Shown here: positions 1-64,000 of the stretch, in pieces | How the letters are laid out: every line of letters begins with the position of its first letter | Position numbering within the stretch: position 1 is the first letter of the stretch | The notes under the pieces: generated by a model | Told to the model about the DNA's origin: nothing | The model's input: only the letters and a program-made list of their open reading frames with translations | Databases searched by the model: none | Source: a bacterium | GTDB taxonomy: Bacteria > Moduliflexota > Moduliflexia > Moduliflexales > JAUQPW01 | Length of the DNA: 64,000 nucleotides | NCBI GenBank assembly: GCA_030550175.1 | Contig: JAUQPW010000004.1 | Span: forward strand, 21,211 to 85,210 | Direction: 5' to 3' | Program-made: the position numbers and the translations under genes

Positions 1-2
1 AT

Positions 3-1574
3 GTGGATGAACAGGAGCAATATGCAGCAATTGCCGCCTTGTTTAAAGTAGAAGAAAGAAAGAAAGACAAGCTATTTACAAAAATTTTTGATCTCACTTT
101 GAGTGTTGTAAGGGAAAATGCACCGCTTTTCACCGAAAACAATCCTACCCTCTCCAGAGCCATTACCACCTTTTTACAGGTTTTCCCAACCGATGTGACG
201 GCCCTCAGCAAAGATGAGATCTTCAAAGGGCTTTTAGATACCACCCTTAAAATCGCCGCCCATAATTCAAGTTTGTTTTTGGGCGATAATAAATTCGGCT
301 CGGTCATAAAGGCGGTTCTAAATCATGCTTCCAACAATATTACCGTAGCAACCAAGGGAAATTATCTGAAAGAGCTCCTCCAGGCAACCATCGATGGGGT
401 TTCTGAAGCCACCGGGCTGTGGATAAATAAAGTAGTTTTGCAAGATGTGATCACATCGGTTTTGGATGTCGTTTCGGTCAATCTCCGACAAGATGGTGTC
501 TTCCGAACCCAAACTCTGACGGATATTTTACAGATAACGCTGGATAGCATATCCCGTAATGCTTCATTGATGGTGGGGGAAGAAAACCTTGCCTCTATGG
601 TTCTGAGTTCGGTTCTTCAGGTTGCTAATCAAGATCTCAGCAAGCTATTGAATCCCAATAAAGCCCTGTTCTCGGATATTCTGAAAATTTCCCTTGAAAC
701 TATCGGAAAGAATTCAGCCGTATTCCTTCAAAATAAAGATGTTGTTTCCCAGGTTTTGAAGGGTGTTTTGCAAGCTGTGGAGGAGAATCCTGACGCGGCG
801 GTTAGTGGAGAGTTATTTAAACAGCTTTTTGTAACCTCTTTAACCGAGACCCTCCGAAATTTGCAGCTTATTCTCGGTCCTCGACCTATCCGAAAACCTG
901 GTAAAGGTGGTCGGCGACACGAGCCGGCTTCTTCTTCGGATTTCCAGCCTGATCTCCTGTCTCAGACGGTTAAATCGATCTTAAAGGCTCTTTCAGGTGC
1001 TGTTGCTCAATTTATAACCGAAGATCAAAAAACCCAGATAACCCAACTGGCCATGGGTATTGTCGCCAGAAATTCTGAAATTTTTGAACGCTATCCCCAT
1101 CTACTGGCCGATACTCTGTTGACGACTCTGGAGGCTATCTATCGGGGTTCAAACCGTTTAGTGGCCGGAGCTTTGTTAGAAGATACCGTCCGGTTAGCCT
1201 TGATTACCGCAGCCAGGAATCCGGGTTTGTATGATCAAGAGAAATTACTACTACCCGGAGTTCTCGATTCGCTATTTCAGGTAATCGCCGAAGATAAATC
1301 AACCTTGATTCGGGGAGATCTGTTGATGGATTTCGTACAAACCGCTTTAAAAATTGTTTCAACACGTCCGAAGGCCTTCCTTTCAGATAATAAATTGCTG
1401 TCCCGGACCTTAACTCTCACTCTACCGATTCTATCTGAGAAGTCAGAAGATCCTCTCACAGGAGAAAATATGGTACGGACTTTCACCCTGGTATTAGAGG
1501 CGGTTTCCAAAGAGCCGGATCTTATCCGAAAGAAGGATTTCAGGGCGTTTGTGATCGATTCTATGAAAGGATAA
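3..1574 (+). CDS. Hypothetical alpha-helical repeat protein (about 36-aa Leu/Val-rich helical repeats). The 5' end probably lies outside the window, since the ORF runs to base 3 with only a GTG start.
   Basis: ORF of 523 aa reaching the window edge. The protein is repetitive and predicted helical with no recognisable catalytic motifs. It sits 4 nt upstream of an ABC binding-protein gene. Confidence 0.45.
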   Translation: MDEQEQYAAIAALFKVEERKKDKLFTKIFDLTLSVVRENAPLFTENNPTLSRAITTFLQVFPTDVTALSKDEIFKGLLDTTLKIAAHNSSLFLGDNKFGSVIKAVLNHASNNITVATKGNYLKELLQATIDGVSEATGLWINKVVLQDVITSVLDVVSVNLRQDGVFRTQTLTDILQITLDSISRNASLMVGEENLASMVLSSVLQVANQDLSKLLNPNKALFSDILKISLETIGKNSAVFLQNKDVVSQVLKGVLQAVEENPDAAVSGELFKQLFVTSLTETLRNLQLILGPRPIRKPGKGGRRHEPASSSDFQPDLLSQTVKSILKALSGAVAQFITEDQKTQITQLAMGIVARNSEIFERYPHLLADTLLTTLEAIYRGSNRLVAGALLEDTVRLALITAARNPGLYDQEKLLLPGVLDSLFQVIAEDKSTLIRGDLLMDFVQTALKIVSTRPKAFLSDNKLLSRTLTLTLPILSEKSEDPLTGENMVRTFTLVLEAVSKEPDLIRKKDFRAFVIDSMKG

Positions 1575-1578
1575 GAAA

Positions 1579-2865
1579 ATGAATCGAAGGGAATTTCTGA
1601 AAGCCACTGCTGCCACTGCAGCAGGAATGGTATTGGAAGCCGGTCAATCTTCCCTTTCCTTTCCGGCTATCTTAAAAGGAACCCAGCTCCACCTACTTCA
1701 GTGGAGTAATTTTATTTCCCAGGCGGACGTAGAACTTCAAAGACAGGCTGCCGACTGGGGAAAGCAAATGGGGGTAAAGGTGACCATTGAAACGATCAAC
1801 GCCAACGATCTCCAGGCCCGAATTGCAGCAGCCGTCGAGAATGGAATCGGCCCGGATATTATCCAGATGCTCCGAAACTGGCCTCACTTATATGCCGGTG
1901 GATGTATCGATGTAGATGATCTGGCGGAAGAAGTCAAAGCAACGTATGGAGGTCTTTACAAGTCCTTCGAGGACTACTGCATCGTTTCCGGTCATTATAA
2001 AGCCGTACCTTATCATGCGGGTTCAGGCTTGCATGTTTATCGAGAGGATTGGTTCCAGGAAGTGGGTGTGGAGGAATTTCCAGATACCTGGGAGGAATAT
2101 CATCGAATTGGAAAAGAGCTCAAGAGGCGAGGGCACCCCTTTGGACAGTCATTGGGCCACACTTTTGGAGATGCCCCGGGCTTTTGCCTGGATCTTTTAT
2201 GGGCCTTTGGGGGTAAAGAGGTAGAAGCCGATGGGAAAACCGTCGCCATTAACAGCCCGGAGAGTTTGCAGGCGGTGGAATTTATGGTAGAACTCTGGCG
2301 GGATGCCATGGATGAAACGGGTCTTTCCTGGGACGATACCAGCAACAACCGGGCCTTTTTAGCCGAGCAGATTTCCTGTACCCTTAACGGGGCCAGCATT
2401 TATCTGGTTGCCAAAAAGGATTATCCGGAGCTGGCCAGGAAAATCAACCATGGAAGGACTTTAAGAGGTCCGGCCGGAAGGTTTACCGGGATTTTAACCT
2501 TTGAGCACGCCATCATGAAGTATTCTAAAAATCAAGAGGCTGCTCGAGAGTTTTTACAGTTTCTCATGGCAAAGGAAAATTACTATAAATGGCTGGATGT
2601 GGCCCAAGGGTACCTCATCGGACCGGGTCCTGATCAGGAAAACCACCCCCTCTGGCAGAAAGATCCTAAAATGATCGGGTTTCGAGATGTAGGGCGGTAC
2701 AGTCGCTCCCTCGGTTATGCCGGACCACCTTCTCGTGCCGCTTCAGAGGCCATCTCAAAGTATATCATCGTAGATATCTTTGCAAAGGCCGTTCAGGGTG
2801 AACCGCCTAAAAAGGTTTTAGAATGGGCCGAAGCGGAACTACGGGAGATTTATGGGAGATCCTAA
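1579..2865 (+). CDS. ABC transporter periplasmic substrate-binding protein, extracellular solute-binding family 1 (sugar/oligosaccharide type), with a Tat-type signal peptide
   Basis: N-terminus MNRREFLKATAATAAGMVLEAG is a twin-arginine signal. The length of 428 aa and overall composition are typical of family-1 sugar-binding proteins. Confidence 0.8.
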   Translation: MNRREFLKATAATAAGMVLEAGQSSLSFPAILKGTQLHLLQWSNFISQADVELQRQAADWGKQMGVKVTIETINANDLQARIAAAVENGIGPDIIQMLRNWPHLYAGGCIDVDDLAEEVKATYGGLYKSFEDYCIVSGHYKAVPYHAGSGLHVYREDWFQEVGVEEFPDTWEEYHRIGKELKRRGHPFGQSLGHTFGDAPGFCLDLLWAFGGKEVEADGKTVAINSPESLQAVEFMVELWRDAMDETGLSWDDTSNNRAFLAEQISCTLNGASIYLVAKKDYPELARKINHGRTLRGPAGRFTGILTFEHAIMKYSKNQEAAREFLQFLMAKENYYKWLDVAQGYLIGPGPDQENHPLWQKDPKMIGFRDVGRYSRSLGYAGPPSRAASEAISKYIIVDIFAKAVQGEPPKKVLEWAEAELREIYGRS

Positions 2866-2920
2866 AATCTCTTTTCTGAGAGTCATGAGAACCGGATAAA
2901 AAATCCATCAGAGTTTCTAT

Positions 2921-3098
2921 TACTTTGTAAAGTTAAATTTGAGTAATCATTTTGCCCTCACCCTCGGCCCCTCTCCCGAAGCTTCGGGAGAGGGTTACCG
3001 GGAAGCTGACCTGGAGATCCACCGGCTCCCCTCTCCCGCAGCGTGGGAGAGGGGCCGAGGGTGAGGGCCACTTAAAAGTCAAGCAAAACTAAGTAAAC
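2921..3098. mobile_element. MITE/REP-like composite element, copy 1. Two arms, each holding the core palindrome GCCCTCACCCTCGGCCCCTCTCCC / GGGAGAGGGGCCGAGGGTGAGGGC around AAGCTT or CAGCGTG.
   Basis: Inverted repeats read directly. The same family recurs at 8387, 27544, 46828 and 58038. Confidence 0.7.
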
Positions 3099-3213
3099 CA
3101 TATACAATTTTGTTTCCTGGGACGATTCTGTTTCCTGCTTTCCCGGCATTCTGTGCGGATTAATTTTTTTACCGCAAAGTTTGCAGAGAAGGTATAAAGG
3201 ACGCAAAGGCTTT

Positions 3214-3996
3214 ATGATAGCTTCCCGGCGGCATAATAAATTCTGGCTGGTCTATGTAGGTGTGATCATTCTCATTGCAGGATGTACCCCCAGAGAATTA
3301 ACGCGGGCCAGGGAGTTATTTAACCTGGCATCTGTATATCGTATAAATGGAGAGGACCCTCAGGCTGATCAGGCTTATAGAGAAGCCATCCTCTCTTTTC
3401 AAAAAATCATCGAGGAAGAAACCAGGGATCCAAAACATCCGGGAAATTTGCAGGTCCTGGCCCAGGCTTATGCTTTGCAAGCTTTTGCTTATATTGAGCT
3501 GGGGGAGTTCAAAGTGGCCGAAGAAACCATCCAACAGGGAAGCAGTATCCTGTTAAACGCAAATCCCCGGGAGCGGGAACTCTTCTATATCCTCAGTGGA
3601 ATCTTACAGACGGCCCAGGCTGCCAAGTTGAATGAAAAGGAAAAAGGCCGATTCCAGCAAAATGTAGTCGATCTTTACAAAGAAGCCGCCGCAACTTTTA
3701 AAGCCTTACTGGATATGCCGGGAGTTGAGCGGGATAGTGACATTGTGGCGTATGCACGGGAAGCGGAAGCCATCAGTTATGGAAATATTGCCGCCGAGTA
3801 CGAAGCCGATTTTGGGGTTAATAAAAATGTGAACTCGTTAAATAAAGCCATTGAATATTTACAGAAAGCGAAAGAAACCTGTGAACAACTTCTGGCTACG
3901 GCTTCGAATAAAAATAGACCTTATACCCAATATTTACTCCATCAGTATACCCGGGAGCTGGGACTAGCCAAGAGACGGAAGGAAAACATTTCCTAA
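3214..3996 (+). CDS. Lipoprotein with TPR-like helical region, function unknown
   Basis: Internal Met start MIASRRHNKFWLVYVGVIILIAGC gives a signal peptide with an LIAGC lipobox. The ORF track begins at 3181, but 3214 gives the canonical n-h-lipobox arrangement. Confidence 0.5.
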   Translation: MIASRRHNKFWLVYVGVIILIAGCTPRELTRARELFNLASVYRINGEDPQADQAYREAILSFQKIIEEETRDPKHPGNLQVLAQAYALQAFAYIELGEFKVAEETIQQGSSILLNANPRERELFYILSGILQTAQAAKLNEKEKGRFQQNVVDLYKEAAATFKALLDMPGVERDSDIVAYAREAEAISYGNIAAEYEADFGVNKNVNSLNKAIEYLQKAKETCEQLLATASNKNRPYTQYLLHQYTRELGLAKRRKENIS

Positions 3997-5948
3997 CTTC
4001 GCCTGTAGAGTTTTCGCTTATCCCGAATTTCTAAAAGTTTAGGTAACGCTTGCTCGGCGGCCCTTCGACCGGCGTCGATAATTTCAGGTGCTCTTTTAAA
4101 GTCCTTCCAACTGAATCCGGTAACCTCGGGTGTGATGGTAAGATCTGCCAGAGTGGCTTTGGAAAGGCCTATCTCATGTTGCAATTTTTGGAATGATCTC
4201 ATGATAATATCCACCATCTTCCAATCTTCGGTTAGAGCCTCTTCCCGAATATTTTTTTCCATATCCCCGGAACCGGTGGAGAAGTACCGTCTGAGAGGGG
4301 ATAATGCATTAACCCCTACGGTAATATCGGCGCGCATTTCGATAAGGTGACTGACCGGAATGGGATTTATGTTAGAGCCATCTACAAAAGTTTTTCCTCC
4401 TATCTTTACAGGTGGAAACAGACCCGGTATGGCCATGGAAGCCTGAAGGGCATCCCATAAAGAACCCTTTTCAAAGGCAACGTCTTTTCCGGTTTCTAAC
4501 TCCAGGGTGATAATACGAAGGGGGATTTTTAACTGACCGAACGTCTTCAAGGGTCCCAGAAAGCTGGAAATGAGTTTGAGAACTTTTTTATTTGATAGGA
4601 ACCCTCCTTGAAAAATCCTGAAGTCCTTCAACGTACCCAGCTCATATTCATAGGGTAATCGGGAGGCGATCTCGATGAGATTTTTACTTCTGGCTCCCGA
4701 AGCATAAGCCGCTCCAATAATCGCTCCGGTGTTGGTGGCTGCTATCAGGTCTATGGGTATCTTATTCTGTTCCAGGACATCGAGAACCCCTATATGGGCC
4801 AATCCCCTCGCCGCAACCCCTCCCAGGGCGATACCCAACTTTAACCCGGTAATGTACCTAGCCAACCGATGAATAGCCTCACCGGTGGGATTATCTGAAG
4901 CTTTTTCAACGATCAACTCCCCGGCTTTATAAAACGGCTCCAGTAATTCAGGCTGCCAATCTATTATCAAAGGCGGTGTCCCTGTCAAGAAATCCTCCGT
5001 TGCATCGGGGTGTTGAGGGGTCTGGTAATATACGGTTATGACCTCCTGCTGATCGAACATATGGACCGGAGGTTCTTCCCCAAAGGGGATTAAAAGTACA
5101 ATTTTATCCGATAGATCTAAAGCCTCAAAGGTACCTTTTGTAATTTCCGGACCCGTATTTATTAAAGTATAGGTAAACTTCTCCTTGAGAAGAGATAAAA
5201 TCCGGGCTATTTTCTCTCGACCGATTTTCCCTTCTCTGAGAAATTCAGGGGATAAAGCTAATAGCTGTAAACCCGAGGGATGGGAAGTCAGCATCTTTTC
5301 TACGAGTTCCTGACCGATCTCTTCGTCCTTAATTTCTTTGTCCGGATCCAGCCTCAAAATCCTGACCAGGTTAGGATTCTTAAGGGAAAGATCCAAGACG
5401 GCGACCGAGGTTTCGGTTTGTTTCAAAATGCTGGCAGCCAGGTTACTCGTTAAGAAAGCGCCTTCTATTTCTTTTCGAGGGTGGTAAATGGCTATAATAG
5501 TGTGGGTTTTGGGGTTACGCTGGACGAGCCCTTTGGTCTTTAAGGAGATCCTTTGACTCAGGGTTCTAATGACATTGTGTAAGATCTTAGGTTCTCGATG
5601 ATAGATCTCTTCAAAAACTGCCTTAGGGATGATCAGGATCTCTGCATCGATGACCACCTCGGCGGTGACGGATCTGATTTCATGGGTAATAACCGAAGTC
5701 TCACCAAAAAAATCTCCGGCGTGCAGGTACATGAGTACCTCCGGTCGGCCTTGTTCATTTCGTTCGATGATTTTGACCTGTCCTGAGAGAATAAGATACA
5801 GAGCCTGACTGGGGTCTCCTTCTTTAAAGATGACAGCCCCTCGGGAGTAATATTTTTTCTCCAATTGAGGGAGAACTCTCCGGAGTTTTGATCCCTCCAC
5901 CCCTGTAAATAAGGCGCTCTTTCTCAGTTCTTGAAGGTTAAGCATCAT
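3993..5948 (-). CDS. Cyclic nucleotide-binding domain / patatin-like phospholipase family protein with a non-canonical nucleophile (A-T-N-T-G instead of G-x-S-x-G)
   Basis: N-terminal cNMP-binding fold (GDFFGE..., LILSGQVKI). The patatin oxyanion motif GGVAARG and the DGS(A/G) Asp motif (FVDGSNINPIPV) are present. The nucleophile elbow reads DLIAATNTGAIIG where related patatins read DLIAGTSxGA. Confidence 0.75.
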   Translation of the reverse strand: MMLNLQELRKSALFTGVEGSKLRRVLPQLEKKYYSRGAVIFKEGDPSQALYLILSGQVKIIERNEQGRPEVLMYLHAGDFFGETSVITHEIRSVTAEVVIDAEILIIPKAVFEEIYHREPKILHNVIRTLSQRISLKTKGLVQRNPKTHTIIAIYHPRKEIEGAFLTSNLAASILKQTETSVAVLDLSLKNPNLVRILRLDPDKEIKDEEIGQELVEKMLTSHPSGLQLLALSPEFLREGKIGREKIARILSLLKEKFTYTLINTGPEITKGTFEALDLSDKIVLLIPFGEEPPVHMFDQQEVITVYYQTPQHPDATEDFLTGTPPLIIDWQPELLEPFYKAGELIVEKASDNPTGEAIHRLARYITGLKLGIALGGVAARGLAHIGVLDVLEQNKIPIDLIAATNTGAIIGAAYASGARSKNLIEIASRLPYEYELGTLKDFRIFQGGFLSNKKVLKLISSFLGPLKTFGQLKIPLRIITLELETGKDVAFEKGSLWDALQASMAIPGLFPPVKIGGKTFVDGSNINPIPVSHLIEMRADITVGVNALSPLRRYFSTGSGDMEKNIREEALTEDWKMVDIIMRSFQKLQHEIGLSKATLADLTITPEVTGFSWKDFKRAPEIIDAGRRAAEQALPKLLEIRDKRKLYRRS

Positions 5949-5981
5949 TCCCCCTGTTCTCCTGGATAATGAAAAAACAGG

Positions 5982-6743
5982 TTAACGAATTCCACATTTC
6001 AATACGACCCAGCGGGCCGATTCCCCCTTTGGCATTTTTTCAGGGTCCGCACGCCCGAAGGAAAAAACTCCTTCTTCCCAATCTACAAGGGCTTGAAGGG
6101 CTTCAGTTCCTTCCAGCCTCCGTTTAGGAGAACTCGTCGTATCCACCAGAATCGCTTTGGTAACATCCCCGTACCGCAGGTGAAGGGTACCTGTTTGCTT
6201 CGTTCTGGGATTGGTCAAAGTCGCATATCCAGAGGCCCTTACCAGACTCAACATATGAAGGAGGGAAGGAAGATGTTCTTTGGCCAGATTGGCTACCAGG
6301 GAGGTGTGTTTACTCAAACTTCCTCCACCGAATCGAGAGAGTTGGTCTAGAGAGCTACGAAGTTCTCTGAGAAAATCCGAAAAAGCAGAGATATGGGTAG
6401 GTTTTACAAGATAGGTTATTTGCCCTTTGAGGGTATCTTTATCATCCTGGGTTAAACGGCCCTCTTCTAAAATAAACAGGACGGGGGTCTCCGGCTGGGT
6501 TCCTTTCAAGAGAGTCCTTACTTTATTTTGAAATTCTAAAGGGGAAATATCTCCCAAAATGTTACCATCTACCATTACGAGCTCTGGAGGTGATCCTTTT
6601 TCTTCCCGAGCTTGATGAACCAGAAGATGTAGAGCTGCCTCCGGCGAATCTATCCGGGTTACCGTATGATCGGCAAGCTCCAAAACAGGAATCAAATAAC
6701 CGTTTGTAGTAGGGTCTGAACTTATTAACAAAATTTTAGCCAT
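5982..6743 (-). CDS. Response-regulator receiver domain protein with C-terminal DUF4388-like domain
   Basis: N-terminal CheY-like receiver (MAKILLISSD...VMVDGN...KP). The C-terminal GTLHLRYGDVTKAILVD...EALQALVDWEEGVFSF matches the DUF4388 pattern. It is divergent from a hybrid histidine kinase. Confidence 0.55.
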   Translation of the reverse strand: MAKILLISSDPTTNGYLIPVLELADHTVTRIDSPEAALHLLVHQAREEKGSPPELVMVDGNILGDISPLEFQNKVRTLLKGTQPETPVLFILEEGRLTQDDKDTLKGQITYLVKPTHISAFSDFLRELRSSLDQLSRFGGGSLSKHTSLVANLAKEHLPSLLHMLSLVRASGYATLTNPRTKQTGTLHLRYGDVTKAILVDTTSSPKRRLEGTEALQALVDWEEGVFSFGRADPEKMPKGESARWVVLKCGIR

Positions 6744-6994
6744 ATTCTAAAAGATAAAGTCTGATATCATGGATCCTAACCTCTGGATTAAGAGAAAGAT
6801 AAAATAAATAGAAAAATCGAAAAAAACATATCATGAGGTTTTATAACTTGTCAAATAAAAAGGCACATAAAAATTTCGTTGACAAGTCCGAGAAGAAATC
6901 CTATGCTTGGAGGCATACTTCTAAATCATGGTCATTTTAAACCTCTCCGGTTACAGAGATTTTGAAATAAGGCAGCAAAAGCTTTTCGCATCTG

Positions 6995-8209
6995 ATGCAG
7001 GAGATAAAATCCATGAGAAACTCAAAAAAGAGTATCCTCATCGTCGAGGATGAAAAGTTGGTGCGATTGGTTTTGGAAAAAAAGCTGGAACAAGAAGGAT
7101 ACCATATCGTGACGGCTGCAAACGGGCAGGAGGCCATAGAGAAAATTCGACAAACGGAATTCGATCTGGTTTTAACAGACTTAAAACTCCAGGATATAAC
7201 AGGGTTGGAAGTTTTAGAAGAGGTTAAGAAAGTTTTCCCGGATACTATCGTGGTGGTCCTGACAGGATACGGGTCTATGAGCAGCGCCATTGAGGCTATG
7301 AGCAAGGGAGCTTACTATTATCTCAACAAACCCTGTTCCGATGAGGAGTTAAAGATTACCATTCGGAGGGGCCTGGAAAAAAGAGAAGCCGCCCAAGAGT
7401 TGAAGCAGAAGAATCTGGAAATACTGGAGACCAATAAAAAATTGGAGGAGACCTTAAACCAGCTCAGAGTCACGCAAAACCAGTTAGTTCAGGCCGAAAA
7501 GATGGCTTCTTTAGGTCAGCTTTTATCGGGAATCGCCCATGAGATCAATAATCCTCTGGCCGGAGTAATGGGTTATGCGCAGTTGCTCCTTAAAGATCCC
7601 GATCTGGAGGAAAAAGTCCGACAGGGTCTGGAAAAAATTAATAAAGAGGCGAATCGTATCAATAAAATTATCCAAAACCTTCTTCTCTTTACGCGGGGAT
7701 CTAAACCCATCAAACGGTCCCTTCAGATAAATGAGGTTCTTGAAAGTGTTTTGGAGTTACGAGCCGCCAGCTTGGCCCAAAACCACATCCAGGTTACAAA
7801 GAACTTAGCGCCTGGATTGCCTGAAATCCAGGGTGATTTTTATCAACTTCAACAGGCTTTTTTAAACATTGTAGATAATGCCGAAGAAGCCCTGCTGAAG
7901 TCCCAAAGACAAAAAAACTTATATATCAGCTCGGAATTAATTTCTAAACTTCCTCCAGATGAAATCCTTCTCCATCTTCCGCTCCCCTTTATTCGAGTCA
8001 CCTTATCCGATAATGGAGCCGGGATTCCGGAAACTCATTTAAAAAAGATTTTTGATCCTTTCTTCACCTCCAAAGAGGTAGGTAAGGGGATGGGACTTGG
8101 TTTAAGTGTCAGTTACGGAATTATTCAGGTCCACGGAGGTAAGGTAGATTTAATCAGCCAGGTGGATCAGGGAACTTCTTTTTTCGTCGAGATACCCCTC
8201 TCCCAATGA
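6995..8209 (+). CDS. Hybrid sensor histidine kinase (REC-HisKA-HATPase_c)
   Basis: Receiver domain (ILIVEDE...DLVLTDLKLQDITG...KP), H-box LSGIAHEINNPLAG, and ATPase G-boxes DNGAGIP / GKGMGLGLSVSYGII. Confidence 0.8.
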   Translation: MQEIKSMRNSKKSILIVEDEKLVRLVLEKKLEQEGYHIVTAANGQEAIEKIRQTEFDLVLTDLKLQDITGLEVLEEVKKVFPDTIVVVLTGYGSMSSAIEAMSKGAYYYLNKPCSDEELKITIRRGLEKREAAQELKQKNLEILETNKKLEETLNQLRVTQNQLVQAEKMASLGQLLSGIAHEINNPLAGVMGYAQLLLKDPDLEEKVRQGLEKINKEANRINKIIQNLLLFTRGSKPIKRSLQINEVLESVLELRAASLAQNHIQVTKNLAPGLPEIQGDFYQLQQAFLNIVDNAEEALLKSQRQKNLYISSELISKLPPDEILLHLPLPFIRVTLSDNGAGIPETHLKKIFDPFFTSKEVGKGMGLGLSVSYGIIQVHGGKVDLISQVDQGTSFFVEIPLSQ

Positions 8210-8386
8210 ATTCGAGTAAAAACCTGTCCTGGCCTGTGGGATACTACCCAGCATGAAAATCCTGATCGATTAAATCGCCGGCGTATTCTTTTCAGTTCAG
8301 TCATACCGTTCCCCATCGACTACCTTGATCAAAAAATGTGGGTAATGGTTAGCTTTGCAAGTTGCATCCCACTACGGAGACAGGGC

Positions 8387-8486
8387 ATTGTAAAGCTCAT
8401 TCGGTATAACTCCATCCCTCTCCCGAAGCTTGGGGAGAGGGGCCGGGGGTGAAGGCAAAGAGTTACACAGGATTAACTTTACAAAG
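8387..8486. mobile_element. MITE/REP-like element, copy 2 (about 100 bp). TTGTAAAG-type terminal inverted repeats flank the CCCTCTCCCGAAGCTTGGGGAGAGGG core.
   Basis: Core and flanks are the reverse complement of the left arm of copy 1. Confidence 0.65.
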
Positions 8487-8572
8487 CCATAATATAATCG
8501 GAAGCCGAGAGTTGGAAGTCAGAAGGAAAAACCCTTGAATTCTGATCTCTGACCCCCTGGCCTCTATCCATC

Positions 8573-9232
8573 ATGGACTTCAAGCAAAGTAAAGAAATTC
8601 TATCTAAACTCGATACGGCCTGCCTTTCCGATGCAAACAAGAATCTGAGGGTTCTGGACTCCGGAATACGTCCTATCCAATCGGGTTTAAAACTTATAGG
8701 TATTGCCCATACGGTTTCCTGCTACAATGATTTTTTGACGGTCATCAAGGCCCTTAAAGATGCGCAACCCGGAGAAGTTCTGGTGATCGATGGTCAAGGG
8801 GGCTCACGGGCCTTGGTCGGTGAGTTGTTTACCATGGAAGCCCTACGAAAAGGATTAGCTGGGATCATTATTGATGGGGCTTGTCGAGATACCTGGAGAA
8901 TTCGAACCTTACAGCTCCCGGTATATGCAAGATCTATCTCTCCCTTATCCGGTACCACCTCCCGAGTTTTTGATACCCAGATTCCTATAACCTGTGGAGG
9001 AGTTACGGTGAACCCCGGGGATATTGTTTTCGGAGATGAGGATGGGATTCTTGTCGCGAGCCTCGAGGAATTATCCGAAGCCCTGCCCATCGCTCAAGAA
9101 ATCCAGAGTAAAGAAGAGGTGATCTATAAACGGATGGATAAGGGCGAAAGCCTTCTGGATATGCTAAATTTTGATGAACATTATACAAAGGTGTGTGGCG
9201 GACAGAAAACTTCTTTGAAATTTATCCTTTAA
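8573..9232 (+). CDS. RraA family protein (RNase E inhibitor RraA / 4-hydroxy-4-methyl-2-oxoglutarate aldolase-like)
   Basis: Length of 219 aa and motifs ...VLVIDGQGGSRALVGELF...GIIIDGACRDT...GDIVFGDEDGILV are typical of the RraA/MenG-like fold. Confidence 0.7.
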   Translation: MDFKQSKEILSKLDTACLSDANKNLRVLDSGIRPIQSGLKLIGIAHTVSCYNDFLTVIKALKDAQPGEVLVIDGQGGSRALVGELFTMEALRKGLAGIIIDGACRDTWRIRTLQLPVYARSISPLSGTTSRVFDTQIPITCGGVTVNPGDIVFGDEDGILVASLEELSEALPIAQEIQSKEEVIYKRMDKGESLLDMLNFDEHYTKVCGGQKTSLKFIL

Positions 9233-9414
9233 CCTGAGCAGGAAATAGGGTAAGAATACTATCCCTGGCGGGGACAGCGCCTGACGAAACCGGTTTAGTA
9301 GGTTTTTACTTCCTCCCCCTGGAGGGATATAGGGGCTTTTGCAGCCGGTCAGTAGCCTGGGGAGGGTTTTGGGAATACCGGGGTCGAATCTTTATTTAAC
9401 CGCTCCTGGGGAGC

Positions 9415-10200
9415 TTGAGGGTTACCATGCATCTTTATTATCAAACTTATGGAGAAGGCCATCCCTTGATCATTCTACATGGCCTTTTTGGTTCGCTGGA
9501 AAACTGGCACTCTCTAAGTAAGGTGTTTGGGGAATTTTTTAAGGTCTTCGCAGTGGATCAACGTAACCATGGTCGGTCTCCACACAGTGAAGTCATGAAC
9601 TATACCGTAATGGCCGAGGATATCCGGCAGCTTATGCAGGAGCAAAATCTTTCCTCCGCCCATGTACTGGGCCACTCCATGGGTGCTAAAACGGCTATGC
9701 AACTGGCGGTTACCTGTCCCGAAAGGGTGGATACCCTTGTGGTGGTGGACATGGCTCCCAGGGCTTATCCGCCCCATCATACGGAAATATTTAACGCCCT
9801 TTATTCGTTAAACTTAAAATCTTTCGGGACTCGTAAGGATGTAGATGAGGCCTTGACCGGAAAAATCCCGGACTTTTCTACCCGCCAATTCCTGCTTAAA
9901 AATTTAATACCCGATAAATCCGGCGGTTTTCGATGGAGAATAAATCTGGATGCTATTTATCGAAACTATGACGAACTCCTCAAGGGGATAGAGACAAACC
10001 GAAAGTTTGAGAAGCCGACCCTGTTCATCAAGGGTGGAAATTCTCCCTACATCCAGGATGAAGATCTATCACTCATCCGAAAAATTTTTCCCCTGGCTAA
10101 AATCCGGGTTGTGGAAGGTGTAGGACATTGGGTTCATGCAGAGGCTCCCCGGGAGTTTTCTAAAATTGTTTTAGATTTTTTGGAGGAAAACAACCTATGA
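9415..10200 (+). CDS. Alpha/beta-hydrolase fold esterase (YbfF-like)
   Basis: HGLFGS oxyanion region, GHSMG nucleophile elbow, and a C-terminal GHWVHAE His motif. Its stop overlaps the next gene (ATGA). Confidence 0.75.
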   Translation: MRVTMHLYYQTYGEGHPLIILHGLFGSLENWHSLSKVFGEFFKVFAVDQRNHGRSPHSEVMNYTVMAEDIRQLMQEQNLSSAHVLGHSMGAKTAMQLAVTCPERVDTLVVVDMAPRAYPPHHTEIFNALYSLNLKSFGTRKDVDEALTGKIPDFSTRQFLLKNLIPDKSGGFRWRINLDAIYRNYDELLKGIETNRKFEKPTLFIKGGNSPYIQDEDLSLIRKIFPLAKIRVVEGVGHWVHAEAPREFSKIVLDFLEENNL

Positions 10201-10652
10201 AAATACTATCCGGCCTTAAAGAACTCAAGGACTACGTTGGAAAAGAAATCGGAGTATCGGAATGGTTCGAGATAACCCAAGATCGCATCAATGCCTTTGC
10301 CGATGTTACTGGGGATCATCAGTGGATCCATGTTGACGTGGAGCGGGCAAAAAAGGAATCCCCCTATGGGGTACCCATCGCCCATGGTTATCTGACCCTT
10401 TCCCTGGCTCCGAAATTCATCAACGAAATCTATCGGGTGGAAGGAATCAAGCTACGGATCAATTATGGGTTAAACAAGGTTCGCTTTACAGGTCCTGTAC
10501 CTGCCGGGAGTCGGATTCGCATGCGGATCCTGCTCAGTGAACTGGAAGAGATCAAAGAAGGAGCCCGAACCCTCATGAAATTGACCTTTGAACGGGAAGG
10601 ACAGGAAAAGCCGGTTTGTGTGGCAGAAGCAATAACGTTATGGTATGTTTAA
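10197..10652 (+). CDS. MaoC-like (R)-specific enoyl-CoA hydratase / hotdog-fold protein
   Basis: FADVTGDHQWIHVD...PIAHG hotdog hydratase motif. Translationally coupled to the upstream hydrolase. Confidence 0.75.
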   Translation: MKILSGLKELKDYVGKEIGVSEWFEITQDRINAFADVTGDHQWIHVDVERAKKESPYGVPIAHGYLTLSLAPKFINEIYRVEGIKLRINYGLNKVRFTGPVPAGSRIRMRILLSELEEIKEGARTLMKLTFEREGQEKPVCVAEAITLWYV

Positions 10653-10735
10653 ATCTAACGATTTAAATGATATTAAATTTGATGGGGGCGATGTTATTTC
10701 TGAACTTATAAGAAATATTCAAAGGAGATAGGGTT

Positions 10736-11698
10736 ATGATGCGAGTTGCCATTTTAGATGATTACCAGGGAGTGGCCCTGAAAATGGCCGATTGGAGTGT
10801 CTTGCCAGCCGATGTCAAGATCCAGGTGTTTACCGACCATCTATCCGATGAAAATGCCGTAGCAGAACGGCTCAAGGACTTCGAAATTATTGTAGCCATG
10901 CGGGAGCGAACTCCTTTCCCGAAGACGTTACTGGAACGGCTTCCCAGGTTAAAATTACTCGTTACGACCGGAACACGAAATGCGTCCATTGATATGGAGG
11001 CGGCTGCGAAGCTGGGAATCGTGGTATCCGGTACTGGCCTGTTAATCCAGCCCACTGCGGAATTGACCTGGGGGCTTATCCTGGCCCTGCTCCGAAATAT
11101 CCCTCTTGAGGACCAGGCGGTCCGCTCAGGCCACTGGCAACTTCGAATAGGGGTAGGATTACACGGTAAGGTCCTGGGAATATTAGGCCTCGGAAAGCTC
11201 GGCTCCCAGGTAGCAGCCTTTGGAAAAGCCTTTGGGATGTCTTTACTTGCCTGGAGTCAGAACCTTACACCGGAGCGGGCCGCTCAATGTGGAGCCACCC
11301 TGGTGGGAAAAGAGGAATTGCTATCCCGTTCGGATATCGTTACCATTCATTTGGTCCTGAGTGATCGAACCCGTGGTTTGATAGGAGCTCGAGAGCTGGC
11401 CCTCATGAAGCCAACGGCGTATCTTATAAATACTTCTCGAGGCCCCATTGTGGATGAAAAAGCCCTCATCGAAGCTTTAGAAAAAGGAACTATTGCCGGA
11501 GCAGCCCTGGATGTCTTCGACATAGAACCTCTGCCTCTGGATCACCCCTTCAGACGATTAAAAAATACCGTCATCACGCCCCATATCGGATATGTAACTA
11601 AAGAAACCTATGAAGTATTCTTTGGAGACGCCGTAGAAGATATTCAGGCTTTCCTGGCCGGTAAACCCATCAGGGTACTTAATGCTCCTAAAGCCTAA
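10736..11698 (+). CDS. D-isomer-specific 2-hydroxyacid dehydrogenase family (NAD-binding)
   Basis: GKVLGILGLGKLGSQVA Rossmann motif and a C-terminal catalytic region (RGPIVDE..., HIGY). Length 320 aa. Confidence 0.8.
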   Translation: MMRVAILDDYQGVALKMADWSVLPADVKIQVFTDHLSDENAVAERLKDFEIIVAMRERTPFPKTLLERLPRLKLLVTTGTRNASIDMEAAAKLGIVVSGTGLLIQPTAELTWGLILALLRNIPLEDQAVRSGHWQLRIGVGLHGKVLGILGLGKLGSQVAAFGKAFGMSLLAWSQNLTPERAAQCGATLVGKEELLSRSDIVTIHLVLSDRTRGLIGARELALMKPTAYLINTSRGPIVDEKALIEALEKGTIAGAALDVFDIEPLPLDHPFRRLKNTVITPHIGYVTKETYEVFFGDAVEDIQAFLAGKPIRVLNAPKA

Positions 11699-11766
11699 AA
11701 ATCAGGCTGTCCCACCTATTAAAGTGACTTGAGTATCCGTATCCATTTAGTAGGCGGAAAAAGAAA

Positions 11767-11821
11767 CACCCCCCTGGCCCCCCCTCCCCTCCCCCCGTAT
11801 ACGGGGGGGGCCAGGGGGGTG
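11767..11821 (+). terminator. Long perfect GC hairpin (13-bp outer stem CACCCCCCTGGCC / GGCCAGGGGGGTG) downstream of the 2-hydroxyacid dehydrogenase gene. Possible intrinsic terminator lacking a clear U-tract.
   Basis: Inverted repeat read directly in the sequence, with C-rich interior and loop GTATAC. Confidence 0.3.
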
Positions 11822-11915
11822 TTCAGACAGAAAAAGTGACACCTACTAAATTGTTATAGTTACGTGACTTGAAATCTACCTTGACGTTCTATCAATTTTA
11901 ACATATCGTTGAAGT

Positions 11916-14336
11916 ATGATTACGATTAATAAACAATTTAATCTGGTTTTTGACGAAAGCCTTATCCAGATCTCGAATACCCGGAAGTTTCCTTTTAAAT
12001 GTGTCCTCAGTTTCTCACCCTTTATAGACTTCTGGAGTCAGACCGGATCTCGGAATCAGGCCTTTAAGGCTCCCCTTATTAAAAAAGTTCGAGAAGAATT
12101 AGAGAAGGTACCTGAGTTATTAGGCCCCATTGAAGATCTCTCGATCCTCGAGAAGCACAAAGAACTCATCGATATGCTGATGACCCTGGTTTTTCCACCT
12201 GCTTTTTGGGATCGAGATTATCTGGCGGCTCTTATTCCCTATCACTTCCGGATTTTCTATGCCACGCTTTCTTTTGAGCGGTTTCTGATGGAAAACAGGA
12301 ACTTCATCGGACGGACACACTTAGATGAGCGGGCCATGACCTATGGAACCCTGTTGAAAGCCTATAGCCATATTCTCCAGAAGTTTTACAATGTAAAATT
12401 TGAGTTCGAATACCCCCTGATATTTACAACCCGAGACCCTGAAACAGGATTAGACCGTCACTTTAAATTCAATTTTGATCCACGATTTTGTGAGGTAAGA
12501 AAAGTCGGAGTAGTCAAACCCCTGACCGATGAGGAAAAAAAATACCTCTTCAATAACCTGACGAACTTAAAGACCTGGATGGAACTTATACCCCCTGAAA
12601 ATTTTGAATTTCACGGCTTTACGGTCATCACGGCTACCGATGTCACAGATCAAGAGGTTCTCTCGTCTTTAAAGCGGGATTTGATAGATAGGGAATCTAT
12701 TGTCTCCAGTAAAAAATTCCGCAGCCTGCAAGAAAAACTAAGGACACTCCTCAGGTTGCCGGATCTGGTGTTGGGACTTGCAGCTATCCAGGGGGATCAG
12801 GTATTTCTGATTAATTATGGGCGTAAACTCGAAAAATGCTGTATCTTCTCCGATTCCCAACATTTTAAAACTTCTGACTTTGCCGGTTCTATCTATGAAC
12901 GCTCGGTTAAACAGGGAAATTTGCTGATCATTGAAGATCTTGTAACTTATCCCCATCGCTCGCCAGTCGAAGATCAGATCCTCGCTCAAGGGATCCGAAG
13001 CATGATCGTTGCGCCTCTCTACTATCAGGATAAACTGATCGGGACCCTGGAATTGGGATCCCCGAACCCCGGAGGACTGAATGCCTTAAATGCCCTGAAG
13101 TTAGGGGAGGTTCTTCCTTTATTTTCTGTGGCCGTTAATCGAAGTATGGAAGAGCTAGATAATCGTGTCCAGGCCATTATCAAGAAAAAGTATACAGCCA
13201 TCCATCCTTCGGTAGATTGGCGTTTTCGAAAAGCTGTTCTTAATTATATTGAGAAACGTAATCGGGGTATTCACGAGGAAATAGAGCAGATTGTATTTGA
13301 TAACGTTTATCCCTTATTTGGCGCTACAGATATTCGTGGCTCCTCTACGCAGCGTAATACAGCGATTCAGGCTGATTTAATTGAGCACCTGACGCTGGTC
13401 AGAGAAATTATTCTCCTGGCGGCGAGTTATAAATCCCTTCCTATTCTCGATGAACTTGTTTATCGGATCAATAACAAAATAGCAAAAGTAGAAGCGAGTC
13501 TGGGCTCCGGGGATGAAATCACTTTACTTGATTTCTTACGTCGGGAAGTCGAGCCTCTGTTCGATACCTTGAAAGATTTCGGTCCGGGTATCCAGGATAA
13601 AATTCAGGCTTATCGGTCTGCCCTGGATCCCCAATTGGGAATTATCTATCGTAGGCGGAAGGATTTTGAAGAAAGTGTTGCCCGAATCAACGATACCATC
13701 TCAGATTATCTCGATGAAGAAGAAGAAAAAGCCCAGGCTATGTTTCCCCATTATTTTGAAAAACATAAAACAGATGGTGTGGATCACGGCATTTATATCG
13801 GTGCTTCCCTGGTTGAGGATGGGAAATTCGATTTACTTTATCTGAAAAATCTTCGCCTCTGGCAACTTATGACCGTCTGTGGGATAGCCAGGAAAACCGA
13901 AGAGTTAAAAGGAAGTTTGAAGCTTCCTTTAGAAACAACTCATTTGATTCTGGTCCAGAATATGCCTATGTCTATTCGGTTCCGCATCGATGAAAAGCAA
14001 TTCGATGTGGATGGGGCCTACAATATCCGATACGAAATTGTGAAGAAGCGCATTGATAAAGCCACGATTAAAGGTAGGGATGAGCGGTTAACTCAACCCG
14101 GTAAGATCGCCATCGTTTATTCTCAACCTAAAGAAGCTCAGGAATATCGACAATATATCGACTATCTCCGGGACTCCGGTTATCTGACCGGTGAAGTAGA
14201 AGATTTGGAGTTGGAGGATCTTCAAGGTATCCAGGGGTTAAGGGCCTTACGGGTTATGGTAAATCTTCAAACATCCCTTCAAGGGCAAGATATCCTGCAG
14301 GAAGAAGGAAGAGGTGCGCTACAACCCGTAAATTAA
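11916..14336 (+). CDS. GAF domain-containing protein, 806 aa, function unknown
   Basis: Central GAF-like segment (...IRSMIVAPLYYQDKLIGTLELGSP...). Long flanking regions lack recognisable catalytic motifs. Confidence 0.55.
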   Translation: MITINKQFNLVFDESLIQISNTRKFPFKCVLSFSPFIDFWSQTGSRNQAFKAPLIKKVREELEKVPELLGPIEDLSILEKHKELIDMLMTLVFPPAFWDRDYLAALIPYHFRIFYATLSFERFLMENRNFIGRTHLDERAMTYGTLLKAYSHILQKFYNVKFEFEYPLIFTTRDPETGLDRHFKFNFDPRFCEVRKVGVVKPLTDEEKKYLFNNLTNLKTWMELIPPENFEFHGFTVITATDVTDQEVLSSLKRDLIDRESIVSSKKFRSLQEKLRTLLRLPDLVLGLAAIQGDQVFLINYGRKLEKCCIFSDSQHFKTSDFAGSIYERSVKQGNLLIIEDLVTYPHRSPVEDQILAQGIRSMIVAPLYYQDKLIGTLELGSPNPGGLNALNALKLGEVLPLFSVAVNRSMEELDNRVQAIIKKKYTAIHPSVDWRFRKAVLNYIEKRNRGIHEEIEQIVFDNVYPLFGATDIRGSSTQRNTAIQADLIEHLTLVREIILLAASYKSLPILDELVYRINNKIAKVEASLGSGDEITLLDFLRREVEPLFDTLKDFGPGIQDKIQAYRSALDPQLGIIYRRRKDFEESVARINDTISDYLDEEEEKAQAMFPHYFEKHKTDGVDHGIYIGASLVEDGKFDLLYLKNLRLWQLMTVCGIARKTEELKGSLKLPLETTHLILVQNMPMSIRFRIDEKQFDVDGAYNIRYEIVKKRIDKATIKGRDERLTQPGKIAIVYSQPKEAQEYRQYIDYLRDSGYLTGEVEDLELEDLQGIQGLRALRVMVNLQTSLQGQDILQEEGRGALQPVN

Positions 14337-14384
14337 ATAGGGCTGTAATCGCAGGTTATTCCTCTATGCATCAAGTTAGGGATT

Positions 14385-14660
14385 AGACCTGGGGTCTGGA
14401 CACACCTAATCCCCCTTATCCCCCTTTTTAGGAGTAGTTTTTTCTAACTTAATCCCCTACCCTCTTCCCGTGTCGGGAAGGGGGAACTCGGGGATTGCCT
14501 GGGTCTCCACTCTCCCCTTCCCTCACAGGGAAGGGGAGTCGGAGGGGTTAGGTTAAAAAACCTACCCTTGAAAGCCTAATCCCCTCTAGGGGGGAATTTG
14601 GTGGATAACCTTCTAAATCCCCCCTTGAGGGGGGGAAGGGGGATGTTCAGGCCGAAAATA
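14385..14660. repeat. Cluster of at least five short GC-rich hairpins sharing an AATCCCC...GGGGATT-type motif (REP/BIME-like array)
   Basis: Palindromes such as AATCCCCTACCCTCTTCCCGTGTCGGGAAGGGGGAACTCGGGGATT, CTCCCCTTCCCTCACAGGGAAGGGGAG and CCCCCCTTGAGGGGGGG read directly in the intergenic region. Confidence 0.6.
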
Positions 14661-15236
14661 AGGCTTTTCCCCTTCTTAGCTTGATGCGTATGGGATTATC
14701 CCCCTTTAATTATCAAGATAAGCAATCCTTCCCCCGTGTTTATTGGAATGATGGGTCGGGTAAAAATTTATTGAAATTTCCCTCCTTTGAAGAGTTCTTC
14801 ATGCCGGTGCAACAGGTATTTTGTCCTGTTGTCCCTCCTGTTAAAGGCAAGGAGGTGAGAGGATCCAAAGGATTGGATTCAATTGCCTCCTTGGCTTCTT
14901 CCGCGTTTTTTCTTGACATTTTCTAAGTCAAAAGTAGGATAAGACTTATCGGGTATTCCTCGAGGAGTATAACAAAACGTAAGCCCCTGCGGAATAAAAC
15001 CTACCGGAAGACAGGCTTCGGAGGACCAGTGTGGGATCATATTCTAATAGAAGGTAGTAAGTGGATTTACCTAATTAAGGCCGGAGAGTAAGGGACTATA
15101 AGCAACACAAAACTTTATCGTAAGGTAAAGTGTTAGAGATTAAAAGCCTCAGAGACATGGAGTTACAAACAATTGATAAAAGTTAAAATTTTATTGGGTA
15201 ACAGACCATGTCCTGATCAGAGGAAAGGAGGGAACG

Positions 15237-17186
15237 ATGATCCTGCTTAAAGATCTCTGGAAAAAAAGGGAAGGTAACAAACCCGGTTTACTGGAGCCCG
15301 GAATCCCTATAGTTGGGAGGTGCAAAGGAGCTGCTGCCGGGTATGCCATGGGAACCTTGAGCGTCCTTGTGATGATCATAGCAATAGTTATCGGGTTTTT
15401 CTATTCCGAAGCTGAGGCAGGTGAAGTGACTTATGAAAACCTGCTCAAGGCACATACCAACACCTCAGAATGGTTGATGTACAGCCGGACCTATGATGGT
15501 CACCGCTATGTTCCACTCAATCAAATTACACCTGCTAATGTGCATCGGCTTCGTCCTGCATGGGTGTTTACCACGGGTGGGGAGAATCGGGGTCTGGAGC
15601 TAACCCCCTTGGTTCATGATGGCGTGCTCTATATTTCAGCTGATCAATCGCGGGTATTCGCAGTTGATGCTCGCACCGGCATAAAGAAGTGGAGTTATGA
15701 CCCGAAACTATCCAAGGACGTGGAGCGTGTATATTGCTGTGGATCCAACAACCGGGGTGTGGCACTTCTTGGCAATATGGTATATGTCGGTACCCTGGAC
15801 GCGCGTCTGGTAGCCCTCAACAAAGACACCGGTGCGGTCATCTGGGAAACTAAAGTGAGCGATTGGGAACAAGGATATAGCATTACCGGCGCGCCGTTGG
15901 TGGTCAAGGATATGGTACTCACTGGTGTGGCCGGTGGCGAGTTCGGCATCCGGGGTTTTGTTAAGGCTTATGATGCGAAGACTGGTAATTTACGGTGGAC
16001 CACCTACACCATTCCTGGACCGGGTGAACCGGGGAACGAGACCTGGTCCGGAGACACCTGGAAGAACGGCGGAGGGTCAACCTGGACAACCGGCGCCTTC
16101 GATCCGGAACTCAATCTGGTTTATTGGAACACAGGCAACGCCGGGCCCTGGAACTGTCACGTCCGTCCGGGCGACAATAAATGGACTGCAGCGACCATTG
16201 CCATGGATGCCGATACCGGTAAGATCAAATGGGGCTTCCAGTATACCCCCCATGACTGTTGGGACTATGATAGCATCAGCACACCGGTACTTGCCGATGT
16301 AACCCTTGGCGGCAAGAAGGTAAAGGCCTTGATGCATTACGATAAGAACGGCTTCTTCTATGTTCTCGACCGTACAAACGGTAAATTCATCTACGGTGAA
16401 CCCATAGTTCCCGGGATTAATTGGACCTTAGGCCTGGATCCTGAGACCGGACGGCCAAAGGTGAATCCAGACATGGTAGCCCAGTCCGGTGGTCCGGAAG
16501 TTGCACCAGTTGTACCCAGCCTAGAAGGAGCCATTGACTGGCAGCCGCTGGCTTATAATCCCGACCTCAATTACATTTTCTTCCTGTCCAACGATTGGGC
16601 TATGGGTCTCAAGTTTTGGGCGGAGAACAAGTTTGCACCCCCTACGAAGGGTGAGTGGTATCTGGGCGCCGATTATCAACAGTACCTGAGGAGCGAAAAT
16701 ACCGGTAACTTTGTAGGGTTTGATGTGGTTAATAGGAAGATCGTCTGGAAGGTGACCAGTCCCGCTCCATTCTGGGCCGGTGCTGTGACAACCCAGAGCG
16801 GTCTTGTCTTTACCGGGGATATGCGAGGCTACTTCATGGCCCTCGATGCCCGCACAGGCACGGTACTCTGGCAGTTCCAGACCGGTTCCGGCATTATAGG
16901 AAGTCCTATTACCTACGAACTCGATGGAATCCAGTATGTGGTAGTACCTTCAGGAGGTATCGGCGGCGACATGATTTTCTACTACACGGAACCGAAGGCC
17001 GGTAACATCTGGGTGTTTGCCCTCGACGGAGGGGGTCCTCCCCGGGTTCCGTTCGGGTCAAATCTGGTTACTATTCCAGGTGCTCTACCCAAGGTTGGAG
17101 AACCCGGCGCTACCCTGGGGGGTAGGGTCTTGCCCGGCTACGGCTTCCCACCCACAGAAGGCTCAGAACCCATAAAAAAGGAGTAA
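15237..17186 (+). CDS. xoxF: PQQ-dependent methanol/alcohol dehydrogenase, XoxF-type (lanthanide-type active site). The real start may be the internal Met near 15348, which gives a signal peptide.
   Basis: Eight-bladed PQQ-ADH hallmarks are present: adjacent Cys-Cys (VYCCGSNNRG), W-rich propeller motifs, and PHDCWDYDSIS aligning to MxaF PHDEWDYAGVN. The DYD in place of DYA is the lanthanide-coordinating Asp signature. Confidence 0.8.
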   Translation: MILLKDLWKKREGNKPGLLEPGIPIVGRCKGAAAGYAMGTLSVLVMIIAIVIGFFYSEAEAGEVTYENLLKAHTNTSEWLMYSRTYDGHRYVPLNQITPANVHRLRPAWVFTTGGENRGLELTPLVHDGVLYISADQSRVFAVDARTGIKKWSYDPKLSKDVERVYCCGSNNRGVALLGNMVYVGTLDARLVALNKDTGAVIWETKVSDWEQGYSITGAPLVVKDMVLTGVAGGEFGIRGFVKAYDAKTGNLRWTTYTIPGPGEPGNETWSGDTWKNGGGSTWTTGAFDPELNLVYWNTGNAGPWNCHVRPGDNKWTAATIAMDADTGKIKWGFQYTPHDCWDYDSISTPVLADVTLGGKKVKALMHYDKNGFFYVLDRTNGKFIYGEPIVPGINWTLGLDPETGRPKVNPDMVAQSGGPEVAPVVPSLEGAIDWQPLAYNPDLNYIFFLSNDWAMGLKFWAENKFAPPTKGEWYLGADYQQYLRSENTGNFVGFDVVNRKIVWKVTSPAPFWAGAVTTQSGLVFTGDMRGYFMALDARTGTVLWQFQTGSGIIGSPITYELDGIQYVVVPSGGIGGDMIFYYTEPKAGNIWVFALDGGGPPRVPFGSNLVTIPGALPKVGEPGATLGGRVLPGYGFPPTEGSEPIKKE

Positions 17187-17324
17187 ATTAACTCTGCCCC
17201 GGCTTCCTTAGGAATTGAAAATAGAATTAAGTCCGGATAAATTCAGAAAAAAGCATCGGTAGCTACCCGGTCAGGGTTGGATATTAAAACTCTATCCCTG
17301 AGTCGATAAAATAGAGCTGAATCC

Positions 17325-17732
17325 ATGAGCCTGGTAGAAAAACATTTTTTGAAGAAACGGTCTGGCATAGCGCGATCCAGGGTTGGGCTTGTCGCCTTTC
17401 TCTTGCTGGTATTACCCTTGATGAAGGTCTTCGCTACCGGAGACGAACAAACCCAGGTCAATACCGCTAAAGAGCTAAAGAACCCTTATTTAGGACAAAA
17501 GGAAGCAATTGAAGAGGGTGAACGGATCTACCGCAGCCGCTGTGTGGGGTGCCATAAGAGCCGGGGCGGTTCCGGCCCCAACCTTTTTAAGACGAAGCTT
17601 ACTGATAAACAGTTCCTGGAAACTGTGATGAATGGGCGTAAAGGCACGAACATGCCCGCCTGGAGTAACTTATTTTCGATTGAGGATGTTTGGAAAGTGC
17701 ATGCTTTTGTCATGTCCCGAGACCAACTCTAA
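17325..17732 (+). CDS. Mono-haem c-type cytochrome, a candidate electron acceptor for the adjacent PQQ dehydrogenase (XoxG-like role)
   Basis: A single CVGCH haem-binding motif, an N-terminal hydrophobic signal, and a Met ligand region (GRKGTNMPAW). Confidence 0.7.
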   Translation: MSLVEKHFLKKRSGIARSRVGLVAFLLLVLPLMKVFATGDEQTQVNTAKELKNPYLGQKEAIEEGERIYRSRCVGCHKSRGGSGPNLFKTKLTDKQFLETVMNGRKGTNMPAWSNLFSIEDVWKVHAFVMSRDQL

Positions 17733-17743
17733 GGGTCTGTGCA

Positions 17744-17781
17744 CCAGGATAAGGTAAAGAAGCTTAACTCAGTTATCCTGG
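17744..17781 (+). repeat. Hairpin closed by CCAGGATAA / TTATCCTGG (9-bp stem, 20-nt loop)
   Basis: Inverted repeat read directly. It is the same stem sequence that closes the larger structured element at 17860-18000. Confidence 0.6.
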
Positions 17782-17859
17782 AGTACGGGCGTCTCACCAC
17801 CCGACCTCCTTTTCTCCCTCTCCAGAAGCTTCAGGAGAGGAGGAACAAGGGCACACGTG

Positions 17860-18000
17860 CCAGGATAAGCTGAAAAACCCCATCAGGGGTGAACCGTTGG
17901 TAGTCCCCGACGAAAGTCGGAGGATTCAGAATTTTTTCAAGCTCTCTGGCAGCGGCCTGTTAAATAGGTTGCCCCGCTGGGGTTAACCTTCTTATCCTGG
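17860..18000 (+). ncRNA. Structured repeat element A (about 141 nt) closed by a 10-bp CCAGGATAAG / CTTATCCTGG stem. Candidate ncRNA or RNA-level repeat of unknown family.
   Basis: Internal hairpins CCCCATCAGGGG, CCGACGAAAGTCGG (GAAA tetraloop) and CAGCGG...CCGCTG. A homologous copy on the minus strand at 48245-48388 carries compensatory base changes. Confidence 0.45.
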
Positions 18001-18307
18001 CCCGTAGGAGGAGTGAGGAAGTGAGGCAGACGGTCATACTCCCATCTAAGCCTTATCCTGGTGCGTATAACTCTAAGGATCGAAGGGAAGCACAGGACCT
18101 TTGTGGATCCTCCCGATTCCATGGAAGGTATCCGGGAAACTATAACCCGGTTAAGCTCTTTCCTTTCTGGCTCTGAAGAGTAGGAAGAAGGGAAAATGCC
18201 ATAGATGCAGCCATTGCCTTTGCACCCACCGTCGTGGAGCCGATGATAATCGGCATCTTTATTTGGTTCGACTCTTTTTATTCAACCTTTTGACGAAAGG
18301 AAAAACT

Positions 18308-19180
18308 ATGCCGAGAATTAATAAAGCTGTGGAGTTACTGGAACACGGTCAACCGATTTACCTTGTCAACACCGGAGAACTTACTTATGAAAATGGAGTC
18401 CGTATGGCCCAGACCTGGGGGGATGCCATTCGTCTGGATTTAGAACATGGTCCTTTTGATATTTTAGCGTTGGGTGAATTCATGAGGGGTCTGGTTGCCG
18501 GAGGACCAACCCAAAGTGGACATCGTACGCCCGCGGTGATTGTCGAGCTTCCCACAGATGGAACTGACGAAATGGTTATGCGGGCCAATGCCTGGATGGT
18601 TAAGCAGGTACTGGCCCAGGGAGTTCATGGAATTCTGCTTTGCCATGCCGAAACCCCCGGAGCAGTCAGGGTATTGGTGGAGTCTACGCGGTATTCCTTT
18701 CAGAAAATCGGCGTCGGGGATCGACTGGGACAGGGCCGTAGAGGTAACGGAGGACAGGCTTCTGCAGCAAAAATCTGGGGAGTTAGTGAAAGTGAATATC
18801 TGCGGAAAGCCGATGTGTGGCCACTCAATCCAGAAGGAGAAATTCTCTTGGGGGTAAAAATAGAAAACCTTAGAGCCCTGGAAAATGCAGAAAAAACCCT
18901 GGCTGTTCCGGGAATTGCCTTTGCAGAATGGGGACCCGGTGATATGGGAATGGCCTTAGGTTATCCAGAACAGCACGATCCTCCTTATCCTCAGGAAATG
19001 ATCGATATCCGAGAAAAGGTCAAGAATCTCTGTAAAGTCAACGGTATTTTCTTTTTAAACCAGGTCAGCAAGGAGGATATCACGGCCATGATCGATGAAG
19101 GTGTTATGGTCTGTAGCGCTCCCAATGCCGAGATAGCCTCTATGGGCCGGGTATATACCCGAAGAAAAGTACCCTGGTAA
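18308..19180 (+). CDS. HpcH/HpaI-family aldolase / citrate-lyase beta-like protein
   Basis: Aligns in pattern to HpcH (DLEHGPFD..., VIVELPT, ESTRY, LGVKIENL, GPGDMGMALG). The ATG at 18308 has an AGGA Shine-Dalgarno 8 nt upstream. Confidence 0.7.
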   Translation: MPRINKAVELLEHGQPIYLVNTGELTYENGVRMAQTWGDAIRLDLEHGPFDILALGEFMRGLVAGGPTQSGHRTPAVIVELPTDGTDEMVMRANAWMVKQVLAQGVHGILLCHAETPGAVRVLVESTRYSFQKIGVGDRLGQGRRGNGGQASAAKIWGVSESEYLRKADVWPLNPEGEILLGVKIENLRALENAEKTLAVPGIAFAEWGPGDMGMALGYPEQHDPPYPQEMIDIREKVKNLCKVNGIFFLNQVSKEDITAMIDEGVMVCSAPNAEIASMGRVYTRRKVPW

Positions 19181-19227
19181 TCGGTTTCTATTAAAAAATT
19201 AACCCTTTTAACCCAGGAGGAATTTTT

Positions 19228-19437
19228 ATGGGTAATCATATCTACAAATTGATTGAACTGACGGGCTCTTCTACAACTTCTATAGAAGATGCCATCCAGA
19301 ATGCCCTTACCCGGGCGGCGAGAACCGTTCGTCACTTGCGCTGGTTTCAAGTCGTTGAAACCCGAGGAACTATTGAAGATGGTCGAGTGGGGTATTGGCA
19401 GGTTACCATAAAGGTCGGATTTACCCTGGAAGAGTAA
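19228..19437 (+). CDS. Dodecin family flavin-binding protein
   Basis: A 69-aa protein ([27 protein letters not shown]...[32 protein letters not shown]) that matches the dodecin consensus along its whole length. Confidence 0.8.
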
Positions 19438-19709
19438 TTAATAAATGGCGTGAAACTTGTCCTCCTTAGAGCTTAGATAGGTTTTTTACTTTTTTAAGGA
19501 CACTACCAAGGGGCTGGTTTCTTTTCCAACCGATTTTCTAGCCATCTACTAAATCGATATCAATACTTCTTACCTAAAGTACTTGACATATTTCCACTTG
19601 ATTGGACAAAATGATGCAGTCTCAAGAAGGTCCTGTAAGGGATAGTTATCAAGGGGTTAACCGGCCTCATTAAAGCTTTGGGGGGAAGAGGTCTTCCTTT
19701 GGAGAGAAG

Positions 19710-21116
19710 ATGATCGGGATTACCAGGTGGGGAGCTTATATACCCTATTATCGACTCGATGGGCAGACATTAAGTCAGGTCTGGGGGGAATCTTTTACCG
19801 GTGAGCGGGCCGTTGCCAACTACGATGAGGATAGCCTTACTCTGGCCGCAGAAGCAATCCGGATTTGTCTGAAGGGTGAAAATCCCAAAACCTATCAAGG
19901 CCTTTATTATGCTTCTACTTCGATGCCTTACCGGGAACATCAAAATGCCACCCTCCTGGCTACCGTTGGCGATTTAAGCACCGATCTATTTACGGCTGAT
20001 TTTAGCGGCTCCTTACGCGCCTCTACCCAGGCTTTTCGGGCCGCTTATGATGCTGTAAAGGCGGGCTCTGCAGATAAAATCCTTGTAGCCGCCTCGGATA
20101 TCCGGCTTGGAGAACCCGGAAGTGGGTTTGAAGCGACCCTGGGAGATGCCGGTGCGGCACTGGCTATCGGAAAAGAAAGCGTCGTTGCGGAGATCCAGGC
20201 GTTTTATTCTTACTCCCAAGATTTTCTCGATCTCTGGAGAACGGAAGATCAACGATATGTAAAATCTGGCGATCAAAAATTTATTGAAACCTATGGATAT
20301 CGGACTTTTATAAAAAAAGCTTTAGAAGGGCTCTTGAATAAAATGGGCTTGAATAAAACCGATATTTCCAGAGTCCTCTTCTTTGCCCCGGATATCAAAA
20401 CCTTCCGCAGCCTCTCTCAAGATCTGGGACTTAAAAAAGAGGCCTATCTCCCGGATCCTCTCTTAAATACTATAGGATGTACCGGTACGGCTTATCCTTT
20501 TCTCTTGTTGATCGCAGCTCTGGAATTGGCGAATCCGGGAGAAAAAATTGTCCTGGTAAGTTATGGGTCGGGAAGTGATGCCATTTTACTCGAAGTGACA
20601 GAGAACATTAAGTCCCCAAGTGGAACAAGAATCCTGGCAGAGCAGTTGCATCGTAAGAAAAATTTGAATCAGTATGGAAAATACCTCCGATTTAGAAAGT
20701 TGGTTGAAGTTGAGCCACTAAATCCTTTTAGTTCTTTACCTGTCCTTTGGCGTGAAGAAAAGCAAAACCTTCGACTTTATGGTCAGAAGTGCCGGATTTG
20801 TGGGGCTATTCAGTATCCCCCGCGGTATGTGTGTTGGAAATGTAACACGCGAAATGCTTTTACGGAAGTTCGACTTAATCCGAGGGGAAAGATTTTTACT
20901 TTCACAAAAGATTATCTGGTTCCAACACCCAATCCGCCTGTAATTATGGTAACGGTAGATCTGGAAGGTGGGGGACGCTTCTACGCCCAAATGACAGACT
21001 GTGAACCGGATCAGGTTCATATAGGAATGGAAGTAGAACTGACCTTCCGTAAGCTTCATGAGGGGGAAGGATATCCCAATTATTTTTGGAAGTTTAGACC
21101 GGTTGTGACTACCTAG
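19710..21116 (+). CDS. HMG-CoA-synthase-like (thiolase-fold) domain lacking the catalytic Cys and Glu, fused to a C-terminal DUF35 zinc-ribbon/OB-fold domain
   Basis: The N-terminus aligns to archaeal HMGCS (MxxGIxxxGxYIPxxRL), but ESHPY becomes TSMPY and EFACKAG becomes DFSGSLRAS. The C-terminus has CRICGAIQYPPRYVCWKCN plus an OB-fold, as in DUF35/SSO2064-type scaffolds. Confidence 0.6.
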   Translation: MIGITRWGAYIPYYRLDGQTLSQVWGESFTGERAVANYDEDSLTLAAEAIRICLKGENPKTYQGLYYASTSMPYREHQNATLLATVGDLSTDLFTADFSGSLRASTQAFRAAYDAVKAGSADKILVAASDIRLGEPGSGFEATLGDAGAALAIGKESVVAEIQAFYSYSQDFLDLWRTEDQRYVKSGDQKFIETYGYRTFIKKALEGLLNKMGLNKTDISRVLFFAPDIKTFRSLSQDLGLKKEAYLPDPLLNTIGCTGTAYPFLLLIAALELANPGEKIVLVSYGSGSDAILLEVTENIKSPSGTRILAEQLHRKKNLNQYGKYLRFRKLVEVEPLNPFSSLPVLWREEKQNLRLYGQKCRICGAIQYPPRYVCWKCNTRNAFTEVRLNPRGKIFTFTKDYLVPTPNPPVIMVTVDLEGGGRFYAQMTDCEPDQVHIGMEVELTFRKLHEGEGYPNYFWKFRPVVTT

Positions 21117-21235
21117 GAATCTGAATCCAGAAGTCAGAATGATAAAATTTAATGCCAGATCTCATTCGTTCCTTGACGATGAGATGATTTTTCAGCTTTA
21201 TTTTGAATTTCTGACTCCTGACCCAAGAGCTTAAA

Positions 21236-24200
21236 ATGAAATTACCTCGCCTTCTACCTTACTCGACGCTTGCACGCCTGATCATCATTATAGGCCTTTT
21301 AAGTTGTTTGTTTTTAAGTTATCTGCTCACCCGGATCCAGCCTCATTTCGGGTTGTACTGGATGGTTTTAGACCTACTTGCCATTACCCTTATAGTTCTC
21401 GCCTTTCTTCAAGCTCGTAAGGGCTTTTCTAAATCCCCCCCGGCTATGATCGTGGATATGAAGATAAAAGGATCTGCCAAGGATAGTTTGCTGACGGCAC
21501 ATATTCAGAATATTGAAAGCAAGATCAAACCCCAGAAAGATCTGCCTTATTTAGAAGACTGGGGAGAAGTGATCCCAACAGATCCCTTTTACGGACGGGA
21601 AAAGGAACTAAGTAAGCTAACCCGATGGATTATGACCGACCGCTGCCGCATAATCGCCCTATTGGGCATGGGAGGAATGGGTAAAACGGCTCTTTCAAGG
21701 AAACTAGTAGAACAAATTAAAGATCGATTTGATTTTGTCATCTGGCGTTCCCTCCGGCATGCCCCTCCCCTGGAAGATCTGCTAGGGGACTTTCTCCAAA
21801 TTTTATCCCGCCAGCAACAACCAGAGCGACGAAAAAGTATAGAACGGAGAATAGATCTCTTAATGGAGTGTCTCCAGAGACATCGTTGCCTGATTATCCT
21901 GGATAATTTAGAATCGGTCCTTTCCCAGGATGATGATTCAGACCATTATCCAGAGGGTTATGAACCCTATGGCTGGCTCATTCAGCGAATAGGAGAAATC
22001 TCTCATCAGAGTTGCTTGATCTTAACCGGTCGAAGGAAACCCAAAGAAATCTTTCACCTGGAGGGTAGGATCTCCCCGGTTCGATCTTTACAACTGGGCG
22101 GATTAAGACCGGCCGAAATTCGGGAAATCTTGAAAGATCAGAATTTATCCGGAACCCAGGAAGCCTGGATAACCCTGGTTAACCGTTATGCCGGGAATCC
22201 TTTGGCCTTGAAGCTTGTTTCTGCAACTATCCAACACTCCTTTGGAGGAGATATAACAGAATTTCTAAAGCAGGAGACCTCAAACTTTAACTTTGAAGAT
22301 ATTCAGGATCTTTTAAATCGGCAATTTAATTCCCTCTCCAATCTAGAAGAAGATATTCTCTATTGGCTGGCCATCGACCGTGAACCTGTTTCGATAAAAG
22401 AATTACTGGAAGACATGATCCATCCCGTATCCAAAGCGAAATTAAAAGAGGCTTTGGAATCTTTACAAAAACGATTTCTGGTTGAAAAAGATGAAAACGA
22501 ACGTTTTACACTCCAGCCTACCCTCATGGACTATGGGATTAATCGGTTGATAGGGCGGATTTGTGAAGAGATTTCCACAGAAACCCCCATCTTCCTCAAC
22601 AGCCATGCACTCCTTAAAGCCCAGGAAAAAGATTACATCCGAGAGAGTCAAATTCGGGTTATCCTTAAACCTACGGCCGATAGGCTTCTTAAGACCTTAG
22701 GTAGAGAAGTTGTCGAAAGTAAATTAGATAATATTCTATCAACCTTGCGAGAAAAATCTCCCCTTATACCTGGATATACCGGAGGGAATGCCCTGAATCT
22801 TTTAGTCCAGATGGAAAGTGATATAAGGAGTTATAACTTCTCGGACTTAACGATCTGGCAGGCTTATCTCCCAGGGGTCGTCCTGCACAATGTCAACTTT
22901 GCCCACGCAGACTTGAGTAAATCTGTTTTTACGAAAACCTTTGGAAGTATTTCTTCGGTTGTATTCAGTTCCGATGGAAAGTTTTTGGCCGGAGGGGGGG
23001 CCGATGGTGAAATTCGCCTTTGGCAGGTGGAAGATACCCGACTGCTTTTCACGTTTAAGGGGCATACAGGTTCTGTAATTTCCATTGCTTTTAGCCCAGA
23101 CAGTAGCATGCTAGCCAGTAGCAGTGATGATCAGACGATTAAATTATGGGATATTCAGACCGGTCGGTGTTTTCAAACCCTGCGAGGACATACCAACTGG
23201 GTAAGATCTGTGGTTTTCAATCCAGGTGGAAAAATTTTGGCCAGTAGCAGTGATGATGAAACCGTCAAGTTATGGGATGTCCGTACCGGGGAATGCCTGA
23301 GAACACTCCGGGGACACACAAATTGGGTATGGTCTGTGGCTTTCAGTCCTGATGGAAATATCCTGGCCAGTGGGAGTGATGATCAGACGATCCGACTATG
23401 GGATACCCATACCGGGGAATGTCTCAAAATGTTACAGGGACACACCGGTTGGGTAGGTTCTGTAGCTTTTAGTCCGGATGGGAACTTCCTGGCTTCTGGA
23501 AGTGCCGATCAAACCATAAGATTGTGGGATGTCCAGACTGGTCAATGTTTTAAAATTTTGCACGGCCATACCGATCGGATAAAGTCTGTTGCGTTCAGTC
23601 CTAAAGGAAATATGTTGGGTAGTGGTTCTGAGGATCAAAGCATCAAGTTATGGAGTATGAAAACGGGTGAGTGTCTTAGAACGCTCCAGGGGCATACTGA
23701 TTGGGTAAACGCAATTGCCTTTAGTCCTGATGGACATCTGCTGGCCAGTGGGAGTGAAGATCAAACTATTCGCTTATCAGAGGTTCGTACGGGCCAGTGC
23801 CTTAGAACTCTCCAGGGATATACCAACGGAATATGGACTATTGCGCTGAGTCCAGACGGAAGTATTTTAGCCAGTGGGAGTGAAGATCGACTGGTTCGGT
23901 TGTGGGATGCCCGAACAGGTCGATGCTTTAAAATTTTGAAAGGACATACGAAACGCATAAGGTCCCTTGCCTTCAGTCCTGATAACCGTATTTTAGCCAG
24001 TAGTAGTGATGATCGAACCGTTAAACTCTGGGATATCCAAACCGGTCAGTGCCTCAAAACTTTAAAGGGACATACTTCTCGGGTGAGGTCTGTGACCTTC
24101 AGTCAGGATGGGCAAACGCTGGCGAGTCGAAGTGCTGACCGAATTGTAAAAGTATGGGATGTTCGAACGGGCCTGTGCCTGGAGACTTTCCAGGGATGGA

Positions 24201-24685
24201 CCCGCTACGTCCGATCCGTTGCCTTTAGTCCGGATGGCAGTACCTTCGCCGGTGCAGGTGAAAATTACACCGTCGGTTTATGGAGCGTAAGCACAGGTCG
24301 ATGCCTTAAAACCTTCCGGGGACATTTGAGCCAGGTCTGGTCGGTCGCCTTTAGCCCGGATGGAAATATCCTGACCAGCGGAAGTGAGGATCAAACCATA
24401 AGGTTATGGGACGTTCCTACCGGCCAATGTCTTAAAACCTTGTATGGCCACCGCCACGGAGTTTGGTCCCTGGTCTTTGATCCTACAGGGGGTGTTTTAA
24501 TTAGCGGTAGTGAAGATGAAACTATTAAGTTTTGGGATGTTCAAACAGGTGAATGTCTCAAAACGCTGAGAAATGACAGGCTTTGTGAAGGAATGAATAT
24601 CACAGGAGCTAAAGGCCTGTCCGAAGCCCAGAAAGCAACTCTCAAGGCTTTGGGAGCCATCGAAAACCTGGAAAATGTCAGTTGA
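21236..24685 (+). CDS. STAND NTPase (NB-ARC/AP-ATPase) with N-terminal two-helix transmembrane module and about 14 C-terminal WD40 repeats. Candidate Avs/NLR-like defence protein.
   Basis: Two hydrophobic helices at residues about 12-32 and 41-61. Walker [17 protein letters not shown], Walker [12 protein letters not shown], then [15 protein letters not shown]...LASGSxDxTIxLWD repeated about 14 times. Confidence 0.8.
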
Positions 24686-24879
24686 CCCTAAAGATCCCCT
24701 AACGGATTTTGGATATCCTCGCTTTAAAATTTGTCAGGTTTACCTTCAAATTAGCTTGACGTCTCCCCTGATAGCGTGGTACCTTCCCCCTAGAAGCTAT
24801 TACCTAACTTTTAAGAAATCCGTTTTCCCGGAGAAAACAGATTTCTTCCTTTACAATTTTAAATACGGAGCGTGTTCTT

Positions 24880-26145
24880 ATGAAAGCCAAGCTTGCTTAT
24901 GGAAAGACCGGGTTAGAAGTAAATTTGCCGGATGACCGGGTGACTGTGGTGGAACCTGAGTTTATTCCCGGCCTGGCAGATGAAAAATCGGCTTTTGTAG
25001 AGGCCTTAAGACATCCCATAGGGGCCCCACCTCTACGGGATTTGGTAAAACCTTCGGATACCGTGGCCATTGTCTTTTCGGATATTACCCGACCGACTCC
25101 TAATAAGAAGATTCTTCCTTGGTTGCTAGAAGAAATATCCCACGTTCCGCGAAATCAGGTGGTCCTTATTAATGGAATTGGACTCCATCGTCCTAATACC
25201 CGAGAAGAGCTGACGGATTTGATCGGCCGGGAAGTTATGGACAATTACCGGGTTATCAACCATGAGCCTCATAAAAAAGAGCTATTGACTTATCTGGGAA
25301 AGACACGATTTGGGGGAGATATTTGGATTAATTCGGAGTATTTAGAGGCATCGGTTAAAATTTTGACCGGGTTTATCGAGCCTCATTTTTTTGCAGGATT
25401 TTCAGGAGGGCCTAAGGCCGTACTGCCCAGCGTGAGCGGTCACGATTCTATCATGCATAATCATAGTGCCAAAATGATCGGACATCCCAACGCTTCGTGG
25501 GGAATTACCACCGGAAACCCCATCTTCGAGGAGATGCTAGAGGTTGCCCTGCTGACCCGACCTACTTTTCTGGCCAATGTTACCATTAACAGTAAAAAGG
25601 AAATTACCGGAGTTTTTGCTGGTGATTTGGTTCAGGCTCATGGTAAGGGAACCGAATTCGTTAAGAAGACGGCCATGCGTCCAGTGCCGGAACCTTTTGA
25701 TATTGTGATTACCACCAACAGCGGATATCCCCTGGATCTTAATCTCTACCAGGCCGTTAAGGGAATGTCTGCAGCCTCTCGAATTGTCAAGGAGGGAGGA
25801 AGTATTATCATTGTTTCTGAATGCTCCCAGGGAGTCCCGGACCATGGTAATTATGGCAAGCTACTTCAAATGCGGTCTACACCGGCTGAGTTGCTGGAAA
25901 TGATTAATGCTCCGGATTTCTCCCTGTTCGATCAATGGCAGGTCCAGATTCAGGCCATGATCCAGCTTAAAGCCAGGGTTTATGTGTACTCTCTTTTACC
26001 AGATGATGTGATCCAAAAATGTCAGCTTCTTCCCTGTCAAAATATCGAAGCAACCGTGGATCGACTTTTGAAAGAATATGGACCTCAAGCTCGAATAGCG
26101 GTACTTCCTCAAGGACCTATGACAATCCCTTATTTAGTGGAATAA
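24880..26145 (+). CDS. LarA-family (nickel-pincer-cofactor-dependent lactate racemase-like) protein
   Basis: Length of 421 aa and an N-terminal DUF2088-like region (KTGLEVNLPDDRV...VAIVFSDITRPTP) typical of LarA homologues. No larBCE genes in the window. Confidence 0.65.
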   Translation: MKAKLAYGKTGLEVNLPDDRVTVVEPEFIPGLADEKSAFVEALRHPIGAPPLRDLVKPSDTVAIVFSDITRPTPNKKILPWLLEEISHVPRNQVVLINGIGLHRPNTREELTDLIGREVMDNYRVINHEPHKKELLTYLGKTRFGGDIWINSEYLEASVKILTGFIEPHFFAGFSGGPKAVLPSVSGHDSIMHNHSAKMIGHPNASWGITTGNPIFEEMLEVALLTRPTFLANVTINSKKEITGVFAGDLVQAHGKGTEFVKKTAMRPVPEPFDIVITTNSGYPLDLNLYQAVKGMSAASRIVKEGGSIIIVSECSQGVPDHGNYGKLLQMRSTPAELLEMINAPDFSLFDQWQVQIQAMIQLKARVYVYSLLPDDVIQKCQLLPCQNIEATVDRLLKEYGPQARIAVLPQGPMTIPYLVE

Positions 26146-26239
26146 CCCGACCCGTTCATTGTTCTTTGTAAACGACCCGGGATTAAAAGGGGGATAATCC
26201 GTAGACAACAGACAATGGACAAAGGGCAAAGATGGTTTT

Positions 26240-26581
26240 ATGATACATATCCTTTTACGTTGGTTATTGTCGGCTGTGTCCTTTATTATTGTGGCGAAGA
26301 TCTTGCCGGGATTTCGGCTTAAAGATTTTCAAAAAGCTTTGGCTGCTGCCGCAGTTTACGGGATTCTCCAGTTCCTTCTGTTTAAACTTCTGGTGATTAT
26401 CAGCTTTATTCCGGTTATCTTGACCTTTGGACTCTTTGTATTTGTGATCAATGCGTTTCTTCTCTATCTGACCGATGTGCTGGTGGAAGGATTTGAAATC
26501 GATAATGCTCTTACCACTCTGATCGGAGCGGTTCTTTTGAGCCTGTTGAACAATTTATTTTACTTCATACTCCGAGTCTAG
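26240..26581 (+). CDS. DUF360 / phage-holin-4-like small membrane protein
   Basis: 113 aa with four predicted transmembrane helices. LLRWLLSAVSFIIVAKILPGFRL resembles the DUF360 N-terminus. Confidence 0.5.
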   Translation: MIHILLRWLLSAVSFIIVAKILPGFRLKDFQKALAAAAVYGILQFLLFKLLVIISFIPVILTFGLFVFVINAFLLYLTDVLVEGFEIDNALTTLIGAVLLSLLNNLFYFILRV

Positions 26582-26644
26582 AAGTAACTCAGGTTCCAAA
26601 GGGATACTCACGATATATTGCACCTTAAAAAGCCCGTTTTATCC

Positions 26645-27022
26645 TTAACATTCTATAAGAGCCTGGGCAATGGCATAATCTCCATCGTGGGATAAACTAA
26701 TCAGTACTTGCTTGACCTGGAGCTCCCCGGCAAGCTCCCGGCATTTACCGGAGAGCTTGACCTGGGGTCGACCCTCTTCATCATTGAACACCTCTACATC
26801 ATGCCAGGTTACCCCTTGACCCCAGCCGGTTCCAAAAGCCTTGAAAACGGCTTCCTTGGCTGCAAATCGCACCGCATAATGTTGAATTTTTAATGCCTTG
26901 CCGGAACAGTATTCAATTTCCCGAGGGGTAAAAACTCGTTCGAGAAATCGCTTTCCCCTTCGATTCACAACCTCCTCTAATCTGGAGATACGAACCAGAT
27001 CGATACCTATACCGTAAATCAT
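26645..27022 (-). CDS. acpS: Holo-[acyl-carrier-protein] synthase (4'-phosphopantetheinyl transferase)
   Basis: MIYGIGIDLVRISR... and an FTPREIEYC-type motif. Length 125 aa. Confidence 0.8.
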   Translation of the reverse strand: MIYGIGIDLVRISRLEEVVNRRGKRFLERVFTPREIEYCSGKALKIQHYAVRFAAKEAVFKAFGTGWGQGVTWHDVEVFNDEEGRPQVKLSGKCRELAGELQVKQVLISLSHDGDYAIAQALIEC

Positions 27023-27034
27023 AGATAGAGGGCT

Positions 27035-27457
27035 TTATTTTTTAAATAACCGGGTTTTTAAAAAACTAACCAGACAAAAAATGCCCACGGCCAAAACACC
27101 GCCCACAAAATCGGCGGCTATATCGTGAACGCTAAATTCTCGATGCGGAACAAAAAATTGATGAATCTCATCCGAGATTCCATACAGGGTCGTTGTCCAT
27201 AGGGTAAGTAAGTACCAGGCGCCCCGATGGATGGGAGTGGTACCCATCGAGAAACTCCGAAGAAGAAGTATACCTAACAAGAAATACTCGATGGTATGCA
27301 AGAGATAATCGGGGGCCTTCTGGGGTATCGGCGGATAGGATAGAGAAGATAGATAAAAAATAACTGCCATATAGATAAAACTGGGGGTCCATGCGTAAAG
27401 AAAATACAAGGCCTTATTCCGTCGAAGCCGGTTAAGATAGGATTGGGTTAAATCCAT
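27035..27457 (-). CDS. VanZ-like family membrane protein
   Basis: A 140-aa membrane protein with the DEIHQFFVP...HDIAADFVGG motif pattern characteristic of VanZ. Confidence 0.55.
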   Translation of the reverse strand: MDLTQSYLNRLRRNKALYFLYAWTPSFIYMAVIFYLSSLSYPPIPQKAPDYLLHTIEYFLLGILLLRSFSMGTTPIHRGAWYLLTLWTTTLYGISDEIHQFFVPHREFSVHDIAADFVGGVLAVGIFCLVSFLKTRLFKK

Positions 27458-27543
27458 GTTAAGAACCTACGGTGAGTTTTCACCGTTGTCAACCTCGTGA
27501 CGTCGATAAAAAGTTTTTAGAAATTTCTTGCCAGTTCAGGTAG

Positions 27544-27700
27544 TACTTTGTAAAGTTAAATTCGAGTAACCATTCTGTCCTCACCTCCGGCCCCTCTCCT
27601 GAAGCTTAGGGAGAGAGGGCACTTGGGGAGTTGATCCGGAGATTTGCCGACTTCCCCTCTCCTACAGTGTGGGAAAGGGGCCGGAGGTGAGGGTGAGCAA
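27544..27700. mobile_element. MITE/REP-like composite element, copy 3
   Basis: TACTTTGTAAAGTTAAATTCGAGTAA...CCCCTCTCCTGAAGCTTAGGGAGAGAGGG...CCCCTCTCCTACAGTGTGGGAAAGGGGCCGGAGGTGAGGGTGAG is collinear with copy 1. Confidence 0.7.
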
Positions 27701-27749
27701 TTCCGTTTAAAGATCCTAACCCGCTCATCCTAACAAAAGGAGATTGAAA

Positions 27750-28646
27750 ATGGCAGATAAAGACAGTTTGCAAGAAACGCACAATTTTTATTTAGATATT
27801 CCCATGGAAAATGAGCCGTTCAGGTTGCGAGGTTCCAATTCGCTGGACTGGGGGATGAAAAATCGATTATCAAAAATATTTTGTCCGGAAACCGGTCGTA
27901 CGGTGATGCTGGCCATTGATCATGGATATTTTTTAGGACCCACCACAGGGTTAGAACGGGTTGATGTGACGATCCTGCCCTTGCTTCCCTACGCCGATAC
28001 CCTTATGTGTACCCGGGGGATTCTGCGCTCCACCATTCCTCCAACCTTTACGAAGGGGATTGTACTCCGGGCCAGTGGAGGTCCTAGTATCCTTAAAGAG
28101 CTCTCCAATGAAGAAATTGCCGTTGATATTGAAGACGCCATTCGTTTGAACGTTGCAGCTCTTGCCGTCCAGGTCTTTGTTGGAGGTGAATACGAGACCA
28201 AATCGATTCACAATATGACTCGCCTGGTGGATCTGGGCCATCGGTATGGGATTCCGGTTTTGGGCGTTACAGCCGTAGGTAAAGAGATGGTTCGGGATGC
28301 AAAATACCTGCGCCTGGCAACCCGAATATGTGCAGAATTGGGTGCCTCTTATATTAAGACCTATTATGTTTCCGAAGGATTTGAGACCATAACTGCTTCC
28401 TGTCCGGTTCCCATCGTTATTGCTGGTGGAAAAAAAATTCCGAAACTCGAAGCCCTGAGAATGGCCTATCAGGCTGTTCAGCAAGGCGCCGCAGGGGTTG
28501 ACATGGGGCGAAACATATTCCAGTCTGAAGATCCTGTAGCCATGATCCAGGCTGTGAGAAAAGTGGTCCATGAAGACATAAAACCGGAAGAAGCTTACGA
28601 GTTGTGTTTGACTTTAGAAAATGAAAGAAAAAGAGAAGGAAGGTAA
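27750..28646 (+). CDS. Class I aldolase of the DhnA/FbaB/LsrF (DeoC-like TIM barrel) family
   Basis: VMLAIDHG...IKTYY Schiff-base Lys region. The ATG at 27750 has a GGAG Shine-Dalgarno. The ORF-track start at 27744 is a TTG. Confidence 0.65.
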
Positions 28647-28821
28647 GAATCTGTAATTTTACTTCCCTGTGAAAGGGTTAGGATCATATCCATTTGTGTT
28701 TTATAAGGTCTTTACCGGTAAAGAAATTTGTTTATCGGTATAAAAGCCATAACCCAATCAACCTCCGGGTATTGTTGAAGTGATTGATGAAAAGGATAAC
28801 CGTTTCTGAAGGTGCGAAAGA

Positions 28822-29628
28822 ATGAGATTGTTCTGGAACAATCTGCGGCAAGACCAACTACTGGAGTTATTCTTTATCATGCTGGCAAGTACCCATCAAC
28901 GGGCACTACTTCTTGATTACGACGGAACCCTGGCACCATTTCGTATCCAACGGGATCAAGCGACTCCATATCCCGGTGTACGTGAGGCCTTAGAGGCCCT
29001 CTTCGAGGCTCGTCACACTCGTATTGTCTTAATTACCGGACGGTGGATAAAGGATTTGCTTCCGCTTCTTGGACTCAAGCAACCTCTGGAGATTTGGGGT
29101 TCTCATGGTTGGGAACGTCTGATGCCAGACGGTACTTATGAAATAGCTAAATTGGATGAATGGGCTCTACAAGGCCTTACTGAAGCAAACGCATGGATCG
29201 AAGCAGAAGGTCTCAGAGACCGTTGCGAACAAAAACCTGCCAGTCTTGCTCTTCATTGGAGGGGATTAGAACTGAAGGCCGTTAAAGAAATGCGTGAGAA
29301 AGTTCTGAAGAACTGGTCACTGCTTTCTTGGGAGACAGGACTCACCGTGCACGAATTTGATGGTGGGATTGAACTTAGAGTTCCCGGAAGAAGCAAGGGT
29401 TTTGCGGTGGAGACAATTCTTTCGGAAATGGGGGAAGATACTGTGGTGGCCTATTTGGGAGATGATCAAACCGACGAAGATGCCTTTAAAGCTGTCAAAG
29501 GAAAAGGACTTGGTATCCTGGTTCGTGAAAAGTTCCGCCCAACCCGTGCAGATATCTGGCTAAAACCCCCTGAAGAATTGTTGGAATTTTTCTCGAATTG
29601 GGAGCAGGCTGGTAAAAAAGGAAAGTGA
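28822..29628 (+). CDS. otsB: Trehalose-6-phosphate phosphatase (HAD family)
   Basis: LLLDYDGTLAP HAD motif I and GDDQTDEDAF motif IV. Sits immediately upstream of otsA. Confidence 0.75.
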   Translation: MRLFWNNLRQDQLLELFFIMLASTHQRALLLDYDGTLAPFRIQRDQATPYPGVREALEALFEARHTRIVLITGRWIKDLLPLLGLKQPLEIWGSHGWERLMPDGTYEIAKLDEWALQGLTEANAWIEAEGLRDRCEQKPASLALHWRGLELKAVKEMREKVLKNWSLLSWETGLTVHEFDGGIELRVPGRSKGFAVETILSEMGEDTVVAYLGDDQTDEDAFKAVKGKGLGILVREKFRPTRADIWLKPPEELLEFFSNWEQAGKKGK

Positions 29629-29629
29629 T

Positions 29630-31132
29630 ATGAAAACACAAGGGAGTCGCCTTATCATTGTATCAAACCGATTACCCATTGTTTTGACTCAAGGAGAAAA
29701 TGGGCAATGGAGTATCGAGCCTGGCTCCGGTGGATTGGTTACTGCGCTGGTTCCGATATTACGAAATCGTGGAGGAGTATGGATCGGTTGGTCTGGAATG
29801 GTGGAAGAAGAAAATGTAGATTTGGAAGAGCTTCTGGCCGATGCAACTAAAAAATCAGGATATACCCTTAAACCGGCCTCCCTGACAGCTGAGGAAAAGA
29901 GCAAATTCTATTATGGATTTTCCAATGAAATTATCTGGCCTCTCTTTCACGACCTTCAATCTCGTTGCAATTTTGATCCGACCTATTGGCTTGTTTATCA
30001 ATCAGTTAATCACAAATTCGCCCGTGTGATTGCTGAGAATATCAAGGAAAAAGATTTTATCTGGGTTCATGATTATCATCTGATGAACGTAGCGAAGGAA
30101 TTGCGTGCCATAGGAGTTACCTCCAAGATAGGATTTTTTCTCCATATTCCCTTTCCTCCATTGGATATCTTCATCAAGCTTCCGTGGCGATTTCAAGTTT
30201 TGCATGCCCTTTTGGAGTACGATACCATCGGATTTCAGACCTTACGGGATAGGCACAACTTTGTGCAGTGTCTCCGTATCCTGATCCGGGACATTACCTT
30301 ATATGGCAAAGGGCAAGTCCTTACGGGCCGTATTAAGAACCGAGAAGTCAGGATAGGTAGCTTCCCCATTAGTATTGACTATCGTGCATTCGCCAAACAG
30401 GCTACCTCCCAGGAGGTCTGTGAGAGAGCCCGATGTCTCCGTGAGGCTCTCCTGAATTGTCATATCATCCTGGGTGTGGATCGTCTGGATTATACCAAGG
30501 GGATTCCCGAAAGGTTGAAAGCCTTCAGGAATGCCCTCATCCGTTTTCCGGATTTGCAGCGGAAGGTCACACTTGTCCAGATAGTGGTACCCAGCCGTGT
30601 GGAGATTCCCGAATACTATGATCTTAAAGTAGAAATTGAACGTCTGGTGAGTGAGATCAATGGGCAGTTCACCCAACCTGGTTGGGTGCCGATTCATTAT
30701 ATCTTTCGGAGCCTGGAACGTACAGAACTCCTTGCCTATTACCGGGCTGCGGATATCGCCCTAGTGACTCCCTTGAAAGATGGGATGAACCTGGTTGCGA
30801 AGGAATACTGTGCCTGTAGTATATATGGAGATGACGTGTTGATTTTGAGTGAATTTGCCGGTGCAGCAGCTCAGTTACAGAGGGGAGCCCTTTTGGTGAA
30901 CCCTTATGACATTGAAGGAGTAGCCGAAGCAATTTATCGGGCCGTTAACATGAGTCAAGCTGAGAGACGATCTCGGATGCGGAAACTTCGTCGGTCCATT
31001 CGGGAACAGGATATTTTCTGGTGGGTAGACTCGTTTCTTCAAGCAAGTATTGCCCAGCATTTGGATGATTTTCCTCCCTTAGAGGGTTATGTGCCTTTAG
31101 ACGACTATTTACCTCAGGTTGACATCGAATGA
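29630..31132 (+). CDS. otsA: Alpha,alpha-trehalose-phosphate synthase (GT20)
   Basis: [27 protein letters not shown] and other GT20 motifs. Length 500 aa. Confidence 0.85.
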
Positions 31133-31165
31133 GGGAATGGTTTTATAGGACTTTGATAAGGATTT

Positions 31166-32392
31166 ATGGAACATTTAGATATTCCGAAGTTTTTGGGACT
31201 GATGGTTATCATGCTGGGGGTGGCTAAACTGGCTGGTGTTCTGGCCCAGCGGATCAGCCAACCGGCAGTCCTTGGAGAACTAATAGCCGGGATGATCATC
31301 GGCCCTTCGGTTTTGGGGTTGGTAGATCCCAACATCGAGGTCATTCATCTCCTTGCCGAAGTAGGCGTGATTATCCTCCTCTTTGAGATTGGCCTGGAAA
31401 CCGACTTGAAGAAGCTGTTGCAGGTAGGAGGCGCTTCGACCGTGGTTGCCATTGTTGGGGTGGCCTTACCGTTCATACTGGGGTATATGGTTTGTTGGTT
31501 CCTGGGGTTAAGCAACCTGGTGGCGATAGTAGCAGGTGCCGCGCTAACGGCTACCAGTGTGGGTATTACCGCCCGTGTACTCTCTGACCTTGGTCGATTA
31601 CAGGAGCCGGAAAGCCAGATCGTATTGGGAGCAGCAATTATCGATGATATCATTGGACTAATAATCCTTACGGTAGTGGCCGGGTTGACCCAGGGCCAGG
31701 AGGTAACGATTTTCCAGGTAGTTAAAATAACCGGGATCGCCTTTGGCTTTCTGATTGTTACCCTGCTGCTTGGAAGTTTGATCGTTCCTCTTTTGTTTCG
31801 TTTTGTCGGTCAGATCGATCTATCCGGAACTCTTACCGTACCGGCAGTTATACTGGCCTTTAGCCTGGCATGGCTTGCCGATCAGGCCGGATCGGCCATG
31901 ATCATGGGGGCTTTTACTGCCGGGCTTTTACTGGTAAAAATCCCTCAAGCCCATGAAATTGAAGTAAGTATAGCCCATCTCGGGCACTTCTTTGTCCCGC
32001 TTTTTTTTATTTCAGTCGGTGCAGCAGTTGATGTACGAGTCTTGAATCCGGTAAATCCGGCTAACCGACAGACTCTATTGATTGGAAGTCTTCTTGTGAT
32101 CGCCGCCATATTGGGCAAATTCCTGGCAGGGTACGCACCGTTCTGGTTTCGAGGTAAGAAGAGTGTTATCGGTGTAGGTATGATCCCCCGGGGGGAGGTG
32201 GGTTTAATTTTTGCTCAGATGGGTTTAAGCAGTGGGGTCTTTAATGCAAGACTCTTCAGTGCCATTACATTGATGGTTATGGTCACAACCTTTATAGCAC
32301 CACCGCTTCTGAAATTCCTGTTTCCGGCCAAACATCCCGGACAGGAACCACCGGAACCGGAGGGAATCGAGGATCTGGTCACTAAACCGTAA
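31166..32392 (+). CDS. Cation:proton antiporter, CPA2 (Kef/NapA-type) family
   Basis: About 11 transmembrane helices with GLSxxxGAFxAG-type motifs. Length 408 aa. Confidence 0.75.
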   Translation: MEHLDIPKFLGLMVIMLGVAKLAGVLAQRISQPAVLGELIAGMIIGPSVLGLVDPNIEVIHLLAEVGVIILLFEIGLETDLKKLLQVGGASTVVAIVGVALPFILGYMVCWFLGLSNLVAIVAGAALTATSVGITARVLSDLGRLQEPESQIVLGAAIIDDIIGLIILTVVAGLTQGQEVTIFQVVKITGIAFGFLIVTLLLGSLIVPLLFRFVGQIDLSGTLTVPAVILAFSLAWLADQAGSAMIMGAFTAGLLLVKIPQAHEIEVSIAHLGHFFVPLFFISVGAAVDVRVLNPVNPANRQTLLIGSLLVIAAILGKFLAGYAPFWFRGKKSVIGVGMIPRGEVGLIFAQMGLSSGVFNARLFSAITLMVMVTTFIAPPLLKFLFPAKHPGQEPPEPEGIEDLVTKP

Positions 32393-32564
32393 CAGGTGGG
32401 ATCGGCTTTCATCCGGTCCATTAGAAATAAACCCGCTATTTTCATCCATCCTGGAGGGGAATACCTTTCGGCTCATAGATAAGTAACTCTATCCTTTTTT
32501 ACTTCACCGTCCGGTATAAATCCCCTCTAGAAGATGGGAGAAAGTGCCATTATCTTTTTATCTT

Positions 32565-34160
32565 CTATGGTTTCATCCTCTCTCTTTCCCGTTCTATTAA
32601 AACCCTCCGTAAAATCTTACCTGAAGCTGTTTTGGGGATTGTTTCCAGAAACTCAATTTCACGGATTTTCTTATATCCGGCAACCCGCTCTTCCACGAAT
32701 TTCATCAACTCTTCGGCAGTGGTATGATAGCTTTTCTTAAGAACCACGACCCCTTTGGGAACTTCTCCGGCTTCCGGGTCGGGTTTCGGGAAAACAGCAC
32801 AATCGGCTACGGCAGGATGTTGAAAGAGTACGGCTTCCAATTCAGCGGGGGCTATGCCGAACCCCTTATATTTGATCATTTCCTTTTTTCGATCTACAAT
32901 ATAGACAAATCCATCCTTATCGATTTTGGCAATATCGCCGGTGTAAAGCCAGCCGTTTCGAAGAGCCTGTCGGGTCGCTTCTGGGTTTTTCCAATAGCCT
33001 TTCATAATATGGGGTCCTCGCACGATCAACTCCCCGACTTCATCCGGACCTAACTCCTTTTCACCGGTTTCTATATCCACAATTTTCTGTTCCTGATCCG
33101 ATATACACAATCCCACCGATTCCAATTTGGCAAAATCTCCATCTACCGGGTTGGCATGGGTCAGTGGGGAGGCCTCGGTCAGGCCATAACCTTGAAGAAC
33201 CCGGACTCCGGTCAACTCTTTAACGATTCTACCTACTTCAGGAGCGAGGGGAGCGGCTCCGGTGAAAATAAACCGGAGGGAGGAAAGATTGTATTGTTTA
33301 ATCTCCGGATAATTGACCATGGCAATCAAGATAGGCGGTACTGCAAAGTGCATGGTTACCCGATACTTTTCAACTAACGTCAGAGATTCGACCATATCAA
33401 ATCGCTCCATGAGAACCTGCGTGGCCCCGGCATAGATGGAACTCCCCATGAGCATGGTCCCGTAGATATGATAGAAGGGAAGGAAAATAAGCAAAGTATC
33501 TCGATCGGTCATTCGTGAGGAGGAAATAAACTGGATATGATTGGTCACCAGGTTAGACTGGGTCAACATGGTTCCTTTGGGAAGTCCGGTTGTTCCACTG
33601 GAGTAAGGAAGGGCGACCAGATCCTCTCGCAGGTTTAGGTTGACAGGAGGCGGGCGTTTAGGAGAAGATTTACGAATAAGATCATCGAACGAAAGCGTAT
33701 CTTCTTCGGGCGTGGCTCCCACTACGATCACCGTCTTGAGTTCCGGCATATCGGGTCGGGCTTCCCGAACCACCGGATATAAAGTCTCATGGGTAATCAA
33801 GATCTTAGCCTCCGAATCATTGACCTGATAAGCCACTTCCATTTTCTTATAGGAGGGATTTAAAGGTGTTGCAACGGCTCCGATTCTCGCTGCAGCGATA
33901 AAACTAATAACCCACTCGGGTCGATTCATCATAAACAGCGCAACTTTATCCCCCTTGGTGATTCCTAAGCTCAAAAGGGCATTGGCCATGCTGTTAACCA
34001 GGGCGTCTAACTCTCGGAAGGTAATGCAAAGATCTTTAAAGATGATCGCAGGTTTATTTGAATACTTCTGAGCTGCCTCCCTCAGCATCTCATGATAAGG
34101 TATCTCCGGATATTCCAAGGAGGGTCTGAAAAGTGCGGATTTGAAAATTGGATCGGGCAT
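32565..34160 (-). CDS. Long-chain-fatty-acid--CoA ligase (AMP-dependent synthetase/ligase)
   Basis: LPYSSGTTGLPKG AMP-binding motif, YGLTE, and a C-terminal GKILRR. The ATG at 34160 (MPDPIFK...) is preferred over the upstream GTG at 34220. Confidence 0.8.
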   Translation of the reverse strand: MPDPIFKSALFRPSLEYPEIPYHEMLREAAQKYSNKPAIIFKDLCITFRELDALVNSMANALLSLGITKGDKVALFMMNRPEWVISFIAAARIGAVATPLNPSYKKMEVAYQVNDSEAKILITHETLYPVVREARPDMPELKTVIVVGATPEEDTLSFDDLIRKSSPKRPPPVNLNLREDLVALPYSSGTTGLPKGTMLTQSNLVTNHIQFISSSRMTDRDTLLIFLPFYHIYGTMLMGSSIYAGATQVLMERFDMVESLTLVEKYRVTMHFAVPPILIAMVNYPEIKQYNLSSLRFIFTGAAPLAPEVGRIVKELTGVRVLQGYGLTEASPLTHANPVDGDFAKLESVGLCISDQEQKIVDIETGEKELGPDEVGELIVRGPHIMKGYWKNPEATRQALRNGWLYTGDIAKIDKDGFVYIVDRKKEMIKYKGFGIAPAELEAVLFQHPAVADCAVFPKPDPEAGEVPKGVVVLKKSYHTTAEELMKFVEERVAGYKKIREIEFLETIPKTASGKILRRVLIERERERMKP

Positions 34161-34223
34161 AGAACGCCATATGAGAATATGAGGGTATGGGGAGTACTCC
34201 CACACTTCCCATACTCTCACATT

Positions 34224-35366
34224 TCATATCTTTTTCAAAACTTCGATGACAGCCTGAGCCGCCCGGTCAGAGGCACCGGGTTCTCCCAGTTTTTCCTTGA
34301 CTTTAGCCAATTCTTCTCGGATAGCCATCCGTTTGGCTGGATCCTTGAGAAGTTTGATGGCTTCCTGAGCAATCCGTTCGGGAGTTGCATCCTGTTGGAT
34401 CAGTTCGGGTACCACTTGCTTTCCGGCAACCAGATTGACCATTCCGATGTAGGGAACTTGGATGAGCCTTTTTCCCAGCGCATAGGTCAATGGGGACACT
34501 TTATAGGTAATGATCATGGGAACTTTTAAAAGGGCTGCTTCTATGGTTACGGTACCCGAAGCGACGATTAATAGGTCTGCAGCATTCATGGCTTCATAGC
34601 CTCTATTTTTTACGATTTGGACAGGAGTCTGTCCTGGAAATTTTAAGAGAAGCGTTTCCTGGATCGAAGGGGCCAGGGGGAGGATAAATTGTATCTGGGG
34701 AATTTGTTTTAAAATCAGATCCGCAGCCGATCGCATAACTGGATATAGCCGTCTGATTTCATTTTCTCGACTTCCGGGAAGTAGTCCGATAAGGGGGTGG
34801 GAAGGATCCAGTCCGTATCTCCTACAGAATTCGGTTTTGTTAAGTTCAGGTTTAACCCGATCTATGAGGGGATGCCCGACCCAGGTTACGTCAACTCCTG
34901 CCTGTTGGTATAGCTCTTGCTCAAAGGGAAAGATGACGATCATTTTCGTAACCAGTCTGGCAATGAGGTAAATGCGATTTCGACGCCAGGCCCATACTTG
35001 AGGACTTATATAATAGACAATGGGAATTTTAAGTTTTTTGGCGATTCGGGCCACTCTGAGGTTAAAATCGGGGTAATCGATCAGAATGAGCAGATCCGGT
35101 CTGGATGTTTTAAGGGTATGAAGGACCTGAAAATATACTTTTCGGATGGTATTAAGTTTTGCCAGAACTTCCCAAGCCCCCGTTACCCCCAATGGGGAAA
35201 TATCCCGGATCAGAGTGACTCCCTCTTTTCGCATATGAGTCCCACCGATTCCGTAAAATCTTCCTTCCGGTAAGTAGCTGCGGATAGATTTGACCAAATG
35301 GGCCCCATGAAGGTCCCCAGAAGCTTCCCCGGCAATGAGCATGATCTTCGGTGACATCAGAGTCAT
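34224..35366 (-). CDS. lpxB: Lipid-A-disaccharide synthase
   Basis: IMLIAGEASGDLHGAHL N-terminus and GT19 fold pattern. Length 380 aa. Confidence 0.85.
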   Translation of the reverse strand: MTLMSPKIMLIAGEASGDLHGAHLVKSIRSYLPEGRFYGIGGTHMRKEGVTLIRDISPLGVTGAWEVLAKLNTIRKVYFQVLHTLKTSRPDLLILIDYPDFNLRVARIAKKLKIPIVYYISPQVWAWRRNRIYLIARLVTKMIVIFPFEQELYQQAGVDVTWVGHPLIDRVKPELNKTEFCRRYGLDPSHPLIGLLPGSRENEIRRLYPVMRSAADLILKQIPQIQFILPLAPSIQETLLLKFPGQTPVQIVKNRGYEAMNAADLLIVASGTVTIEAALLKVPMIITYKVSPLTYALGKRLIQVPYIGMVNLVAGKQVVPELIQQDATPERIAQEAIKLLKDPAKRMAIREELAKVKEKLGEPGASDRAAQAVIEVLKKI

Positions 35367-35797
35367 AAAAGTTGTGTACCATATGTTAGAGAGGCGGTCA
35401 AATAAAAAATTTGATATGTGAAAGTACTTGACAGCGAAAATCTAATTTACTAGGATTATTCAAGTTACCATCGATCCTTTAACTTTGCATAAAATGCAGA
35501 TAGTTATTCAGCCATAAAGACGTTAGGACCTATATATCGAGGAAGTACTCTGCTATCGATAAGACTCCCGAGAGAGCAACTTTCCGGGGTAGGTTTTTAG
35601 TAACCTCTGGAGAGGTACTTCTATGTTTGTCTTCTCCCCCGGTTTTATAGAAATGGGAGAAGGGTCAAGGTAAAGGCCTGTTTAGGTATACTTCTGGAAA
35701 ACCTATCCTTGAAAGTCAAAGGATCAGAGGTAGGGGTCCTAGCAAGGAGAGACTCGACTCAAACTTTGCAAAGCAAGATTGCCGAAGTCAATCCGTT

Positions 35798-36481
35798 TTG
35801 CATCGTTTGGGTTCTCAGGTGAATTCGGCTGTGAAGATTATTATTCAATGCCCAGGTTGTAAGTCCAAGTACAAGATGGAAAAGGCTAAAATCCCGGATG
35901 AAGGAAAAAAAATAAGATGTCCTAAATGTACCCGAGTATTTATTGTAAAAAAGCCTAAAGAAACTGCGGGCTCTAAATCCGTTCCTCCCTCCTCAGTTCC
36001 CAAACAACCTCCATCGACGGAAAAACCAAAGGAAACCTCTAAACAGCCTTTTCTACCCAAACAATCCCCCTTATCCAGGCCGCAACCTGAACCGGTTAAA
36101 GAAGAGAAAAAAGGTTATGTTCCCTTAAAGGATCGGCCACGACCCATAACTTGCCGGGACCTTTTTGAAACCATGCATGAACGCTTTATTCCAGAAAAGG
36201 CCCAAGGCTTTGATGCTACCATCGCTTATTCTATCTCTGGAGATAGTACCGATAAGGGCGGAGAATGGACCGTCCGGGTGATCGATCAAAAATGTATTGT
36301 CAAGGAAGGGATTGATCCAACTGCTCCTACAAAAGTCTCGGTTAAGGCCAAGGATTATATGAAGATAGCTACCGGTAAAATGGACGGAAGGGTTGCTTTT
36401 ATGTTGGGTAAAATCAAAATTAGAGGGGATAAAACTCCTCTGGCCGGTTTTAGAGAATTATTCAGAAAACCAGAGATTTAA
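35798..36481 (+). CDS. MJ0042-type zinc ribbon + Pro/Lys-rich linker + SCP2 sterol-carrier-like domain protein
   Basis: CPGCKSKYKM...CPKCTRVF zinc ribbon, and a C-terminal SCP2-like region (DATIAYSISGDS...GKMDGRVAFMLGKIKIRGD). Confidence 0.55.
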   Translation: MHRLGSQVNSAVKIIIQCPGCKSKYKMEKAKIPDEGKKIRCPKCTRVFIVKKPKETAGSKSVPPSSVPKQPPSTEKPKETSKQPFLPKQSPLSRPQPEPVKEEKKGYVPLKDRPRPITCRDLFETMHERFIPEKAQGFDATIAYSISGDSTDKGGEWTVRVIDQKCIVKEGIDPTAPTKVSVKAKDYMKIATGKMDGRVAFMLGKIKIRGDKTPLAGFRELFRKPEI

Positions 36482-36561
36482 TAAGAAATGAGAGAATGGG
36501 AGTGGGAAGGAGGACCCTAGGATCGTTCAGACTTAGACTTCATAAAAGGAGGAGTATCATC

Positions 36562-37059
36562 ATGTCAAGTAATCGTATTCGCGTTGGTTTCATACTGGCC
36601 GGCTTTACCGGTCTGATCCTTGGAATCTTGGCGACTATGATATTGCAAAGTATCGTATCTGCCCAACAATCAGGGAATCGGCGTCTCGTGATTCGTCCTG
36701 AGAAGTCGCCGAAGACAGGGCTTCCCTTCAGCCCGGGAATCCTTGTGGGTAACACTTTGTACGTGTCCGGTCACCTGGGTCGCGATCCGGTTACTGCCAA
36801 GCTGGTATCCGGTGGTATCGAAGCCGAGACGCGCCAGGCACTCACCAATATAGGAGAAGTCCTGAAGGCTGCGGGGATGGATTTCAAAGATGTTGTATCG
36901 GTGACGGCTTACATCACAAGTTTCGAGGATTTTGCAAAATTCAACCAGGTATACGGCGAGTTTTTTCTCAGTGATCCGCCGGCCAGGGCCACGGTACAGG
37001 TTGCTGCGCTGAACGACGGTGCACGGATCGAGTTGCAGATGATTGCAGTCAAGCCGTAA
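36562..37059 (+). CDS. RidA/YjgF/TdcF family protein with N-terminal signal/anchor (exported RidA)
   Basis: The ATG at 36562 is preceded by AGGAGG. It has an N-terminal hydrophobic segment, then the RidA core (GHLGRDPVT..., ARATVQV). Confidence 0.7.
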   Translation: MSSNRIRVGFILAGFTGLILGILATMILQSIVSAQQSGNRRLVIRPEKSPKTGLPFSPGILVGNTLYVSGHLGRDPVTAKLVSGGIEAETRQALTNIGEVLKAAGMDFKDVVSVTAYITSFEDFAKFNQVYGEFFLSDPPARATVQVAALNDGARIELQMIAVKP

Positions 37060-37257
37060 GGGTAACAAAGGTAAATCGATGGAGTAGGGCGTGCCAGGCC
37101 GATGAAGAGGAATCCGGTTTGTGTGGTTTATAGAGAGTGAAATAGGTTTAGTGTTTGATGTTACTTAACGGTGCCCGCTTCCTACCTGCCGGCAGGCAGG
37201 GGTAATTCAAGCCTGTGCATGGTCCGTATTCCAGGCTTTCCCCTTTTTCTATATTCG

Positions 37258-37962
37258 TTACTCGCCCAGGTAGGCTTCGCGTACCCGCTTATCTCTTAGA
37301 AGGGCTTTTGCGTCATCCTGCATGACGATTTGGCCGGTTTCCATTACATAGCCTTTTTGGGCTAAATTTAAGGCCATATGGGCATTTTGTTCCACTAAAA
37401 ATATGGTCGTTCCTTCTTCGTTGATTTCCTTGATAATTTTAAAAATCTGCTCTACGATCATGGGGGCTAATCCCAGGGAGGGTTCATCTAACAACAGGAG
37501 TTTCGGTCTGGCCATGAGGGCTCTGGCTATGGCTAACATTTGTTGTTCGCCCCCACTGAGGGTTCCTCCGGCCTGCTTTTGCCTCTCCCTTAAAATAGGG
37601 AATAAAGAAAAAACATGGTCTAGATCTTCTCGGATCTTTGCTTTATCTCGTCGTAGAAAAGCCCCCATTTCTAAGTTTTCCAGAACGGTAAGGCGGGGGA
37701 AAATTCTACGACCTTCGGGAACTTGAGAGATTCCCATGGCCACAATCTGATCCGGCGGTTTATTCATGATGGGTTCTCCATTAAATTCGATTATTCCCTG
37801 GCGAATCTTATTAATACCACAGATAGACATAAGGGTGGTAGACTTTCCGGCTCCATTCCCGCCGATAAGACAAACAATTTCTCCCTGGTTTACCTCCAGG
37901 GAAACCCCTTTAAGGGCATGGATATGACCATAGAAGGTATGTACGTTATGTAATCGCAGCAT
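37258..37962 (-). CDS. livF: Branched-chain amino-acid ABC transporter ATP-binding protein
   Basis: Walker A GGNGAGKST, signature LSGGEQQ, Walker B LLLDEP. Confidence 0.85.
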   Translation of the reverse strand: MLRLHNVHTFYGHIHALKGVSLEVNQGEIVCLIGGNGAGKSTTLMSICGINKIRQGIIEFNGEPIMNKPPDQIVAMGISQVPEGRRIFPRLTVLENLEMGAFLRRDKAKIREDLDHVFSLFPILRERQKQAGGTLSGGEQQMLAIARALMARPKLLLLDEPSLGLAPMIVEQIFKIIKEINEEGTTIFLVEQNAHMALNLAQKGYVMETGQIVMQDDAKALLRDKRVREAYLGE

Positions 37963-37967
37963 GGATA

Positions 37968-38780
37968 TTAACCGTGTGAAATCTCTTTTCCCAGATAAGC
38001 TTCGATGACTTTGGGATCTTTCTGAACCTCCTTAGGAGACCCTTCTGAGATTTTTTCACCGTGATCCAGAACAACGATCCGATCCGAGATCCCCATGACC
38101 AATTTCATATGGTGTTCGATGAGCAAAACCGTGATGTCCCGAGCCCGAATCTTATCTATGAGGGACATCAGCATCTTGGTTTCCTGGGGATTCATACCGG
38201 CTGCTGGCTCATCGAGTAAAAGGAGATGCGGCTCAGTACTGAGGGCCCGGGCAATCTCCAGGCGTCGCTGGTCTCCATAGGGGAGATTTTTGGCCAGCAT
38301 CCAGGCTTTATCCCGAAGTCCCACAAAATGAAGTAAATCCATGGACTTAGAGGCCAGGTCCCTTTCTTCTTTTAGAACTTTAGGTGGTCTGAAAATAGCC
38401 CCTAAAACTCCGGAGTGGAGTCGGCAATGGGCTCCGGTCATTACATTTTCCAGGGCCGTCATATCGGCAAAGAGGCGAATATTCTGAAAAGTCCGGGCAA
38501 GGCCCCATTTGGTAATCTGGTTGGGTTTCACCATCTTTCGAGAGGAAGAAGAATAAATCTGAATAGGACCGGAGGTATATTTGGTATGGATGACAATCTC
38601 TCCCTTAGTGGGAGGATACATGCCGGTCACACAATTGAAAAAAGTTGTTTTCCCGGCCCCGTTAGGGCCGATCAATCCCACAATTTCCCCTTCATCGATA
38701 TAAAAATCGAGATTTTCAATAGCTTTAAGACCACCGAAGTATTTCGCAAGCTTTCGGGTTTCTAGTAACCGCATGATCAA
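37968..38780 (-). CDS. livG: Branched-chain amino-acid ABC transporter ATP-binding protein
   Basis: GPNGAGKTT, LPYGDQRRLEIARAL, LLLDEPAAG. LivG-type C-terminal extension. Confidence 0.85.
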   Translation of the reverse strand: MIMRLLETRKLAKYFGGLKAIENLDFYIDEGEIVGLIGPNGAGKTTFFNCVTGMYPPTKGEIVIHTKYTSGPIQIYSSSSRKMVKPNQITKWGLARTFQNIRLFADMTALENVMTGAHCRLHSGVLGAIFRPPKVLKEERDLASKSMDLLHFVGLRDKAWMLAKNLPYGDQRRLEIARALSTEPHLLLLDEPAAGMNPQETKMLMSLIDKIRARDITVLLIEHHMKLVMGISDRIVVLDHGEKISEGSPKEVQKDPKVIEAYLGKEISHG

Positions 38781-40021
38781 AGCTCCTGACTTTTACTGGC
38801 TACTTCATAAACAAATTCTGGCTTTTGTTCTAGTATATCTTCATCTTTTTTAGGATGCAATTCCAATTTACGACGTGCACTGGGGATCAAGCCCTGGGGT
38901 CGGAAAATCATCACCAAAACCATCAACATCCCAAAAATGAGCATTCGGGCCCGCGAGAAGTCCACTTGCATAAAGGGAAGGTAGAAATCTCTCAGCATTT
39001 CAGGAAGGACGACCAGTACAATGGCACCCAAGATAACTCCCGGAATACTTCCCATTCCTCCTAAGACGACCATACACAGGATAATGACCGATTCAAAGAA
39101 AGTGAAACTTTCCGGTGAAATAAAAGTCATTTTACTGGCGAAAAATACCCCACCCAAACCGGCCCACATGGCTCCCAAGGCAAAGGCCAGAAGCTTCATC
39201 CGGGTGGTATTAATACCCATAGCCTCTGCAGCGACTTCATCTTCTCGGATGGCAATCCAGGCTCGTCCAATCCTTGAGTGGTTCAGCCGATTTACCACAA
39301 AGATGGTTATAATAGCAATCAGGAGGATTAAATAATAGTAATGGATAGGTTGGCTAAAAACGAACTTTTTACCCAGAGATGGGGCTTCAATTCCGATTAA
39401 TCCGTTGGGACCCCGGGTAACCCGGTCCCAGTTGTTCAGAATGATCCGAATCATCTCACCAAATCCCAGAGTGACAATGGCCAGATAATCTCCTCGTAAT
39501 CGAAGAGTAGGTGCTCCCAACAGGACACCAAAAGTGGCCGCCATCAAGGCTCCTAAAGGGAGGGCTAACCAGAAGGAGGTGTGGTAATTGATAGAGAGTA
39601 AACCGTATAAATAGGCCCCTACGGCATAGAATGCAACGTATCCCAGATCCAGTAATCCGGCCAGACCTACTACGATATTTAAACCGAGGGCCAGACATAT
39701 ATAGATTCCACACATAACAGCCACGTCCACAACATAACGGTTGTTGAACAGGGGAAATAAGAGGGCTAGAACCAGGAGAATCCCCAAGACAATACGTCGG
39801 TCTCTCCGGTTGAGATTACGTTGAAAGCCTTGTTGATAAAAGGAAGCTCTTTCTAACCATTGTTTGACGGTCTTGGTATTCCGTAGGGTGGTTATCACTA
39901 ACCATAATCCTCCTCCGGCTAAGAGAAGGACTATCAAAAGCCCCGCATGGTTTCCCATAAAAGGAAAGGTAAGAAATCCAAACCATAGAGAGATGACCAT
40001 CACTCTAAGAATTTTTTTCAT
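38777..40021 (-). CDS. livM: Branched-chain amino-acid ABC transporter permease
   Basis: Polytopic membrane protein. Its start overlaps the livG stop, giving an operon livK-H-M-G-F. Confidence 0.8.
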   Translation of the reverse strand: MKKILRVMVISLWFGFLTFPFMGNHAGLLIVLLLAGGGLWLVITTLRNTKTVKQWLERASFYQQGFQRNLNRRDRRIVLGILLVLALLFPLFNNRYVVDVAVMCGIYICLALGLNIVVGLAGLLDLGYVAFYAVGAYLYGLLSINYHTSFWLALPLGALMAATFGVLLGAPTLRLRGDYLAIVTLGFGEMIRIILNNWDRVTRGPNGLIGIEAPSLGKKFVFSQPIHYYYLILLIAIITIFVVNRLNHSRIGRAWIAIREDEVAAEAMGINTTRMKLLAFALGAMWAGLGGVFFASKMTFISPESFTFFESVIILCMVVLGGMGSIPGVILGAIVLVVLPEMLRDFYLPFMQVDFSRARMLIFGMLMVLVMIFRPQGLIPSARRKLELHPKKDEDILEQKPEFVYEVASKSQEL

Positions 40022-40022
40022 G

Positions 40023-40949
40023 CTATATCTTCTCCGCGACCTGTTCGCCTAATAGACCTGAAGGTCTAAATATCAAAACTAAAACTAAAATGGTGAAGGC
40101 AAAAACATCCTTATACTGAGCTCCATGGGGAGGAGGAATAAATCCGGCTGCAAAGGCTTCCAGTAAACCCAAAAGAAATCCTCCCAGCATGGCTCCGGCA
40201 ATGTTTCCAATCCCACCTAGTACCGCTGCCGTGAAAGCTTTTAATCCTGCAACGTACCCAATATAAAAATTAACCAATCCGTAATACATCCCCACCATAA
40301 TTCCGGCCACAGCCGCTAAGGATGATCCGATAATGAACGTTATAGAAATAACCCGATCAATATTGATTCCTACCAGACTAGCCATTTTCTTATCTTGAGC
40401 AGTCGCCCGCATGGCCTTACCTAATCGAGTATTTTTAATAAATAACTGCAGGGCTATCATCAGAAGGACCGAGATCCCCATGATAAAAACCTGGATATAG
40501 GATATGCGAACTTCGTCTATATTAATACCACCGGTAAATAAGGGAGGAAAGAATTTATCTCGAGCACCCTGGGTCAGCATGACGTAATTTTGTAGAAAAA
40601 TAGACATACCCAAGGCCGTGATGAGGGGTGATAATCTTGGGGCCTGACGGAGAGGGCGATAGGCAATGCGTTCCATGGTAAATCCATAGGCAGCGCAATA
40701 TACCATGGAAACCACCAGGACAATCCCCATAGCCAGTGCAAGACTGCTCTGGGTCAAACCTTGCGCACTTAAAACCCCCAGCGTAATAATCCCTATATAC
40801 GCCCCGATCATATAAATCTCTCCATGGGCAAAATTGATCAACTCGATAATTCCATAGACCATGGTATATCCCAGGGCGATAAGTGCATAAACAGCCCCGA
40901 TTGTAAGTCCGTTAATCAACTGCTGGATAATATACTCAAGAAAAGACAT
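40023..40949 (-). CDS. livH: Branched-chain amino-acid ABC transporter permease
   Basis: Polytopic membrane protein of the LivH family, sitting between the binding protein and livM. Confidence 0.8.
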   Translation of the reverse strand: MSFLEYIIQQLINGLTIGAVYALIALGYTMVYGIIELINFAHGEIYMIGAYIGIITLGVLSAQGLTQSSLALAMGIVLVVSMVYCAAYGFTMERIAYRPLRQAPRLSPLITALGMSIFLQNYVMLTQGARDKFFPPLFTGGINIDEVRISYIQVFIMGISVLLMIALQLFIKNTRLGKAMRATAQDKKMASLVGINIDRVISITFIIGSSLAAVAGIMVGMYYGLVNFYIGYVAGLKAFTAAVLGGIGNIAGAMLGGFLLGLLEAFAAGFIPPPHGAQYKDVFAFTILVLVLIFRPSGLLGEQVAEKI

Positions 40950-41074
40950 TTAAAACAGCAAGCAGAAAGCTGTGACGGGAAACAAGGGAGGAGAGAGGCA
41001 AAAATAGTCACTCACTTATACCCCCTCTACTACCCCTTGCTCCTTGATCGCTGTTCCTATCCCTATCTAGTTAC

Positions 41075-42208
41075 TTATTTCTTCAGCTCTTGAACCTGAA
41101 CGAATTTTCCGTTTTTAACCTGCCAAAATACATAGGGTGATTCCAGAACATCACCCTTTTCATCGAACTGGATCGGTCCTAAGGCGGTATTAAATTTGGT
41201 CTTATGGATATAGTCGATTAATTTATTTCCATCGGTGCTGTTGGTTCCTTTAATAGCCTCCAGGAGAATATTGGTTGCAACATAGCTGTAAATGGTATAG
41301 GCTCCTACCTCTTTGGCTTGTGGAAATTTTTGTCTGAATTTTTTGATGAAGGGTTGGGCTTCTGGAATTTTTTCCTGGTCAGGTGTGAAACTGATATAAG
41401 CTCCTTCAGCCGCAGGTCCTGCGCCATCGATAAATTCCTGGATAAACACCCCGTCTCCGCTTACAAAAATGGTGTTCAACCCAAGATCTTTGGATTGTTT
41501 GGCCAGCAAAATGGCTTCAGGATGAATCCCTCCGAAATAGAGAACCTCCGGGTTTTTCTGTTTGGCAGCCGTTAAAACCGCCGTATAATCCTTATCCCCC
41601 TGAACAATTCCGGTGTAGAAAACCGGCTCAACCCCTAACTTTTTGAGACCTTTGACGGTCTCGTCGGCTAACCCCTGACCGTAGGTCGTTTTATCATGGA
41701 AGACAGCCACTCTTGTTTTCTTAAGGGTATTGACAATAAAGTCTGCCGCAACGGCTCCCTGTTGGTCATCCCGACCGCAAACCCGAAACACATTTCTTAA
41801 TCCACGTTCGGTAAATTGAGGATTGGTAGAAGCCGGAGTGATTTGGGGAATGGGAACCTTGGTATAAACCGTTGAGGCCGGAATAGAACAACTGGAGTTG
41901 AAATGACCTATGACCCCAACAACCCCTTCATTGACAAACTTGTTGGCAACAGCCACGGCTTGTTTGGGATCATGCTGGTCGTCTCCCCAGATAATCTCAA
42001 TCTTTTTTCCGAGAACACCTCCTTTTTCATTCCATTCTTCCATGGCAATGGTGCCCCCATTTTTCAACTGCTCCCCAAAGGCACCCTGATCTCCGGTGAG
42101 GGGACCTGCCAACCCCAATTTAATAGTTTCTTCTGCCGGGTACGCATTTGCAGCCATTAACCCTGGAATTAGGGTTGCCATCAAAACAAGAAAGAGAAAT
42201 TTTCTCAT
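41075..42208 (-). CDS. livK: Leu/Ile/Val-type periplasmic substrate-binding protein (PBP type I)
   Basis: Signal peptide followed by GPLTGDQGAFGEQ..., typical of LivJ/K. First gene of the liv operon. Confidence 0.8.
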   Translation of the reverse strand: MRKFLFLVLMATLIPGLMAANAYPAEETIKLGLAGPLTGDQGAFGEQLKNGGTIAMEEWNEKGGVLGKKIEIIWGDDQHDPKQAVAVANKFVNEGVVGVIGHFNSSCSIPASTVYTKVPIPQITPASTNPQFTERGLRNVFRVCGRDDQQGAVAADFIVNTLKKTRVAVFHDKTTYGQGLADETVKGLKKLGVEPVFYTGIVQGDKDYTAVLTAAKQKNPEVLYFGGIHPEAILLAKQSKDLGLNTIFVSGDGVFIQEFIDGAGPAAEGAYISFTPDQEKIPEAQPFIKKFRQKFPQAKEVGAYTIYSYVATNILLEAIKGTNSTDGNKLIDYIHKTKFNTALGPIQFDEKGDVLESPYVFWQVKNGKFVQVQELKK

Positions 42209-42547
42209 AGGACCTCCTTTTGTTAGGTTAAACTAAGAAACTTCCTCGTCGGATTTCGTCAAAGTAATGGCGGAACAGGAAAAACCCTTTAAGGAAAAGA
42301 AAATACGTTACTTCTACTCTTTTGTTTTAGGAAATTCTCCTGGATCTGTCAAGATAAATTTCATGATTGCTTTTTTCTTTTTTAAATAACACTCCGGTCG
42401 TTAAAATTGCATCACTTTTGCAGGGAAGAGAAAGTGTTGTTATTTATTCGGATCTTTCTTATATTTCATGAAAGATCTCTCATAGACGTTCTGATAAAGA
42501 TTAAGCACTCAGAGATAAAGATAAGTTTTTGATGAGGAGAATCACAC

Positions 42548-43264
42548 ATGACGCAATCCAGAAAACTGAAAGCCGATTTTCATTTACATACTTCTGAAGA
42601 TCCGGAGGATCTTTTTATTCGACATAGTTCTACAGAGCTCATCGATAAAGCAGCCGAATACGGGTTTGAAGTGTTGGCCATTACCCTTCATAACCGACAG
42701 CTTTATACCGATTATTTGAAAAACTACGCTTTGGATCGAGGGATACTCTTGATCCCAGGAATGGAAGCCACCATCGAAGGCAAGCATATTCTTCTTCTTA
42801 ATATGAACTGCGATTTAAGCAAAATCCGAAGGATTCAGGATTTAAGTCGATATACCGGTGATGATACCCTGGTTATCGCCGCCCATCCCTTCTTTCCAGA
42901 TTCTAAATGCCTGGGATCCAAACTGGAAAGGAATATAGAGGTTTTTAACGCCATCGAGTATAGCCATTTTTATCTGAAAAAAATCAATTTCAATGAAAAG
43001 GCCGTGCAGGTGGCGACTAAATATCAACTCCCCCTGGTAGGTACCTCAGATACCCACATCCTTCATCAATTCGGTAAAACTTTCTCCCTGGTGGAAGCCG
43101 ATCAAGAAATCGGCTCGGTGATTGAAGCGATTAAAAAAAGACGGGTTGAAGTCGTCAGCCAGGCCTTAACTCCCACCTACGCCGCCACGACCATGCTTCA
43201 ATTGAAATCTGGGATTATCAAGAAGCTAGAAAGGAAATTAAAGAAGTTCTTTTCGTCCCGGTAA
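42548..43264 (+). CDS. PHP-domain (polymerase/histidinol-phosphatase-like) metal-dependent phosphoesterase
   Basis: HLHTSED... N-terminal His motif, then further His/Asp motifs (TSDTHIL). Confidence 0.65.
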   Translation: MTQSRKLKADFHLHTSEDPEDLFIRHSSTELIDKAAEYGFEVLAITLHNRQLYTDYLKNYALDRGILLIPGMEATIEGKHILLLNMNCDLSKIRRIQDLSRYTGDDTLVIAAHPFFPDSKCLGSKLERNIEVFNAIEYSHFYLKKINFNEKAVQVATKYQLPLVGTSDTHILHQFGKTFSLVEADQEIGSVIEAIKKRRVEVVSQALTPTYAATTMLQLKSGIIKKLERKLKKFFSSR

Positions 43265-43444
43265 AATGAAAAAGTACTTGTTTTAAAGACTTTAAAGACA
43301 GGTTTCTAGATTTTGATTCCACTCTATTCACCCTGAGCCCTTCGACAAACCGGCCCCAACGGATCGAAGAGCTCAGGACGAGGAGAGGAAGGTTGTAGAG
43401 GATTTATTCCAGGAAACGACCAAAGAAAAATCCCTCCCTCGGGC

Positions 43445-46400
43445 TTATCTCTTGGCCAATTCCAGCTTCAACTCTTCAATTACTTTTTGGAGTTCCCCGA
43501 TTTGATTGTCCGCTTTAACCAAAGCAATGGCTTTTTCGCTGACGGCTTGATTGGCTATATCCAACTGGCCACGGAGCTGGCTCACCTGAGTGGTTAACTC
43601 TCCCAGAGCCTTTTCCTTTTCTTCCAGCTTTTTCCTGAACTCTTCTTGCATCTGGTTGAACTGGCTTTGAAGTTGTGCGAAGGCTTTTTCCTTTTCGTCC
43701 AGATTCTTCCGGACTTCCTCCAGTTGATTTTGTAACTGACCGGGTTGGGATCGTAAGCTTTCAAGGGCCTGATCTTTTTCCAGGAGTTGATTGTTTGCGG
43801 TGTCTAACTGGCTTCGAAGTTGAGCCATCTGGGTCAACAAACCCTCTATTTCCTTGTTCTTTTCTTCCTGGCTACGTTGAGCTTCTTCTTGTAGTTGTTT
43901 CAATCGGGTCGTTAAGGTCGTAAGCTCCTCGTCTTTTCCCTGGAGACGGGCCAGGGCTTCTTCAAGTTTACCCTGTAATTGGTTTACCTGATCGGTTAAG
44001 CTTGCAAGCAACCTGTCTTTCTCCTGGAGGTTTTGTTTCGACTCTTCCTGTAATCGGTTAAGTTGATCCGTGGCCGCAGCCAGGGCTTTATCTTTTTCAC
44101 TCAGATCTTCATTAACTGCCGCCAGTTGGTTTTGGAGTTGATCGAACTGCATAGCCCAGTTCGCCAGGGCCTGATCCTTTTCGGCAAGGACCTTCTGGCT
44201 CTCTTCCTGAGCCAGGGTAAGCTGAGCTTTTAAATCGGCTACCAGTCGATCTTTTTCTTCTTGTAATTGATTGAGCTTATGGGTTACCCGGGCTAAGGCG
44301 ATGTTCTTTTCACTTATCATGTCTTGCAGCGTCTTCAACTGACCCTGCAACTGATTAACCTGTTGGGTCACGTTGGTCACTGCAGCCTCTTTCTCCGTCA
44401 AATTTTGTTGAGATTCTTTTTTTAACTGATCCAGTTGCCGGCTCAAGTCGGTCAAAGCCAGGGTTTTTTCGCTTATATTCTGGTTGGCAACTTCTATCTG
44501 GGTTCGTAGTTGATTTATCTCTGCTATCAACTCTGCAATCCTTTGTTCTTTTTTATCTAAAGCTTTCCTGGCTTCCTCCCGTTCTTGAGCCATCTGATCC
44601 TTAAGCGCCAGGAGGGTCTGTTCCTTTTCGTTCAAAGCCTGTTGAGTCTGGTTCTGTAACTGATTCAAGGAAGCATTCAAAGAGGCAATGATTTTATCTT
44701 TCTCCTCCAGGTTCTTCTTCATTTCTTCTTGTAACTGACGGGATTGCTTATGCGAATCGGCCAACGCAAGGGTTTTTTCGCTCACATTCTGATTGGCAAA
44801 ATCCAGTTGACCCTGAAGTTGATTTAATCTGGCCGTTAGATCGGCAACTACCCGGTCTTTTTCTTCTAAACCTTTCTTTATTTCTTCCTGCAGTTGACGA
44901 ACCTGCGTGTTTAAGTCCGCAGCTATCTTTTCATTTTTCTCTAAATTCTCCTGGAGCTGGTTTCGCTGATGAATCAAATGGGCTAAAGCATTGGTTTTTT
45001 CACTGAGATTTTGGTGGGTTACTTCCAGTTGACCACGTAATTGATTTAACTGGCCTGTTAAATCCCCGATCACCCTGTCTTTCTTTGCCAGATTCTCCTG
45101 GAGTTGATTGAGTTGGTTGGTCAGGTTTACCAGGGTAATTGCTTTTTCACCTATATGTTGATGGGCCGTATTCAGTTGGGTTCGCAGCTGATTTACTTCT
45201 TGGGTTAGATCCCCGATCTTTTGCTCTTTCTCTGCCAAGCTCTTTTGAGTCTCTTTTTGTTCTCTACTCAATTCGTCAAGATTATTCTGGATCTTAGCCT
45301 GTAGATTTTTCTGCTGATGGAGTGCTTCGGTTAACCGATTCACTTCAGTATTTTTTGCCTCTAATTGAGCCCGTAATTGGTTCAACTGATCGGTTAAGCT
45401 GGCAAGAACTGCTTCCTTTTCTTGCAGATTTTTCCTACTTTCCTCCTGGACTCGATCCAATCGATTGGCTAAATCAGAGAGAGCTAATGTTTTTTCACTG
45501 AGGCTTTGATTGGCTGCATTAAGCTGGCCCAGAGACTGATTTAGTTGCGCAGTCAGGTTGGTAATGACCTGCTCTTTTTCGGTTACATTCTTTTGATATT
45601 CCTCTTGAAGTTGATTCAACTGCTTGCTTAAGTTATTGAACGCGAGGCTCTTTTCGCTGGCGTTTTGACGAGCAATATCCATTTGACCTCGGATTTGGTT
45701 GATCTGCGAAGCCAGTTCATTAACCACTCGCTCCTTTTCTGCTAAAATCCTTTGGGTTTCCTCTTGCTCCTGACTCTTCTTTTCTAAGTTACTTCGGATT
45801 TCCTCCAATTGTTTAGCGTGCCGGTTGAGATCTGCCATCAGGTTATCGATCTGAGTGTTTTTCTCATCCAGTTGAGCCTGCAACTGGTTGATCCGGCTGT
45901 TCAACTCCTCCAGGGCTTTGTTCTTTTCTTCCAGATTTTTTTGAGTTTCCTCGTGGGTCCGATTTAACTCCTTATGGATTCCCTCCAATTCAGCCAGATC
46001 CTGGTTGGCTTTCTTTAGCTGATCCTGCAACTGAGCAATCTGCTCAGTTAAATGCGTAGTTTCCCTGTCCTTTGCAGCTAACCTCTTATTTTCCCCTTGA
46101 AGCCGTCCGATCTGTTCTTTTAAGTCGGTCAAGGCTTTATCCTTTTCGGCAAGACCTTTATTTTCCTCTTGAAGCCGTCCGATCTGTTCTTTTAAGTCGG
46201 TCAAGGCTTTATCCTTCTCACTCAGGCTTTGATCGGCGTTTTTGAGTTGATCTTGCAATTCATTTACTCGAGCGGTTAAATCTCTTACCTGAGCTTCCTT
46301 TTCACTTAATGCTCTCTTAAAATCCTCCTGGACCTGGTTAAGTTGAGTTCGTAGGGTTATGAGTTCTTTGTCTTTTTCTTCAATATTTCTGCCGGCGTCT

Positions 46401-46627
46401 TCGAGTTTGCTCTGTGAATTTTTAAGTTGAGTATTTAGATCGGCCAGGATTTTATCTTTTTCGCTTAACTGCTTTTTAGATTCCTCTTGGATTTGATTTA
46501 ACTGATAACCCAGTTTACGAACTTCGCTCCTTTTGCTTGCATAGAGTCCTGTCATAAAAACTACTGCTATGGCCATGACAAGACTTAAAATGCCTAAACT
46601 TTTCTTTGTAAAAATTTGTACTTCCAT
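43445..46627 (-). CDS. Giant membrane-anchored coiled-coil protein (1060 aa) built from about 50-aa tandem repeats. Cytoskeleton-like / filament-forming candidate.
   Basis: N-terminal transmembrane helix (LGILSLVMAIAVVFMTGLY), then about 1000 residues of heptad-rich repeats (LTxQLNQLxGQLxxANQxLSEKxxAL...). Nearly no Pro, Gly or aromatic residues. Confidence 0.7.
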   Translation of the reverse strand: MEVQIFTKKSLGILSLVMAIAVVFMTGLYASKRSEVRKLGYQLNQIQEESKKQLSEKDKILADLNTQLKNSQSKLEDAGRNIEEKDKELITLRTQLNQVQEDFKRALSEKEAQVRDLTARVNELQDQLKNADQSLSEKDKALTDLKEQIGRLQEENKGLAEKDKALTDLKEQIGRLQGENKRLAAKDRETTHLTEQIAQLQDQLKKANQDLAELEGIHKELNRTHEETQKNLEEKNKALEELNSRINQLQAQLDEKNTQIDNLMADLNRHAKQLEEIRSNLEKKSQEQEETQRILAEKERVVNELASQINQIRGQMDIARQNASEKSLAFNNLSKQLNQLQEEYQKNVTEKEQVITNLTAQLNQSLGQLNAANQSLSEKTLALSDLANRLDRVQEESRKNLQEKEAVLASLTDQLNQLRAQLEAKNTEVNRLTEALHQQKNLQAKIQNNLDELSREQKETQKSLAEKEQKIGDLTQEVNQLRTQLNTAHQHIGEKAITLVNLTNQLNQLQENLAKKDRVIGDLTGQLNQLRGQLEVTHQNLSEKTNALAHLIHQRNQLQENLEKNEKIAADLNTQVRQLQEEIKKGLEEKDRVVADLTARLNQLQGQLDFANQNVSEKTLALADSHKQSRQLQEEMKKNLEEKDKIIASLNASLNQLQNQTQQALNEKEQTLLALKDQMAQEREEARKALDKKEQRIAELIAEINQLRTQIEVANQNISEKTLALTDLSRQLDQLKKESQQNLTEKEAAVTNVTQQVNQLQGQLKTLQDMISEKNIALARVTHKLNQLQEEKDRLVADLKAQLTLAQEESQKVLAEKDQALANWAMQFDQLQNQLAAVNEDLSEKDKALAAATDQLNRLQEESKQNLQEKDRLLASLTDQVNQLQGKLEEALARLQGKDEELTTLTTRLKQLQEEAQRSQEEKNKEIEGLLTQMAQLRSQLDTANNQLLEKDQALESLRSQPGQLQNQLEEVRKNLDEKEKAFAQLQSQFNQMQEEFRKKLEEKEKALGELTTQVSQLRGQLDIANQAVSEKAIALVKADNQIGELQKVIEELKLELAKR
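46097..46216. repeat. Tandem duplication of a 72-bp (24-aa) unit inside the coiled-coil gene. The first about 48 nt of the two units are identical.
   Basis: TTGAAGCCGTCCGATCTGTTCTTTTAAGTCGGTCAAGGCTTTATCCTT occurs at 46097 and again at 46169. The protein reads LTDLKEQIGRLQEENK... twice. Confidence 0.8.
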
Positions 46628-46827
46628 ACTTCTTTTCTGACTGCCTCCTCCCTAAAGTTGTTAAACTACCATTGAAAATTGATAACAATTGTCCAACAAG
46701 AATCCCCTATTTCTGGGGAATATGTCAAGGGGTTTTTTGGAAATCTTCATGGGACATGAAATCCAGATAATTTTTAATACCCAGTTGGGTTTGATAGGAA
46801 GAAGTATCGTATTGTTATCTTGTAATA

Positions 46828-46945
46828 CACTGTTTACTTAATTGTAACCTCATAGGACTGCTTTCACTCCCTAACCCCCCCTGCTGGGAGAGGGGCCGGG
46901 GGTGAGGGCTGCTTAAAAGTCAAACAAAACTAAGTAAACAATATA
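46828..46945. mobile_element. MITE-like element, copy 4, with TGTTTACTTA(A/G)TT terminal inverted repeats and the GGGAGAGGGGCCGGGGGTGAGGGC core
   Basis: Left end ACACTGTTTACTTAATTG and right end AACTAAGTAAACA are reverse complements. The internal core is shared with the other copies. Confidence 0.65.
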
Positions 46946-47285
46946 GTAATACATATTGCCATTCTGTAATAAGAATGGGAAAAGTTATGGCAACAGCCTT
47001 CCTTTAACCTCGATCAAGAGCCTTTAGTTAGCCCCTGATTTTTCAAAAATCCTATAAACGGTAATATCTTTGTAGAAATCTTTAATTTCAAGTGCAAAGG
47101 ACACAAATAACAGGAAAGTTTTATTAAACAAAGACGTCTGTTCCGGTTTATGGGAATCTTCAGGTACTTTGGAGTCGTAGAAGGTTCATTAACTTCCAGA
47201 GCTTTATCAAAGGCCACCGAAAAACGGTTTAACTTTCTCGGTCTCAGATAAAGTCTAAGGGTCTAAAGAGTATTATCTGGAAAGG

Positions 47286-47672
47286 ATGGAAAAGAATGGG
47301 AAAGGCAAGAGTGAAAAAAATGTAACCTTCCTTCCTACACTTATCCATGCTCTTCTTTTAACGATGATGGGGGTCATACTTTTTTATATCTACTCAACTG
47401 CCTCTTTTGCTCAGATCCCCTGTACCCTGGGGACCCCTAAGCACTTCCAGCGTGTGCTTATTATTGTTCTTGAGAATCAGAATTATAAGGAGGTAATGAA
47501 AGATTCTTACTTCTGCTCCCTGGCCCAGCGTGGTGCGAACTTCACCAATTTTCATGGGTTGTTTCATCCTTCTTACTCGAACTATTTAGCCATGGTATCC
47601 GGCAAGAAGATCCGAACTCACTTCGACTGGCAGGTTGATTTAACAGATCATAAAACGATTGCCGATTCATAG
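47286..47672 (+). pseudogene. Possible N-terminal fragment of a phosphoesterase (PLC/AcpA family), truncated after 128 aa
   Basis: A transmembrane/signal segment, then RVLIIVLENQNY...DSYFCSLAQRG...HPSYSNYLAMVSG resembling the family N-terminus (VVLMQENRSFDHYFGTLRG...). No ORF continues for about 800 bp downstream. Confidence 0.3.
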
Positions 47673-48244
47673 GGGCATAGGGAGATTTCCTGTTCTTTCC
47701 AGGATGGTTTTAATTCGATTAAGTTAGTTTTGATATTTAATCCCCGGAAAGCACCAGGTCACACATTTTGTGAGTTTGTCCCTGCACTTCCTTTGTAGAC
47801 TAAATAAGCCGATAGGTCAGTGGGAATTATTGTCTTAGAAATCGGTCGGATATGATTTTGCATAAATATAAAACAAAATCCTAAGAGGGCTCCTATAAAG
47901 ATCCTTCTCTTGAAAATAACTACCCTAATTCTTTTTCCTTCCTGAAGGGAGGTTCCTGGATGGAGGATTCATCAAATCTTCCTGGAGAATACCCCATCGG
48001 TTTTCTTGGAGATTCAATTTCCCCTCGATTTTATACCTGTTTACCAGAAAAACACGAGGTAAGGGGTCGGGTCGTCCTATGCAGTTACTTTCCAAGAGTA
48101 GCTATAGAGGTCTGCTTCCATATTTTCAGATCAGTTGCTTCATCCTCGGATTATGCAGAACGGAGCTTTCTGATTTTATCTCTTTTCTAAAGCAAAGACC
48201 ATACCACCGGCCAGCTTCTGTCCGCCAGGGGAAACAGAATCCTA

Positions 48245-48388
48245 TCTTTCTCTAAGTCCCAGCAGGGTGACCTGTTTAACAGGCCGCTCCTCCAGAGCTT
48301 GAAAAAATTCTGATTGACTGAATCCCCCCGACCTGCGTCGGGAGCTACCCGCTGTTCGCCCCTGACGGGGCTTTTCAGCTTATCCTGG
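48245..48388 (-). ncRNA. Structured repeat element B, homologous to element A at 17860-18000. It begins with CCAGGATAAGCTGAAAAG and lies about 110 nt downstream of the selenoprotein gene on the same strand.
   Basis: Collinear alignment to element A. Compensatory changes include A-CCCC...GGGG-T versus G-CCCC...GGGG-C, CCGACGAAAGTCGG versus CCCGACGCAGGTCGGG, and CCTGTTAAATAGG versus CCTGTTAAACAGG. Confidence 0.45.
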
Positions 48389-48498
48389 CGCCCATGGGGA
48401 TGGGGGGTTGAGGTAGCCTGCCCCTGGGCAGGCGGAACACAACTTTATGGAACCTTATCCACCCATCAAACGAGACGTTTGACCTACTGGAATAGGTA

Positions 48499-49320
48499 TT
48501 ATTTAGAAACAAGGGGAGGGGAAAAGGGGTTCTGATAGGTTTCTCGACGCCAGCGGTAGGGGAGATCCCGGATCGTGCCGGGGGTATCCAGAATCTGGAG
48601 CGCATCCAGCATCTCTTTTAGAATGGTCATTTGTTGATTTACCTGAAAGGGTTCTCCCAAAGGATGCCCGAAAGGCCAACGAAGAAACAAAGCCCTGGGA
48701 GGTTTAACGGCTTCTGTAATTTTACGTACCAGGGTGATAGAAATCGTAGAAATACCCTTCCGTTCAACTTCTCGCTGGATCAGTCCTACAGACTGATTGC
48801 AGAGCCCTCAGGCCGGGGTTAAAAGGACTGCATCCACCTGAGCTGCCCTAAGTTTTTCGGCCACCTCAGGAGCTGTTTGTCGTATCAGGATATCTATCAA
48901 ATCCTTATCGATATGGCCCATAAAACTGTAATGAAAAGGGGCTTCTTCTCCAATGACCCGGAGTTGGACCAGCTCTTTTAAGCGTTCTATGGGGAAGATG
49001 ATATTGATATCCCTGTCGGCATCGTGATGATCGTAGTAATCATGGGTAATCGTTAAGTCCTCCCGGGAAGTATCTCGAGGAATTTCCCGGTAGGTAGGGT
49101 CTCCCTGGGGGTTTTTCATGTCAAAGGGGGGTTGATTTTTTAAATGAACGCCACCTGTTGTAATTAAGGCGACCCGACAATCTTTAATCTCTTTCTTTAA
49201 GGGCGTCCAGGGAACGTCCCGACTTTCCCGAAAAGAGGTTTTCTCTGCCCAACGATCCGCGAGTTGAGGGAATTTTGTAAAGAATTTAGCCAGAAGTCTA
49301 TTTTTAATGCTTCGAAACAA
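48499..49320 (-). CDS. Selenoprotein B-like (GrdB/PrdB-family-like) reductase component with one in-frame TGA (Sec) at 48808-48810 in a U-G-L-C redox motif. The ORF track splits it into two ORFs.
   Basis: Minus-strand ORFs 48808..49320 and 48499..48690 share one reading frame (630 nt apart). The 117-nt gap between them is open in that frame, and the only interruption is the TGA. Read-through gives ...AVLLTPA-U-GLCNQSVGLIQREVERKG.... The N-terminal part carries ALITTGGVHLK. Only alternative starts (TTG) are available. Confidence 0.55.
48778..48798 (-). promoter_or_regulatory. SECIS-like stem-loop 10 nt downstream of the in-frame UGA (7-bp perfect stem AUCAGUC / GACUGAU, loop UGUAG containing GU)
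   Basis: The mRNA reads UGA GGGCUCUGCA AUCAGUC UGUAG GACUGAU C. Spacing and apical GU are compatible with a bacterial SECIS. Confidence 0.4.
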
Positions 49321-49386
49321 GGGAAAAAGTCAAAACAAACAGGGAAAAGCTCAAGATCTGTTTCTTGGGCCTTTCTTTTGATTCTT

Positions 49387-50019
49387 TTAACTTAAGCTTT
49401 TCAAAATGGCTCGAACTGGGGCCCCATCTCCGTTTTTAATCTTGATGGGGAAACAACATATTTCATAGTCCCCGGGTTCTACCTCCGAAAGGTTCAGTCC
49501 CTCCAAAGGGATGACTTCATGGCTCAGAAGAGTGTGGTGAACCGGAAATTCTGTGCTTCCAAAGGCTTCAACCGAAAGATAATCGATTCCTATCAACTTA
49601 ACCTCCTTCTCGATCAGATATTCGGCTGCCTTTTGGGAAAGATGAACAAAATCGGTGTGAAAAACTTCATCTTTCCAGCATTCCAGGGAATTTCGGGTTT
49701 TAAAAAGGACTCGTTCAATTCCTTGCCAGGATAGACGCTTCAAGTCATCCACTTCGATTCTTTTTTCAACGTTAAGTTCGTAAACCCTCACCCTTCCTAT
49801 GAAAACATCCAACGGAATTTGGTCGATGGTTTTACCACCCCGAATAAAATGTCCCGGTGCATCCAGATGGGTTCCTGTATGGGAACCCAGGGTAATAAGG
49901 GAAACGTTAGCCGGGTCGCCCCGATCCAGATCCAAAGCCTTCTCAATCCTGAGGGGAGGGTCTCCCGGCCAGGTAGGCAACTCATTAGATAGGAGAACGG
50001 AAATATCGTAAATTTTCAT
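49387..50019 (-). CDS. Putative cyclase family (kynurenine-formamidase-like) metal-dependent hydrolase
   Basis: GSHTGTHLDAPGHF motif and 210-aa length typical of the cyclase family. Confidence 0.75.
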   Translation of the reverse strand: MKIYDISVLLSNELPTWPGDPPLRIEKALDLDRGDPANVSLITLGSHTGTHLDAPGHFIRGGKTIDQIPLDVFIGRVRVYELNVEKRIEVDDLKRLSWQGIERVLFKTRNSLECWKDEVFHTDFVHLSQKAAEYLIEKEVKLIGIDYLSVEAFGSTEFPVHHTLLSHEVIPLEGLNLSEVEPGDYEICCFPIKIKNGDGAPVRAILKSLS

Positions 50020-50097
50020 ATTTGAGGCTTGAAACTTGGAGCTTGAGGCTGGGTTATCCTGCCTGTCGGCAGGTCTATTCTCTCACCTCAGACGCCT

Positions 50098-52137
50098 CTA
50101 ACTTCCAGATCGCTTTTTCAACTCTTTGATCTTATCCCTTAACACGGCAGCCCTTTCAAATTCCAGTTTCTTAGCCGCTTCCTTCATCTCTTTCTCTAAC
50201 CTGGCTATCAGATTGGAAATATCCTCATCGGTGAGATACTCTGCCGGCTTCTCAGCCACTAGCAATTTATCCTGCGCGAGGTCTAAAGATCTATCCTGAG
50301 AAAGGGGAACCGTATAGTAATCCGCCTCATAGACGCTTCCCAGAATGTTGGTGATGGATTTCTGAATGGACTCTGGAGTAATCCCATGTTCTTCATTATA
50401 CCTTCGCTGTTTTTCTCTCCGTCGGTTGGATTCTTGAATGGCTTCCCGGATAGATTGGGTTATCTTATCTGCATACATGATGACCAATCCATTGACATTT
50501 CGGGCAGCTCGTCCCGCAGTTTGAATCAAGGAGGTTGTAGACCGCAGGTAGCCTTCCTTATCGGCATCTAGAATTGCAACCAGAGAAACTTCCGGGATAT
50601 CGAGTCCTTCTCGAAGCAAATTCACTCCAATGAGCGCATCGTATTTCCCCATCCGGAGGTCCCGAATAATCTCCACCCGTTCCAGCGTATCGATATCGGA
50701 ATGGAGATAGCGCACTTTCAAACCCAAGTCGGTATAGTATTCGGTAAGATCTTCGGCCATGCGCTTGGTCAGCGTCGTCACCAGCACCCGTTCATTTCGC
50801 CTGGCCCGGGCTTTGATTTCTGCCATGAGGTCATCGACCTGTCCGGCAACAGGTCGAACTACAATCTCAGGATCCATAAGTCCGGTGGGACGGATAACTT
50901 GCTCCACAACGACTCCCTGACTTTTTTCCAATTCATAAGGACCCGGTGTGGCCGAAACGTAAATAACCTGGGAGACCTGTTTTTCAAACTCTTCAAATTT
51001 CAATGGACGATTGTCCAGGGCCGAAGGAAGTCGAAATCCGTATTCCACCAGGGTGGTCTTCCGGGAACGGTCTCCGATATACATGCCTTTAAGTTGGGGG
51101 ATGGTCACATGGCTTTCATCGATGACAATCAACGAATCTCTGGGGAAGTAGTCCAGCAAAGTGGGAGGGGGTTCTCCTGGCTGTCGACCACTGAGATGAC
51201 GGGAGTAATTTTCAATCCCATGGCAGTAACCTACCTCCTGAATCATCTCCAGATCGAACATGGTCCGTTGATGCAGCCGTTGCATTTCCAGTAACTTTCC
51301 TTGTGCCCGAAGTTCCGCTTCCCGTTCCGCCAGCTCTATTTTAATATTTTCGATGGCCCGTTTGAGGGTATCCGCCGGAGTAACATAATGACTGGCAGGA
51401 TAGATGACCACCCGGTCCAGCTTTCCCAAGGTTTTTCCCGTTAACGGATCAAAAACAGCCAGGGTATCTACTTCATCCCCAAACAACTCAATCCGGATAC
51501 CTTCATCCTGGTAAGAAGGATAAATTTCAATGACATCCCCTCGAGCCCGAAAAGTTCCCCGAGAGAAACCAATATCATTGCGCTCGTAGTGGATGGAGAC
51601 AAGTTTCCTCAAAATTTCTTGGCGACTGATGGGCTGTCCCTGGTCTAGAAAAAGGAGCATTCCATAATAGGCTTCTGGAGAACCTAAACCATAAATGCAA
51701 GAGACACTGGCCACAATGATGACATCCCGTCTTTCAAAAAGGGATCGGGTTGCCGAATGCCGCATTTTATCAATATATTCATTAATCGAAGCATCCTTCT
51801 CTATATAGGTGTCTGTACTGGGAATATAAGCCTCCGGCTGATAGTAATCGTAATAACTGACAAAGTACTCTACGGCGTTCTCAGGAAAAAATTCACGAAA
51901 TTCATTGAAAAGCTGAGCGGCTAAAGTTTTATTATGGGCAATAACCAGCGTGGGTTTCTGGACCTGTTCAATGACATTGGCAATGGTGAAAGTCTTACCC
52001 GATCCGGTCACTCCCAATAAAACCTGATGGCGATCTCCTCTTTTTATGCCTTCCACTAACTCTCGAATAGCAGAAATTTGATCCCCGGCGGGCTTAAAAT
52101 TAGAGACCAAGCGAAATTTGTTGGGTTTACGTTGCAT
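50098..52137 (-). CDS. uvrB: Excinuclease ABC subunit B
   Basis: [10 protein letters not shown] Walker A, helicase motifs, a beta-hairpin region, and the C-terminal UvrB/UvrC interaction domain ([15 protein letters not shown]). Confidence 0.9.
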
Positions 52138-52254
52138 ATTTATATATTCAACCTGTTTCTAAGAAGCGTCAAGGGAGAATATGGCTTGACAGTTCTATGG
52201 CCGGGTGTATCTTTCTTTTTAAAAAGGAAAATTTTAAGATAGAGAGGTCAGTAT

Positions 52255-52623
52255 ATGATAAAAATCATTGCTTATCAAGGTCCCCGCGGGGAACTTACTC
52301 GAGACTACCGGGAATGGATCGAGTCGGTATGTAAATATCTGGTGGAGAATCCGGAAGAAGCCGGAAATATTATGTATACGGAAGATGCTTTGCATATCAT
52401 GGATGAATTGATGGATAATGAAGATTACGATCCGGAGGAAATCCAGCCTATCTTAGAGAAAATAGCGGATATTGCCCATGAAAACAGGTTTATTATTTCT
52501 CGTGTTCCCATAAGTTGGGAGGAGCAGAAAACAGAAGGTGAGATTGACAACTGGGTAGTTGAAATGAATGCTCGAAACTATCTGATGGAATTGGATGAGG
52601 AATTAGATGAGGATTTAGACTAA
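52255..52623 (+). CDS. Hypothetical acidic protein (122 aa)
   Basis: ORF with an Asp/Glu-rich C-terminus (ELDEELDEDLD). Its stop abuts the next gene. Confidence 0.4.
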   Translation: MIKIIAYQGPRGELTRDYREWIESVCKYLVENPEEAGNIMYTEDALHIMDELMDNEDYDPEEIQPILEKIADIAHENRFIISRVPISWEEQKTEGEIDNWVVEMNARNYLMELDEELDEDLD

Positions 52624-52625
52624 AC

Positions 52626-53246
52626 ATGCCGACTATTTTTACCCATGCCATTGTTGGCTACGGTCTGGCCCGATTGGTAACTAGCTCTTTTCAGGTTAGA
52701 GATCAATATGGGCTTTTATCCGCGGTCTTACCGGTTATTCCCGATCTGGATGCCCTTCTTATGCCCTGGATTCCTTATTCCCACCCCTTAGGTCATCGCG
52801 GATTCAGCCATTCCCTGTTTTTTGCTGGAGTTCTGGCCCTGGGAGCTTCCCATTTTCCTTCCAAAACTGTCCCGGTTTTCTCCTCGGGATGGTTGGGATT
52901 GGTTCTATTTTATTGGGGGATCACTGTTTCCCACGGGGTTCTGGATGCCATGACAGATGGAGGGCTTGGAATTGCCTTTTTCGCCCCCTTTGATAATACC
53001 CGGTATTTTCTACCCTTCCGACCCATTCCGGTCGCCCCCCTGGGTATTTCTTCTTTTTTTTCGAGCCGGGGTTTGCAGGTTTTCTGGATCGAATTTGCTC
53101 TCTTCTGGTTCTTTGCTCTGGCCATGATCGTCTGGAGTTGGGAAAGCCTCCCTTTACAAAAGGTCCTGGGAAGTCTGTTGATTTTAGCCGGAATAATAGC
53201 CTGGGGCTGGCGAATCAGACAACTACATCGATCTTTTCATCTTTAA
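52626..53246 (+). CDS. Membrane-bound metal-dependent hydrolase-like protein (DUF457 / YdjM-like)
   Basis: MPTIFTHAIVGYGL...HRGFSHSLFF is typical of DUF457 inner-membrane proteins. Divergent from uvrB. Confidence 0.6.
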   Translation: MPTIFTHAIVGYGLARLVTSSFQVRDQYGLLSAVLPVIPDLDALLMPWIPYSHPLGHRGFSHSLFFAGVLALGASHFPSKTVPVFSSGWLGLVLFYWGITVSHGVLDAMTDGGLGIAFFAPFDNTRYFLPFRPIPVAPLGISSFFSSRGLQVFWIEFALFWFFALAMIVWSWESLPLQKVLGSLLILAGIIAWGWRIRQLHRSFHL

Positions 53247-53431
53247 TTTCTTGTTTTAAGTTTCTTGATCCTGGCGATTACATGATAGAGATAAAGCCAG
53301 ATCCGACAGTATAAAAGCCTGCTCCTGGGATCTGATACCATTAAGCAGGCAGCCCCTCCCTTCCCTCCCACATGCAGGGAGGGTCAGGGTGAGGCCAGAA
53401 GATGGTTCTCCTTACGTCGTCTAAACCGTAG

Positions 53432-53457
53432 GGGCAGCCCTTGCGGCTGCCCTATTT
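53432..53457 (+). terminator. Candidate intrinsic terminator (8-bp stem GGGCAGCC / GGCTGCCC, loop CTTGC, followed by TATTT) between convergent genes
   Basis: Hairpin read directly. The U-tract is weak. Confidence 0.35.
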
Positions 53458-53511
53458 AAGGGCGACCGGCGTGATTGCCCTGCAGGTTAAAGAATATTTT
53501 TACTTAGAATG

Positions 53512-54729
53512 TTATTTCTTGCTGGCATCGATAACCTCGCCGAACAGAACCCATCTCTCTCCGTTAAATTTACCTAGTTGTAACTGCTCGATGGGATAAA
53601 AATCTGTAGGGCTGGTATTGATCTTGATCCCGGGCAAAAGCATCGGCAACTCCAGATCCTTGATATTTGCCGCCTGACGCATGATGTTCTCCCGCGTCAG
53701 GTCATCTCCGGCCTGTTTTAATACGTGGATGAGGGTCTGGGCTACCGTGTACCCGTAAACATTAAATAAATCGTGAACGTTCCCCTCGGGATAGTACTTC
53801 TCCATCCATGTCAGCCACTCTTGCCGACCCGGATCGTCCTTCCATTGGGGATCATCTGGATCCTTCAAATAGAAAGAAGAAATGATATCCTTAGATGCCT
53901 CGAGACCGGCCGGCTGAAGCACGGATCCTACAGAGTTCGATACGTTGTTCAGGAAGTGGACCGGCTTCCAACCAATATCCGCCACCTTCCGGATCGCCTG
54001 GGCGGCAAATTTGGGTGTGGTTACATTGAATAAGACATCGGCTCCACTGTTTTTCAGATTCACAATCTGGGAATCTATGGTAGGTTCCGTCACCTCATAG
54101 GTTTGCTCCGAAACAATCATCTCCCCGGCCTTCTCACCAAGCCCGTCCTTAAACCCCTTTACATAATCCTTCCCGTAATCGTCGTTTTGGTATAGAATTC
54201 CGATCCTGGCATTGAGCAAATTCTCTAAAATATAACGGGCATAGATCTTCGCCTCGGTTTGATAATTGGGCTGCCAGCCCATCGTCCAGGGATGCCCCTC
54301 GGGATCTCCCCACTTGGTAGCTCCGGTGGCGACAAAGAGTTGGGGTATCTTCTTCTGATTCAGATATTTCCAGATTGCCGTATTGGTTGGAGTTCCCAGC
54401 GTTTGAAACAAAAACAGCACCTGATCCTGCTCCACCAACCGCCGCACCTGCTCCACCGTCTTGGGCGGACTATACCCATCGTCATAACTGATGAAAGTGA
54501 TCTTACGACCGTTAACTCCACCCTCTTCATTAATTTTTTTGAAATAGGCCGCAATAGACCTGCCGATTGTGCCATAGGCCGAGGCAGATCCACTATACGG
54601 ATTGGTATTACCGATTTTAATCTCGGTATCGCTGGCCCCGGGATCGTATTTCCCGGCACTATAAACCAATACACCGATAAGACTGAAAAGTATGAAAATA
54701 ACTCCTAAAACTAGCCTTTTGAGAATCAT
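53512..54729 (-). CDS. ABC transporter substrate-binding protein (PBP type I, branched-chain amino-acid / amide-type)
   Basis: N-terminal signal anchor and a periplasmic binding fold pattern (GYSPPKTVEQ..., IGILYQNDDYGKD). Confidence 0.75.
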   Translation of the reverse strand: MILKRLVLGVIFILFSLIGVLVYSAGKYDPGASDTEIKIGNTNPYSGSASAYGTIGRSIAAYFKKINEEGGVNGRKITFISYDDGYSPPKTVEQVRRLVEQDQVLFLFQTLGTPTNTAIWKYLNQKKIPQLFVATGATKWGDPEGHPWTMGWQPNYQTEAKIYARYILENLLNARIGILYQNDDYGKDYVKGFKDGLGEKAGEMIVSEQTYEVTEPTIDSQIVNLKNSGADVLFNVTTPKFAAQAIRKVADIGWKPVHFLNNVSNSVGSVLQPAGLEASKDIISSFYLKDPDDPQWKDDPGRQEWLTWMEKYYPEGNVHDLFNVYGYTVAQTLIHVLKQAGDDLTRENIMRQAANIKDLELPMLLPGIKINTSPTDFYPIEQLQLGKFNGERWVLFGEVIDASKK

Positions 54730-55216
54730 AACCTCCTCCCTTTTACCTTAAAGTGAGATAGTTTCTTCCTCTTTACCTTATACCTTCCCTGCTTCCTATA
54801 GCTGACATGATTTAAAGGAAGCGTCAAGACAAATATCTCCAACTTCCTTTATTTTGACATTTTCCCCCGGCTATCTGCCATCAAAGCCCTTGATCCATGG
54901 CCTAGAATAAATAAAAAAATAAGTTTTCTCTTCCTTTCTATTCCTCTCTCTGAGAGTTTTCCTCGATCTCAAGCTTTTTTGATAATCTTCTCCGTATTCT
55001 AAATCGTAGATAATCTCTGCACAAAAAAGCAAAATAATCCAAGTCACTTCGGTCCATAGAAGAAAAGAAAAGATGGCCCCTAACAGGCCGTATAACTTTT
55101 CATAATTCGCCAGACTATTTACTACTTCTCAAGGAAATACTCATTTTTTTCCACACCTTCTATCCACAACTTTGTGGATAATCTTTGGCAACCTCGGTGT
55201 TTGGAGCTTTTTCTTT

Positions 55217-56209
55217 TTATTTATTCTGTTGATTTCCGGTTGATATTCGCTTTAAGGGTGGAATCACGGTCGAGGTGGGGGTTGGAGTTACTTTGGGAGT
55301 CGGGGTTGCCGAAGGGGTGGGGGTGGGAGTAGGCGTTACATCCGGTGTTGAGGTCACCGAAGGGGTGGGGGTGGGAGTGGGCGTCATATCCGGTGTTGGG
55401 GTCACCGAAGGGGTGGGGGTGGGCGTTGTGTTGGAAGTTTGGGTAGGGGTTGGAGTAGGAGTAGAGAGAGACGGTGTTACGGTAGGCGTAGAGGTTGGCG
55501 TAGGGCTTGGCGTGGCCGGATGTGGAGTCGGTGTGGGAGTGGACTCGGAGCGATAAGGAGTTGGGGTTGGTTCCGGTCGGACCGAAGTTGCAGGATTGGA
55601 TAGAACCATTTGGGGAGTTGGTGTGGGAGTGGCAACAGCCGGAGCCGGAATGGGGAGCGAAAAGGGGGATCCTGTAAGGTTATTATGGATGGTGACCGGT
55701 ATCCCATTAACCTCTCCGATCACGTTTTTCTCTCCGTTTATTTTTTCGATTTTACAAAGGATGGAATGATCCGGTTTATTGGGAGTTATATTCACTCCGA
55801 ACTGGAAATCGATATTTTTAGAGGCCTGCATGACTCTTACGATGAAATCTCCAAAGGGAATACCCATAAAGACAAATTCACCGTTTTGCCCGGTAATCGT
55901 ACTACTTATTTCGTTATTTTTTTCATCCAGCAACAGGACCAGAAGGCCGGGAACTCCCACGGTGTTACTTGTATTGATTACGGCCTCGGCAGGATATATG
56001 AAGGTAAAAGCTAAGGCAAATATTTTCTCCAACCAGGTATCTTGAGAGAGTTGAGTTCCGGCATCGGTGATAATTCGACCGTTCAAGGTACCTATTCCGC
56101 TTAGGGGTTCGGTTCCAGTCGGGCTATTCTCGAAATCTCCACAGCCATAAAGTGAAACCACTATGGCCAGGATGAACAATTTTCTACTCAACCCACCTGT
56201 CTTTTCCAT
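55217..56209 (-). CDS. Lipoprotein with carboxypeptidase-regulatory-like beta domain and about 120-aa Pro/Thr-rich repetitive C-terminal tail
   Basis: The signal peptide ends in LYGCG (lipobox). [18 protein letters not shown] has the CarbopepD_reg-like pattern. The tail is [20 protein letters not shown]... repeats. Confidence 0.6.
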
Positions 56210-56241
56210 AACCTGGATGGAGGAAATGGTTGAGAAAGGGA

Positions 56242-57132
56242 TTAAGGAACCGCCTGCTTTTCCTTCGACTTACACAAAGGAAATCCCATTTCTTCCCGTT
56301 GTTTGATGTAAGCTTCTGCACACATTTTCGTAATATTTCGAACTCGTGCAATGAATCCGGTTCGTTCTGTAACACTTATGGCCCCCCTTGCTTCCAGAAG
56401 ATTGAACGTATGAGAACATTTCAGACAGTAATCATAGGCGGCCAGAACTATTTTTCTATCCACAGCTCGCAGAGCTTCACGCTCATACATTTCAAACAAG
56501 CGGAACAGCATATCTACATCGGCGACTTCAAAATTATATCGGGAGTACTCCACTTCACTTTGATGGTGAACGTCTCCATATTTAATACCTGGTGTCCAGA
56601 TTAAGTCAAATACATTATCAACTTTTTGTAAATACATGGCGATACGTTCCAATCCGTAGGTAATTTCGCCCGAAATAGGGAAAAGATCGATGCCGCCCGC
56701 CTGTTGAAAATAGGTAAACTGGGTAATTTCCATCCCATCCAGCCAGACCTCCCAACCCAGTCCCCAGGCTCCCAGGGTTGGGTTTTCCCAGTCATCTTCC
56801 ACAAACCGGATATCGTGTTCCAGGGGGTCAATGCCCAGATTGAATAAACTCTCCAGGTAAAGGTCCTGGAGATTATTTGGAGAGGGTTTCATCAGGACTT
56901 GATATTGGTAATAATGTTGGAGGCGATTAGGATTCTCACCATAACGACCGTCCGTGGGTCTACGGGACGGCTGTACATAGGCCACATTCCAGGGTTCCGG
57001 ACCGAGGCATCGAAGCAGTGTGGCGGGATGACAGGTTCCTGCTCCTACTTCCATATCATAGGGTTGTAGAAGGATACATCCTTTATTGGCCCAGAATCGC
57101 TCAAGTGTTAGAATAACCTCTTGAAAAGTCAT
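56242..57132 (-). CDS. glyQ: Glycine--tRNA ligase alpha subunit
   Basis: [33 protein letters not shown] and the rest match GlyQ over its full length (296 aa). Confidence 0.9.
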
Positions 57133-57205
57133 CCTGAAGAGGAGTCCCGAGTCGGAAGGAAAAACTTCTAACTTCTGACTTCTGGCTCCCGGTTTCTTTT
57201 AACTT

Positions 57206-57949
57206 CTATGGGATATACACTTTGTTCTGTTTCTCGACCTGACAAATACAATTGGGTACGATCGTTGTTTGAATAAATTCCTTTTGGTTCTGGATCAAGT
57301 TTAATCGAATATATTTGCTGGTTACTGTACCCTTATCCAGATAAGCTAAGATCTCCGGCAAAGCCAGTGCAACCAGAGCTTCATTGACGGCTAAAATTTC
57401 TTCTCCTCGATTCCAGTGGATTTCTTCTTGAGGATCCCCGGTATCCAGGTAGCCGGCTGCTCGGCGTAAAGCCCTTTTCCTGTCGGAAACGGGTAACGGT
57501 AACCCCATACAGAAAAGGCATTCTTCCCCGGGGAGTTGGATTCTTATCTGGCCTCCCTTGAAAATGACCTGTCCATTTCGAATGACGATCCCGGCTCCCA
57601 GGTCAAAGAGGGGTACTTTAAAGTAAAGGCAAGCCATGGCCAGGTATTGTCGGGTTTCATTATTATCTACGCAACCAACAACAATCTGATAATCTTGAAA
57701 ATTCTCCGTACAATCCTGGACTTTACTTTGAATTTTTTTCAGAAATCGATATCCGAATACGGCTTCAAAAGCTTCCGTTTTATAAAACCCCACATGTTGG
57801 TCTGTAGTGCCTACCAGCCTGGGAAGGTTAGAGGATTCTATTTTATCGGGTTCTATGACGGCCACATGGATATGTCCCCAGGGCATTAATTTTCGCATCA
57901 GCGTCCAGCCATTTCCACCGAGGCCAACTAATAATAGGTCCAACATCAT
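57206..57949 (-). CDS. Minimal E1-like ThiF/MoeB-family adenylyltransferase (BilD-like), last gene of the Ubl operon
   Basis: LVGLGGNGWTLMRKL Rossmann motif, ESSNLPRL, VGCVDNNETRQYLAMAC, and a CxxC (ECLFCMG). Confidence 0.7.
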   Translation of the reverse strand: MMLDLLLVGLGGNGWTLMRKLMPWGHIHVAVIEPDKIESSNLPRLVGTTDQHVGFYKTEAFEAVFGYRFLKKIQSKVQDCTENFQDYQIVVGCVDNNETRQYLAMACLYFKVPLFDLGAGIVIRNGQVIFKGGQIRIQLPGEECLFCMGLPLPVSDRKRALRRAAGYLDTGDPQEEIHWNRGEEILAVNEALVALALPEILAYLDKGTVTSKYIRLNLIQNQKEFIQTTIVPNCICQVEKQNKVYIP

Positions 57950-58037
57950 CTCGATGCAAGGGCATAGAGAAGCGGAGGTATCAAGGTGTTACCTGGTTTC
58001 CGTATCTCTATATCCTTACACCCCTGCGTTGATTGGC

Positions 58038-58165
58038 ACACTGTTACCTTAGTTTTGACCTCCTAGGACTACCTTCACTCCCCAACGCCCCTCTCCCGCA
58101 GCGTGGGAGAGGGGCCGGGGTGAGGGCCACTCAAAAGTCAAGCCAAAACTAAGTAAACAGTGTAT
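58038..58165. mobile_element. MITE-like element, copy 5, with about 20-bp terminal inverted repeats (ACACTGTTACCTTAGTTTTGAC ... GTCAAGCCAAAACTAAGTAAACAGTGT)
   Basis: The inverted repeats and the CCCCTCTCCCGCAGCGTGGGAGAGGGGCCGGGGTGAGGGCC core are read directly. It lies between the JAB and E1 genes of the Ubl operon. Confidence 0.7.
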
Positions 58166-58602
58166 TAGTTCACTATTTTGATCCTTACCGGTTGATAGGT
58201 TTCCTTTAAATAAATCCCGGCCTGATATTCTGTACGTGAAAATAACAGTCGAACAAGGGTATTGTTTTGGATATAATTACCCTCTTTATCGTAGAATCCG
58301 TACCGAGCCAGTTGAGGATGATAGGTGTTATCTATTTTGGAGTATCTGGCTTTTTTAGAAAGGGGATGGGTATGAAAAAGGAACAGATAATATCCTTGAG
58401 CGTGGACCCACTGAAGGTAAGAACCACACTGTTCGGGGTCTATAACGACATGGAAAAGTCCATTATGTTGGATTTTCGTATCCTTTAAAATTTCAACCAG
58501 TTTAAATTCTTTAGATACAGCACCCAGGTAAGCTTTTTCTTTTGGTGACCGAAGTGCCTTTTTAAGGAAAGCCAGATCGGCCCTTGATATTTTAAGGACC
58601 AC
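58165..58602 (-). CDS. JAB/MPN (JAMM) metallopeptidase-like protein (BilC-like deconjugating enzyme candidate)
   Basis: JAMM triad read directly: DPEQCG (Glu), FHTHP (HxH), and S-K-I-D (S-x2-D). The start was moved to the GTG at about 58602 to remove a 65-nt overlap with the upstream gene. Confidence 0.6.
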   Translation of the reverse strand: MVLKISRADLAFLKKALRSPKEKAYLGAVSKEFKLVEILKDTKIQHNGLFHVVIDPEQCGSYLQWVHAQGYYLFLFHTHPLSKKARYSKIDNTYHPQLARYGFYDKEGNYIQNNTLVRLLFSRTEYQAGIYLKETYQPVRIKIVN

Positions 58603-58603
58603 A

Positions 58604-59158
58604 CTACCACCATCTCTTTCTCGTTTTCTCTGCCTGTCGCGCGAACCAATGCCAGGCCGCACGTACATATTCCGCTAAGGTAACATCTGCATAGACGTGG
58701 AAACAAGACCAACACCATCCCAGGTCTCCGTGATGGGACTGACGAGAAGTTGCAGGAAAATAATGTTCCCCTAAAAGCCGGCTAAATCCCTCTTCAATAT
58801 GCATGAGGTAATTTTTGACGGCTCCCTTATTTCCGGCTGTAACCGGCAACTCTATCAGTGCATGGGTGACCGGGCTTTCTTTTCCACAGGTAAGGGCCAA
58901 CTCCGCAGGCAATTTCCAGTTATAGAGATAAATGTAGTCAAACCCTTCGATATAAGAACCCTTCTGATCTTTGGAAGTACGTACATCCGCCATGGCATAG
59001 ATCCCTTTGGTCTCGTATGCCGGCAATTCAATGGGATGAGAAAAACGGAAGCACTCTTCGGTACCTATGAGTTTAATCAATTCAAGGTACTGACGATTGA
59101 TCTCCTCAACGTTTTGTCTATACCAGTTAAACAGTTTAAACACAGAACAACCCCTCAA
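58604..59158 (-). CDS. E2-like candidate (BilB-like) by operon position. The UBC fold cannot be confirmed by eye.
   Basis: A 184-aa protein sitting between the Ubl and JAB genes. Candidate Cys residues are C91 and C149 (HHGDLGWCW). No canonical HPN motif. Confidence 0.35.
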   Translation of the reverse strand: MRGCSVFKLFNWYRQNVEEINRQYLELIKLIGTEECFRFSHPIELPAYETKGIYAMADVRTSKDQKGSYIEGFDYIYLYNWKLPAELALTCGKESPVTHALIELPVTAGNKGAVKNYLMHIEEGFSRLLGEHYFPATSRQSHHGDLGWCWSCFHVYADVTLAEYVRAAWHWFARQAEKTRKRWW

Positions 59159-59261
59159 GACTCTACAACAGTCTTACAATCCACATTAACCTTTCAAAGG
59201 TTTTTGACCTTTGAAAGGTTAACGTTACAGAGGTTCTTTAACCGTATAAGTGCCAAGCTGT

Positions 59262-59555
59262 TTAACCCGAGATCACTTGGGGATTGGTGGCGATTTTCAC
59301 ACCTTTTAATTTCTCCGTACTAAAGTTATCGGTCAGTAGCTTAGAAGTAGAATTACCGGTATATTCCGTAACGGTATAATCTTCCGGAACTCCTAAAAAT
59401 TCCTTGAGCTGGCCAACAGTCTTTATAGATTCGGGTACTTCAACCCGCTTACCATTATGAATGATAGTATAAGTACTCCCGGTAGAGGACTCAGATTCTC
59501 TCAGAGGGTCAAAGGGATGGGTATAGGATCTTTCATCATCGATTACCTTTTGCAT
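59262..59555 (-). CDS. Small ubiquitin-like (beta-grasp) protein candidate ending in Gly (BilA-like)
   Basis: 97 aa. The C-terminus ...NPQVISG is followed by a stop. It is the first gene of an operon with E2-like, JAB and E1 genes. Confidence 0.45.
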   Translation of the reverse strand: MQKVIDDERSYTHPFDPLRESESSTGSTYTIIHNGKRVEVPESIKTVGQLKEFLGVPEDYTVTEYTGNSTSKLLTDNFSTEKLKGVKIATNPQVISG

Positions 59556-59657
59556 ACAGGTACCTCCTTAATTTTGAAGAATAAACCTATTACCAAATCA
59601 TCAAGGCTTATTCTAAAGGTATCACAATCCCTATACGCTGTCAATCAAATATTACTT

Positions 59658-60428
59658 CTAACCTTGGGCTAATCTTCTTATGGAATCTAAAAATTCTGGA
59701 GCCTTCAGAGGAACCTCCAGATAGAAATCCAACCATCTCCTTAAAAGCATCTTGATTTCCCTTTGAGCATCTTCAGAAATCCTGAGTCGAGGGCATTTTT
59801 CTAAGTCCATCTTCAAAAGTTGTTTTAAGATCTGAAGTGCTTGTAAGGAGGTTGGAAAAACCGGGTTTCCTTCCCCGGTACATCCTTTACAAAGGCCACC
59901 TCCTTTAGATAAGCTGAATAAAACCCGAGGGGTATTTAAGGGGTTTCGGCATTGCGCACACCGATCCAAAACGGGGCTATAGCCGGACAGGGTCAGGAAT
60001 TTAATTTCAAAGGTTATAAGAACCTTATCCATTTCCTCTTCGGGATATACCACCATCGCTCTCAACGCCTGGGTCATTAAATCATATAGCGGAGGGCTTT
60101 CTTCGTTTTCACCCACACCTTTATCTACCAACTCAACTAGACTGGCTGCTGAAGCGAGTTTCCGTAAATCTCCTCTCAGTTCAGAAAACGACTCGATAAT
60201 ATCTGCCTGACCGATGTTAGGAAAGGTGTAGGTTTCCTTTTCAAAGAGGTTCACCTGGACCCGAGTGAATAACTCCAGACTACTCCCAAACCGATTTTTC
60301 AACTTTCTCGATCCTCGGGCTATCCCTCTCAATTTACCGAAGGACTTTGAATAAAAAACAATGATTTTATCGGCCTCGTTAATATCGAAAGACCGGATTA
60401 CAAACGCTTCTGTCTTTTTAAAACCCAT
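59658..60428 (-). CDS. recO: DNA repair protein RecO
   Basis: MGFKKTEAFVIRSFDINEADKIIVFYSKSFGKL (OB-fold N-terminus) and a C-terminal CxxC...CxxC zinc finger (CAQCRNP...CKGCTGE). The ATG at 60428 is preferred to the upstream TTG. Confidence 0.8.
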   Translation of the reverse strand: MGFKKTEAFVIRSFDINEADKIIVFYSKSFGKLRGIARGSRKLKNRFGSSLELFTRVQVNLFEKETYTFPNIGQADIIESFSELRGDLRKLASAASLVELVDKGVGENEESPPLYDLMTQALRAMVVYPEEEMDKVLITFEIKFLTLSGYSPVLDRCAQCRNPLNTPRVLFSLSKGGGLCKGCTGEGNPVFPTSLQALQILKQLLKMDLEKCPRLRISEDAQREIKMLLRRWLDFYLEVPLKAPEFLDSIRRLAQG

Positions 60429-60720
60429 GAGATTTATTTTAAAAGGGATAATTGCCTGATGCAAGAAAAATTTTTATTGAAGGTTTTCATTGACCGAAAG
60501 ATAATAAGTTGCTAGAAGAGGTTTTAGTGGATTTAATTTCTCGTAAAGGTGCAGAGAGGATCAGGTGGAAGCGGAATAATCCTAGGGCTTCAAGCCAAGA
60601 CCGATGGATACTTCCTGGTTCTCATCGGGAGAATGGTATTAAAGGATCGAAACAGCTCCACTTCGACTAGGCGTCCTTTGCACTTTTGTGAGAAGTTCTT
60701 CGTATAAAGGAGGAATCTTC

Positions 60721-62706
60721 ATGGTTGAGAAAGAAAAATTCCAATCCCTGTTAGGTGAACAACGAAAATTCTTTCCCCCCAAGGAACTCAGTGAAAAAGC
60801 CTATATCAAAAGCATGGAACAATATGAGCAGATGTATAAACAATCTATCGAGGATCCCGAAGGTTTCTGGAGTAAATGGGCCGAGGAGATTGTTTGGCGT
60901 GAGAAGTGGACCAAGGTCCGTGAATATGATTTTGTAAATGCCCGAATCCAATGGTTCCTGAACGGTAAGCTGAATGTTACCGAGAGCTGTCTCGACCGTC
61001 ATCTCAAGGATAAAGCCGATCAGATTGCCCTTATTTTCGAATCGGATGATGAGCAGAATGACCAAACCTTTACTTACCGGCAGCTTTATGATGAAGTAAA
61101 TAAATTTGCTAATGTTTTGAAGAGTCAGGGAGTCAGAAAGGGGGACCGGGTCTCCATCTACCTGCCTATGATTCCTCAATTGCCCATTGCTTTACTTGCC
61201 TGCGCCCGCATTGGAGCCATTCATAGTGTTGTTTTTGGTGGCTTCTCATCCAGTTCCCTGTCCGATCGTATCGTAGACGCCAGTTGTACTTTTTTGATTA
61301 CCTCCAATGTTTCCATGCGCGGGGGTAAGTTCATCCCCATGAAGCAAAATGCCGACGAAGCCATGGAAGCTGCCAAGAAAAATGGCGTGACGGTAACCCG
61401 GTGTGTGGTGGTGGATCGCCAGGGTAACAAAGAAAATACTCCCATGACCAAAGGTCGTGACCTGTGGTGGGACGAGCTTATGGCCAAAGCCGAGCCTTAT
61501 TGCCCACCCGAGGTTATGGACTCAGAAGATCCTCTCTTTATCCTTTACACCTCAGGTTCCACGGGTAAACCTAAAGGAGTTCTTCATACCCAGGCCGGTT
61601 ATCTCCTTTACGTAAAAAAGACCTTTGAACTCATTTTCGATTATCATCCCGGAGACATCTACTGGTGTACGGCAGATATCGGTTGGGTTACGGGTCATAG
61701 TTATATCGTCTACGGTCCTCTCGCAGCCGGAGCCACAACGACCATGTTCGAGGGTGTGCCGGTTTATCCCAATCCGGATCGTTTCTGGCGTACTGTGGAT
61801 AAATACAAGGTAACCCAGTTTTATACCGCTCCTACGGCCATCCGTACCCTCATGGGTAAGGGGGATCATTGGGTAAACAATTGCGATCTTTCCAGTATCC
61901 GGATTTTGGGAACAGTAGGAGAGCCTATTAACCCAGAAGCCTGGATGTGGTATTACACCGTCGTCGGGAAAAGCCGCTGCCCCGTTGTAGATACCTGGTG
62001 GCAGACGGAAACCGGGGGTATTCTCATCTCTCCATTACCCGGGGCAACACCTCTCAAGCCCGGTTCGGCCACCCGTCCTTTCTTTGGGGTAAAACCGAAG
62101 GTTATCCGCCAGGATGGCTCTGAAGCGGACATCAACGAAGGCGGTTTTCTGGTCATTGAAGAAGCCTGGCCAGGAATCATGCGTACAGTCTATGGTCAGC
62201 ACGAACGATTCAAAGAAACCTACTTCAGCCAGTACCCCGGTCTCTACTTTACAGGGGACGGTGCCCGCAAGGATGAGGACGGTTACTTCTGGTTGATGGG
62301 TCGTGTGGACGATGTTATCAATGTCTCCGGTCATCGGATAGGCACTGCAGAAGTTGAAAGTGCCCTGGTCTCCCATCCATCGGTTACCGAAGCAGCCGTC
62401 GTTGGTTATCCCCATGAAATCAAGGGTCAGGGCATTTATGCCTACGTCACTTTAAAGGATGGATTCCAACCCGGTGAAGATCTAAAGAAGGAATTAATTG
62501 CCCATGTTGCAAAGGAAATAGGCCCTATTGCCAGGCCGGATGTGATTCAATTTACACCGGGTCTTCCTAAAACCCGTTCCGGCAAAATCATGCGCCGGAT
62601 CCTACGCAAAATTGCCCAGGGTGAATTTGAGCAGATAGGAGATACCACCACCCTGGCAGATCCCACCGTGGTAGAGTATATTATCAAGGGCCGTACAAGT
62701 AGTTAA
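60721..62706 (+). CDS. acs: Acetyl-coenzyme A synthetase
   Basis: The ATG at 60721 follows AGGAGG. The ACS N-terminal domain (FWSKWAEE...), the AMP motif [11 protein letters not shown], and the C-terminal [12 protein letters not shown] are all present. Confidence 0.9.
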
Positions 62707-62845
62707 TCTAAAGAAATGGGGTATGGGAGTGTGGGGGTGTGGGGAAGTGGAAGTATGGGGGTGTGGGAGTATGGGAGTATAGGAGACAGAATCCCTACAT
62801 CCCCCCCACTTCCATACTTCCCCACACCCCCACACTCTTTAAATA

Positions 62846-63400
62846 ATGCGACATCCTTTCATTGTAACCAGAGAAAATACTGCCTTAGCCATTATCGATG
62901 TGCAGGAACGATTGGCTGCTATCATGAAAGATAAAGATCAGGTAGTTCACAATATAAAATTATTAATCCAGGCGGCCAGGCTGTTTAATATACCGATACT
63001 GGTTACGGAGCAGTATCCCAAAGGATTGGGTCGAACGGTTCCCGAGATCACGGTTGAAATTCCCAAAATCACCCCCATTGAAAAGATGACCTTCAGTTGT
63101 TGTCAGGCCGATGCCTTCAATAAAGAACTGGAAGATCTCAAAGTCGATCAGATTATTTTGACGGGTATGGAGACCCATATTTGTGTCTTACAGACGGCTT
63201 TGGATGCCCTTCAGGATGGGTATCGCGTTCAAGTTGTGGAGGATGCAGTCTGTTCCAGGACCCGGGATCGTTGGGAAACGGGCTTACGCCAGATGGAAAA
63301 AGCAGGAGCTTTAATCACTTGCACCGAGACAGTGATTTTTGAGTTACTGGGTAAGGCAGGAACCGAAGAGTTTAAAACGATGCTCAAAGCGTTAAAATAA
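62846..63400 (+). CDS. Isochorismatase-family cysteine hydrolase
   Basis: ALAIIDVQERL..., VTGMETHICVLQTALDA (catalytic Cys region). Length 184 aa. Confidence 0.7.
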   Translation: MRHPFIVTRENTALAIIDVQERLAAIMKDKDQVVHNIKLLIQAARLFNIPILVTEQYPKGLGRTVPEITVEIPKITPIEKMTFSCCQADAFNKELEDLKVDQIILTGMETHICVLQTALDALQDGYRVQVVEDAVCSRTRDRWETGLRQMEKAGALITCTETVIFELLGKAGTEEFKTMLKALK

Positions 63401-64000
63401 TGGACTTTTTAAAGCTGGTTGTTGCTACCCAAAATCCTGGCAAGATTCGGGAAATCCGGGAAATTTTGAAAGGGTTAAACTATGTTGTTATCCCCATCTT
63501 CGAGCTTTATCCCGACTTTGAGGTGGAAGAGGACGGTCAAACCTATGCAGAAAATGCCTCTAAAAAAGCGATAGCTGCTGCCAGACTCACGGGACATATG
63601 GCTTTGGCGGATGATTCCGGATTGGAAGTCAAGGCTTTAGGAGGTGCTCCCGGCGTATTTTCAGCCAGATTCGGTGGAAAATCCCTTCCTCAATCAGAAA
63701 AGAATCGTCTTATCCTCGAGTCTCTCAAAGGAGTTTCCGATCGATCAGCTCGATTCGTCTGTGTAGTTGCCGTTGCCACCCCTGGAGGTCAGGTTAAAAC
63801 GGCGGAAGGAATCTGTAAAGGGAGTATTGGGTTTAAAGAGCAGGGAAGCGGTGGATTTGGCTATGACCCCATTTTTATCGTAGAAGGCTATCAAAAAACC
63901 ATGGCCGAGCTGGAGCCGGAGGTTAAAAATAAGATCAGCCATCGGGCCAGGGCTTTAAGGAAGATCCGGGAGATTTTATCCTCTTTGCAGGATACCTTCT
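63400..64000 (+). CDS. rdgB: dITP/XTP pyrophosphatase (RdgB/HAM1 family), 3' end beyond the window
   Basis: The ATG overlaps the upstream stop (TAATG). LVVATQNPGKIREI..., ADDSGLEV and FGYDPIF motifs. The ORF is open to the window end. Confidence 0.7.
   Translation, partial: MDFLKLVVATQNPGKIREIREILKGLNYVVIPIFELYPDFEVEEDGQTYAENASKKAIAAARLTGHMALADDSGLEVKALGGAPGVFSARFGGKSLPQSEKNRLILESLKGVSDRSARFVCVVAVATPGGQVKTAEGICKGSIGFKEQGSGGFGYDPIFIVEGYQKTMAELEPEVKNKISHRARALRKIREILSSLQDTF

Follow-up and report, generated by a model that had tools for sequence, protein, structure and literature searches.

What are the short palindromic repeats that recur between the genes of this 64-kb stretch of bacterial DNA (the window, i.e., the whole stretch analysed), and by what means have they spread? 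The first-pass annotation had described five intergenic copies of a MITE/REP-like element with an AAGCTT-centred core and two types of terminal inverted repeat, and direct reading of the sequence locates all five where they were reported, each of them between ORFs. Together these elements carry seven core units (TM units below), and two decayed cores that the annotation had placed near 17800-17850 and 53350-53390 lie at 17816-17853 and 53363-53394, against a chance expectation of 0. A G-rich 24-nt arm, GGGAGAGGGGCCGRGGGTGAGGGC, has six matches at ≤3 mismatches in the window (2954-, 3045+, 8433+, 27577-, 27671+ and 46886+) and none in 100 dinucleotide-preserving shuffles of it; a seventh copy, with a 1-nt deletion, lies at 58105. 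The two end types, A and B, are likewise both real and over-represented: end A (ACTTTGTAAAGTTAA) is located at 2922, 27545 and 8473(-), and end B (CAAAACTAAGTAAACA) at 3084, 46925, 58144, 46831(-) and 58042(-). With the boundaries refined to 2921-3104, 8384-8488, 27544 to ~27720, 46826-46945 and 58037-58164, the features of the window are as follows.

2921-3104, plus strand: copy 1, a composite 'AB' element of 184 bp in which an inverted, tail-out pair of TM units separates the A-type left end from the B-type right end.
2954-2994, minus strand: TM unit 1 of copy 1, CCCTCTCCC-GAAGCTTC-GGGAGAGGGG-CCG-AGGGTGAGGG-C in the minus-strand reading.
3026-3068, plus strand: TM unit 2 of copy 1, CTC-CCCTCTCCC-GCAGCGT-GGGAGAGGGG-CCG-AGGGTGAGGG-C.
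8384-8488, plus strand: copy 2, an A-type element of ~101-105 bp with imperfect inverted repeats GGCATTGTAAAGCT / AACTTTACAAAGCC and one TM unit.
17816-17853, plus strand: decayed TM unit, CCCTCTCCA-GAAGCTTC-AGGAGAGGA followed by a degenerate third arm, with the AAGCTT loop kept.
27544-27720, plus strand: copy 3, a second AB-type composite with an A-type left end preceded by GTAG (27540-27543) and a decayed right end.
46826-46945, plus strand: copy 4, a B-type MITE of 120 bp with inverted repeats TACACTGTTTACTTAATTG / CAAAACTAAGTAAACAATATA.
53363-53394, plus strand: 7-triad short TM variant, CCCTCCC-ACATGCA-GGGAGGG-TCA-GGGTGAGG.
58037-58164, plus strand: copy 5, a B-type MITE of 128 bp flanked by TTGG (58033-58036) and TTAG (58165-58168), which match at 3/4 positions.

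Some copies had been described as composites of both end types; this holds for copies 1 and 3, which share 81% identity in a comparison that takes in the spacer. Copy 1, with inverted arms of 24 nt (100% complementary, 67 nt apart), is predicted to fold into one long 35-bp hairpin as single-stranded DNA (-56.7 kcal/mol, z = -9.1), and the element lies between CTAT (2917-2920) and CAAT (3105-3108); copy 3 holds a minus-strand unit at 27577-27617 and a plus-strand unit at 27651-27694, with its B end reduced to TTTAAAGATC. In copy 2 the unit consists of a Y arm (8416-8424), the loop GAAGCTTG, and the R and RH arms (8433-8456); in copy 4 the G-arm occupies 46886-46909 and the C-arm is decayed; in copy 5 the unit spans 58088-58127, where the first loop reads GCAGCGT and loop 2 has lost 1 nt. 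Both long arms are present only in copies 1 and 3; in copies 2, 4, and 5 a single long G-arm is preceded by a C-arm of only 9-10 nt, which makes the unit asymmetric and not a plain palindrome. Nor is AAGCTT its defining centre, this hexamer being only the variable loop of one subfamily. Around the decayed unit at 17816-17853 there is no recognisable A or B end, and the short variant at 53363-53394 is located within a stretch that the closest relative (L155) does not have.

With respect to the nature of the core, BoxC and triplex motifs have been known since the 1990s, and the literature on these motifs in E. coli and other Proteobacteria includes work by Bachellier (1990s) and by Hoyne and Maher (2000). 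Judged by its sequence, the unit CTC-CCCCTCTCCC-loop-GGGAGAGGGG-CCG-GGGGTGAGGG-C belongs to the purine-motif intrastrand triplex elements known as BoxC, PIT or TM_ECO, in a version with 10 triads. A full-text literature search with the exact 23-mer found no paper; a shorter sub-word led to the description of the BoxC repeat of Escherichia coli, later renamed PIT element, as TM_ECO, a class II purine-motif intrastrand triplex with the pattern CCCTCNCCC-N3-6-GGGNGAGGG-N3-GGGNGAGGG, whose type-B copies read CCCTCTCCC TGT GGGAGAGGG CCG GGGTGAGGG C (Holder et al., 2015, PMC4666352, Table 1). In that survey, 3610 copies from 262 proteobacterial genomes were always intergenic and frequently formed inverted pairs; the E. 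coli motif formed a stable triplex in vitro and none detectable in vivo, promoter or terminator activity was not found in experiments, and the motif, for which a role in genomic instability was proposed, was "never" linked to mobile elements such as transposons, phages, and plasmids (PMC4666352). A search for literature after 2015 following up this study found nothing substantive. As a BLAST query against E. coli genomes the 43-nt unit, short and of low complexity, returned nothing useful, and the comparison below is accordingly based on the published Table 1 (PMC4666352) and the MG1655 sequence.

Several features of the window units support this identification. A Y arm (CCCTCNCCC) followed by the complementary R arm (GGGNGAGGG) is matched at 2969, 3029, 8416, and 58089, where 0.01 matches are expected; copy 4 has a decayed C-arm and copy 3 a variant one. 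A third, mirror-symmetric arm (GGGNGAGGG) lies 3' of the purine arm, giving the order Y-R-RH, in 7/7 units, as GGGAGAGGGG-CCG-(A/G)GGGTGAGGG. The loops compare less simply with the published pattern (loop 1 of 3-6 nt, loop 2 of 3 nt): if the arms are taken as 10 nt long, loop 2 is CCG (3 nt) but loop 1 has 7-8 nt; with 9-nt arms, loop 2 has 5 nt. Since loop 1 is self-complementary, its effective length would be 3-4 nt. The units are intergenic, occur on both strands and form inverted pairs in copies 1 and 3, and in computed Watson-Crick folds of single-stranded DNA the third arm remains unpaired. At the same time the G-arm fits the textbook pattern of a G-quadruplex (four G-runs, 3-nt loops), and the present data do not tell triplex and G-quadruplex apart.

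Compared with the E. coli type-B copies, the window units have the same three arms (CCCTCTCCC, GGGAGAGGG, and GGGTGAGGG) in the same class II order, each with one extra G, which accounts for the 10 triads, and the same loop 2 (CCG); the CT prefix ahead of the C-arm is shared with MG1655. In both settings the motif is intergenic, is often found in inverted pairs and has no known linked function. The two differ in loop 1, which is 7-8 nt long and self-complementary (AAGCTT or GCAGCGT) in the window and 3-6 nt long in E. coli, and in the arrangement of pairs, which are tail-out in the window whereas the hrpB-mrcB pair of MG1655 is tail-in. Moreover, the window motif resides inside MITEs with inverted repeats and target duplications, whereas no mobile-element link was seen by Holder et al. 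(PMC4666352), and the host here is KSB3-like, in contrast to the 262 proteobacterial genomes of the published survey.

The epithet "lineage-specific" used in the annotation does not apply to the shared core, which is known from E. coli (PMC4666352) and whose exact 24-mer occurs in many phyla. A scan of one genome per species (GTDB) recovered the 24-mer in at least 120 stretches from at least 10 phyla; judging by record titles, the matches listed include Chloroflexota, Planctomycetota, Acidobacteriota, Pseudomonadota (Cupriavidus, Salinisphaera, Thiomargarita, and others), Gemmatimonadota, Armatimonadota, Bipolaricaulota, Spirochaetota, Cyanobacteriota (Gloeobacterales), and Salinibacter. It was also found on 28 viral contigs. 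From match to match the flanking DNA is unrelated, the common part being CTC-CCCCTCTCCC-loop-GGGAGAGGGG-CCG-GGGGTGAGGG-C. Among the cross-phylum instances in the matches listed, the C-arm (≤1 mismatch) lies 2-15 nt upstream in 132/161, and most loops measure 3 or 6 nt. The edges of the unit are sharp: conservation begins 3 nt ahead of the C-arm (C 93%, T 75%, and C 98% at positions -3 to -1) and ends at the final C, with nothing conserved beyond the terminal GGGC. In 78 'bystander' copies, i.e., further units in the fetched loci that lay outside the bait selection, the R and RH arms are almost invariant and loop 2 is free (CCG, TTA, TTG, CTG, TCG, and others). An A-to-G change at R4 is matched by A-to-G at RH6 in four of the six variant bystander copies, the co-change that triad geometry predicts, which provides weak but independent support for selection on mirror symmetry. 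Other phyla, too, commonly show tail-out pairs, their units being ~30 nt apart (L009, L022, L028, L078, L104, and L120). These observations widen the range of the motif from Proteobacteria to at least 10 phyla with exactly conserved arms and sharpen the question of why this particular sequence is maintained.

Outside the lineage studied here, most units are 'naked': flanking inverted repeats scoring ≥12 accompany 6.8% of 146 units, compared to 1.3% of 477 control positions. Furthermore, unrelated carriers of the unit were found in at least four other lineages (L034/L104; L060/L062/L100; L004/L010/L025/L049; L092), which include the Thiotrichaceae/Thiomargarita group, Caldilineaceae, Thermomicrobiales, and L092. 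Thus, travelling as the cargo of a MITE is a recurrent minority state of the motif.

This distribution could be taken to mean that the unit of ~45 nt from CTC to GGGC (CTC-CCCCTCTCCC-loop-GGGAGAGGGG-NNN-GGGGTGAGGG-C) is itself an ultra-small mobile element, a pan-bacterial, horizontally spreading, self-propagating cassette that invades intergenic DNA and colonises, or is captured by, unrelated lineage-specific MITEs. We regard this as unlikely. Such a cassette might spread via template switching at the folded hairpin or triplex during replication or repair, or through an unknown enzyme, and would explain why, in at least 10 phyla and on viral contigs, the arms are invariant, the loops free, and the edges sharp. 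A likeness is provided by the 'small dispersed repeats' of Nostoc. The preponderance of naked copies, the occurrence in unrelated carriers elsewhere and in two carriers here, and the existence of A-type elements with and without the unit all speak in the same direction. However, no insertion junction or target duplication was seen for the unit alone, its constant internal position in the B family suggests inheritance with that family, and the variation at hrpB-mrcB in E. coli is a deletion between repeated arms, not a clean insertion.

The reading that we favour, and hold to be probable, is that the elements of the window are mosaic MITEs of a KSB3/Moduliflexota-like bacterium that carry the pan-bacterial 10-triad BoxC/PIT/TM_ECO motif as cargo. 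The carriers are non-coding and 100-230 bp in size. The A end class reads TA-CTTTGTAAAGTTAA and the B class TA-CNNN-GTTTACTTARTTTTG ... AAAACTAAGTAAAC-NNNN-TA, the latter with the same 4 bp flanking each side; both classes start with 5'-TAC. In computed folds of single-stranded DNA the element ends pair, forming an inverted-repeat stem with a central 10-12-bp G/C hairpin that leaves the third arm free.

The check for target-site duplications that the annotation had proposed gives a clear result. Among all B elements with both ends in the window and one relative (n = 9, two species), 4-bp direct repeats are perfect in 7/9: GTAA/GTAA around copy 4 (46822-46825 and 46946-46949), CTAG/CTAG in L124, TTAG/TTAG in L158, GTAG/GTAG in both L162 and L166, GGAG/GGAG in L164, and CTAG ... 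CTAG around a dimer in L161. The remaining two are copy 5 of the window and a second element in L124 with mismatched flanks. By simple arithmetic one 4-bp flank match has a chance of ~1/256, and seven of nine lie far above it. Because these repeats are direct, not inverted, and specific to each locus, they are target-site duplications and not part of the inverted repeats. The flanks of A-type elements are perfect in 2/7 (CTAG/CTAG and ATAG/ATAG) and match at 3/4 positions in three more; those of the composites are imperfect (CTAT/CAAT in the window, CTCG/CTAT in L157). The elements are mobile DNA that inserts via a 4-bp staggered cut.

The annotation had named IS630 or IS200/IS605 as possible parents, and the related proposal that the elements are IS630/Tc1-type MITEs with a TA duplication, or REP/BIME repeats moved by RAYT (an IS200/IS605-like Y1 enzyme), can draw on their BIME-like mosaic modularity and on inverted repeats that end in TA, with TA adjoining nearly every end. 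IS630 makes a TA duplication and IS200/IS605 makes none. Alignment of the nine B elements eliminated the IS630-type duplication: the flanks that match are direct repeats of 4 bp and lie outside the terminal TA (GTAA/GTAA, TTAG/TTAG, GTAG/GTAG, GGAG/GGAG), whereas under a TA-only model, or one in which the inverted repeat simply extends further, the right flank would be the reverse complement or unrelated. A 4-bp duplication at NTAG-like sites thus argues against both families. Moreover, a scan of ~30 ORFs encountered no Y1 or DDE_3 transposase. "REP-like" does not fit either, since terminal inverted repeats and target duplications are both absent from REPs. We therefore consider this explanation very improbable. 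Like the BIMEs of enterobacteria, the window elements are mosaics of a few short modules (A end, B end, TM in either orientation, and a GGATCYCCAGGTCAGCYTCC spacer), but BIMEs are REP-built and RAYT-linked and lack the inverted repeats and target duplications present here.

Together, the 4-bp duplication and the shared 5'-TAC point to a single trans-acting DDE transposase making 4-bp staggered cuts, and, given that A and B both start with 5'-TAC, one enzyme probably serves both classes. Neither the window nor ~200 kb of related loci revealed an autonomous element or a transposase with matching ends, and the related loci also yielded no inverted-repeat pairs 0.7-2.5 kb apart; a DDE_Tnp_1 fragment at the start of L123 was rejected as a parent, its ends being unrelated. 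The IS5 family generates 4-bp duplications at YTAR sites and its ends typically start with GG or GA. The elements share with it the 4-bp duplication and TAG-containing targets (CTAG and TTAG) and differ in that GTAG, GGAG, and GTAA fall outside YTAR, A and B ends do not begin with GG or GA, and no transposase is linked. An IS5-like enzyme is our best guess for the transposase that moves the A and B elements. In size, non-coding character, inverted repeats, target duplication, intergenic location, copy number and folding into long hairpins, they resemble bacterial MITEs such as Correia of Neisseria, ERIC/IRU, RUP, and Nezha of cyanobacteria, from which the triplex-motif cargo sets them apart; to our knowledge, 5'-TAC... 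ends with a 4-bp NTAG-like duplication match none of these.

Mobility can be followed in relatives. The UvrB protein encoded in the window is 76% identical to that of Ca. Vecturithrix granuli and 70-74% to those of KSB3 and Moduliflexus genomes, a single marker (70-76% identity) by which the host appears KSB3/Moduliflexota-like. A cyanobacterial origin was considered and dismissed, there being no HIP1 (GCGATCGC) site and the best named UvrB relatives being KSB3/Moduliflexota. Relatives fetched around uvrB genes comprise L124-126 (90% UvrB identity), L123 (88% UvrB identity), and L155 (~87% DNA identity). In L124, B-type elements carrying the motif occupy two positions that are free of them in the window. 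The comparison of orthologous intergenic regions recommended in the annotation finds the region upstream of uvrB filled in L124, where several elements form a ~600-bp nest, whereas the 117-bp spacer of the window is empty, the spacer sequence around the site being still alignable by eye. Neither L123 (22 kb) nor L155 (10.7 kb) contains such elements. A cleanly alignable empty-versus-filled pair was not obtained for two further regions, the one upstream of the coiled-coil gene and the one that separates YdjM from the binding protein, because the intergenic DNA of the relatives is too diverged or rearranged. In addition to the five copies in 64 kb, a metagenome scan with the third arm plus B end recovered only 13 stretches, further loci of the family in the relative that all come from two JGI samples with the L124 organism, which indicates that the B carrier is lineage-restricted; copies in relatives occupy non-orthologous positions. 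The view of the annotation that the elements are MITE-like, non-autonomous and recently mobile is thus borne out by their inverted repeats and target duplications, by non-orthologous sites, by the lineage-confined B carrier, and by short-read contigs of the same strain that terminate within an element.

The same data bear on the possibility that these are cis-regulatory hairpins (terminators, mRNA stabilisers, or protein-binding sites) conserved by the host at specific genes. Their intergenic location, often at operon boundaries, and the very stable computed hairpins would agree with such a role, as would the relative's copy located 8 nt upstream of a shared box, 'cccttgac', that precedes uvrB. 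Nevertheless, the sites are non-orthologous in relatives, the elements occur in both orientations relative to the flanking genes, direct reading of the sequence finds no T-run 3' of the hairpins, target duplications flank the elements, and the E. coli motif showed no promoter or terminator activity in experiments (PMC4666352). Rfam covariance models give 0 matches at gathering score in the window, with generic hairpin (miRNA) matches on copy 1 below that score; a known RNA family was discarded as a candidate on this basis, the miRNA-hairpin hits being noise at the E-value threshold only. Host-conserved regulatory hairpins are, in our estimation, a very improbable explanation. The non-orthologous sites, both orientations, missing T-run and Rfam match, and negative E. 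coli tests lead us to infer that the motif is a selfish structural cassette, presumably without a gene-regulatory role.

Within the mosaic MITEs that we favour, modules are exchanged: one set of inverted repeats can enclose different cargo, and one cargo can be enclosed by different inverted repeats. The A family of the relative includes a well-conserved 226-bp element without the TM unit, whereas the window A copy (8384-8488) has A ends as in that family around a TM unit. The arrangement of an A-type left end, two tail-out units, and a B-type right end, seen in copies 1 and 3, is also present in the relative locus L157, and the GGATCYCCAGGTCAGCYTCC spacer module reappears in different arrangements. 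Every copy of the B family has the TM unit at the same internal position. Motif identity, inverted repeats, target duplications, and mobility between relatives are directly observed. With regard to mechanism, we propose that A and B carriers insert at NTAG-like sites with a 4-bp duplication through a trans-acting DDE transposase. When the DNA becomes single-stranded, the C-rich arm would pair with the G/A-rich arm to form a hairpin, and the mirror-symmetric G/T-rich third arm could then enter the major groove to give a purine-motif intrastrand triplex; a G-quadruplex would be an alternative fold of the motif in single-stranded DNA.

The repeated arms, in turn, might promote template switching and recombination, thereby giving rise to A/B chimeras, tail-out pairs, and local rearrangements. 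Events of this kind can be traced in E. coli: strain O111 lost exactly the 64 bp that lie from one direct GGGAGAGGG repeat to the next in the hrpB-mrcB pair, so that a plain hairpin is left, and in ST131 the pair is absent altogether. In the window, a synteny break relative to L155 adjoins copy 4, and this break, along with the A/B chimeras, fits template switching or deletion mediated by the arms.

The core motif family was already known; new are the carrier MITE families of a poorly studied phylum and the presence of the BoxC/triplex motif inside target-duplicated MITEs, which contradicts the earlier statement of no mobile-element link. The carriers provide one concrete, testable route for the spread of the motif within a genome, and A ends with and without the motif, together with the A/B chimeras, offer a natural system for the effect of a triplex or hairpin on transposition. 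These elements do not solve the BoxC puzzle, but they offer a tractable handle on it. On the practical side, the repeats break short-read assemblies and give false N-terminal extensions in gene calls.

The intrastrand triplex unit (the BoxC/PIT/TM_ECO motif, ~45 nt) lies inside unrelated inverted-repeat-bounded elements of other phyla, namely those at loci L034/L104, L060/L062/L100, L004/L010/L025/L049 and L092, the ends of which read TATAAGTAGTGAAGCAGAAATTTT, TAGGTTCCGTTGACAT, ATACGGAATCCGGG and GACCCGTCTGAGGGGC. Its presence in such unrelated carriers points to a unit that was repeatedly captured by different MITEs or, alternatively, that repeatedly invaded them. In the hrpB-mrcB spacer of Escherichia coli (L169-L172), the BoxC pair varies between strains (5,426 genomes): two direct GGGAGAGGG repeats delimit the exact 64 bp missing from an O111 strain, the first BoxC unit is partly deleted in strain A11, and the whole pair (~100 bp) is absent from ST131 and many other strains.

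With respect to neighboring genes, the stop codon of ORF 58165-58668 (TAA, minus strand) falls within the TTAG flank (58165-58168) that adjoins the end of copy 5, a B-type MITE, so that a possible gene, whose 167-aa product has no match in Pfam, is touched at its 3' end by this insertion. Moreover, uvrB is called as a 698-aa protein in a relative (L124 10001-10057; also L125 and L126), as against 679 aa in the window, and the additional N-terminal codons extend into the B-type MITE; thus, the longer call probably reflects a start misassigned owing to the insertion. Both short-read Logan contigs of the same strain (L001 and L002) terminate within copy 1, just beyond its first triplex unit, the outcome expected where a multi-copy repeat breaks assembly.

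Comparison of window ~46628-48497 with positions 6438-10660 of the closest relative (L155, ~87% DNA identity) places the end of synteny at window ~48498. In place of the window-specific stretch listed here, the relatives carry AI-2E transporter and histidine-kinase genes:

~46628-48497: window-specific stretch containing copy 4, ORF 47286-47672 (no match in Pfam) and the 48230-48400 repeat

The last of these belongs to a third repeat family of ~130 nt, present in the window as two inverted copies that are 83-86% identical, share the sequence GCCAGGATAAGCTGAAAA.CCCC.TCAGGGG...AATTTTTTCAAGCTCT...GGCCTGTTAAA.AGGT and have no match in Rfam:

17855-18005, plus strand: first copy, with its own 34-nt inverted ends, directly adjoined by the decayed triplex unit at 17816
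48230-48400, minus strand: second copy, 83-86% identical to the first

Repetitive sequence is also found within genes of the window:

21236-24685: repeat-rich gene for a 1149-aa protein with at least 11 repeats of 126 nt (42 aa, WD40-like)
43445-46627: repeat-rich gene for a 1060-aa coiled-coil protein with weak similarity to the crescentin rod
55217-56209: repeat-rich ORF with G-rich tandem repeats of 42-51 nt at 55268-55519

A further palindrome, in surroundings rich in G/T runs, is flanked on one side by the acetyl-CoA synthetase gene and on the other by ORF 62846:

62727-62837: perfect inverted repeat, GAGTGTGGGGGTGTGGGGAAGT, with arms of 22 nt around a 67-nt spacer

This spacer equals the spacing of the arm pair in copy 1, and a similar GT-rich palindrome occurs at 34169-34222.

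Follow-up and report, generated by a model that had tools for sequence, protein, structure and literature searches.

In Apaf-1, an N-terminal CARD precedes the NBD-HD1-WHD-HD2 core, and two WD40 propellers with 15 blades come after it. In plant CC-NLR resistosomes (ZAR1, Sr35, NRC4, MLA13), which have an LRR sensor, the CC domain is soluble, a bundle of four helices that enters the membrane only after activation, and oligomerisation gathers the N-terminal helices into a membrane channel. The antiphage STANDs Avs1-5/7 and bNACHT follow a tripartite plan, with an output module at the N-terminus, a STAND switch in the middle and a TPR-like repeat sensor at the C-terminus. In CBASS and Pycsar systems, minimal TM effectors (Cap14/Cap15 and PycTM) are triggered by nucleotide second messengers. 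These effectors and the SLATT 2TM domains are short TM modules without an enzymatic domain, fused to sensors, that disrupt the membrane when activated (PMC7159879). Published work (10.1101/2022.07.19.500537; PMC13581612) counts TM segments among the domain types of bacterial STAND proteins and treats Apaf-1-like WD40 sensors as defence-type sensors. Finally, there is a large, uncharacterised and mostly cyanobacterial family of NB-ARC-WD40 proteins, annotated as "NB-ARC domain-containing protein", to which the protein described here adds one more member.

The window (the whole stretch of 64,000 nucleotides that was analysed) encodes a protein of 1149 aa that is a single-polypeptide STAND switch of the Apaf-1 type (Table 1). 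The open reading frame of the preliminary description is real and complete through its stop codon, and the same product was called by independent pipelines on Logan, ENA and JGI contigs. The arrangement proposed there (two TM segments, NB-ARC, a helical region and WD40 repeats) was recovered as a hairpin, a linker of about 45 aa, NBD-HD1-WHD-HD2, WD40 repeats and a tail.

Table 1. Features of the predicted membrane-anchored NB-ARC/WD40 protein, by position in the window (KD, Kyte-Doolittle; AF2, AlphaFold2)
Feature	Residues	Position	Strand	Basis
Ribosome-binding region		21219..21235	+	AAGAG 6 nt 5′ of ATG; AGGAG at the same place in an orthologue
Complete ORF, predicted membrane-anchored NB-ARC/WD40 STAND NTPase		21236..24685	+	Domain and ORF calls, orthologues, dN/dS 0.188
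Predicted TM helix 1; preceding charges K2, R5, R14	12-32	21269..21331	+	KD 2.31, Hessa -0.91, AF2 helix 11-33, conservative changes in orthologues
Predicted TM helix 2; intramembrane Asp46; then R61, K62	38-58	21347..21409	+	KD 2.42, Hessa -0.88, AF2 helix 41-58
Flexible linker	59-105	21410..21550	+	pLDDT <50 at residues 57-102; dN/dS 0.52, the highest of the gene
NOD module (NBD, HD1, WHD, HD2)	106-530	21551..22825	+	Pfam NB-ARC, 59-sequence alignment, AF2 pLDDT mostly >85, collinear with Apaf-1
Walker A, GMGGMGKT	G144-T151	21665-21688	+	Motif in sequence
Walker B, LIILDN	L219-N224	21890-21907	+	Motif in sequence
Pentapeptide-repeat-like connector	531-564	22826..22927	+	Pfam Pentapeptide E 0.0021, below cutoff; consensus kept across family
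Thirteen tandem 42-aa WD40 repeats, putative ligand sensor	565-1110	22928..24565	+	13 Pfam WD40 stretches, 42-aa register
C-terminal tail, with a 23-residue motif, plus stop	1111-1149	24566..24685	+	AF2, dN/dS

The switch, its sensor and its family

Foldseek aligned the full-length model with full-length Apaf-1 (3SHF/3SFZ) over 1132-1171 columns (E about 4e-49), upholding the likeness first suggested to Apaf-1, which among the 50 matches listed was the only solved structure to span both the NOD and the propellers. The two proteins share the order of the core and the two propellers, Walker A, the GxP motif and a likely sensor-1 arginine, but their sequence identity is only 20-21%, and the present protein has a TM hairpin in place of the CARD, 13 blades rather than 15, and DN rather than DD in Walker B. 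Pfam identified no CARD or other Death-fold adaptor and no caspase-like protease in residues 1-107, where there are two predicted TM helices instead. A description as Apaf-1/NLR-like and membrane-anchored is supported.

The proposed NB-ARC core was recovered by Pfam at residues 122-224 with 53.9 bits against a cutoff of 23.5 (E 2e-14), ahead of NACHT with 40.4 bits. Features of the AP-ATPase/NB-ARC clade of STANDs are present (Walker A GxxxxGK[ST], Walker B hhhhD), and the order NBD-HD1-WHD-HD2 is supported by the secondary structure and confidence of the AlphaFold2 model and by collinearity with Apaf-1. An alignment of 59 sequences has invariant columns in the NOD, and the switch residues are intact: K150, D223, the conserved GxP-type motif GNPLA at 320-324, and the conserved R266, which we take from its expected position to be sensor 1. 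The residue after the Walker B aspartate is invariably Asn224 in the family, not Asp or Glu, and this family-wide DN in place of DD or DE may make for a slow ATPase. The best sequence matches of the NBD in the PDB are plant CNLs (MLA13, NRC4, Sr35, ZAR1; E 4e-5 to 3e-3).

The preliminary description was right about WD40 repeats, but its count of about 14 blades gives way to 13 repeats of exactly 42 aa, and the tandem repeat period found by TRF in this region is 126 bp. The AlphaFold2 model has 48 beta-strands here and a low-confidence gap at residues 979-1019 with room for four more, which would give 13 blades. The propeller is 44% identical to the double propeller 2YMU of Nostoc in the Foldseek alignment. 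Repeat positions 2, 6, 7, 9, 18, 19 and 35 are the most variable; variation is concentrated just after GHT (positions 6, 7 and 9), a stretch presumably exposed at the top of the propeller as in WD40 proteins generally, and was taken as sensor-like. In the tail, AlphaFold2 models a low-confidence helix at residues 1130-1138.

The family that shares the NTPase core comprises at least 1589 proteins, mostly cyanobacterial, none more than 58% identical to this one; the cyanobacterial members, whose NOD is 43-58% identical, share its pentapeptide-like connector, its 42-aa repeats and its C-terminal tail. The gene itself was attributed to a Chloroflexota (Ca. Limnocylindrales) MAG. A search of genome contigs located 33 loci, 32 of them cyanobacterial by record title and none from the species of the window, and almost all match only from about residue 108. 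What precedes that point is a swappable module, in keeping with the N-terminal effector envisaged in the preliminary description: among the top 120 relatives it consists of TM segments in 30 (25%), HTH-type modules in about 55, and TIR_2, CHAT, DUF4062 or SARP in a few. In a rough tree of the NOD, the members that bear TM segments form four or more distinct groups, and several of their TM sequences are unrelated to one another; the nearest relatives of the present protein (P0002, P0001, P0065 and P0044) are all of TM types.

With Avs1-5/7 and bNACHT the protein shares the tripartite plan, its sensor being WD40 rather than TPR-like. A PADLOC search with the whole protein and with its N-terminal 571 aa gave only a WD40-driven match to HEAT-ARM_XIII and sub-threshold matches to the P-loop. 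The best of the latter was Avs4 (E 0.012, 10.9 bits, P-loop only), and no bNACHT model was among the PADLOC matches. The parallel originally drawn with these antiphage systems holds for their logic and fails for membership in their families. Nor did the analysis place the protein among the kinase-associated housekeeping WD40 ATPases, the other placement considered at the outset, and the original idea was not refuted.

The N-terminal hairpin and its translation

The 19-residue Kyte-Doolittle maxima of the two N-terminal segments (Table 1) compare with a protein-wide mean of -0.22 (sd 0.60), their Hessa-scale sums of about -0.9 compare with a best value of +8.6 elsewhere in the protein, and AlphaFold2 models a helix in each; all three predict the pair of TM helices that had been proposed. 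The flanking charges (K2, R5 and R14 before, R61 and K62 after) and the brevity of the loop, TRIQPHFG, are consistent with an N-in/C-in topology in which everything beyond the hairpin is cytoplasmic. The hairpin is predicted to tether the protein to the inner membrane on its cytoplasmic side, with both the NTPase core and the WD40 region of 13 blades in the cytoplasm. Two orthologues of about 92% identity keep the frame, and their changes in the helices are all hydrophobic for hydrophobic except G39W at the start of the second. D46 is the same in both orthologues, but TM-type homologues other than these do not conserve it.

The hairpin has no recognizable relative. Pfam found no domain in the N-terminal 107 aa and no match to SLATT, HeLo, Hell or Bell at E ≤ 1, nor to anything else; a bundle of the HeLo, Hell, Bell or SLATT type around a hydrophobic helix was not seen in the AlphaFold2 model, which gives two helices followed by disorder. 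HMMER with residues 1-105 against 1.84e9 representatives identified no credible relative, and its sole match (E 5e-4 in that set) was judged spurious, being a repetitive, unrelated TM protein. Homologues have linkers rich in P, S and Q at the place of the disordered linker.

If the hydrophobic N-terminus were untranslated and synthesis began at Met71 or Met75, the product would be a soluble NB-ARC-WD40 protein. There are in-frame Met codons at residues 43, 71 and 75, and the cyanobacterial relatives can be aligned only from about residue 108; however, residues 1-60 have a dN/dS of 0.38 with no indels and with conservative hydrophobic changes, whereas the spacer upstream contains indels, and TM segments also begin 30 of the 120 relatives. 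A Shine-Dalgarno-like motif stands 6 nt before the first ATG, and a canonical AGGAG stands 6 nt before the equivalent ATG of one orthologue. The sequence just upstream of the frame is conserved with locus L036; the remainder of the spacer between the genes is not of equal length in the two (119 versus 83 bp). Such a late start is extremely improbable. A scan for promoters and terminators gave counts at or below those expected from shuffled sequence, and Rfam and tRNA scans of the window gave no matches.

Genomic setting and selection

As the preliminary description noted, the gene stands between metabolic genes: upstream are genes for a PQQ dehydrogenase, a cytochrome c, an HpcH aldolase and a ChsH2-like protein, and downstream are genes for LarA, a PF04020 protein, ACPS, VanZ and DeoC. 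PADLOC found no match in the three flanking genes that were scanned (ChsH2-like, LarA, PF04020), and there is no defence context around three TM-bearing homologues either, a small sample. No conserved partner gene accompanies the gene or these three homologues. The place of the gene among metabolic genes is kept across populations at a dS of about 0.2, with the same strand and adjacency in three populations. Recent horizontal transfer was rejected, as the gene agrees with its surroundings in GC content and with its neighbours in dS.

Comparison with an orthologue indicates purifying selection (dN/dS 0.188 over the whole gene), with values of 0.38 for residues 1-60, 0.52 for the linker, 0.16 for the WD40 region and 0.04 for the tail, the lowest of the gene. 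Diversifying selection on the WD40 region was rejected at the scale tested on the strength of its value.

An alternative to a conflict system is a regulator functionally linked to the flanking metabolic genes, either LarA or the ChsH2-like/HpcH cluster. The conserved strand and adjacency in three populations would fit such a regulator, as would an unrelated WD40 gene that lies next to larA, on its upstream side, in two distant contigs; these emerged from a metagenome search with LarA in which the best match was only 64% identical. However, those two contigs are of one lineage and make up only two of 53 informative loci, Pfam identifies no DNA-binding or enzymatic output domain in the protein, its TM-type homologues lie in unrelated contexts, and the dN/dS of the gene is 1.5-12 times that of its neighbours. 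Metabolic regulation of this kind is very improbable.

Candidate outputs of the switch

If the protein works as Apaf-1, plant CNLs and Avs proteins do, a protein ligand would bind to the top face of its WD40 region, and this ligand could be a phage protein or some other signal of non-self or stress; binding would release autoinhibition, and the NB-ARC core would exchange its nucleotide and oligomerise into a ring on the membrane. More conjecturally, since the protein lacks any further output domain and any conserved partner gene, such a ring would act by clustering the hairpins. Seven or eight of them might be brought together as 14-16 helices, each with an intramembrane Asp46, in a bundle that might leak ions or otherwise disrupt the membrane, so that the cell would be arrested or killed. 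A membrane-disrupting pore of this kind, formed upon ring assembly in the manner of abortive infection, is quite possible though somewhat short of probable. The protein would then correspond either to the ZAR1/Sr35 resistosome funnel, in a form embedded constitutively in the membrane (its helices are hydrophobic enough for this, in contrast to the soluble CC domain), or to the minimal TM effectors found in CBASS and Pycsar systems, with a STAND switch instead of a response to second messengers and, unlike SLATT proteins, no N-terminal Pfam match.

Counted in favour of a pore were the architecture itself, the likeness to Apaf-1, the recurrent, unrelated TM modules and the swapping of output modules in the family, the lack of an alternative output, the intact switch residues, the sensor-like variation of the repeats and the published precedents for TM segments and WD40 sensors in STANDs. 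Counted against it were the lack of a defence-family match for the NTPase core and of PADLOC matches in the three flanking genes scanned, the stable, non-mobile locus under purifying selection, the HTH-like N-termini of about 55 of 120 relatives, which imply non-lethal outputs, the lack of conservation of Asp46 in other TM-type homologues, and the possibly slow ATPase. An orphan TM module, relaxed constraint and a disordered tether are classic features of an anchor, and they fit a simple anchor equally well.

The protein might instead be a membrane-tethered signalling or scaffolding STAND in which the hairpin only localises it and the output is non-lethal, for example the sequestration or release of a ligand held by the WD40 propellers, or the recruitment of an unlinked partner to the membrane. 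The TM module and linker are the fastest-evolving parts of the gene, the corresponding linkers of homologues are long, TM sequences with no relation to one another replace each other within the family, regulatory HTH-like N-termini are common in it, and the gene is under purifying selection in a conserved chromosomal context that is not one of defence. On the other hand, there is neither an adaptor or enzymatic domain nor a conserved neighbour to carry the output, and the N-terminal slot of STANDs normally holds an effector or adaptor, as do the slots of relatives with TIR and CHAT. We consider a purely localising hairpin somewhat unlikely.

To return to the pore, its most specific form would be a prokaryotic pre-inserted resistosome, an Apaf-1 homologue resident in the membrane in which a ligand-driven ring of 14-16 TM helices encloses an ion channel lined by Asp46 that kills or arrests the cell; this form is speculative and rather unlikely. 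If it were correct, the TM-anchored NB-ARC-WD40 proteins of cyanobacteria, Nitrospira and Chloroflexota would make up a class of channel-forming bacterial NLRs that is widespread yet undescribed. More generally, a hairpin that acts as effector would provide a one-gene bacterial link from an Apaf-1-type switch to membrane permeabilisation, a bacterial counterpart to the channel mechanism of plant resistosomes, and a module of about 60 residues in which to study TM pore formation driven by oligomerisation. Should the hairpin serve only as an anchor, the protein would be another uncharacterised member of a very large STAND family, and the useful observation would be that about a quarter of its closest relatives there are membrane-tethered.

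Gene, start codon and genomic setting

The gene is one uninterrupted ORF of 1149 codons, and its exact product is already in databases, in a 90% cluster of three members, each of 1149 aa. One of them carries the annotation Candidatus Limnocylindrales bacterium (Chloroflexota); the host is not a cyanobacterium. As the preliminary description had it, the flanking genes are metabolic, and on orthologous contigs their order is kept both upstream (PQQ dehydrogenase, cytochrome c, HpcH, dodecin and a ChsH2-like gene) and downstream (LarA, PF04020, ACPS, VanZ, DeoC and TPS). The dS between the gene and its orthologue (0.215) is in line with that of the neighbours (0.18-0.29), and dN/dS is 0.188, versus 0.016-0.125 in the neighbours. 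The similar dS, the kept gene order and this dN/dS therefore indicate vertical inheritance here and purifying selection. The gene changes faster than those around it, and constraint is weakest at its N-terminus (see the table). Its GC content is unremarkable, and PADLOC models of defence systems matched none of the adjacent genes scanned.

A mis-called start would place the beginning of translation downstream of the hydrophobic N-terminus. In the two other cluster members, however, helix changes are hydrophobic for hydrophobic except G39W at the start of TM2, residues 1-60 contain no indels, and dN/dS over these residues (against the orthologue) is 0.38. The upstream spacer varies in length between populations, the final 50 nt ahead of the ATG are conserved, AAGAG (AGGAG in the orthologue) lies 6 nt 5′ of the same ATG, and independent gene callers agree on the product. 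The spacing and conservation before the ATG, the constraint on residues 1-60 and the concordant gene calls therefore make a downstream start extremely improbable.

Coordinates of the gene, the parts of its product and other features (window positions unless a contig is named)
Feature	Nucleotides	Strand	Residues	dN/dS by region
TM/NB-ARC/WD40 gene	21236..24685	+	1-1149	
TM module (TM1, TM2; dN/dS over residues 1-60)			12-32, 38-58	0.38
Linker			59-105	0.52
NOD (NBD, HD1, WHD, HD2)			106-530	0.31 (NBD region); 0.12 (helical domains)
GMGGMGKT			144-151	
LIILDN (Walker B)	21890..21907	+	219-224	
WD40 region			565-1110	0.16
Tail			1111-1149	0.04
cNMP-binding/patatin-like gene	3993..5948	-		
Coiled-coil gene	43445..46627	-		
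Low-GC region	~46700..48800			
Separate WD40 ORF, contig L039	10292..10633			
Separate WD40 ORF, contig L042	10938..11103			
WD40 gene next to larA, contig L084	2..1618			
WD40 gene next to larA, contig L057	1..1254			

Domain architecture

TM1 and TM2 are the only strongly hydrophobic segments of the protein, with Kyte-Doolittle 19-residue maxima of 2.31 and 2.42 (protein mean -0.22) and Hessa-scale sums of -0.9 each (best elsewhere +8.6). In the AlphaFold2 model, helices span residues 11-33 and 41-58, with a linker of low confidence next (57-102); the two membrane helices of the preliminary description are thus borne out. Basic residues lie ahead of TM1 (K2, R5, R14) and behind TM2 (R61, K62), and the intervening loop has 5-8 residues according to where the helix ends are set. 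By the positive-inside rule, this fits an N-in/C-in hairpin with the remainder of the protein cytoplasmic, and membrane anchoring is predicted for the protein. A search of 1.84 billion representatives returned no credible homologue of residues 1-105, and no Pfam domain matched the N-terminus.

The NB-ARC core with its GMGGMGKT and hhhhDN motifs likewise stands: Pfam NB-ARC scores 53.9 bits against a cutoff of 23.5, the NACHT match is weaker, and the protein belongs to the AP-ATPase/NB-ARC clade. In an alignment of 59 family members, K150, D223, N224, R266 and the GNPLA motif are invariant. Walker B is hhhhDN throughout the family; Asn224 (59/59) replaces the usual second acidic residue, which may mean slow hydrolysis. 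The WD40 repeats are present as described, but number 13 rather than about 14; they are exact 42-residue units, directly preceded by a sub-threshold pentapeptide-like connector and followed by a short conserved tail. Their mean identity is 52% (protein) and 59% (nucleotide), and they are not of the near-identical "highly repetitive" type. Positions 2, 6, 7, 9, 18, 19 and 35 are the most variable among the 13; positions 6, 7 and 9 come after GHT and, we assume, lie on the top face of the propeller.

The AlphaFold2 model (mean pLDDT 82.5; NOD and most blades above 85-90) runs NBD, HD1, WHD, HD2 and then propellers. Foldseek ranks the Nostoc double propeller 2YMU, with 14 blades, first (44% identity), then full-length Apaf-1 structures (1132-1178 columns, E 4e-49 to 1e-46); the solved NBDs closest in sequence belong to the plant CC-NLRs MLA13, NRC4, Sr35 and ZAR1. 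An intact Apaf-1-type switch is combined here with a sensor-like WD40 region. Every tested defining feature of the AP-ATPase/NB-ARC clade and of Apaf-1-like architecture is present except a Death-fold or protease N-terminus, and by PADLOC and Pfam profiles the protein fits none of Avs, bNACHT, SLATT and HeLo/Bell. PMC13581612 describes Apaf-1-like STANDs of bacteria that have WD40 sensors, the closest of them in cyanobacteria and some bearing N-terminal caspase-like proteases; transmembrane segments are catalogued among bacterial STAND domains there and in 10.1101/2022.07.19.500537, and in related conflict systems are taken to indicate function near the membrane (PMC7159879). The literature searched yielded no paper describing or testing a TM-hairpin/NB-ARC/WD40 protein.

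N-terminal modules of the family and the role of the hairpin

Residues 1-565 retrieve at least 1589 proteins at E ≤ 1e-5, mostly cyanobacterial, the best 58% identical. Species-representative genomes gave 33 loci (32 cyanobacterial by record title), nearly all aligning only from about residue 108. Among the best 120 of the at least 1589 relatives, the region ahead of the conserved DWGE...FYGR stretch that opens the NOD differs greatly: it holds transmembrane segments of one 1-TM and several unrelated 2-TM types (30), an "RxRGVxLT...GVDKRTL" helical module (about 25), a PF26355-type module (16), XRE HTH (9), GerE (5), CHAT (1-2), or TIR_2, DUF4062 and SARP/BTAD (one each). The protein is therefore less distinctive than at first sight, a quarter of its closest relatives sharing the membrane-anchored layout. 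A rough NOD tree built by neighbour joining, without support values, splits the transmembrane members into at least four groups with soluble ones in between; there the protein clusters with the transmembrane types P0002 (from a Nitrospira MAG), P0001/P0065 and P0044.

Six single-TM relatives (P0016, P0025, P0043, P0058, P0067, P0078) begin MDAxAxLTLIGLVxGIIAGVVQVLDYLEKRREK, a glycine-zipper-like GxxxGxxxG helix that appears reminiscent of the HeLo/Bell N-terminal helix (10.1101/2024.11.07.622273). Many database homologues end inside the WD40 array with a short separate WD40 ORF next, which suggests frameshifts or assembly breaks within the repeats; listed homologue lengths would therefore understate the true proteins.

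By analogy with homologous systems, ligand binding would lead to nucleotide-dependent ring assembly, and the abortive-infection membrane disruption proposed earlier seems a reasonable interpretation. That the hairpin itself acts as a pore or membrane-disrupting effector is a tentative reading, to which we give somewhat less than an even chance. Close relatives carry TIR, CHAT or DNA-binding outputs in the position of the hairpin, the protein has neither a further domain nor a conserved partner gene, transmembrane N-termini recur in separate groups, and minimal transmembrane effectors and resistosome channels provide precedents. That the hairpin is an anchor only is somewhat less likely than that; in its favour, the TM module is an orphan in sequence under relaxed constraint, its tether is disordered (long and P/S/Q-rich in homologues), unrelated transmembrane sequences swap freely across the family, most relatives have HTH-type N-termini, no defence context was seen in the adjacent genes scanned or around three transmembrane homologues, gene order is stable and purifying selection acts on the WD40 region. 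The three transmembrane homologues examined lie in housekeeping or transposon-rich contexts and share no conserved neighbours, and a functional tie of the protein to the neighbouring metabolism is very improbable; part of the probability falls to none of these readings.

Other features of the window and related contigs

About 15 kb from the gene, a cNMP-binding domain is fused to a patatin-like phospholipase; residues 26-152 of this product, the CRP cAMP-binding region by NCBIfam, give weak PADLOC PycTIR and TIR-effector matches, and the product also matches a phospholipase Effector model. The coiled-coil gene encodes 1060 aa, with one N-terminal hydrophobic segment and then a highly repetitive coiled coil of about 1000 aa, in which SEK..AL..L..QLNQLQEE units recur; its matches to SMC, Rad50, JetC and LmuB models are all of the coiled-coil type. 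The low-GC region (0.397, the window minimum) spans about 2.1 kb with no ORF above 128 aa and no Rfam or tRNA match. On metagenomic contigs L084 and L057, whose LarA shares about 55% identity with that of the window, an unrelated irregular WD40-repeat gene, its N-terminus lost at the contig ends, immediately precedes larA in the same orientation; of the 53 loci that extend far enough upstream, two have such a gene, and these seem to come from a single lineage.

Follow-up and report, generated by a model that had tools for sequence, protein, structure and literature searches.

A 1060-residue bacterial protein with a single hydrophobic anchor and a predicted continuous coiled coil of 53-residue modules

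In the present study, a 64,000-nucleotide stretch of bacterial DNA (the window) was found to carry a gene for a long repeat protein in which one hydrophobic anchor is followed by approximately 1030 residues that, as structure prediction shows, are helical throughout and consist of diverged 53-residue modules. We tentatively propose, with slightly less than even confidence, that this protein is a lineage-specific scaffold or tether, cytoplasmic and held at the membrane, whose rod might measure up to ~150 nm when fully extended. If the structural reading is true, few natural coiled coils would be as clean as this one, with its invariable module length of 53 residues (seven heptads plus one stutter) and a single membrane anchor, and it would offer a useful model for the tuning of supercoiling by regular stutters and possibly a length-programmable tether. 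The features discussed below are collected in Table 1.

Table 1. Positions in the window of the coiled-coil gene and its features
Feature	Position	Strand	Remarks
Coiled-coil repeat protein gene, complete	43445..46627	-	1060 aa, ATG start
Shine-Dalgarno-like GGGAGGAGG	46644..46652	-	16 nt 5' of ATG; read from sequence
Repeat array, aa 42-1047	43487..46504	-	~39 half-units, ~17 full 53-aa units
Best-preserved pair of adjacent 53-aa units, aa 297-402	45422..45739	-	Predicted one continuous helix
72-bp tandem duplication, copy 1 (24 aa, B-type), aa 137-160	46148..46219	-	
72-bp tandem duplication, copy 2, aa 161-184	46076..46147	-	
N-terminal hydrophobic segment, aa 10-31 (SLGILSLVMAIAVVFMTGLYAS)	46535..46600	-	Kyte-Doolittle maximum 2.3; read as transmembrane signal-anchor
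Juxtamembrane basic cluster KRSEVRK, aa 32-38	46514..46534	-	Basis, by the positive-inside rule, for a cytoplasmic rod
Short C-terminal tail, aa 1048-1060 (KVIEELKLELAKR)	43448..43486	-	

Gene structure and surroundings

The open reading frame with a single N-terminal anchor that had been described in the initial annotation was confirmed, with one hydrophobic segment. The open frame bounded by stops extends merely eight codons 5' of the ATG, and the N-terminus is fixed because a TAG lies in frame at 46652-46654. The gene appears to be monocistronic; a PHP gene is convergent with it at its 3' end, and an intergenic region of 658 bp lies upstream. No paralogue of the protein was found within the window, and a scan for promoters and terminators around the gene gave nothing informative. 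The neighbours are housekeeping genes, and no match to a phage or defence family was obtained among the flanking genes tested and the other large genes of the window that were scanned. The stand-alone gene lies next to a repeat element and a region of degraded sequence. A link to TrlF through the adjacent PHP gene was considered and rejected, since both proteins match the TrlF model weakly and far below its cutoff, and the convergent orientation of the two genes also counters it; within this 944-position model, the match of the coiled-coil protein is confined to positions 469-705, which are taken to be the coil of the model.

Repeat array, periodicity and predicted fold

The repeat unit of 53 residues is composed of half-unit A (28 residues, consensus EKxxxVxDLTxQLNQLxGQLxxANQxLS) and half-unit B (25 residues, consensus EKxxALxDLxxQLNQLQEExxKNLx). 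The array contains 39 half-units, whose A/B alternation is broken at four places, and an HMM parse resolved 17 near-full units together with partial ones over aa 32-1048. Self-identity at a lag of 53 residues is 25.2%, compared with 9.5% in shuffled sequences (z = 17.4), and signals are also seen at lags of 28 (z = 11) and 25 (z = 8). Moreover, the core motif [LIVF]NQ[LIVSM] is observed 17 times, compared with an expectation of 0.76. Tandem repeats of about 50 residues with a pattern recurring about 17 times had been noticed initially; the repeat is real, and its period is revised to 53 residues.

Hydrophobic periodicity peaks at 3.533 (53/15) residues with a power of 10.05, compared with a shuffle maximum of 2.05, although this peak is partly forced, since any amphipathic sequence with a period of 53 has power at the harmonics of 53. 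The seam period of 3.53 is that of heptads interrupted in each unit by a single stutter of four residues: approximately once every 53 residues, the register moves by +4, and the seam remains in phase over both types of unit boundary, with an a-to-a spacing of 7. In the register table, the a positions are Leu, Ile or Val and the d positions are Leu, while each half-unit has an invariant Lys at one d position of the core, and Asn occupies another. The e and g positions are mostly Gln, Asn, Thr or Ala rather than salt-bridge pairs. A simple dimer is not assured, because of these core Lys and Asn residues and of e and g positions that lack salt-bridge pairs. Acidic and basic residues cluster together at the unit boundaries, with no separate zoning of plus and minus charges.

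Run on the monomer with the internal repeats serving as the alignment, AlphaFold2 predicted, in all five models of a 106-residue two-unit segment, one helix that extends from residue 2 to residue 105 (pLDDT 96.9), and a full-length model, of low confidence (pLDDT 53), with ~88% helix and no globular part. The near-continuous, highly regular helical coiled coil first proposed is thus supported by both the lag-53 signal and the unbroken two-unit helix, and the globular domains that had been named as its alternative are not predicted. A spectrin-like reading of paired units (2 x 53 = 106 residues) was rejected on the basis of the 53-residue periodicity and the single predicted helix. With its long helical region of heptad-type periodicity, the protein belongs to the "bacterial coiled-coil-rich proteins", a descriptive class and not a homology family.

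Growth of the array and integrity of the assembly

The array grew through the duplication of units and half-units, and the 72-bp duplication is the newest event. Half-units of the same type are 39% identical (A-A and B-B each), compared with 28% between A and B. When aligned by codons, the two 72-bp copies are identical at 64 of 72 positions and match without interruption over at most 49 nt, and Tandem Repeats Finder reported 46081-46216 with a period of 72, 1.9 copies and 96% matches. The initial annotation had located this duplication at 46097-46216 with 48 identical nucleotides; the event itself holds, and its extent (46076-46219) and exact run are corrected here. The other units share 40-62% DNA identity, and the short DNA repeat families share 60-89%.

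A collapse of the assembly, which had been raised as a concern, is unlikely because the units besides the 72-bp pair are only 40-62% identical in DNA. More generally, a spurious open reading frame or an artefact of collapsed or chimeric repeats is barely credible: the DNA is repetitive and the exact protein is missing from an index of 153 billion genes, but an open frame of 3183 nt with a strong position-specific amino-acid pattern is not a product of chance, the repeats are too diverged to collapse, and the copy number is unverifiable solely at the 144-bp duplication. Exact look-up in this index found neither the coiled-coil protein nor the neighbouring UvrB, and the absence of the former reflects an unsampled lineage, since UvrB is equally absent.

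Membrane anchor and orientation of the rod

The only strongly hydrophobic window of the whole protein lies at aa 10-28 (Kyte-Doolittle 2.3), within an uncharged stretch of 22 residues from S10 to S31. Two Lys precede this anchor, compared with four Lys or Arg in the eight residues after it (SKRSEVRK). According to the positive-inside rule, which is established knowledge, we infer from this basic cluster, which follows the anchor immediately, that the C-terminal rod is more likely to be cytoplasmic than periplasmic. The protein contains one Pro and no Cys; a lipoprotein was rejected for the lack of Cys, and a type IV pilin-like signal was rejected because the G|F...E5 motif is absent.

An exported rod, for which the N-terminal segment would be either an N-in signal-anchor or a signal peptide that is cleaved off, and which would serve as a periplasmic or envelope spacer, ruler or scaffold that lies along the membrane or spans to an outer layer, is in our view unlikely. 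The N-terminus has the outline of a signal peptide (an n-region with KK, an h-region and ...LYA|S), and the affinities of UvrB with Nitrospirota and Desulfobacterota-like MAGs suggest a diderm host, hence a periplasm. Lipoprotein or signal sequences, together with periplasmic domains, also occur in some of the weak database matches with similar EK-type repeats; as read from their sequences, the C-terminus of P0007 is OmpA-like, and P0011 combines a lipobox with a C-terminus of the sulfatase-modifying type. However, KR and RK would stand at +2/+3 and +7/+8 past the putative cleavage site, and Sec export is known to be blocked by basic residues near the start of the mature part. With 22 residues, the uncharged stretch is longer than expected for the h-region of a signal peptide, and Pfam and NCBIfam revealed no C-terminal globular, anchoring, wall-binding, OmpA-like, beta-barrel or lipid-anchor domain. 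In addition, a fully extended rod of ~150 nm would be several times the width of the periplasm (~25-30 nm). The periplasmic ruler suggested at first is therefore disfavoured by the SKRSEVRK sequence, the length of the hydrophobic stretch and the length of the rod.

Search for relatives

Several searches of different depth were performed. First, word-indexed searches of 5.8 billion clusters yielded no match to the protein at E <= 1e-10 and none to the 17-unit repeat profile at E <= 1e-3. Second, an exhaustive phmmer (HMMER) search of 1.84 billion representatives yielded 47 matches with 20-32% identity (best E 3.6e-13 at 27%), and the 12 inspected are unrelated repeat proteins with EK-type repeats of 14-21 residues or longer. 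Third, no relative came to light when genomes and metagenomes were scanned with the protein, 80 uvrB loci contained neither a relative nor a shared neighbourhood, tblastn against phages and plasmids found no match, and the PHP neighbour had no relative among metagenome contigs. Thus, no functional handle from a homologue, a conserved neighbour or an operon partner was found in these searches, and the protein is most likely an orphan specific to its lineage, as far as sequence comparison can tell. As this case shows, a long coiled-coil protein may lack any relative even when 15 billion proteins are considered, and for such proteins function must come from localisation experiments rather than from homology.

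In Pfam, NCBIfam, PHROGs, PADLOC and the PDB, only generic coil was matched, and the matches in the libraries with curated cutoffs (Pfam and NCBIfam) are far below those cutoffs. The top Pfam match is the crescentin rod, Rod_CreS PF19220 (E 3e-14, 53.3 bits, compared with a gathering cutoff of 100), and families of generic coil reach equally good scores. The SMC model gave 129.9 bits against a cutoff of 567, and its best listed stretches are mid-profile (e.g. 234-488 of 1181), which are read as coiled-coil arms. Membership in SMC, Rad50, JetC or LmuB was rejected, since the N- and C-terminal halves of the ABC-type ATPase head are not matched. A TolA-type protein was also rejected, since Pfam revealed no C-terminal TolA domain and the protein ends 13 residues past the last repeat, as was a phage tape-measure protein, given the partial PHROG match (E 6e-12, 187 of 1555 profile positions), the housekeeping neighbours and the negative phage tblastn result.

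These matches bear on a non-structural explanation, that of a fast-evolving accessory protein such as a DUF948/PspA-type membrane stress protein, a defence or exclusion factor, or an SMC-like or tape-measure-like module. The weak matches to DUF948 (aa 13-77), to the coils of JetC, LmuB and ZorA and to phage tape-measure proteins point in this direction, as does the fact that the gene is an orphan and stands alone, with degraded sequence and a repeat element next to it. Nevertheless, we regard this explanation as improbable: the Pfam and NCBIfam matches do not reach curated cutoffs (for SMC, 130 compared with 567), the PHROGs and PADLOC matches are weak and their listed best stretches are mid-profile and read as coiled coil, no ATPase, MotA or other partner domain is present, the scanned flanking and other large genes of the window match no phage or defence family, and neither phages nor plasmids were hit by tblastn.

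Discussion

Herein, we propose that the protein acts as a membrane-tethered cytoplasmic rod. The chains would pair or bundle, parallel and in register, to form a slightly under-wound left-handed coiled coil, in which each 53-residue module might contribute ~7.9 nm to a total length of up to ~150 nm. The short N-terminus would point outward, with the rod in the cytoplasm, tethered at the inner face of the membrane, where it might serve as a structural scaffold, tether or landmark. The surface would be periodic, with uncharged Gln/Asn patches between charged Glu/Lys boundaries that may allow self-association or the binding of clients, and the number of modules would set the reach of the rod. A bolder hypothesis, which we consider very improbable, is that the protein is the founder of an unrecognised family of modular membrane-anchored rods within a bacterial lineage that has been poorly sampled, each a golgin-like tether or ruler whose reach is tuned by the gain or loss of modules, setting the distance from the membrane to an internal structure or organising a submembrane lattice. 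Membrane-anchored coiled-coil proteins are common in bacteria, and a specialist would therefore find the present case tidy rather than surprising.

A self-assembling cytoskeletal protein of the intermediate-filament-like kind (functionally like crescentin, FilP or CcfM) would polymerise laterally into filaments attached to the membrane, which would give the cell its shape or place organelles. This narrower form of the scaffold hypothesis is in our judgement rather unlikely. The crescentin rod is the best Pfam match, such proteins typically have a long, stuttered rod, CcfM localises as a filament along the membrane via coiled-coil motifs (PMC9512821), and rods might pack laterally through the periodic Gln/Asn patches. 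However, the crescentin match falls below the Pfam cutoff and is equalled by generic coil families, no organisation into head, linker and tail is seen, and the plus and minus charges are not zoned apart. Crescentin and CcfM share with the present protein stuttered coiled-coil rods that act, by presumption in the present case, at the inner face of the membrane.

Kinship with Scy and FilP, which the protein was said to resemble in the initial annotation, is not borne out. They share with the present protein very long bacterial coiled-coil rods of regular non-heptad periodicity, and Scy exceeds 1000 residues. Scy and FilP lack a membrane anchor, begin with a DivIVA-like motif and have rods that are rich in hendecads and built around Ala cores (PMC9858780), whereas the present protein has a transmembrane anchor, heptads with one stutter (3.53 compared with 3.67) and a core of Leu, Ile and Val, in which Ala fills 1 of the 15 core layers per unit. 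No DivIVA-like motif is seen at its N-terminus, no DivIVA family in Pfam matches it at E <= 1, and the periodicity power at the hendecad value of 3.667 is 0.08, compared with 10.05 at 3.533.

The contrast with EzrA drawn at first is apt, but the reason is another one. A single membrane anchor at the N-terminus is found in EzrA as well, and both proteins have a helical repeat region with heptad patterns, which lies in the cytoplasm in EzrA and, as the flanking charges suggest, may do so here. EzrA is a chain of five antiparallel triple-helical spectrin-like bundles of ~100 residues and a four-helix bundle rather than a continuous coil (PMC4243239), whereas two units of the present protein, which is twice as long, are predicted to form one straight helix. 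Triple-helical repeats of the EzrA type are probably absent, because three helices in every 106 residues would not fit a period of 53 residues, and no EzrA family match was found in Pfam or NCBIfam.

A parallel in architecture is TipN, a polar landmark of Caulobacter, which has N-terminal transmembrane segments followed by a large coiled coil in the cytoplasm, is phylogenetically restricted and is not required for growth (PMC4085708). The two proteins share their architecture, the probable topology and lineage restriction, and differ in that TipN has two transmembrane segments compared with one here. No sequence similarity between the two emerged, the best match of the exhaustive search having an E of 3.6e-13 at 27% identity. 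To our knowledge, TipN contains no 53-residue tandem repeat. Outside bacteria, the rods of myosin II and paramyosin contain zones of 28-residue repeats with occasional phase-shifting insertions, and half-unit A is likewise a 28-residue (four-heptad) repeat inside a long coiled coil. In contrast, these rods are eukaryotic and have no membrane anchor, and the separated periodicity of their plus and minus charges leads to staggered assembly, whereas the charges of the present protein co-cluster at the unit boundaries.

Repeat architecture of the coiled-coil protein

First, self-comparison of the 1060-aa coiled-coil protein shows 53 residues as the dominant period (25.2% identity at this lag vs 9.5 ± 0.9% in shuffles; z = 17.4), with secondary peaks at lags of 28 and 25 residues. 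Cutting at the recurrent "EK" yielded 28-aa and 25-aa pieces in alternation, referred to here as half-units A and B, and an iterated HMM covered aa 32-1048 with 17 near-full 53-aa units plus partial units. The initial annotation, describing repeats of about 50 aa recurring about 17 times, was right in substance, with an exact period of 53 aa. Separate half-unit HMMs gave a parse of 39 half-units, BABABBABABABABABABABBABABABABAABABAABAB, in which identity is 39% for both A-A and B-B and 28% for A-B; therefore, an older duplication gave rise to the A/B pair, and amplification of the 53-aa pair followed. Besides the recent duplication described below, three irregular spots of this parse (one BB and two AA) record earlier gains or losses of half-units.

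Second, a 72-bp duplication was observed within the array, with codon-aligned copies identical at 64 of 72 positions, an exact run of 49 nt, and mismatches concentrated at the 3' edge (Tandem Repeats Finder: period 72, 1.9 copies, 96% matches). DNA identity for all other unit pairs is just 40-62%, which upholds the proposal of a recent internal duplication. The array could also be an artefact of collapsed repeats, as the same proposal allowed; because the other units have diverged to this extent, and short DNA repeat families (spacings of 75, 84, 147 and 159 nt) show 60-89% identity, the array is old and an assembly collapse is unlikely, apart from a less certain copy number at the 144-bp duplication.

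Features of the coiled-coil gene, its product and the window (nucleotide positions refer to the window, aa positions to the coiled-coil protein)
Feature	Position	Strand	Detail
Coiled-coil gene	43445-46627	-	ATG start
Half-unit type A			28 aa, EKxxxVxDLTxQLNQLxGQLxxANQxLS
Half-unit type B			25 aa, EKxxALxDLxxQLNQLQEExxKNLx
BB irregularity	aa 543-588		half-unit parse
AA irregularity	aa 791-843		half-unit parse
AA irregularity	aa 922-977		half-unit parse
Duplication copy, aa 137-160	46148-46219	-	codon-aligned
Duplication copy, aa 161-184	46076-46147	-	codon-aligned
Tandem Repeats Finder call	46081-46216		
PHP-family gene	42548-43264	+	
Low-G+C region	47286-48498		
GrdB-family ORF	48499-49320	-	in-frame TGA at 48805-48807
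uvrB	50098-52137	-	
806-aa protein	11916-14336	+	
1149-aa protein	21236-24685	+	
CCCTCACCCCCGGCCCCTCTCCC inverted pair	2955-2977 / 3045-3067	+ / -	
CCCTCACCCCCGGCCCCTCTCCC copy	8433-8455	-	
CCCTCACCCCCGGCCCCTCTCCC inverted pair	27578-27600 / 27671-27693	+ / -	
CCCTCACCCCCGGCCCCTCTCCC copy	46886-46908	-	260 bp upstream of coiled-coil gene

Helical pattern and predicted structure

The hydrophobic columns of the aligned unit are 6, 9, 13, 16, 20, 23, 27, (30), 34, 37, 41, 44, (48) and 52, after which column 6 of the following unit resumes the pattern. The 3-4 spacing is maintained across the A/B boundary, and the B/A boundary contains a single 4-4 step, or stutter; one stutter per unit fits 53 = 7 x 7 + 4. 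Heptad a positions are Leu/Ile/Val, d positions are Leu, and e and g positions are mainly Gln/Asn/Thr/Ala. Each unit has 15 core layers, 4 of which are weak: the two "EK" motifs both place an invariant Lys at d, Asn occupies column 51, and column 48 is variable. In register tracking, a +4 shift recurred roughly once in every unit, and +3 shifts marked the two duplicated units of 24 aa. The Fourier hydrophobic power is maximal at 3.533, or 53/15 (10.05 vs a shuffle mean of 0.83 and maximum of 2.05; 2.45 at 3.50), and any 53-periodic amphipathic sequence necessarily has power on a harmonic of 53; thus, a continuous helix is better supported by the in-phase spacing across both boundaries.

AlphaFold2 modelling of the full protein without an alignment gave about 88% helix at low confidence (pLDDT 53), with helices of 85-145 residues, aperiodic breaks and no globular domain. 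When the best two units (aa 297-402) were modelled as a monomer with an alignment of seven other double units, a single helix spanning residues 2-105 was predicted in all five models (pLDDT 96.9). This prediction argues against helical-hairpin or spectrin-like repeats and, together with the in-phase spacing, agrees with the continuous coil free of globular domains suggested initially. At 0.1485 nm per residue, the unit would measure about 7.9 nm and the rod up to about 153 nm. Following the reasoning of PMC9858780, a period of 3.53 implies left-handed supercoiling, somewhat less pronounced than in pure heptads.

Membrane anchor, topology and proposed role

The ORF comprises 1060 codons without interruption, and its N-terminus is well defined, since the stop-bounded frame extends just 8 codons upstream of the ATG and a GGGAGGAGG motif lies 16 nt 5' of it. 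The composition is extreme, with Leu, Gln, Glu, Lys, Ala and Asn making up 67% of residues, a single Pro and no Cys. Strong hydrophobicity is confined to aa 10-28, within an uncharged stretch of 22 residues (S10-S31), in agreement with the single N-terminal membrane segment described before. Two Lys precede this anchor (MEVQIFTKK) and four Lys/Arg occur within the 8 residues directly after it (SKRSEVRK); by the positive-inside rule, the rod is rather more likely to be cytoplasmic and the nine-residue N-terminus external. Basic residues just past a cleavage site block Sec export. Neither a lipobox, a pilin-type motif nor a C-terminal anchoring or wall-binding domain was found in the protein. 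The earlier idea of a periplasmic ruler is disfavoured, as the basic cluster after the anchor would place the rod in the cytoplasm.

Three parts of the mechanism are established, namely the membrane anchor, the continuous helical rod of repeats and array growth by duplication; the function rests on inference. Chains might assemble into a parallel in-register bundle, and the putatively cytoplasmic rod could serve as a scaffold, tether or landmark attached to the membrane. Its surface shows a 25-28-residue alternation of uncharged Gln/Asn patches (QLNQLQxQL) and charged boundaries (EExxK..EKD), a pattern that could support self-association or client binding at regular intervals.

Relatives and known systems

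Word-indexed searches of 5.8 billion clusters returned no match at E <= 1e-10 with the protein and none at E <= 1e-3 with the 17-unit profile. An exhaustive phmmer search of 1.84 billion sequences representing about 15 billion proteins returned 47 proteins at E <= 1e-3, of which one reached E <= 1e-10 and none E <= 1e-30 (best match, E 3.6e-13, 27% identity). The top 12 were rejected as relatives, each having its own short EK-type coiled-coil repeats, joined to regions that read as glycosyltransferase-, OmpA- or PAS-type or lying within eukaryote-like giant proteins. No relatives were found in genome, metagenome, phage and plasmid searches, and the exact sequence is absent from a 153-billion-gene index. 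Matches in Pfam, NCBIfam, PHROGs, PADLOC and PDB were weak and partial and are read as coiled-coil similarity; in those libraries that have curated cutoffs, the scores lie far below them.

Membership of known systems was rejected in each case: crescentin (rod score of 53 bits, cutoff 100), SMC/Rad50 (SMC, 130 vs 567 bits), TolA (no Pfam match to the C-terminal globular TolA domain) and phage tape-measure proteins (weak, partial PHROGs matches). The suggested kinship with Scy/FilP was abandoned, as neither a DivIVA-like motif nor hendecads (power 0.08 at 3.667) were found. The proposed contrast with EzrA-type regulators holds, though on other grounds: no EzrA family match was obtained, and EzrA is built as a chain of triple-helical bundles, whereas two units here form one predicted helix. 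The nearest architectural analogue is TipN, described in PMC4085708 as a protein with N-terminal transmembrane segments and a large coiled coil that occurs over a narrow phylogenetic range and is dispensable for growth. The protein is a new, so far unique sequence family, placed among bacterial coiled-coil-rich proteins in a descriptive sense only, and its notable points are the regular 53-residue stutter module and the total absence of detected relatives.

The source lineage is, judging from database matches, poorly sampled. The exact UvrB encoded in the window is absent from the 153-billion-gene index; its best relative is 70% identical (Nitrospirota MAG), followed by Deltaproteobacteria-, Nitrospiria- and Syntrophus-labelled MAGs, and the PHP neighbour protein has no relative among metagenome contigs.

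Gene neighbourhood and other features of the window

The coiled-coil gene stands alone, its 3' end converging on the PHP-family gene and its 5' side facing 658 bp of intergenic DNA with a repeat element in it; beyond this lie a branched-chain amino-acid-type ABC transporter operon, a cyclase, a GrdB-like selenoprotein and uvrB. Because the gene stands alone and 80 uvrB loci from other genomes showed neither a shared neighbourhood nor a coiled-coil relative, the context offers no functional clue. The NCBIfam TrlF model (PHP plus ATPase) is weakly matched by both the PHP neighbour (positions 6-113, N-terminus) and the coiled-coil protein (positions 469-705 of 944); this link seems coincidental, given the convergent orientation of the two genes and scores far below cutoff.

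The window reaches its lowest G+C (0.40) in a region adjoining the coiled-coil gene that probably represents a decayed gene remnant. This region holds an ORF of 128 aa whose product has a hydrophobic segment at the N-terminus and just a faint Phosphoesterase match (PF04185, E 0.097); in the ~830 bp beyond this ORF, no reading frame exceeds 76 aa. The GrdB-family ORF (PF07355, E 4e-10) continues for 101 codons past an in-frame TGA (...LLTPA-U-GLC...) and probably encodes a selenocysteine protein. A possible bacterial SECIS element, the hairpin AUCAGUCU-GUA-GGACUGAU, begins about 12 nt past this UGA; its fold z-score is just -0.86, and no Rfam match was obtained. In the 64-kb window, neither a tRNA gene nor an Rfam family at gathering score was found. 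The 806-aa protein has no Pfam match at E <= 1e-5, and the 1149-aa protein has WD40 beta-propeller matches, the best stretches listed lying within aa 563-1106 and the first ~560 residues being unmatched among the matches listed. Finally, the 23-nt G+C-rich element CCCTCACCCCCGGCCCCTCTCCC (up to 3 mismatches) has 6 intergenic occurrences vs 0 expected, including two inverted pairs spaced about 90 nt, and looks like a REP/MITE-type repeat.

What the first reader, a model, noticed from the sequence alone, without database searches (positions are those of the whole stretch)
57206..59555. Four-gene Ubl / E2-like / JAB / E1 operon (Bil-like) inserted between recO and glyQ
On the minus strand the gene order is:
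- a small beta-grasp-sized protein ending in a single Gly (97 aa);
- a 184-aa protein with no recognisable enzyme motif;
- a JAMM metallopeptidase with an intact E / HxH / S-x2-D triad;
- a minimal ThiF/MoeB E1 with the Rossmann motif and a CxxC.

This matches the bilA-bilB-bilC-bilD arrangement of bacterial ISG15-like antiphage conjugation systems. The flanking genes recO and glyQ are commonly adjacent in bacteria, so the block looks like a defence-island-style insertion. A MITE sits inside the operon. Whether this organism's version conjugates the Ubl to phage or host targets is unknown.
Basis: partly seen in the sequence, partly recalled or inferred. Interest (0 to 1): 0.85.

Follow-up and report, generated by a model that had tools for sequence, protein, structure and literature searches.

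The report
Split Bub-like ubiquitin-like conjugation cassette
Between the housekeeping genes recO and glyQ, this uncultured bacterium carries four conserved genes for a small ubiquitin-like protein, its activating enzyme, a JAB-type peptidase and an orphan 179-aa partner; they are a stripped-down relative of the recently described bacterial 'Bub' ubiquitination-like systems, not of Bil, and appear stably inherited in every relative recovered rather than mobile.

Summary
The four minus-strand genes exist and are under strong purifying selection (dN/dS 0.02-0.16). The flanks are recO and glyQ, and the MITE is real.

Three parts are verified:
- **E1:** a ThiF-family enzyme (Pfam E=5e-18).
- **JAB:** the E/HxH/SxxD motif is invariant in the 145-aa protein and aligns with a Bub JAB domain.

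The label 'Bil-like' is wrong in kind. The E1 is a 229-247-aa single domain with no inactive adenylation domain and no cysteine domain. It matches Bub (6E/DUF6527) E1s far better than MoeB/ThiF (hhalign 1e-19 versus 2e-8). It also carries the Bub crossover-loop tyrosine where other E1s have a catalytic cysteine.

The cassette still fails Bub membership: it has no BubE. The protein in the E2 slot is a sequence orphan (one cluster among 1.84 billion representatives) with no demonstrable UBC fold.

It is not a defence island. Every relative recovered carries it at the same site, composition is native, neighbours are housekeeping genes, and there are no regulators. Relatives were mostly found through the cassette's own proteins, so this sampling is biased.

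Best reading: a divergent, split, BubE-less Bub-like conjugation system of unknown biological role.

The parts
59262..59555 (-). Ubiquitin-like protein, 97 aa. It has a variable N-terminal tail of about 25 aa and a single beta-grasp domain. The C-terminus ...NPQ(V/I)ISG ends directly at Gly97, so no processing is needed.
59186..59223 (-). Perfect 16-bp stem-loop in the spacer between the Ubl gene and the 179-aa gene. It may be a partial terminator or an mRNA stabiliser.
   Evidence: Read from the sequence. The spacer folds at -41 kcal/mol, z=-4.9. The hairpin is present in the window and L001, partly in L005, and not in L002 or L003.
58604..59143 (-). 179-aa orphan protein in the 'E2 slot'. 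The ORF extends to 59158, but the GTG at 59143 is the likely start. Invariant residues include C31, C144, S146, C147 and H149, within the motif HHGDLGWCWSCFH.
   Evidence: The orthologues start with ATG at this position. It is the most conserved of the four proteins: 84-99% identity and dN about 0.07, against 0.15 for RecO. It has no Pfam, NCBIfam, PADLOC or PHROG family. phmmer against 1.84 billion representatives finds only its own cluster plus one spurious repeat protein. The AlphaFold2 model has pLDDT 47. Its hhalign match to BubB is not significant: E=0.05, and 14 of 200 shuffles reach the score.
58165..58602 (-). JAB/JAMM-type metallopeptidase, 145 aa. The ORF extends to 58668, but the GTG at 58602 is the likely start. 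Motif residues are E22, H77, H79, S88 and D91.
   Evidence: The motif residues are identical in every orthologue that covers them: H77, H79, S88 and D91 in all 5, and E22 in the 4 that span it. Prok-JAB is the family matched by all 5 orthologues, but below threshold at E 0.03-0.3. hhalign against the BubC JAB domain gives E=1e-4 with HxH, S and D in register, and 0 of 100 shuffles reach the score. It is the top ORF in the window for a BubC HMM, E=0.05.
58038..58163 (.). MITE-like element of 126 bp, with 20-nt terminal inverted repeats and an internal GC-rich palindrome. It is inserted between the JAB and E1 genes. A second inverted repeat lies at 57955-58020.
   Evidence: It is present only in the window and L001. 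In L006 the JAB stop codon and the E1 start codon are 2 nt apart. L002 and L003 carry different palindromic inserts at the same junction.
57206..57949 (-). Minimal E1 (ThiF family), 247 aa here and 229-247 aa in orthologues. It is a single adenylation domain with no N-terminal helix or arginine-finger segment. It has a beta-hairpin insertion at 121-129, zinc ligands C144xxC147 and C234xC236, and no cysteine in the crossover loop (148-183). Tyr167 is invariant.
   Evidence: Pfam ThiF E=5e-18. hhalign against Bub E1 domains gives probability 99.2%, E=1e-19 over 196 columns, running through the crossover loop, with Y167 aligned to the invariant Bub tyrosine. Against MoeB/ThiF it gives only E=2e-8 over 132 columns and stops at the CxxC. 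A BubD HMM hits it at E=3e-22. The stop-to-stop ORF leaves room for only 13 more codons upstream.
59658..60428 (-). recO, the upstream flank on the same strand.
   Evidence: Pfam RecO_N and RecO_C. The 256-aa form is in public collections.
56242..57132 (-). glyQ, the downstream flank on the same strand.
   Evidence: Pfam tRNA-synt_2e, E=3e-152.

Best explanation
This is a four-gene ubiquitin-like protein conjugation cassette. It is a distant relative of the bacterial Bub (6E/DUF6527) systems, with all components encoded as separate genes and without BubE.

Proposed steps:
1. The 97-aa Ubl already ends in Gly97, so it needs no maturation.
2. The minimal E1 binds the Ubl and ATP and adenylates Gly97. 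The domain and active-site residues are shown; the activity is inferred.
3. The E1 has no crossover-loop cysteine. The adenylate is taken either by the invariant crossover-loop Tyr167 as an oxyester, as shown biochemically for Bub E1s, or directly by the partner protein. This step is inferred from the alignment of Tyr167 with the Bub catalytic tyrosine.
4. The invariant 179-aa protein in the E2 position accepts the Ubl, or positions it, and transfers it to target lysines. Candidate residues are in the WCWSCFH cluster. This rests on gene position and conservation only and is the weakest step.
5. The JAB peptidase removes the Ubl from targets (inferred).

The biological role is undecided. The fixed position between recO and glyQ, the strong purifying selection and the absence of defence-type regulators or neighbours point to a stably kept function. 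That function could be either constitutive defence or modification of the cell's own proteins.
For: - **E1:** Pfam ThiF. The best plasmid relatives are Bub operons. hhalign to Bub E1 gives E=1e-19 with the tyrosines aligned, against 2e-8 to MoeB/ThiF. The GxGxxG loop, D35, R44, K57, D95 and the CxxC are conserved.
- **JAB:** invariant motif, sub-threshold Prok-JAB hits in all orthologues, and hhalign to BubC at E=1e-4 with 0 of 100 shuffles.
- **Window-wide check:** Bub HMMs pick exactly these three ORFs as best among 713 ORFs.
- **Gene order:** the same as split Bub operons on plasmids (Ubl, E2, JAB, E1). A fully split, DUF6527-less four-gene variant also exists (L098, L102).
- **Selection:** all four genes are under purifying selection and co-diverge with recO.
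- **Context rule:** Iyer et al. 2006 found that E1s without a rhodanese domain and next to a JAB gene belong to the conjugation-type operons.
- **Biochemistry of the comparator:** the Bub mechanism is described in Ye et al. 2024.
Against: - The E2-slot protein shows no significant similarity to BubB or any E2. Pfam, PADLOC, NCBIfam and PDB give nothing. hhalign gives E=0.05, with 14 of 200 shuffles reaching the score.
- BubE, which the Bub authors say all Bub operons encode, is absent from the 64-kb window.
- The E1 lacks the N-terminal segment that carries the arginine finger in MoeB and the conserved RQ in Bub E1s.
- The Ubl and JAB similarities to Bub are modest and rest on shallow alignments.
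- No biochemistry exists for this system.
- No biological role has been shown even for Bub.
Confidence: 0.5

Rival explanations
1. Sulfur-carrier pathway. The Ubl is a ThiS/MoaD-type carrier that the E1 adenylates and that is then converted to a thiocarboxylate. The 179-aa protein, with three invariant cysteines, is the sulfur-accepting or sulfur-inserting enzyme of a lineage-specific core pathway. The JAB releases an adduct, as Mec+/CysO or QbsD/QbsE do.
For: - IMG names a member of the Ubl cluster (at least 90% identical) 'sulfur carrier protein ThiS'.
- The E1 has no catalytic cysteine, like MoeB.
- NCBIfam best hits are MoeB and ThiF, though far below cut-off.
- The location is fixed and core-like, under strong purifying selection.
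- C31, C144 and C147 are invariant in the 179-aa protein.
- Ubl + E1 + JAB sulfur-transfer operons are known.
Against: - The carrier ends in Ser-Gly, not the Gly-Gly of ThiS, MoaD, CysO and TtuB (the Gly-Gly rule is from my own knowledge).
- The E1 has no rhodanese domain, and no SirA, cysteine desulfurase or sulfur-metabolism gene is nearby. Iyer et al. found these accompany sulfur-type operons.
- The E1 matches Bub E1s much better than MoeB/ThiF, including the crossover tyrosine.
- The Ubl and JAB match Bub components.
- No Pfam ThiS hit.
Confidence: 0.15
2. One reading: a genuine Bil (ISG15-like) antiphage system, carried as an accessory defence island, that tags phage structural proteins.
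For: The gene order Ubl / unknown / JAB / E1 equals BilA-B-C-D. recO and glyQ are adjacent in other phyla, so the block was inserted. The second zinc pair of the E1 is CxC, as reported for BilD.
Against: - The E1 lacks the inactive adenylation domain and the cysteine domain that define BilD.
- PADLOC gives BilD E=0.043 and no BilA, BilB or BilC hit.
- PDB chains of BilA-D are not hit, whereas BubCD is.
- There are no defence or mobile-element neighbours, no CapH/CapP or WYL regulator, and native GC content.
- The site is the same in all relatives recovered.
- There is no match in viral contigs.
Confidence: 0.05
3. Conjugation cassette without an E2. The E1 transfers the Ubl directly. The 179-aa protein is not a carrier enzyme but the dedicated target, an effector switched by modification, or an adaptor. 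It might even complement the truncated N-terminus of the E1.
For: - No E2 signal was found in any test.
- The protein is more conserved than the enzymes around it, at dN 0.07.
- The E1 lacks its N-terminal arginine-finger segment.
- In vitro, Bub E1/E2 readily modify the E2 itself.
Against: - Its position matches the E2 slot of every Bub and Bil operon.
- A greedy hhalign alignment is collinear over almost all of BubB, though not significant.
- A bona fide E2-slot protein of the split plasmid variant also fails to match BubB, so a negative sequence test means little.
Confidence: 0.2

Closest known systems
Type I Bub operons (6E.1 / DUF6527; Ye, Gong, Chambers & Corbett 2024, bioRxiv 10.1101/2024.11.21.623953), including the split forms seen on cyanobacterial, Deinococcus and rhizobial plasmids
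   Same: - Same gene order: Ubl, E2 slot, JAB, E1.
- Single-domain, homodimer-type E1 without a crossover-loop cysteine and with the invariant tyrosine aligned.
- Shared beta-hairpin insertion in the E1.
- The Ubl ends in Gly and is weakly but significantly similar to the multi-ubiquitin domain.
- The JAB motif aligns in register.
   Different: - JAB and E1 are separate genes.
- There is no BubE/DUF6527.
- There is no CapH/CapP or WYL regulator and no mobile-element context.
- The Ubl has one beta-grasp domain and does not reach the Pfam Multi_ubiq threshold.
- The E2-slot protein is 179 aa, is not Prok-E2_E, and has cysteines where BubB has none.
- The E1 lacks its N-terminal RQ segment.
- It is chromosomal, at the same site in every relative recovered.
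Fully split four-gene variant on plasmids of Rhizobium leguminosarum and Methylocystis rosea (L098, L102): multiubiquitin / 110 aa / 171 aa JAB-like / ThiF of 307-319 aa
   Same: - Four separate genes in the same order.
- No DUF6527.
- The JAB and E2-slot proteins have no Pfam hits.
- The E1 crossover loop aligns, including Tyr and the W..G motif (hhalign E=2e-11).
   Different: - That variant has a three-domain Multi_ubiq Ubl, HTH + ImmA/IrrE regulators and a plasmid or defence-type neighbourhood.
- Its E2-slot protein (110 aa) is unrelated in sequence to the 179-aa protein (E=0.45).
- Its E1 keeps the N-terminal segment.
Type I/II BilABCD (Millman 2022; Chambers 2023/2024; Hör 2024)
   Same: Order Ubl-E2-JAB-E1, a Ubl with a reactive C-terminal Gly, a JAB peptidase, and a CxC second zinc pair in the E1.
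   Different: BilD is a multidomain E1 (inactive adenylation, active adenylation and cysteine domains) with a catalytic cysteine. BilB is a recognisable E2 with a Cys-His pair. Bil sits in defence islands. None of these holds here.
ThiS/MoaD-ThiF/MoeB-JAB sulfur-transfer operons (CysO/Mec+/MoeZ, QbsCDE, HcyS/D/F; Iyer et al. 2006 classes 4a-4e)
   Same: A small beta-grasp carrier, a cysteine-less adenylating E1, a standalone JAB and one extra enzyme. The setting is chromosomal and housekeeping-like.
   Different: The carrier ends in SG, not GG. There is no rhodanese, SirA or sulfur-pathway gene. The E1 is closer to Bub than to MoeB/ThiF.

Membership tests
Bil (Type I/II BilABCD) | [quoted passage not shown] | tested here: not met
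   The E1 is 229-247 aa with one ThiF domain. The crossover loop (148-183) has no cysteine. PADLOC BilD scores E=0.043. The BilD chain is not among PDB hits at E<=10.
Bil (Type I/II BilABCD) | E2 (BilB) with a UBC-like fold, a catalytic Cys and a conserved downstream His | tested here: inconclusive
Bil (Type I/II BilABCD) | Gene order Ubl-E2-JAB-E1, with a Ubl that has a reactive C-terminal Gly | tested here: met
   The identity of the second gene is unproven.
Bub (6E / DUF6527) | Single-domain homodimer-type E1 with no crossover-loop cysteine and an invariant crossover-loop tyrosine | tested here: met
   hhalign A4 against Bub E1 gives E=1e-19, with Y167 aligned to the invariant Tyr. There is no cysteine in residues 148-183. 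Dimerisation itself was not tested.
Bub (6E / DUF6527) | BubE (DUF6527 serine protease) encoded in the operon ('all Bub operons encode BubE') | tested here: not met
   A BubE HMM built from 7 plasmid operons finds nothing among 713 window ORFs (best E=1.4). The gene after the E1 is glyQ.
Bub (6E / DUF6527) | E2 (BubB, Pfam Prok-E2_E) with an invariant Ser and an accompanying His | tested here: not met
   No Pfam hit. hhalign against BubB gives E=0.05 at probability 1%, with 14 of 200 shuffles reaching the score. A BubB HMM does not pick the ORF. Caveat: the control, BubB against the E2-slot protein of the split plasmid variant, also fails.
Bub (6E / DUF6527) | Ubl of the multi-ubiquitin type ending in Gly | tested here: inconclusive
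JAB/JAMM metallopeptidases | E ... HxH ... S-x2-D zinc site on a JAB fold | tested here: inconclusive
   The motif residues are identical in every orthologue that covers them. Pfam Prok-JAB is the family matched by all 5 orthologues, but below the gathering score. hhalign against BubC gives E=1e-4 with the motif in register.
ThiS/MoaD sulfur-carrier systems | Carrier with a C-terminal Gly-Gly; E1 fused to rhodanese or next to a sulfurtransferase or pathway enzyme | tested here: not met
   The C-terminus is Ser-Gly. The E1 has no extra domain. The neighbours are recO, glyQ, acs, an isochorismatase-family gene, uvrB and ABC binding proteins. Thiocarboxylate chemistry cannot be tested here.
MITE | Short non-coding element with terminal inverted repeats, present in several copies, with presence/absence polymorphism at orthologous sites | tested here: met

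The most novel reading that the evidence does not exclude
This is a 'domesticated' bacterial ubiquitination-like system. In this reading, a Bub-derived Ubl/E1/JAB module became a fixed, vertically inherited part of the core genome of an uncultured lineage. It lost BubE and its stress regulators and recruited a new, non-UBC carrier/ligase (the 179-aa orphan). It now modifies the cell's own proteins, without cysteine thioesters, rather than serving as mobile phage defence.
Probability: 0.2. Interest if true: 0.8.

Novelty: new variant of a known kind. Interest (0 to 1): 0.55.

Why it matters
Bub systems were described only in 2024, and their biological role is still unknown; the authors found no phage protection.

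This version is stripped to four small separate proteins. It lacks BubE and regulators, and it appears stably inherited next to housekeeping genes. That makes it a natural minimal system for three questions:
- What does the chemistry need?
- Is the tyrosine oxyester route general?
- Do such pathways have non-defence roles?

It also shows that current family models (Pfam, NCBIfam, PADLOC) miss this branch altogether. Three of the four proteins are annotated as hypothetical.

Tried and rejected
1. Word-indexed homologue searches for the 179-aa protein, the E1 and the JAB profile returned only in-lineage hits.
2. A full phmmer search of the 179-aa protein against 1.84 billion representatives returned its own cluster plus a spurious low-complexity repeat protein.
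3. PDB profile searches for the Ubl, the 179-aa protein and the JAB gave nothing meaningful. The CpcJ and Vif hits were judged to be chance.
5. The afdb50 fold library was unavailable.
6. The RecO-seeded genome scan found nothing. No unbiased set of close relatives was obtained, so no empty site could be looked for. Relatives were mostly found through the cassette's own proteins, which is an ascertainment bias. Only near-identical strains were reached from RecO or GlyQ.
7. Scanning metagenome and viral contigs with the 179-aa profile gave one more syntenic locus and no viral hit.
8. Rfam found nothing in the window. The promoter and terminator scan was no better than shuffles.
9. A MAFFT alignment of the Ubl with E. 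coli ThiS was uninformative.
10. I considered equating the WSxxH stretch of the 179-aa protein with the WSxH catalytic motif of BubB. I rejected it as unsupported, because hhalign puts the BubB serine in a gap and the score is not significant.
Full report
**1. What is there**

On the minus strand the window carries, in order:
- recO (59658-60428)
- a 97-aa ORF (59262-59555)
- a 184-aa ORF (58604-59158)
- a 167-aa ORF (58165-58668)
- a 247-aa ORF (57206-57949)
- glyQ (56242-57132)

Orthologous loci show that the second gene starts at the GTG at 59143, giving 179 aa; the orthologues have ATG there. They also show that the third gene starts at the GTG at 58602, two bases after the preceding stop, giving 145 aa.

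The same six-gene arrangement occurs on metagenome contigs from JGI, ENA and Logan (L001-L006, L087, L104, L105) and in an NCBI MAG (HWP48606-HWP48610) labelled 'Candidatus Limnocylindrales bacterium'.

Identities to the window proteins:

| Protein | Identity to the window |
|---|---|
| Ubl | 78-98% |
| 179-aa protein | 84-99% |
| JAB | 76-97% |
| E1 | 73-91% |
| RecO | 71-96% |

Pairwise dN/dS is 0.02-0.16 for all four genes, and synonymous sites are saturated between the deeper pairs. The 179-aa protein has about half the non-synonymous divergence of RecO (0.07 against 0.15), close to that of GlyQ. These are functional genes, not chance ORFs.

**2. The parts**

*E1.* It matches Pfam ThiF at E=5e-18. 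The glycine-rich loop, D35, S40-N41, R44, K57, D95-N96, R100 and C144xxC147 align with E. coli MoeB and ThiF. A second zinc pair is C234xC236.

The protein begins directly at the Rossmann strand. It lacks the 30 or so N-terminal residues that carry R14 in MoeB and the invariant RQ in Bub E1 domains. The open frame leaves no room for them, and in L006 the JAB stop codon and the E1 start codon are 2 nt apart.

The crossover loop (148-183) has no cysteine. Where ThiF has C184 and MoeB has C187, this E1 has arginine. The loop contains one invariant tyrosine, Y167.

*Ubl.* It ends ...NPQ(V/I)ISG-stop in all orthologues. A single-sequence AlphaFold2 model is of moderate quality: pLDDT 64.5 overall and 77-79 in the core. 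Its secondary-structure order is that of a beta-grasp.

*JAB.* E22, H77xH79 and S88xxD91 are identical in every orthologue that covers them. Pfam Prok-JAB is the family matched by all five orthologues, but only at E 0.03-0.3, below threshold.

*179-aa protein.* It has no hit in Pfam, NCBIfam, PADLOC, PHROGs or PDB sequences. A full phmmer scan of 1.84 billion cluster representatives found only its own cluster and a spurious repeat protein.

**3. Which known system it resembles**

Bil is defined by a multidomain E1 with an inactive adenylation domain, an active adenylation domain and a cysteine domain holding the catalytic cysteine. This E1 has none of that.

PADLOC gives BilD only E=0.043 and gives nothing for the other three proteins. 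The solved Bil chains are not hit by any of the four profiles.

A tblastn search of the E1 against 72,556 plasmids gave 46 weak hits. The top ones are Bub (6E/DUF6527) operons:
- a multiubiquitin protein
- an E2/UBC protein (Prok-E2_E)
- a JAB-ThiF fusion
- DUF6527

These usually sit next to an HTH + ImmA/IrrE regulator pair. I built alignments of the four Bub components from seven of these operons and compared them with the window proteins.

| Window protein | Comparison | hhalign result | Column-shuffle control |
|---|---|---|---|
| E1 | Bub E1 domain | probability 99.2%, E=1e-19, 196 columns | not run |
| E1 | MoeB + ThiF | E=2e-8, 132 columns, stops at the CxxC | not run |
| JAB | Bub JAB domain | E=1e-4; HxH, S and D in register | 0 of 100 reach the score |
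| Ubl | last beta-grasp of BubA | E=1e-4 | 0 of 100 reach the score |
| 179-aa protein | BubB | E=0.05, probability 1% | 14 of 200 reach the score |

The hhalign results are, and the shuffle controls.

The E1 alignment to Bub runs through the beta-hairpin insertion and the crossover loop. There AAGYLDTG-DP aligns with AEAYVLGEGNP, so Y167 falls on the tyrosine that is invariant in the Bub E1 alignment. Ye et al. describe a tyrosine as the only invariant crossover-loop residue of BubCD and show it is required for conjugation.

HMMs built from the Bub components and run against all 713 six-frame ORFs of the window gave these results:
- The BubD HMM picks the E1 as the top ORF (3e-22).
- The BubA HMM picks the Ubl as the top ORF (0.003).
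- The BubC HMM picks the JAB as the top ORF (0.05).
- The BubB HMM finds nothing.
- The BubE HMM finds nothing.

A greedy realignment of the 179-aa protein with BubB is collinear over nearly the whole of BubB. I count that only as a lead.

A useful control comes from the fully split plasmid variant (L098, L102). It consists of a multiubiquitin protein, a 110-aa protein, a 171-aa JAB-like protein and a ThiF of 307-319 aa, with no DUF6527. Its E2-slot protein also fails to match BubB (E=0.13), and its JAB and E2-slot proteins also lack Pfam hits. Its E1 matches this E1 at E=2e-11, with the tyrosine and a following W..G motif aligned. A negative sequence test on the E2 slot therefore has little weight.

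**4. Membership**

The cassette meets the E1 criterion for Bub and, at profile-profile level, the Ubl and JAB criteria. It fails two others. It has no BubE, although the authors state that all Bub operons encode BubE. It also has no recognisable Prok-E2_E protein.

It fails the central Bil criterion, the multidomain E1.

It fails the sulfur-carrier criteria:
- The C-terminus is Ser-Gly, not Gly-Gly.
- There is no rhodanese, SirA or pathway enzyme.

I therefore file it as something that works like Bub, not as a member of Bub or Bil.

**5. Context**

In 16 of the 80 glyQ loci fetched from other phyla, recO lies upstream of glyQ. In several the gap is only about 80-220 nt (L008, L016, L021, L036, L037), and none of those loci has any of the four genes. 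In five loci (four labelled Desulfobacterales or Desulfobacteraceae), a gene that looks like a GHMP kinase by its PPRSALGGSS motif sits in that gap. The block was therefore inserted at some point in the ancestry of this lineage.

It does not look like a defence island:
- GC content is 0.44, against 0.46 for the window.
- The neighbours are acs, an isochorismatase-family gene, uvrB, ABC binding proteins and a PT-rich protein.
- There is no integrase, tRNA or regulator.
- There is no hit in viral contigs.
- Every relative recovered has the block at the same place, with divergence tracking that of recO.

One caveat applies. Most relatives were found through the cassette's own proteins, and the two unbiased scans returned no close relatives. 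Universal occupancy in the lineage is therefore likely but not proven.

The JAB-E1 junction is a hotspot for small palindromic insertions. The MITE is present in the window and L001, different inserts are present in L002 and L003, and L006 has none. The E1 stays intact and constrained in all of them.

**6. Mechanism**

Shown:
- a beta-grasp Ubl with a free C-terminal Gly
- an E1 with the adenylation residues intact, no catalytic cysteine and the Bub-type tyrosine
- a JAB motif
- strong constraint on all four genes

Inferred:
- adenylation of Gly97
- transfer through Tyr167 (oxyester) or directly to the 179-aa partner
- conjugation to lysines
- reversal by the JAB, which is not needed for Ubl maturation here

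The role of the 179-aa protein is the weakest link.

The biological function (defence or endogenous regulation) is open. It is open for Bub itself too.

**7. Verdict**

It is wrong in family (Bub-like, not Bil) and in ecology (apparently fixed, not an island). The E2 claim is untested in effect.

This is a new variant of a known kind. Interest is moderate to good.

Noticed in passing
window 3028-3103, 27654-27680, 46827-46944, 58038-58163: A dispersed MITE-like family. It has 20-nt terminal inverted repeats (ACACTGTTTACTTAGTTTTG...) around the GC-rich palindrome CCCCTCTCCCGCAGCGTGGGAGAGGGG. Some copies are partial. The region around 2960-3060 holds two such palindromes in tandem.
   Followed up: partly
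L002 4759-4892; L003 2466-2575; L006 339-342: The JAB-E1 junction holds a different palindromic insert in each sub-lineage, and none in L006, where the stop and start codons are 2 nt apart. This intergenic site is a repeated target for small elements.
   Followed up: partly
window 59186-59223: A perfect 16-bp hairpin lies in the spacer between the Ubl gene and the 179-aa gene (spacer fold z=-4.9). It is conserved only in the closest relatives. It might set the ratio of Ubl to enzymes.
   Followed up: partly
L098 2522-4316; L102 1822-4280: Plasmids of Rhizobium leguminosarum and Methylocystis rosea carry a fully split four-gene Bub-like operon: multiubiquitin, 110 aa, a 171-aa JAB-like protein and a ThiF of 307-319 aa. 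It has no DUF6527. The 110-aa and 171-aa proteins have no Pfam hit, and the JAB-like gene is not in the PLSDB gene table for L098. This may be an undescribed Bub subtype.
   Followed up: partly
L012 6776-8001; L014 1266-2499; L018 3936-5087; L024 5887-6960; L042 6913-8001: In these five MAG loci (four labelled Desulfobacterales or Desulfobacteraceae), a gene of about 360 aa sits between recO and glyQ. It looks like a GHMP kinase by its PPRSALGGSS motif, judged by eye with no Pfam run. The recO-glyQ junction therefore holds different cargo in different lineages.
   Followed up: no
window 56242-57132 (glyQ): A close MAG is labelled 'Candidatus Limnocylindrales' (Chloroflexota). The taxonomic label may be unreliable, or the lineage may be absent from the collection.
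   Followed up: no
window 55217-56209: A 330-aa protein whose C-terminal half is almost entirely (S/T)PTPTP repeats. It causes a sharp local rise in GC content and GC skew and has no Pfam family. In L002 the gene at this position encodes a PKD-domain protein.
   Followed up: no
window 43445-46627: A 1060-aa protein with only coiled-coil-type Pfam matches (crescentin rod, ATG16 and similar). It may be a large cytoskeletal or filament protein.
   Followed up: no
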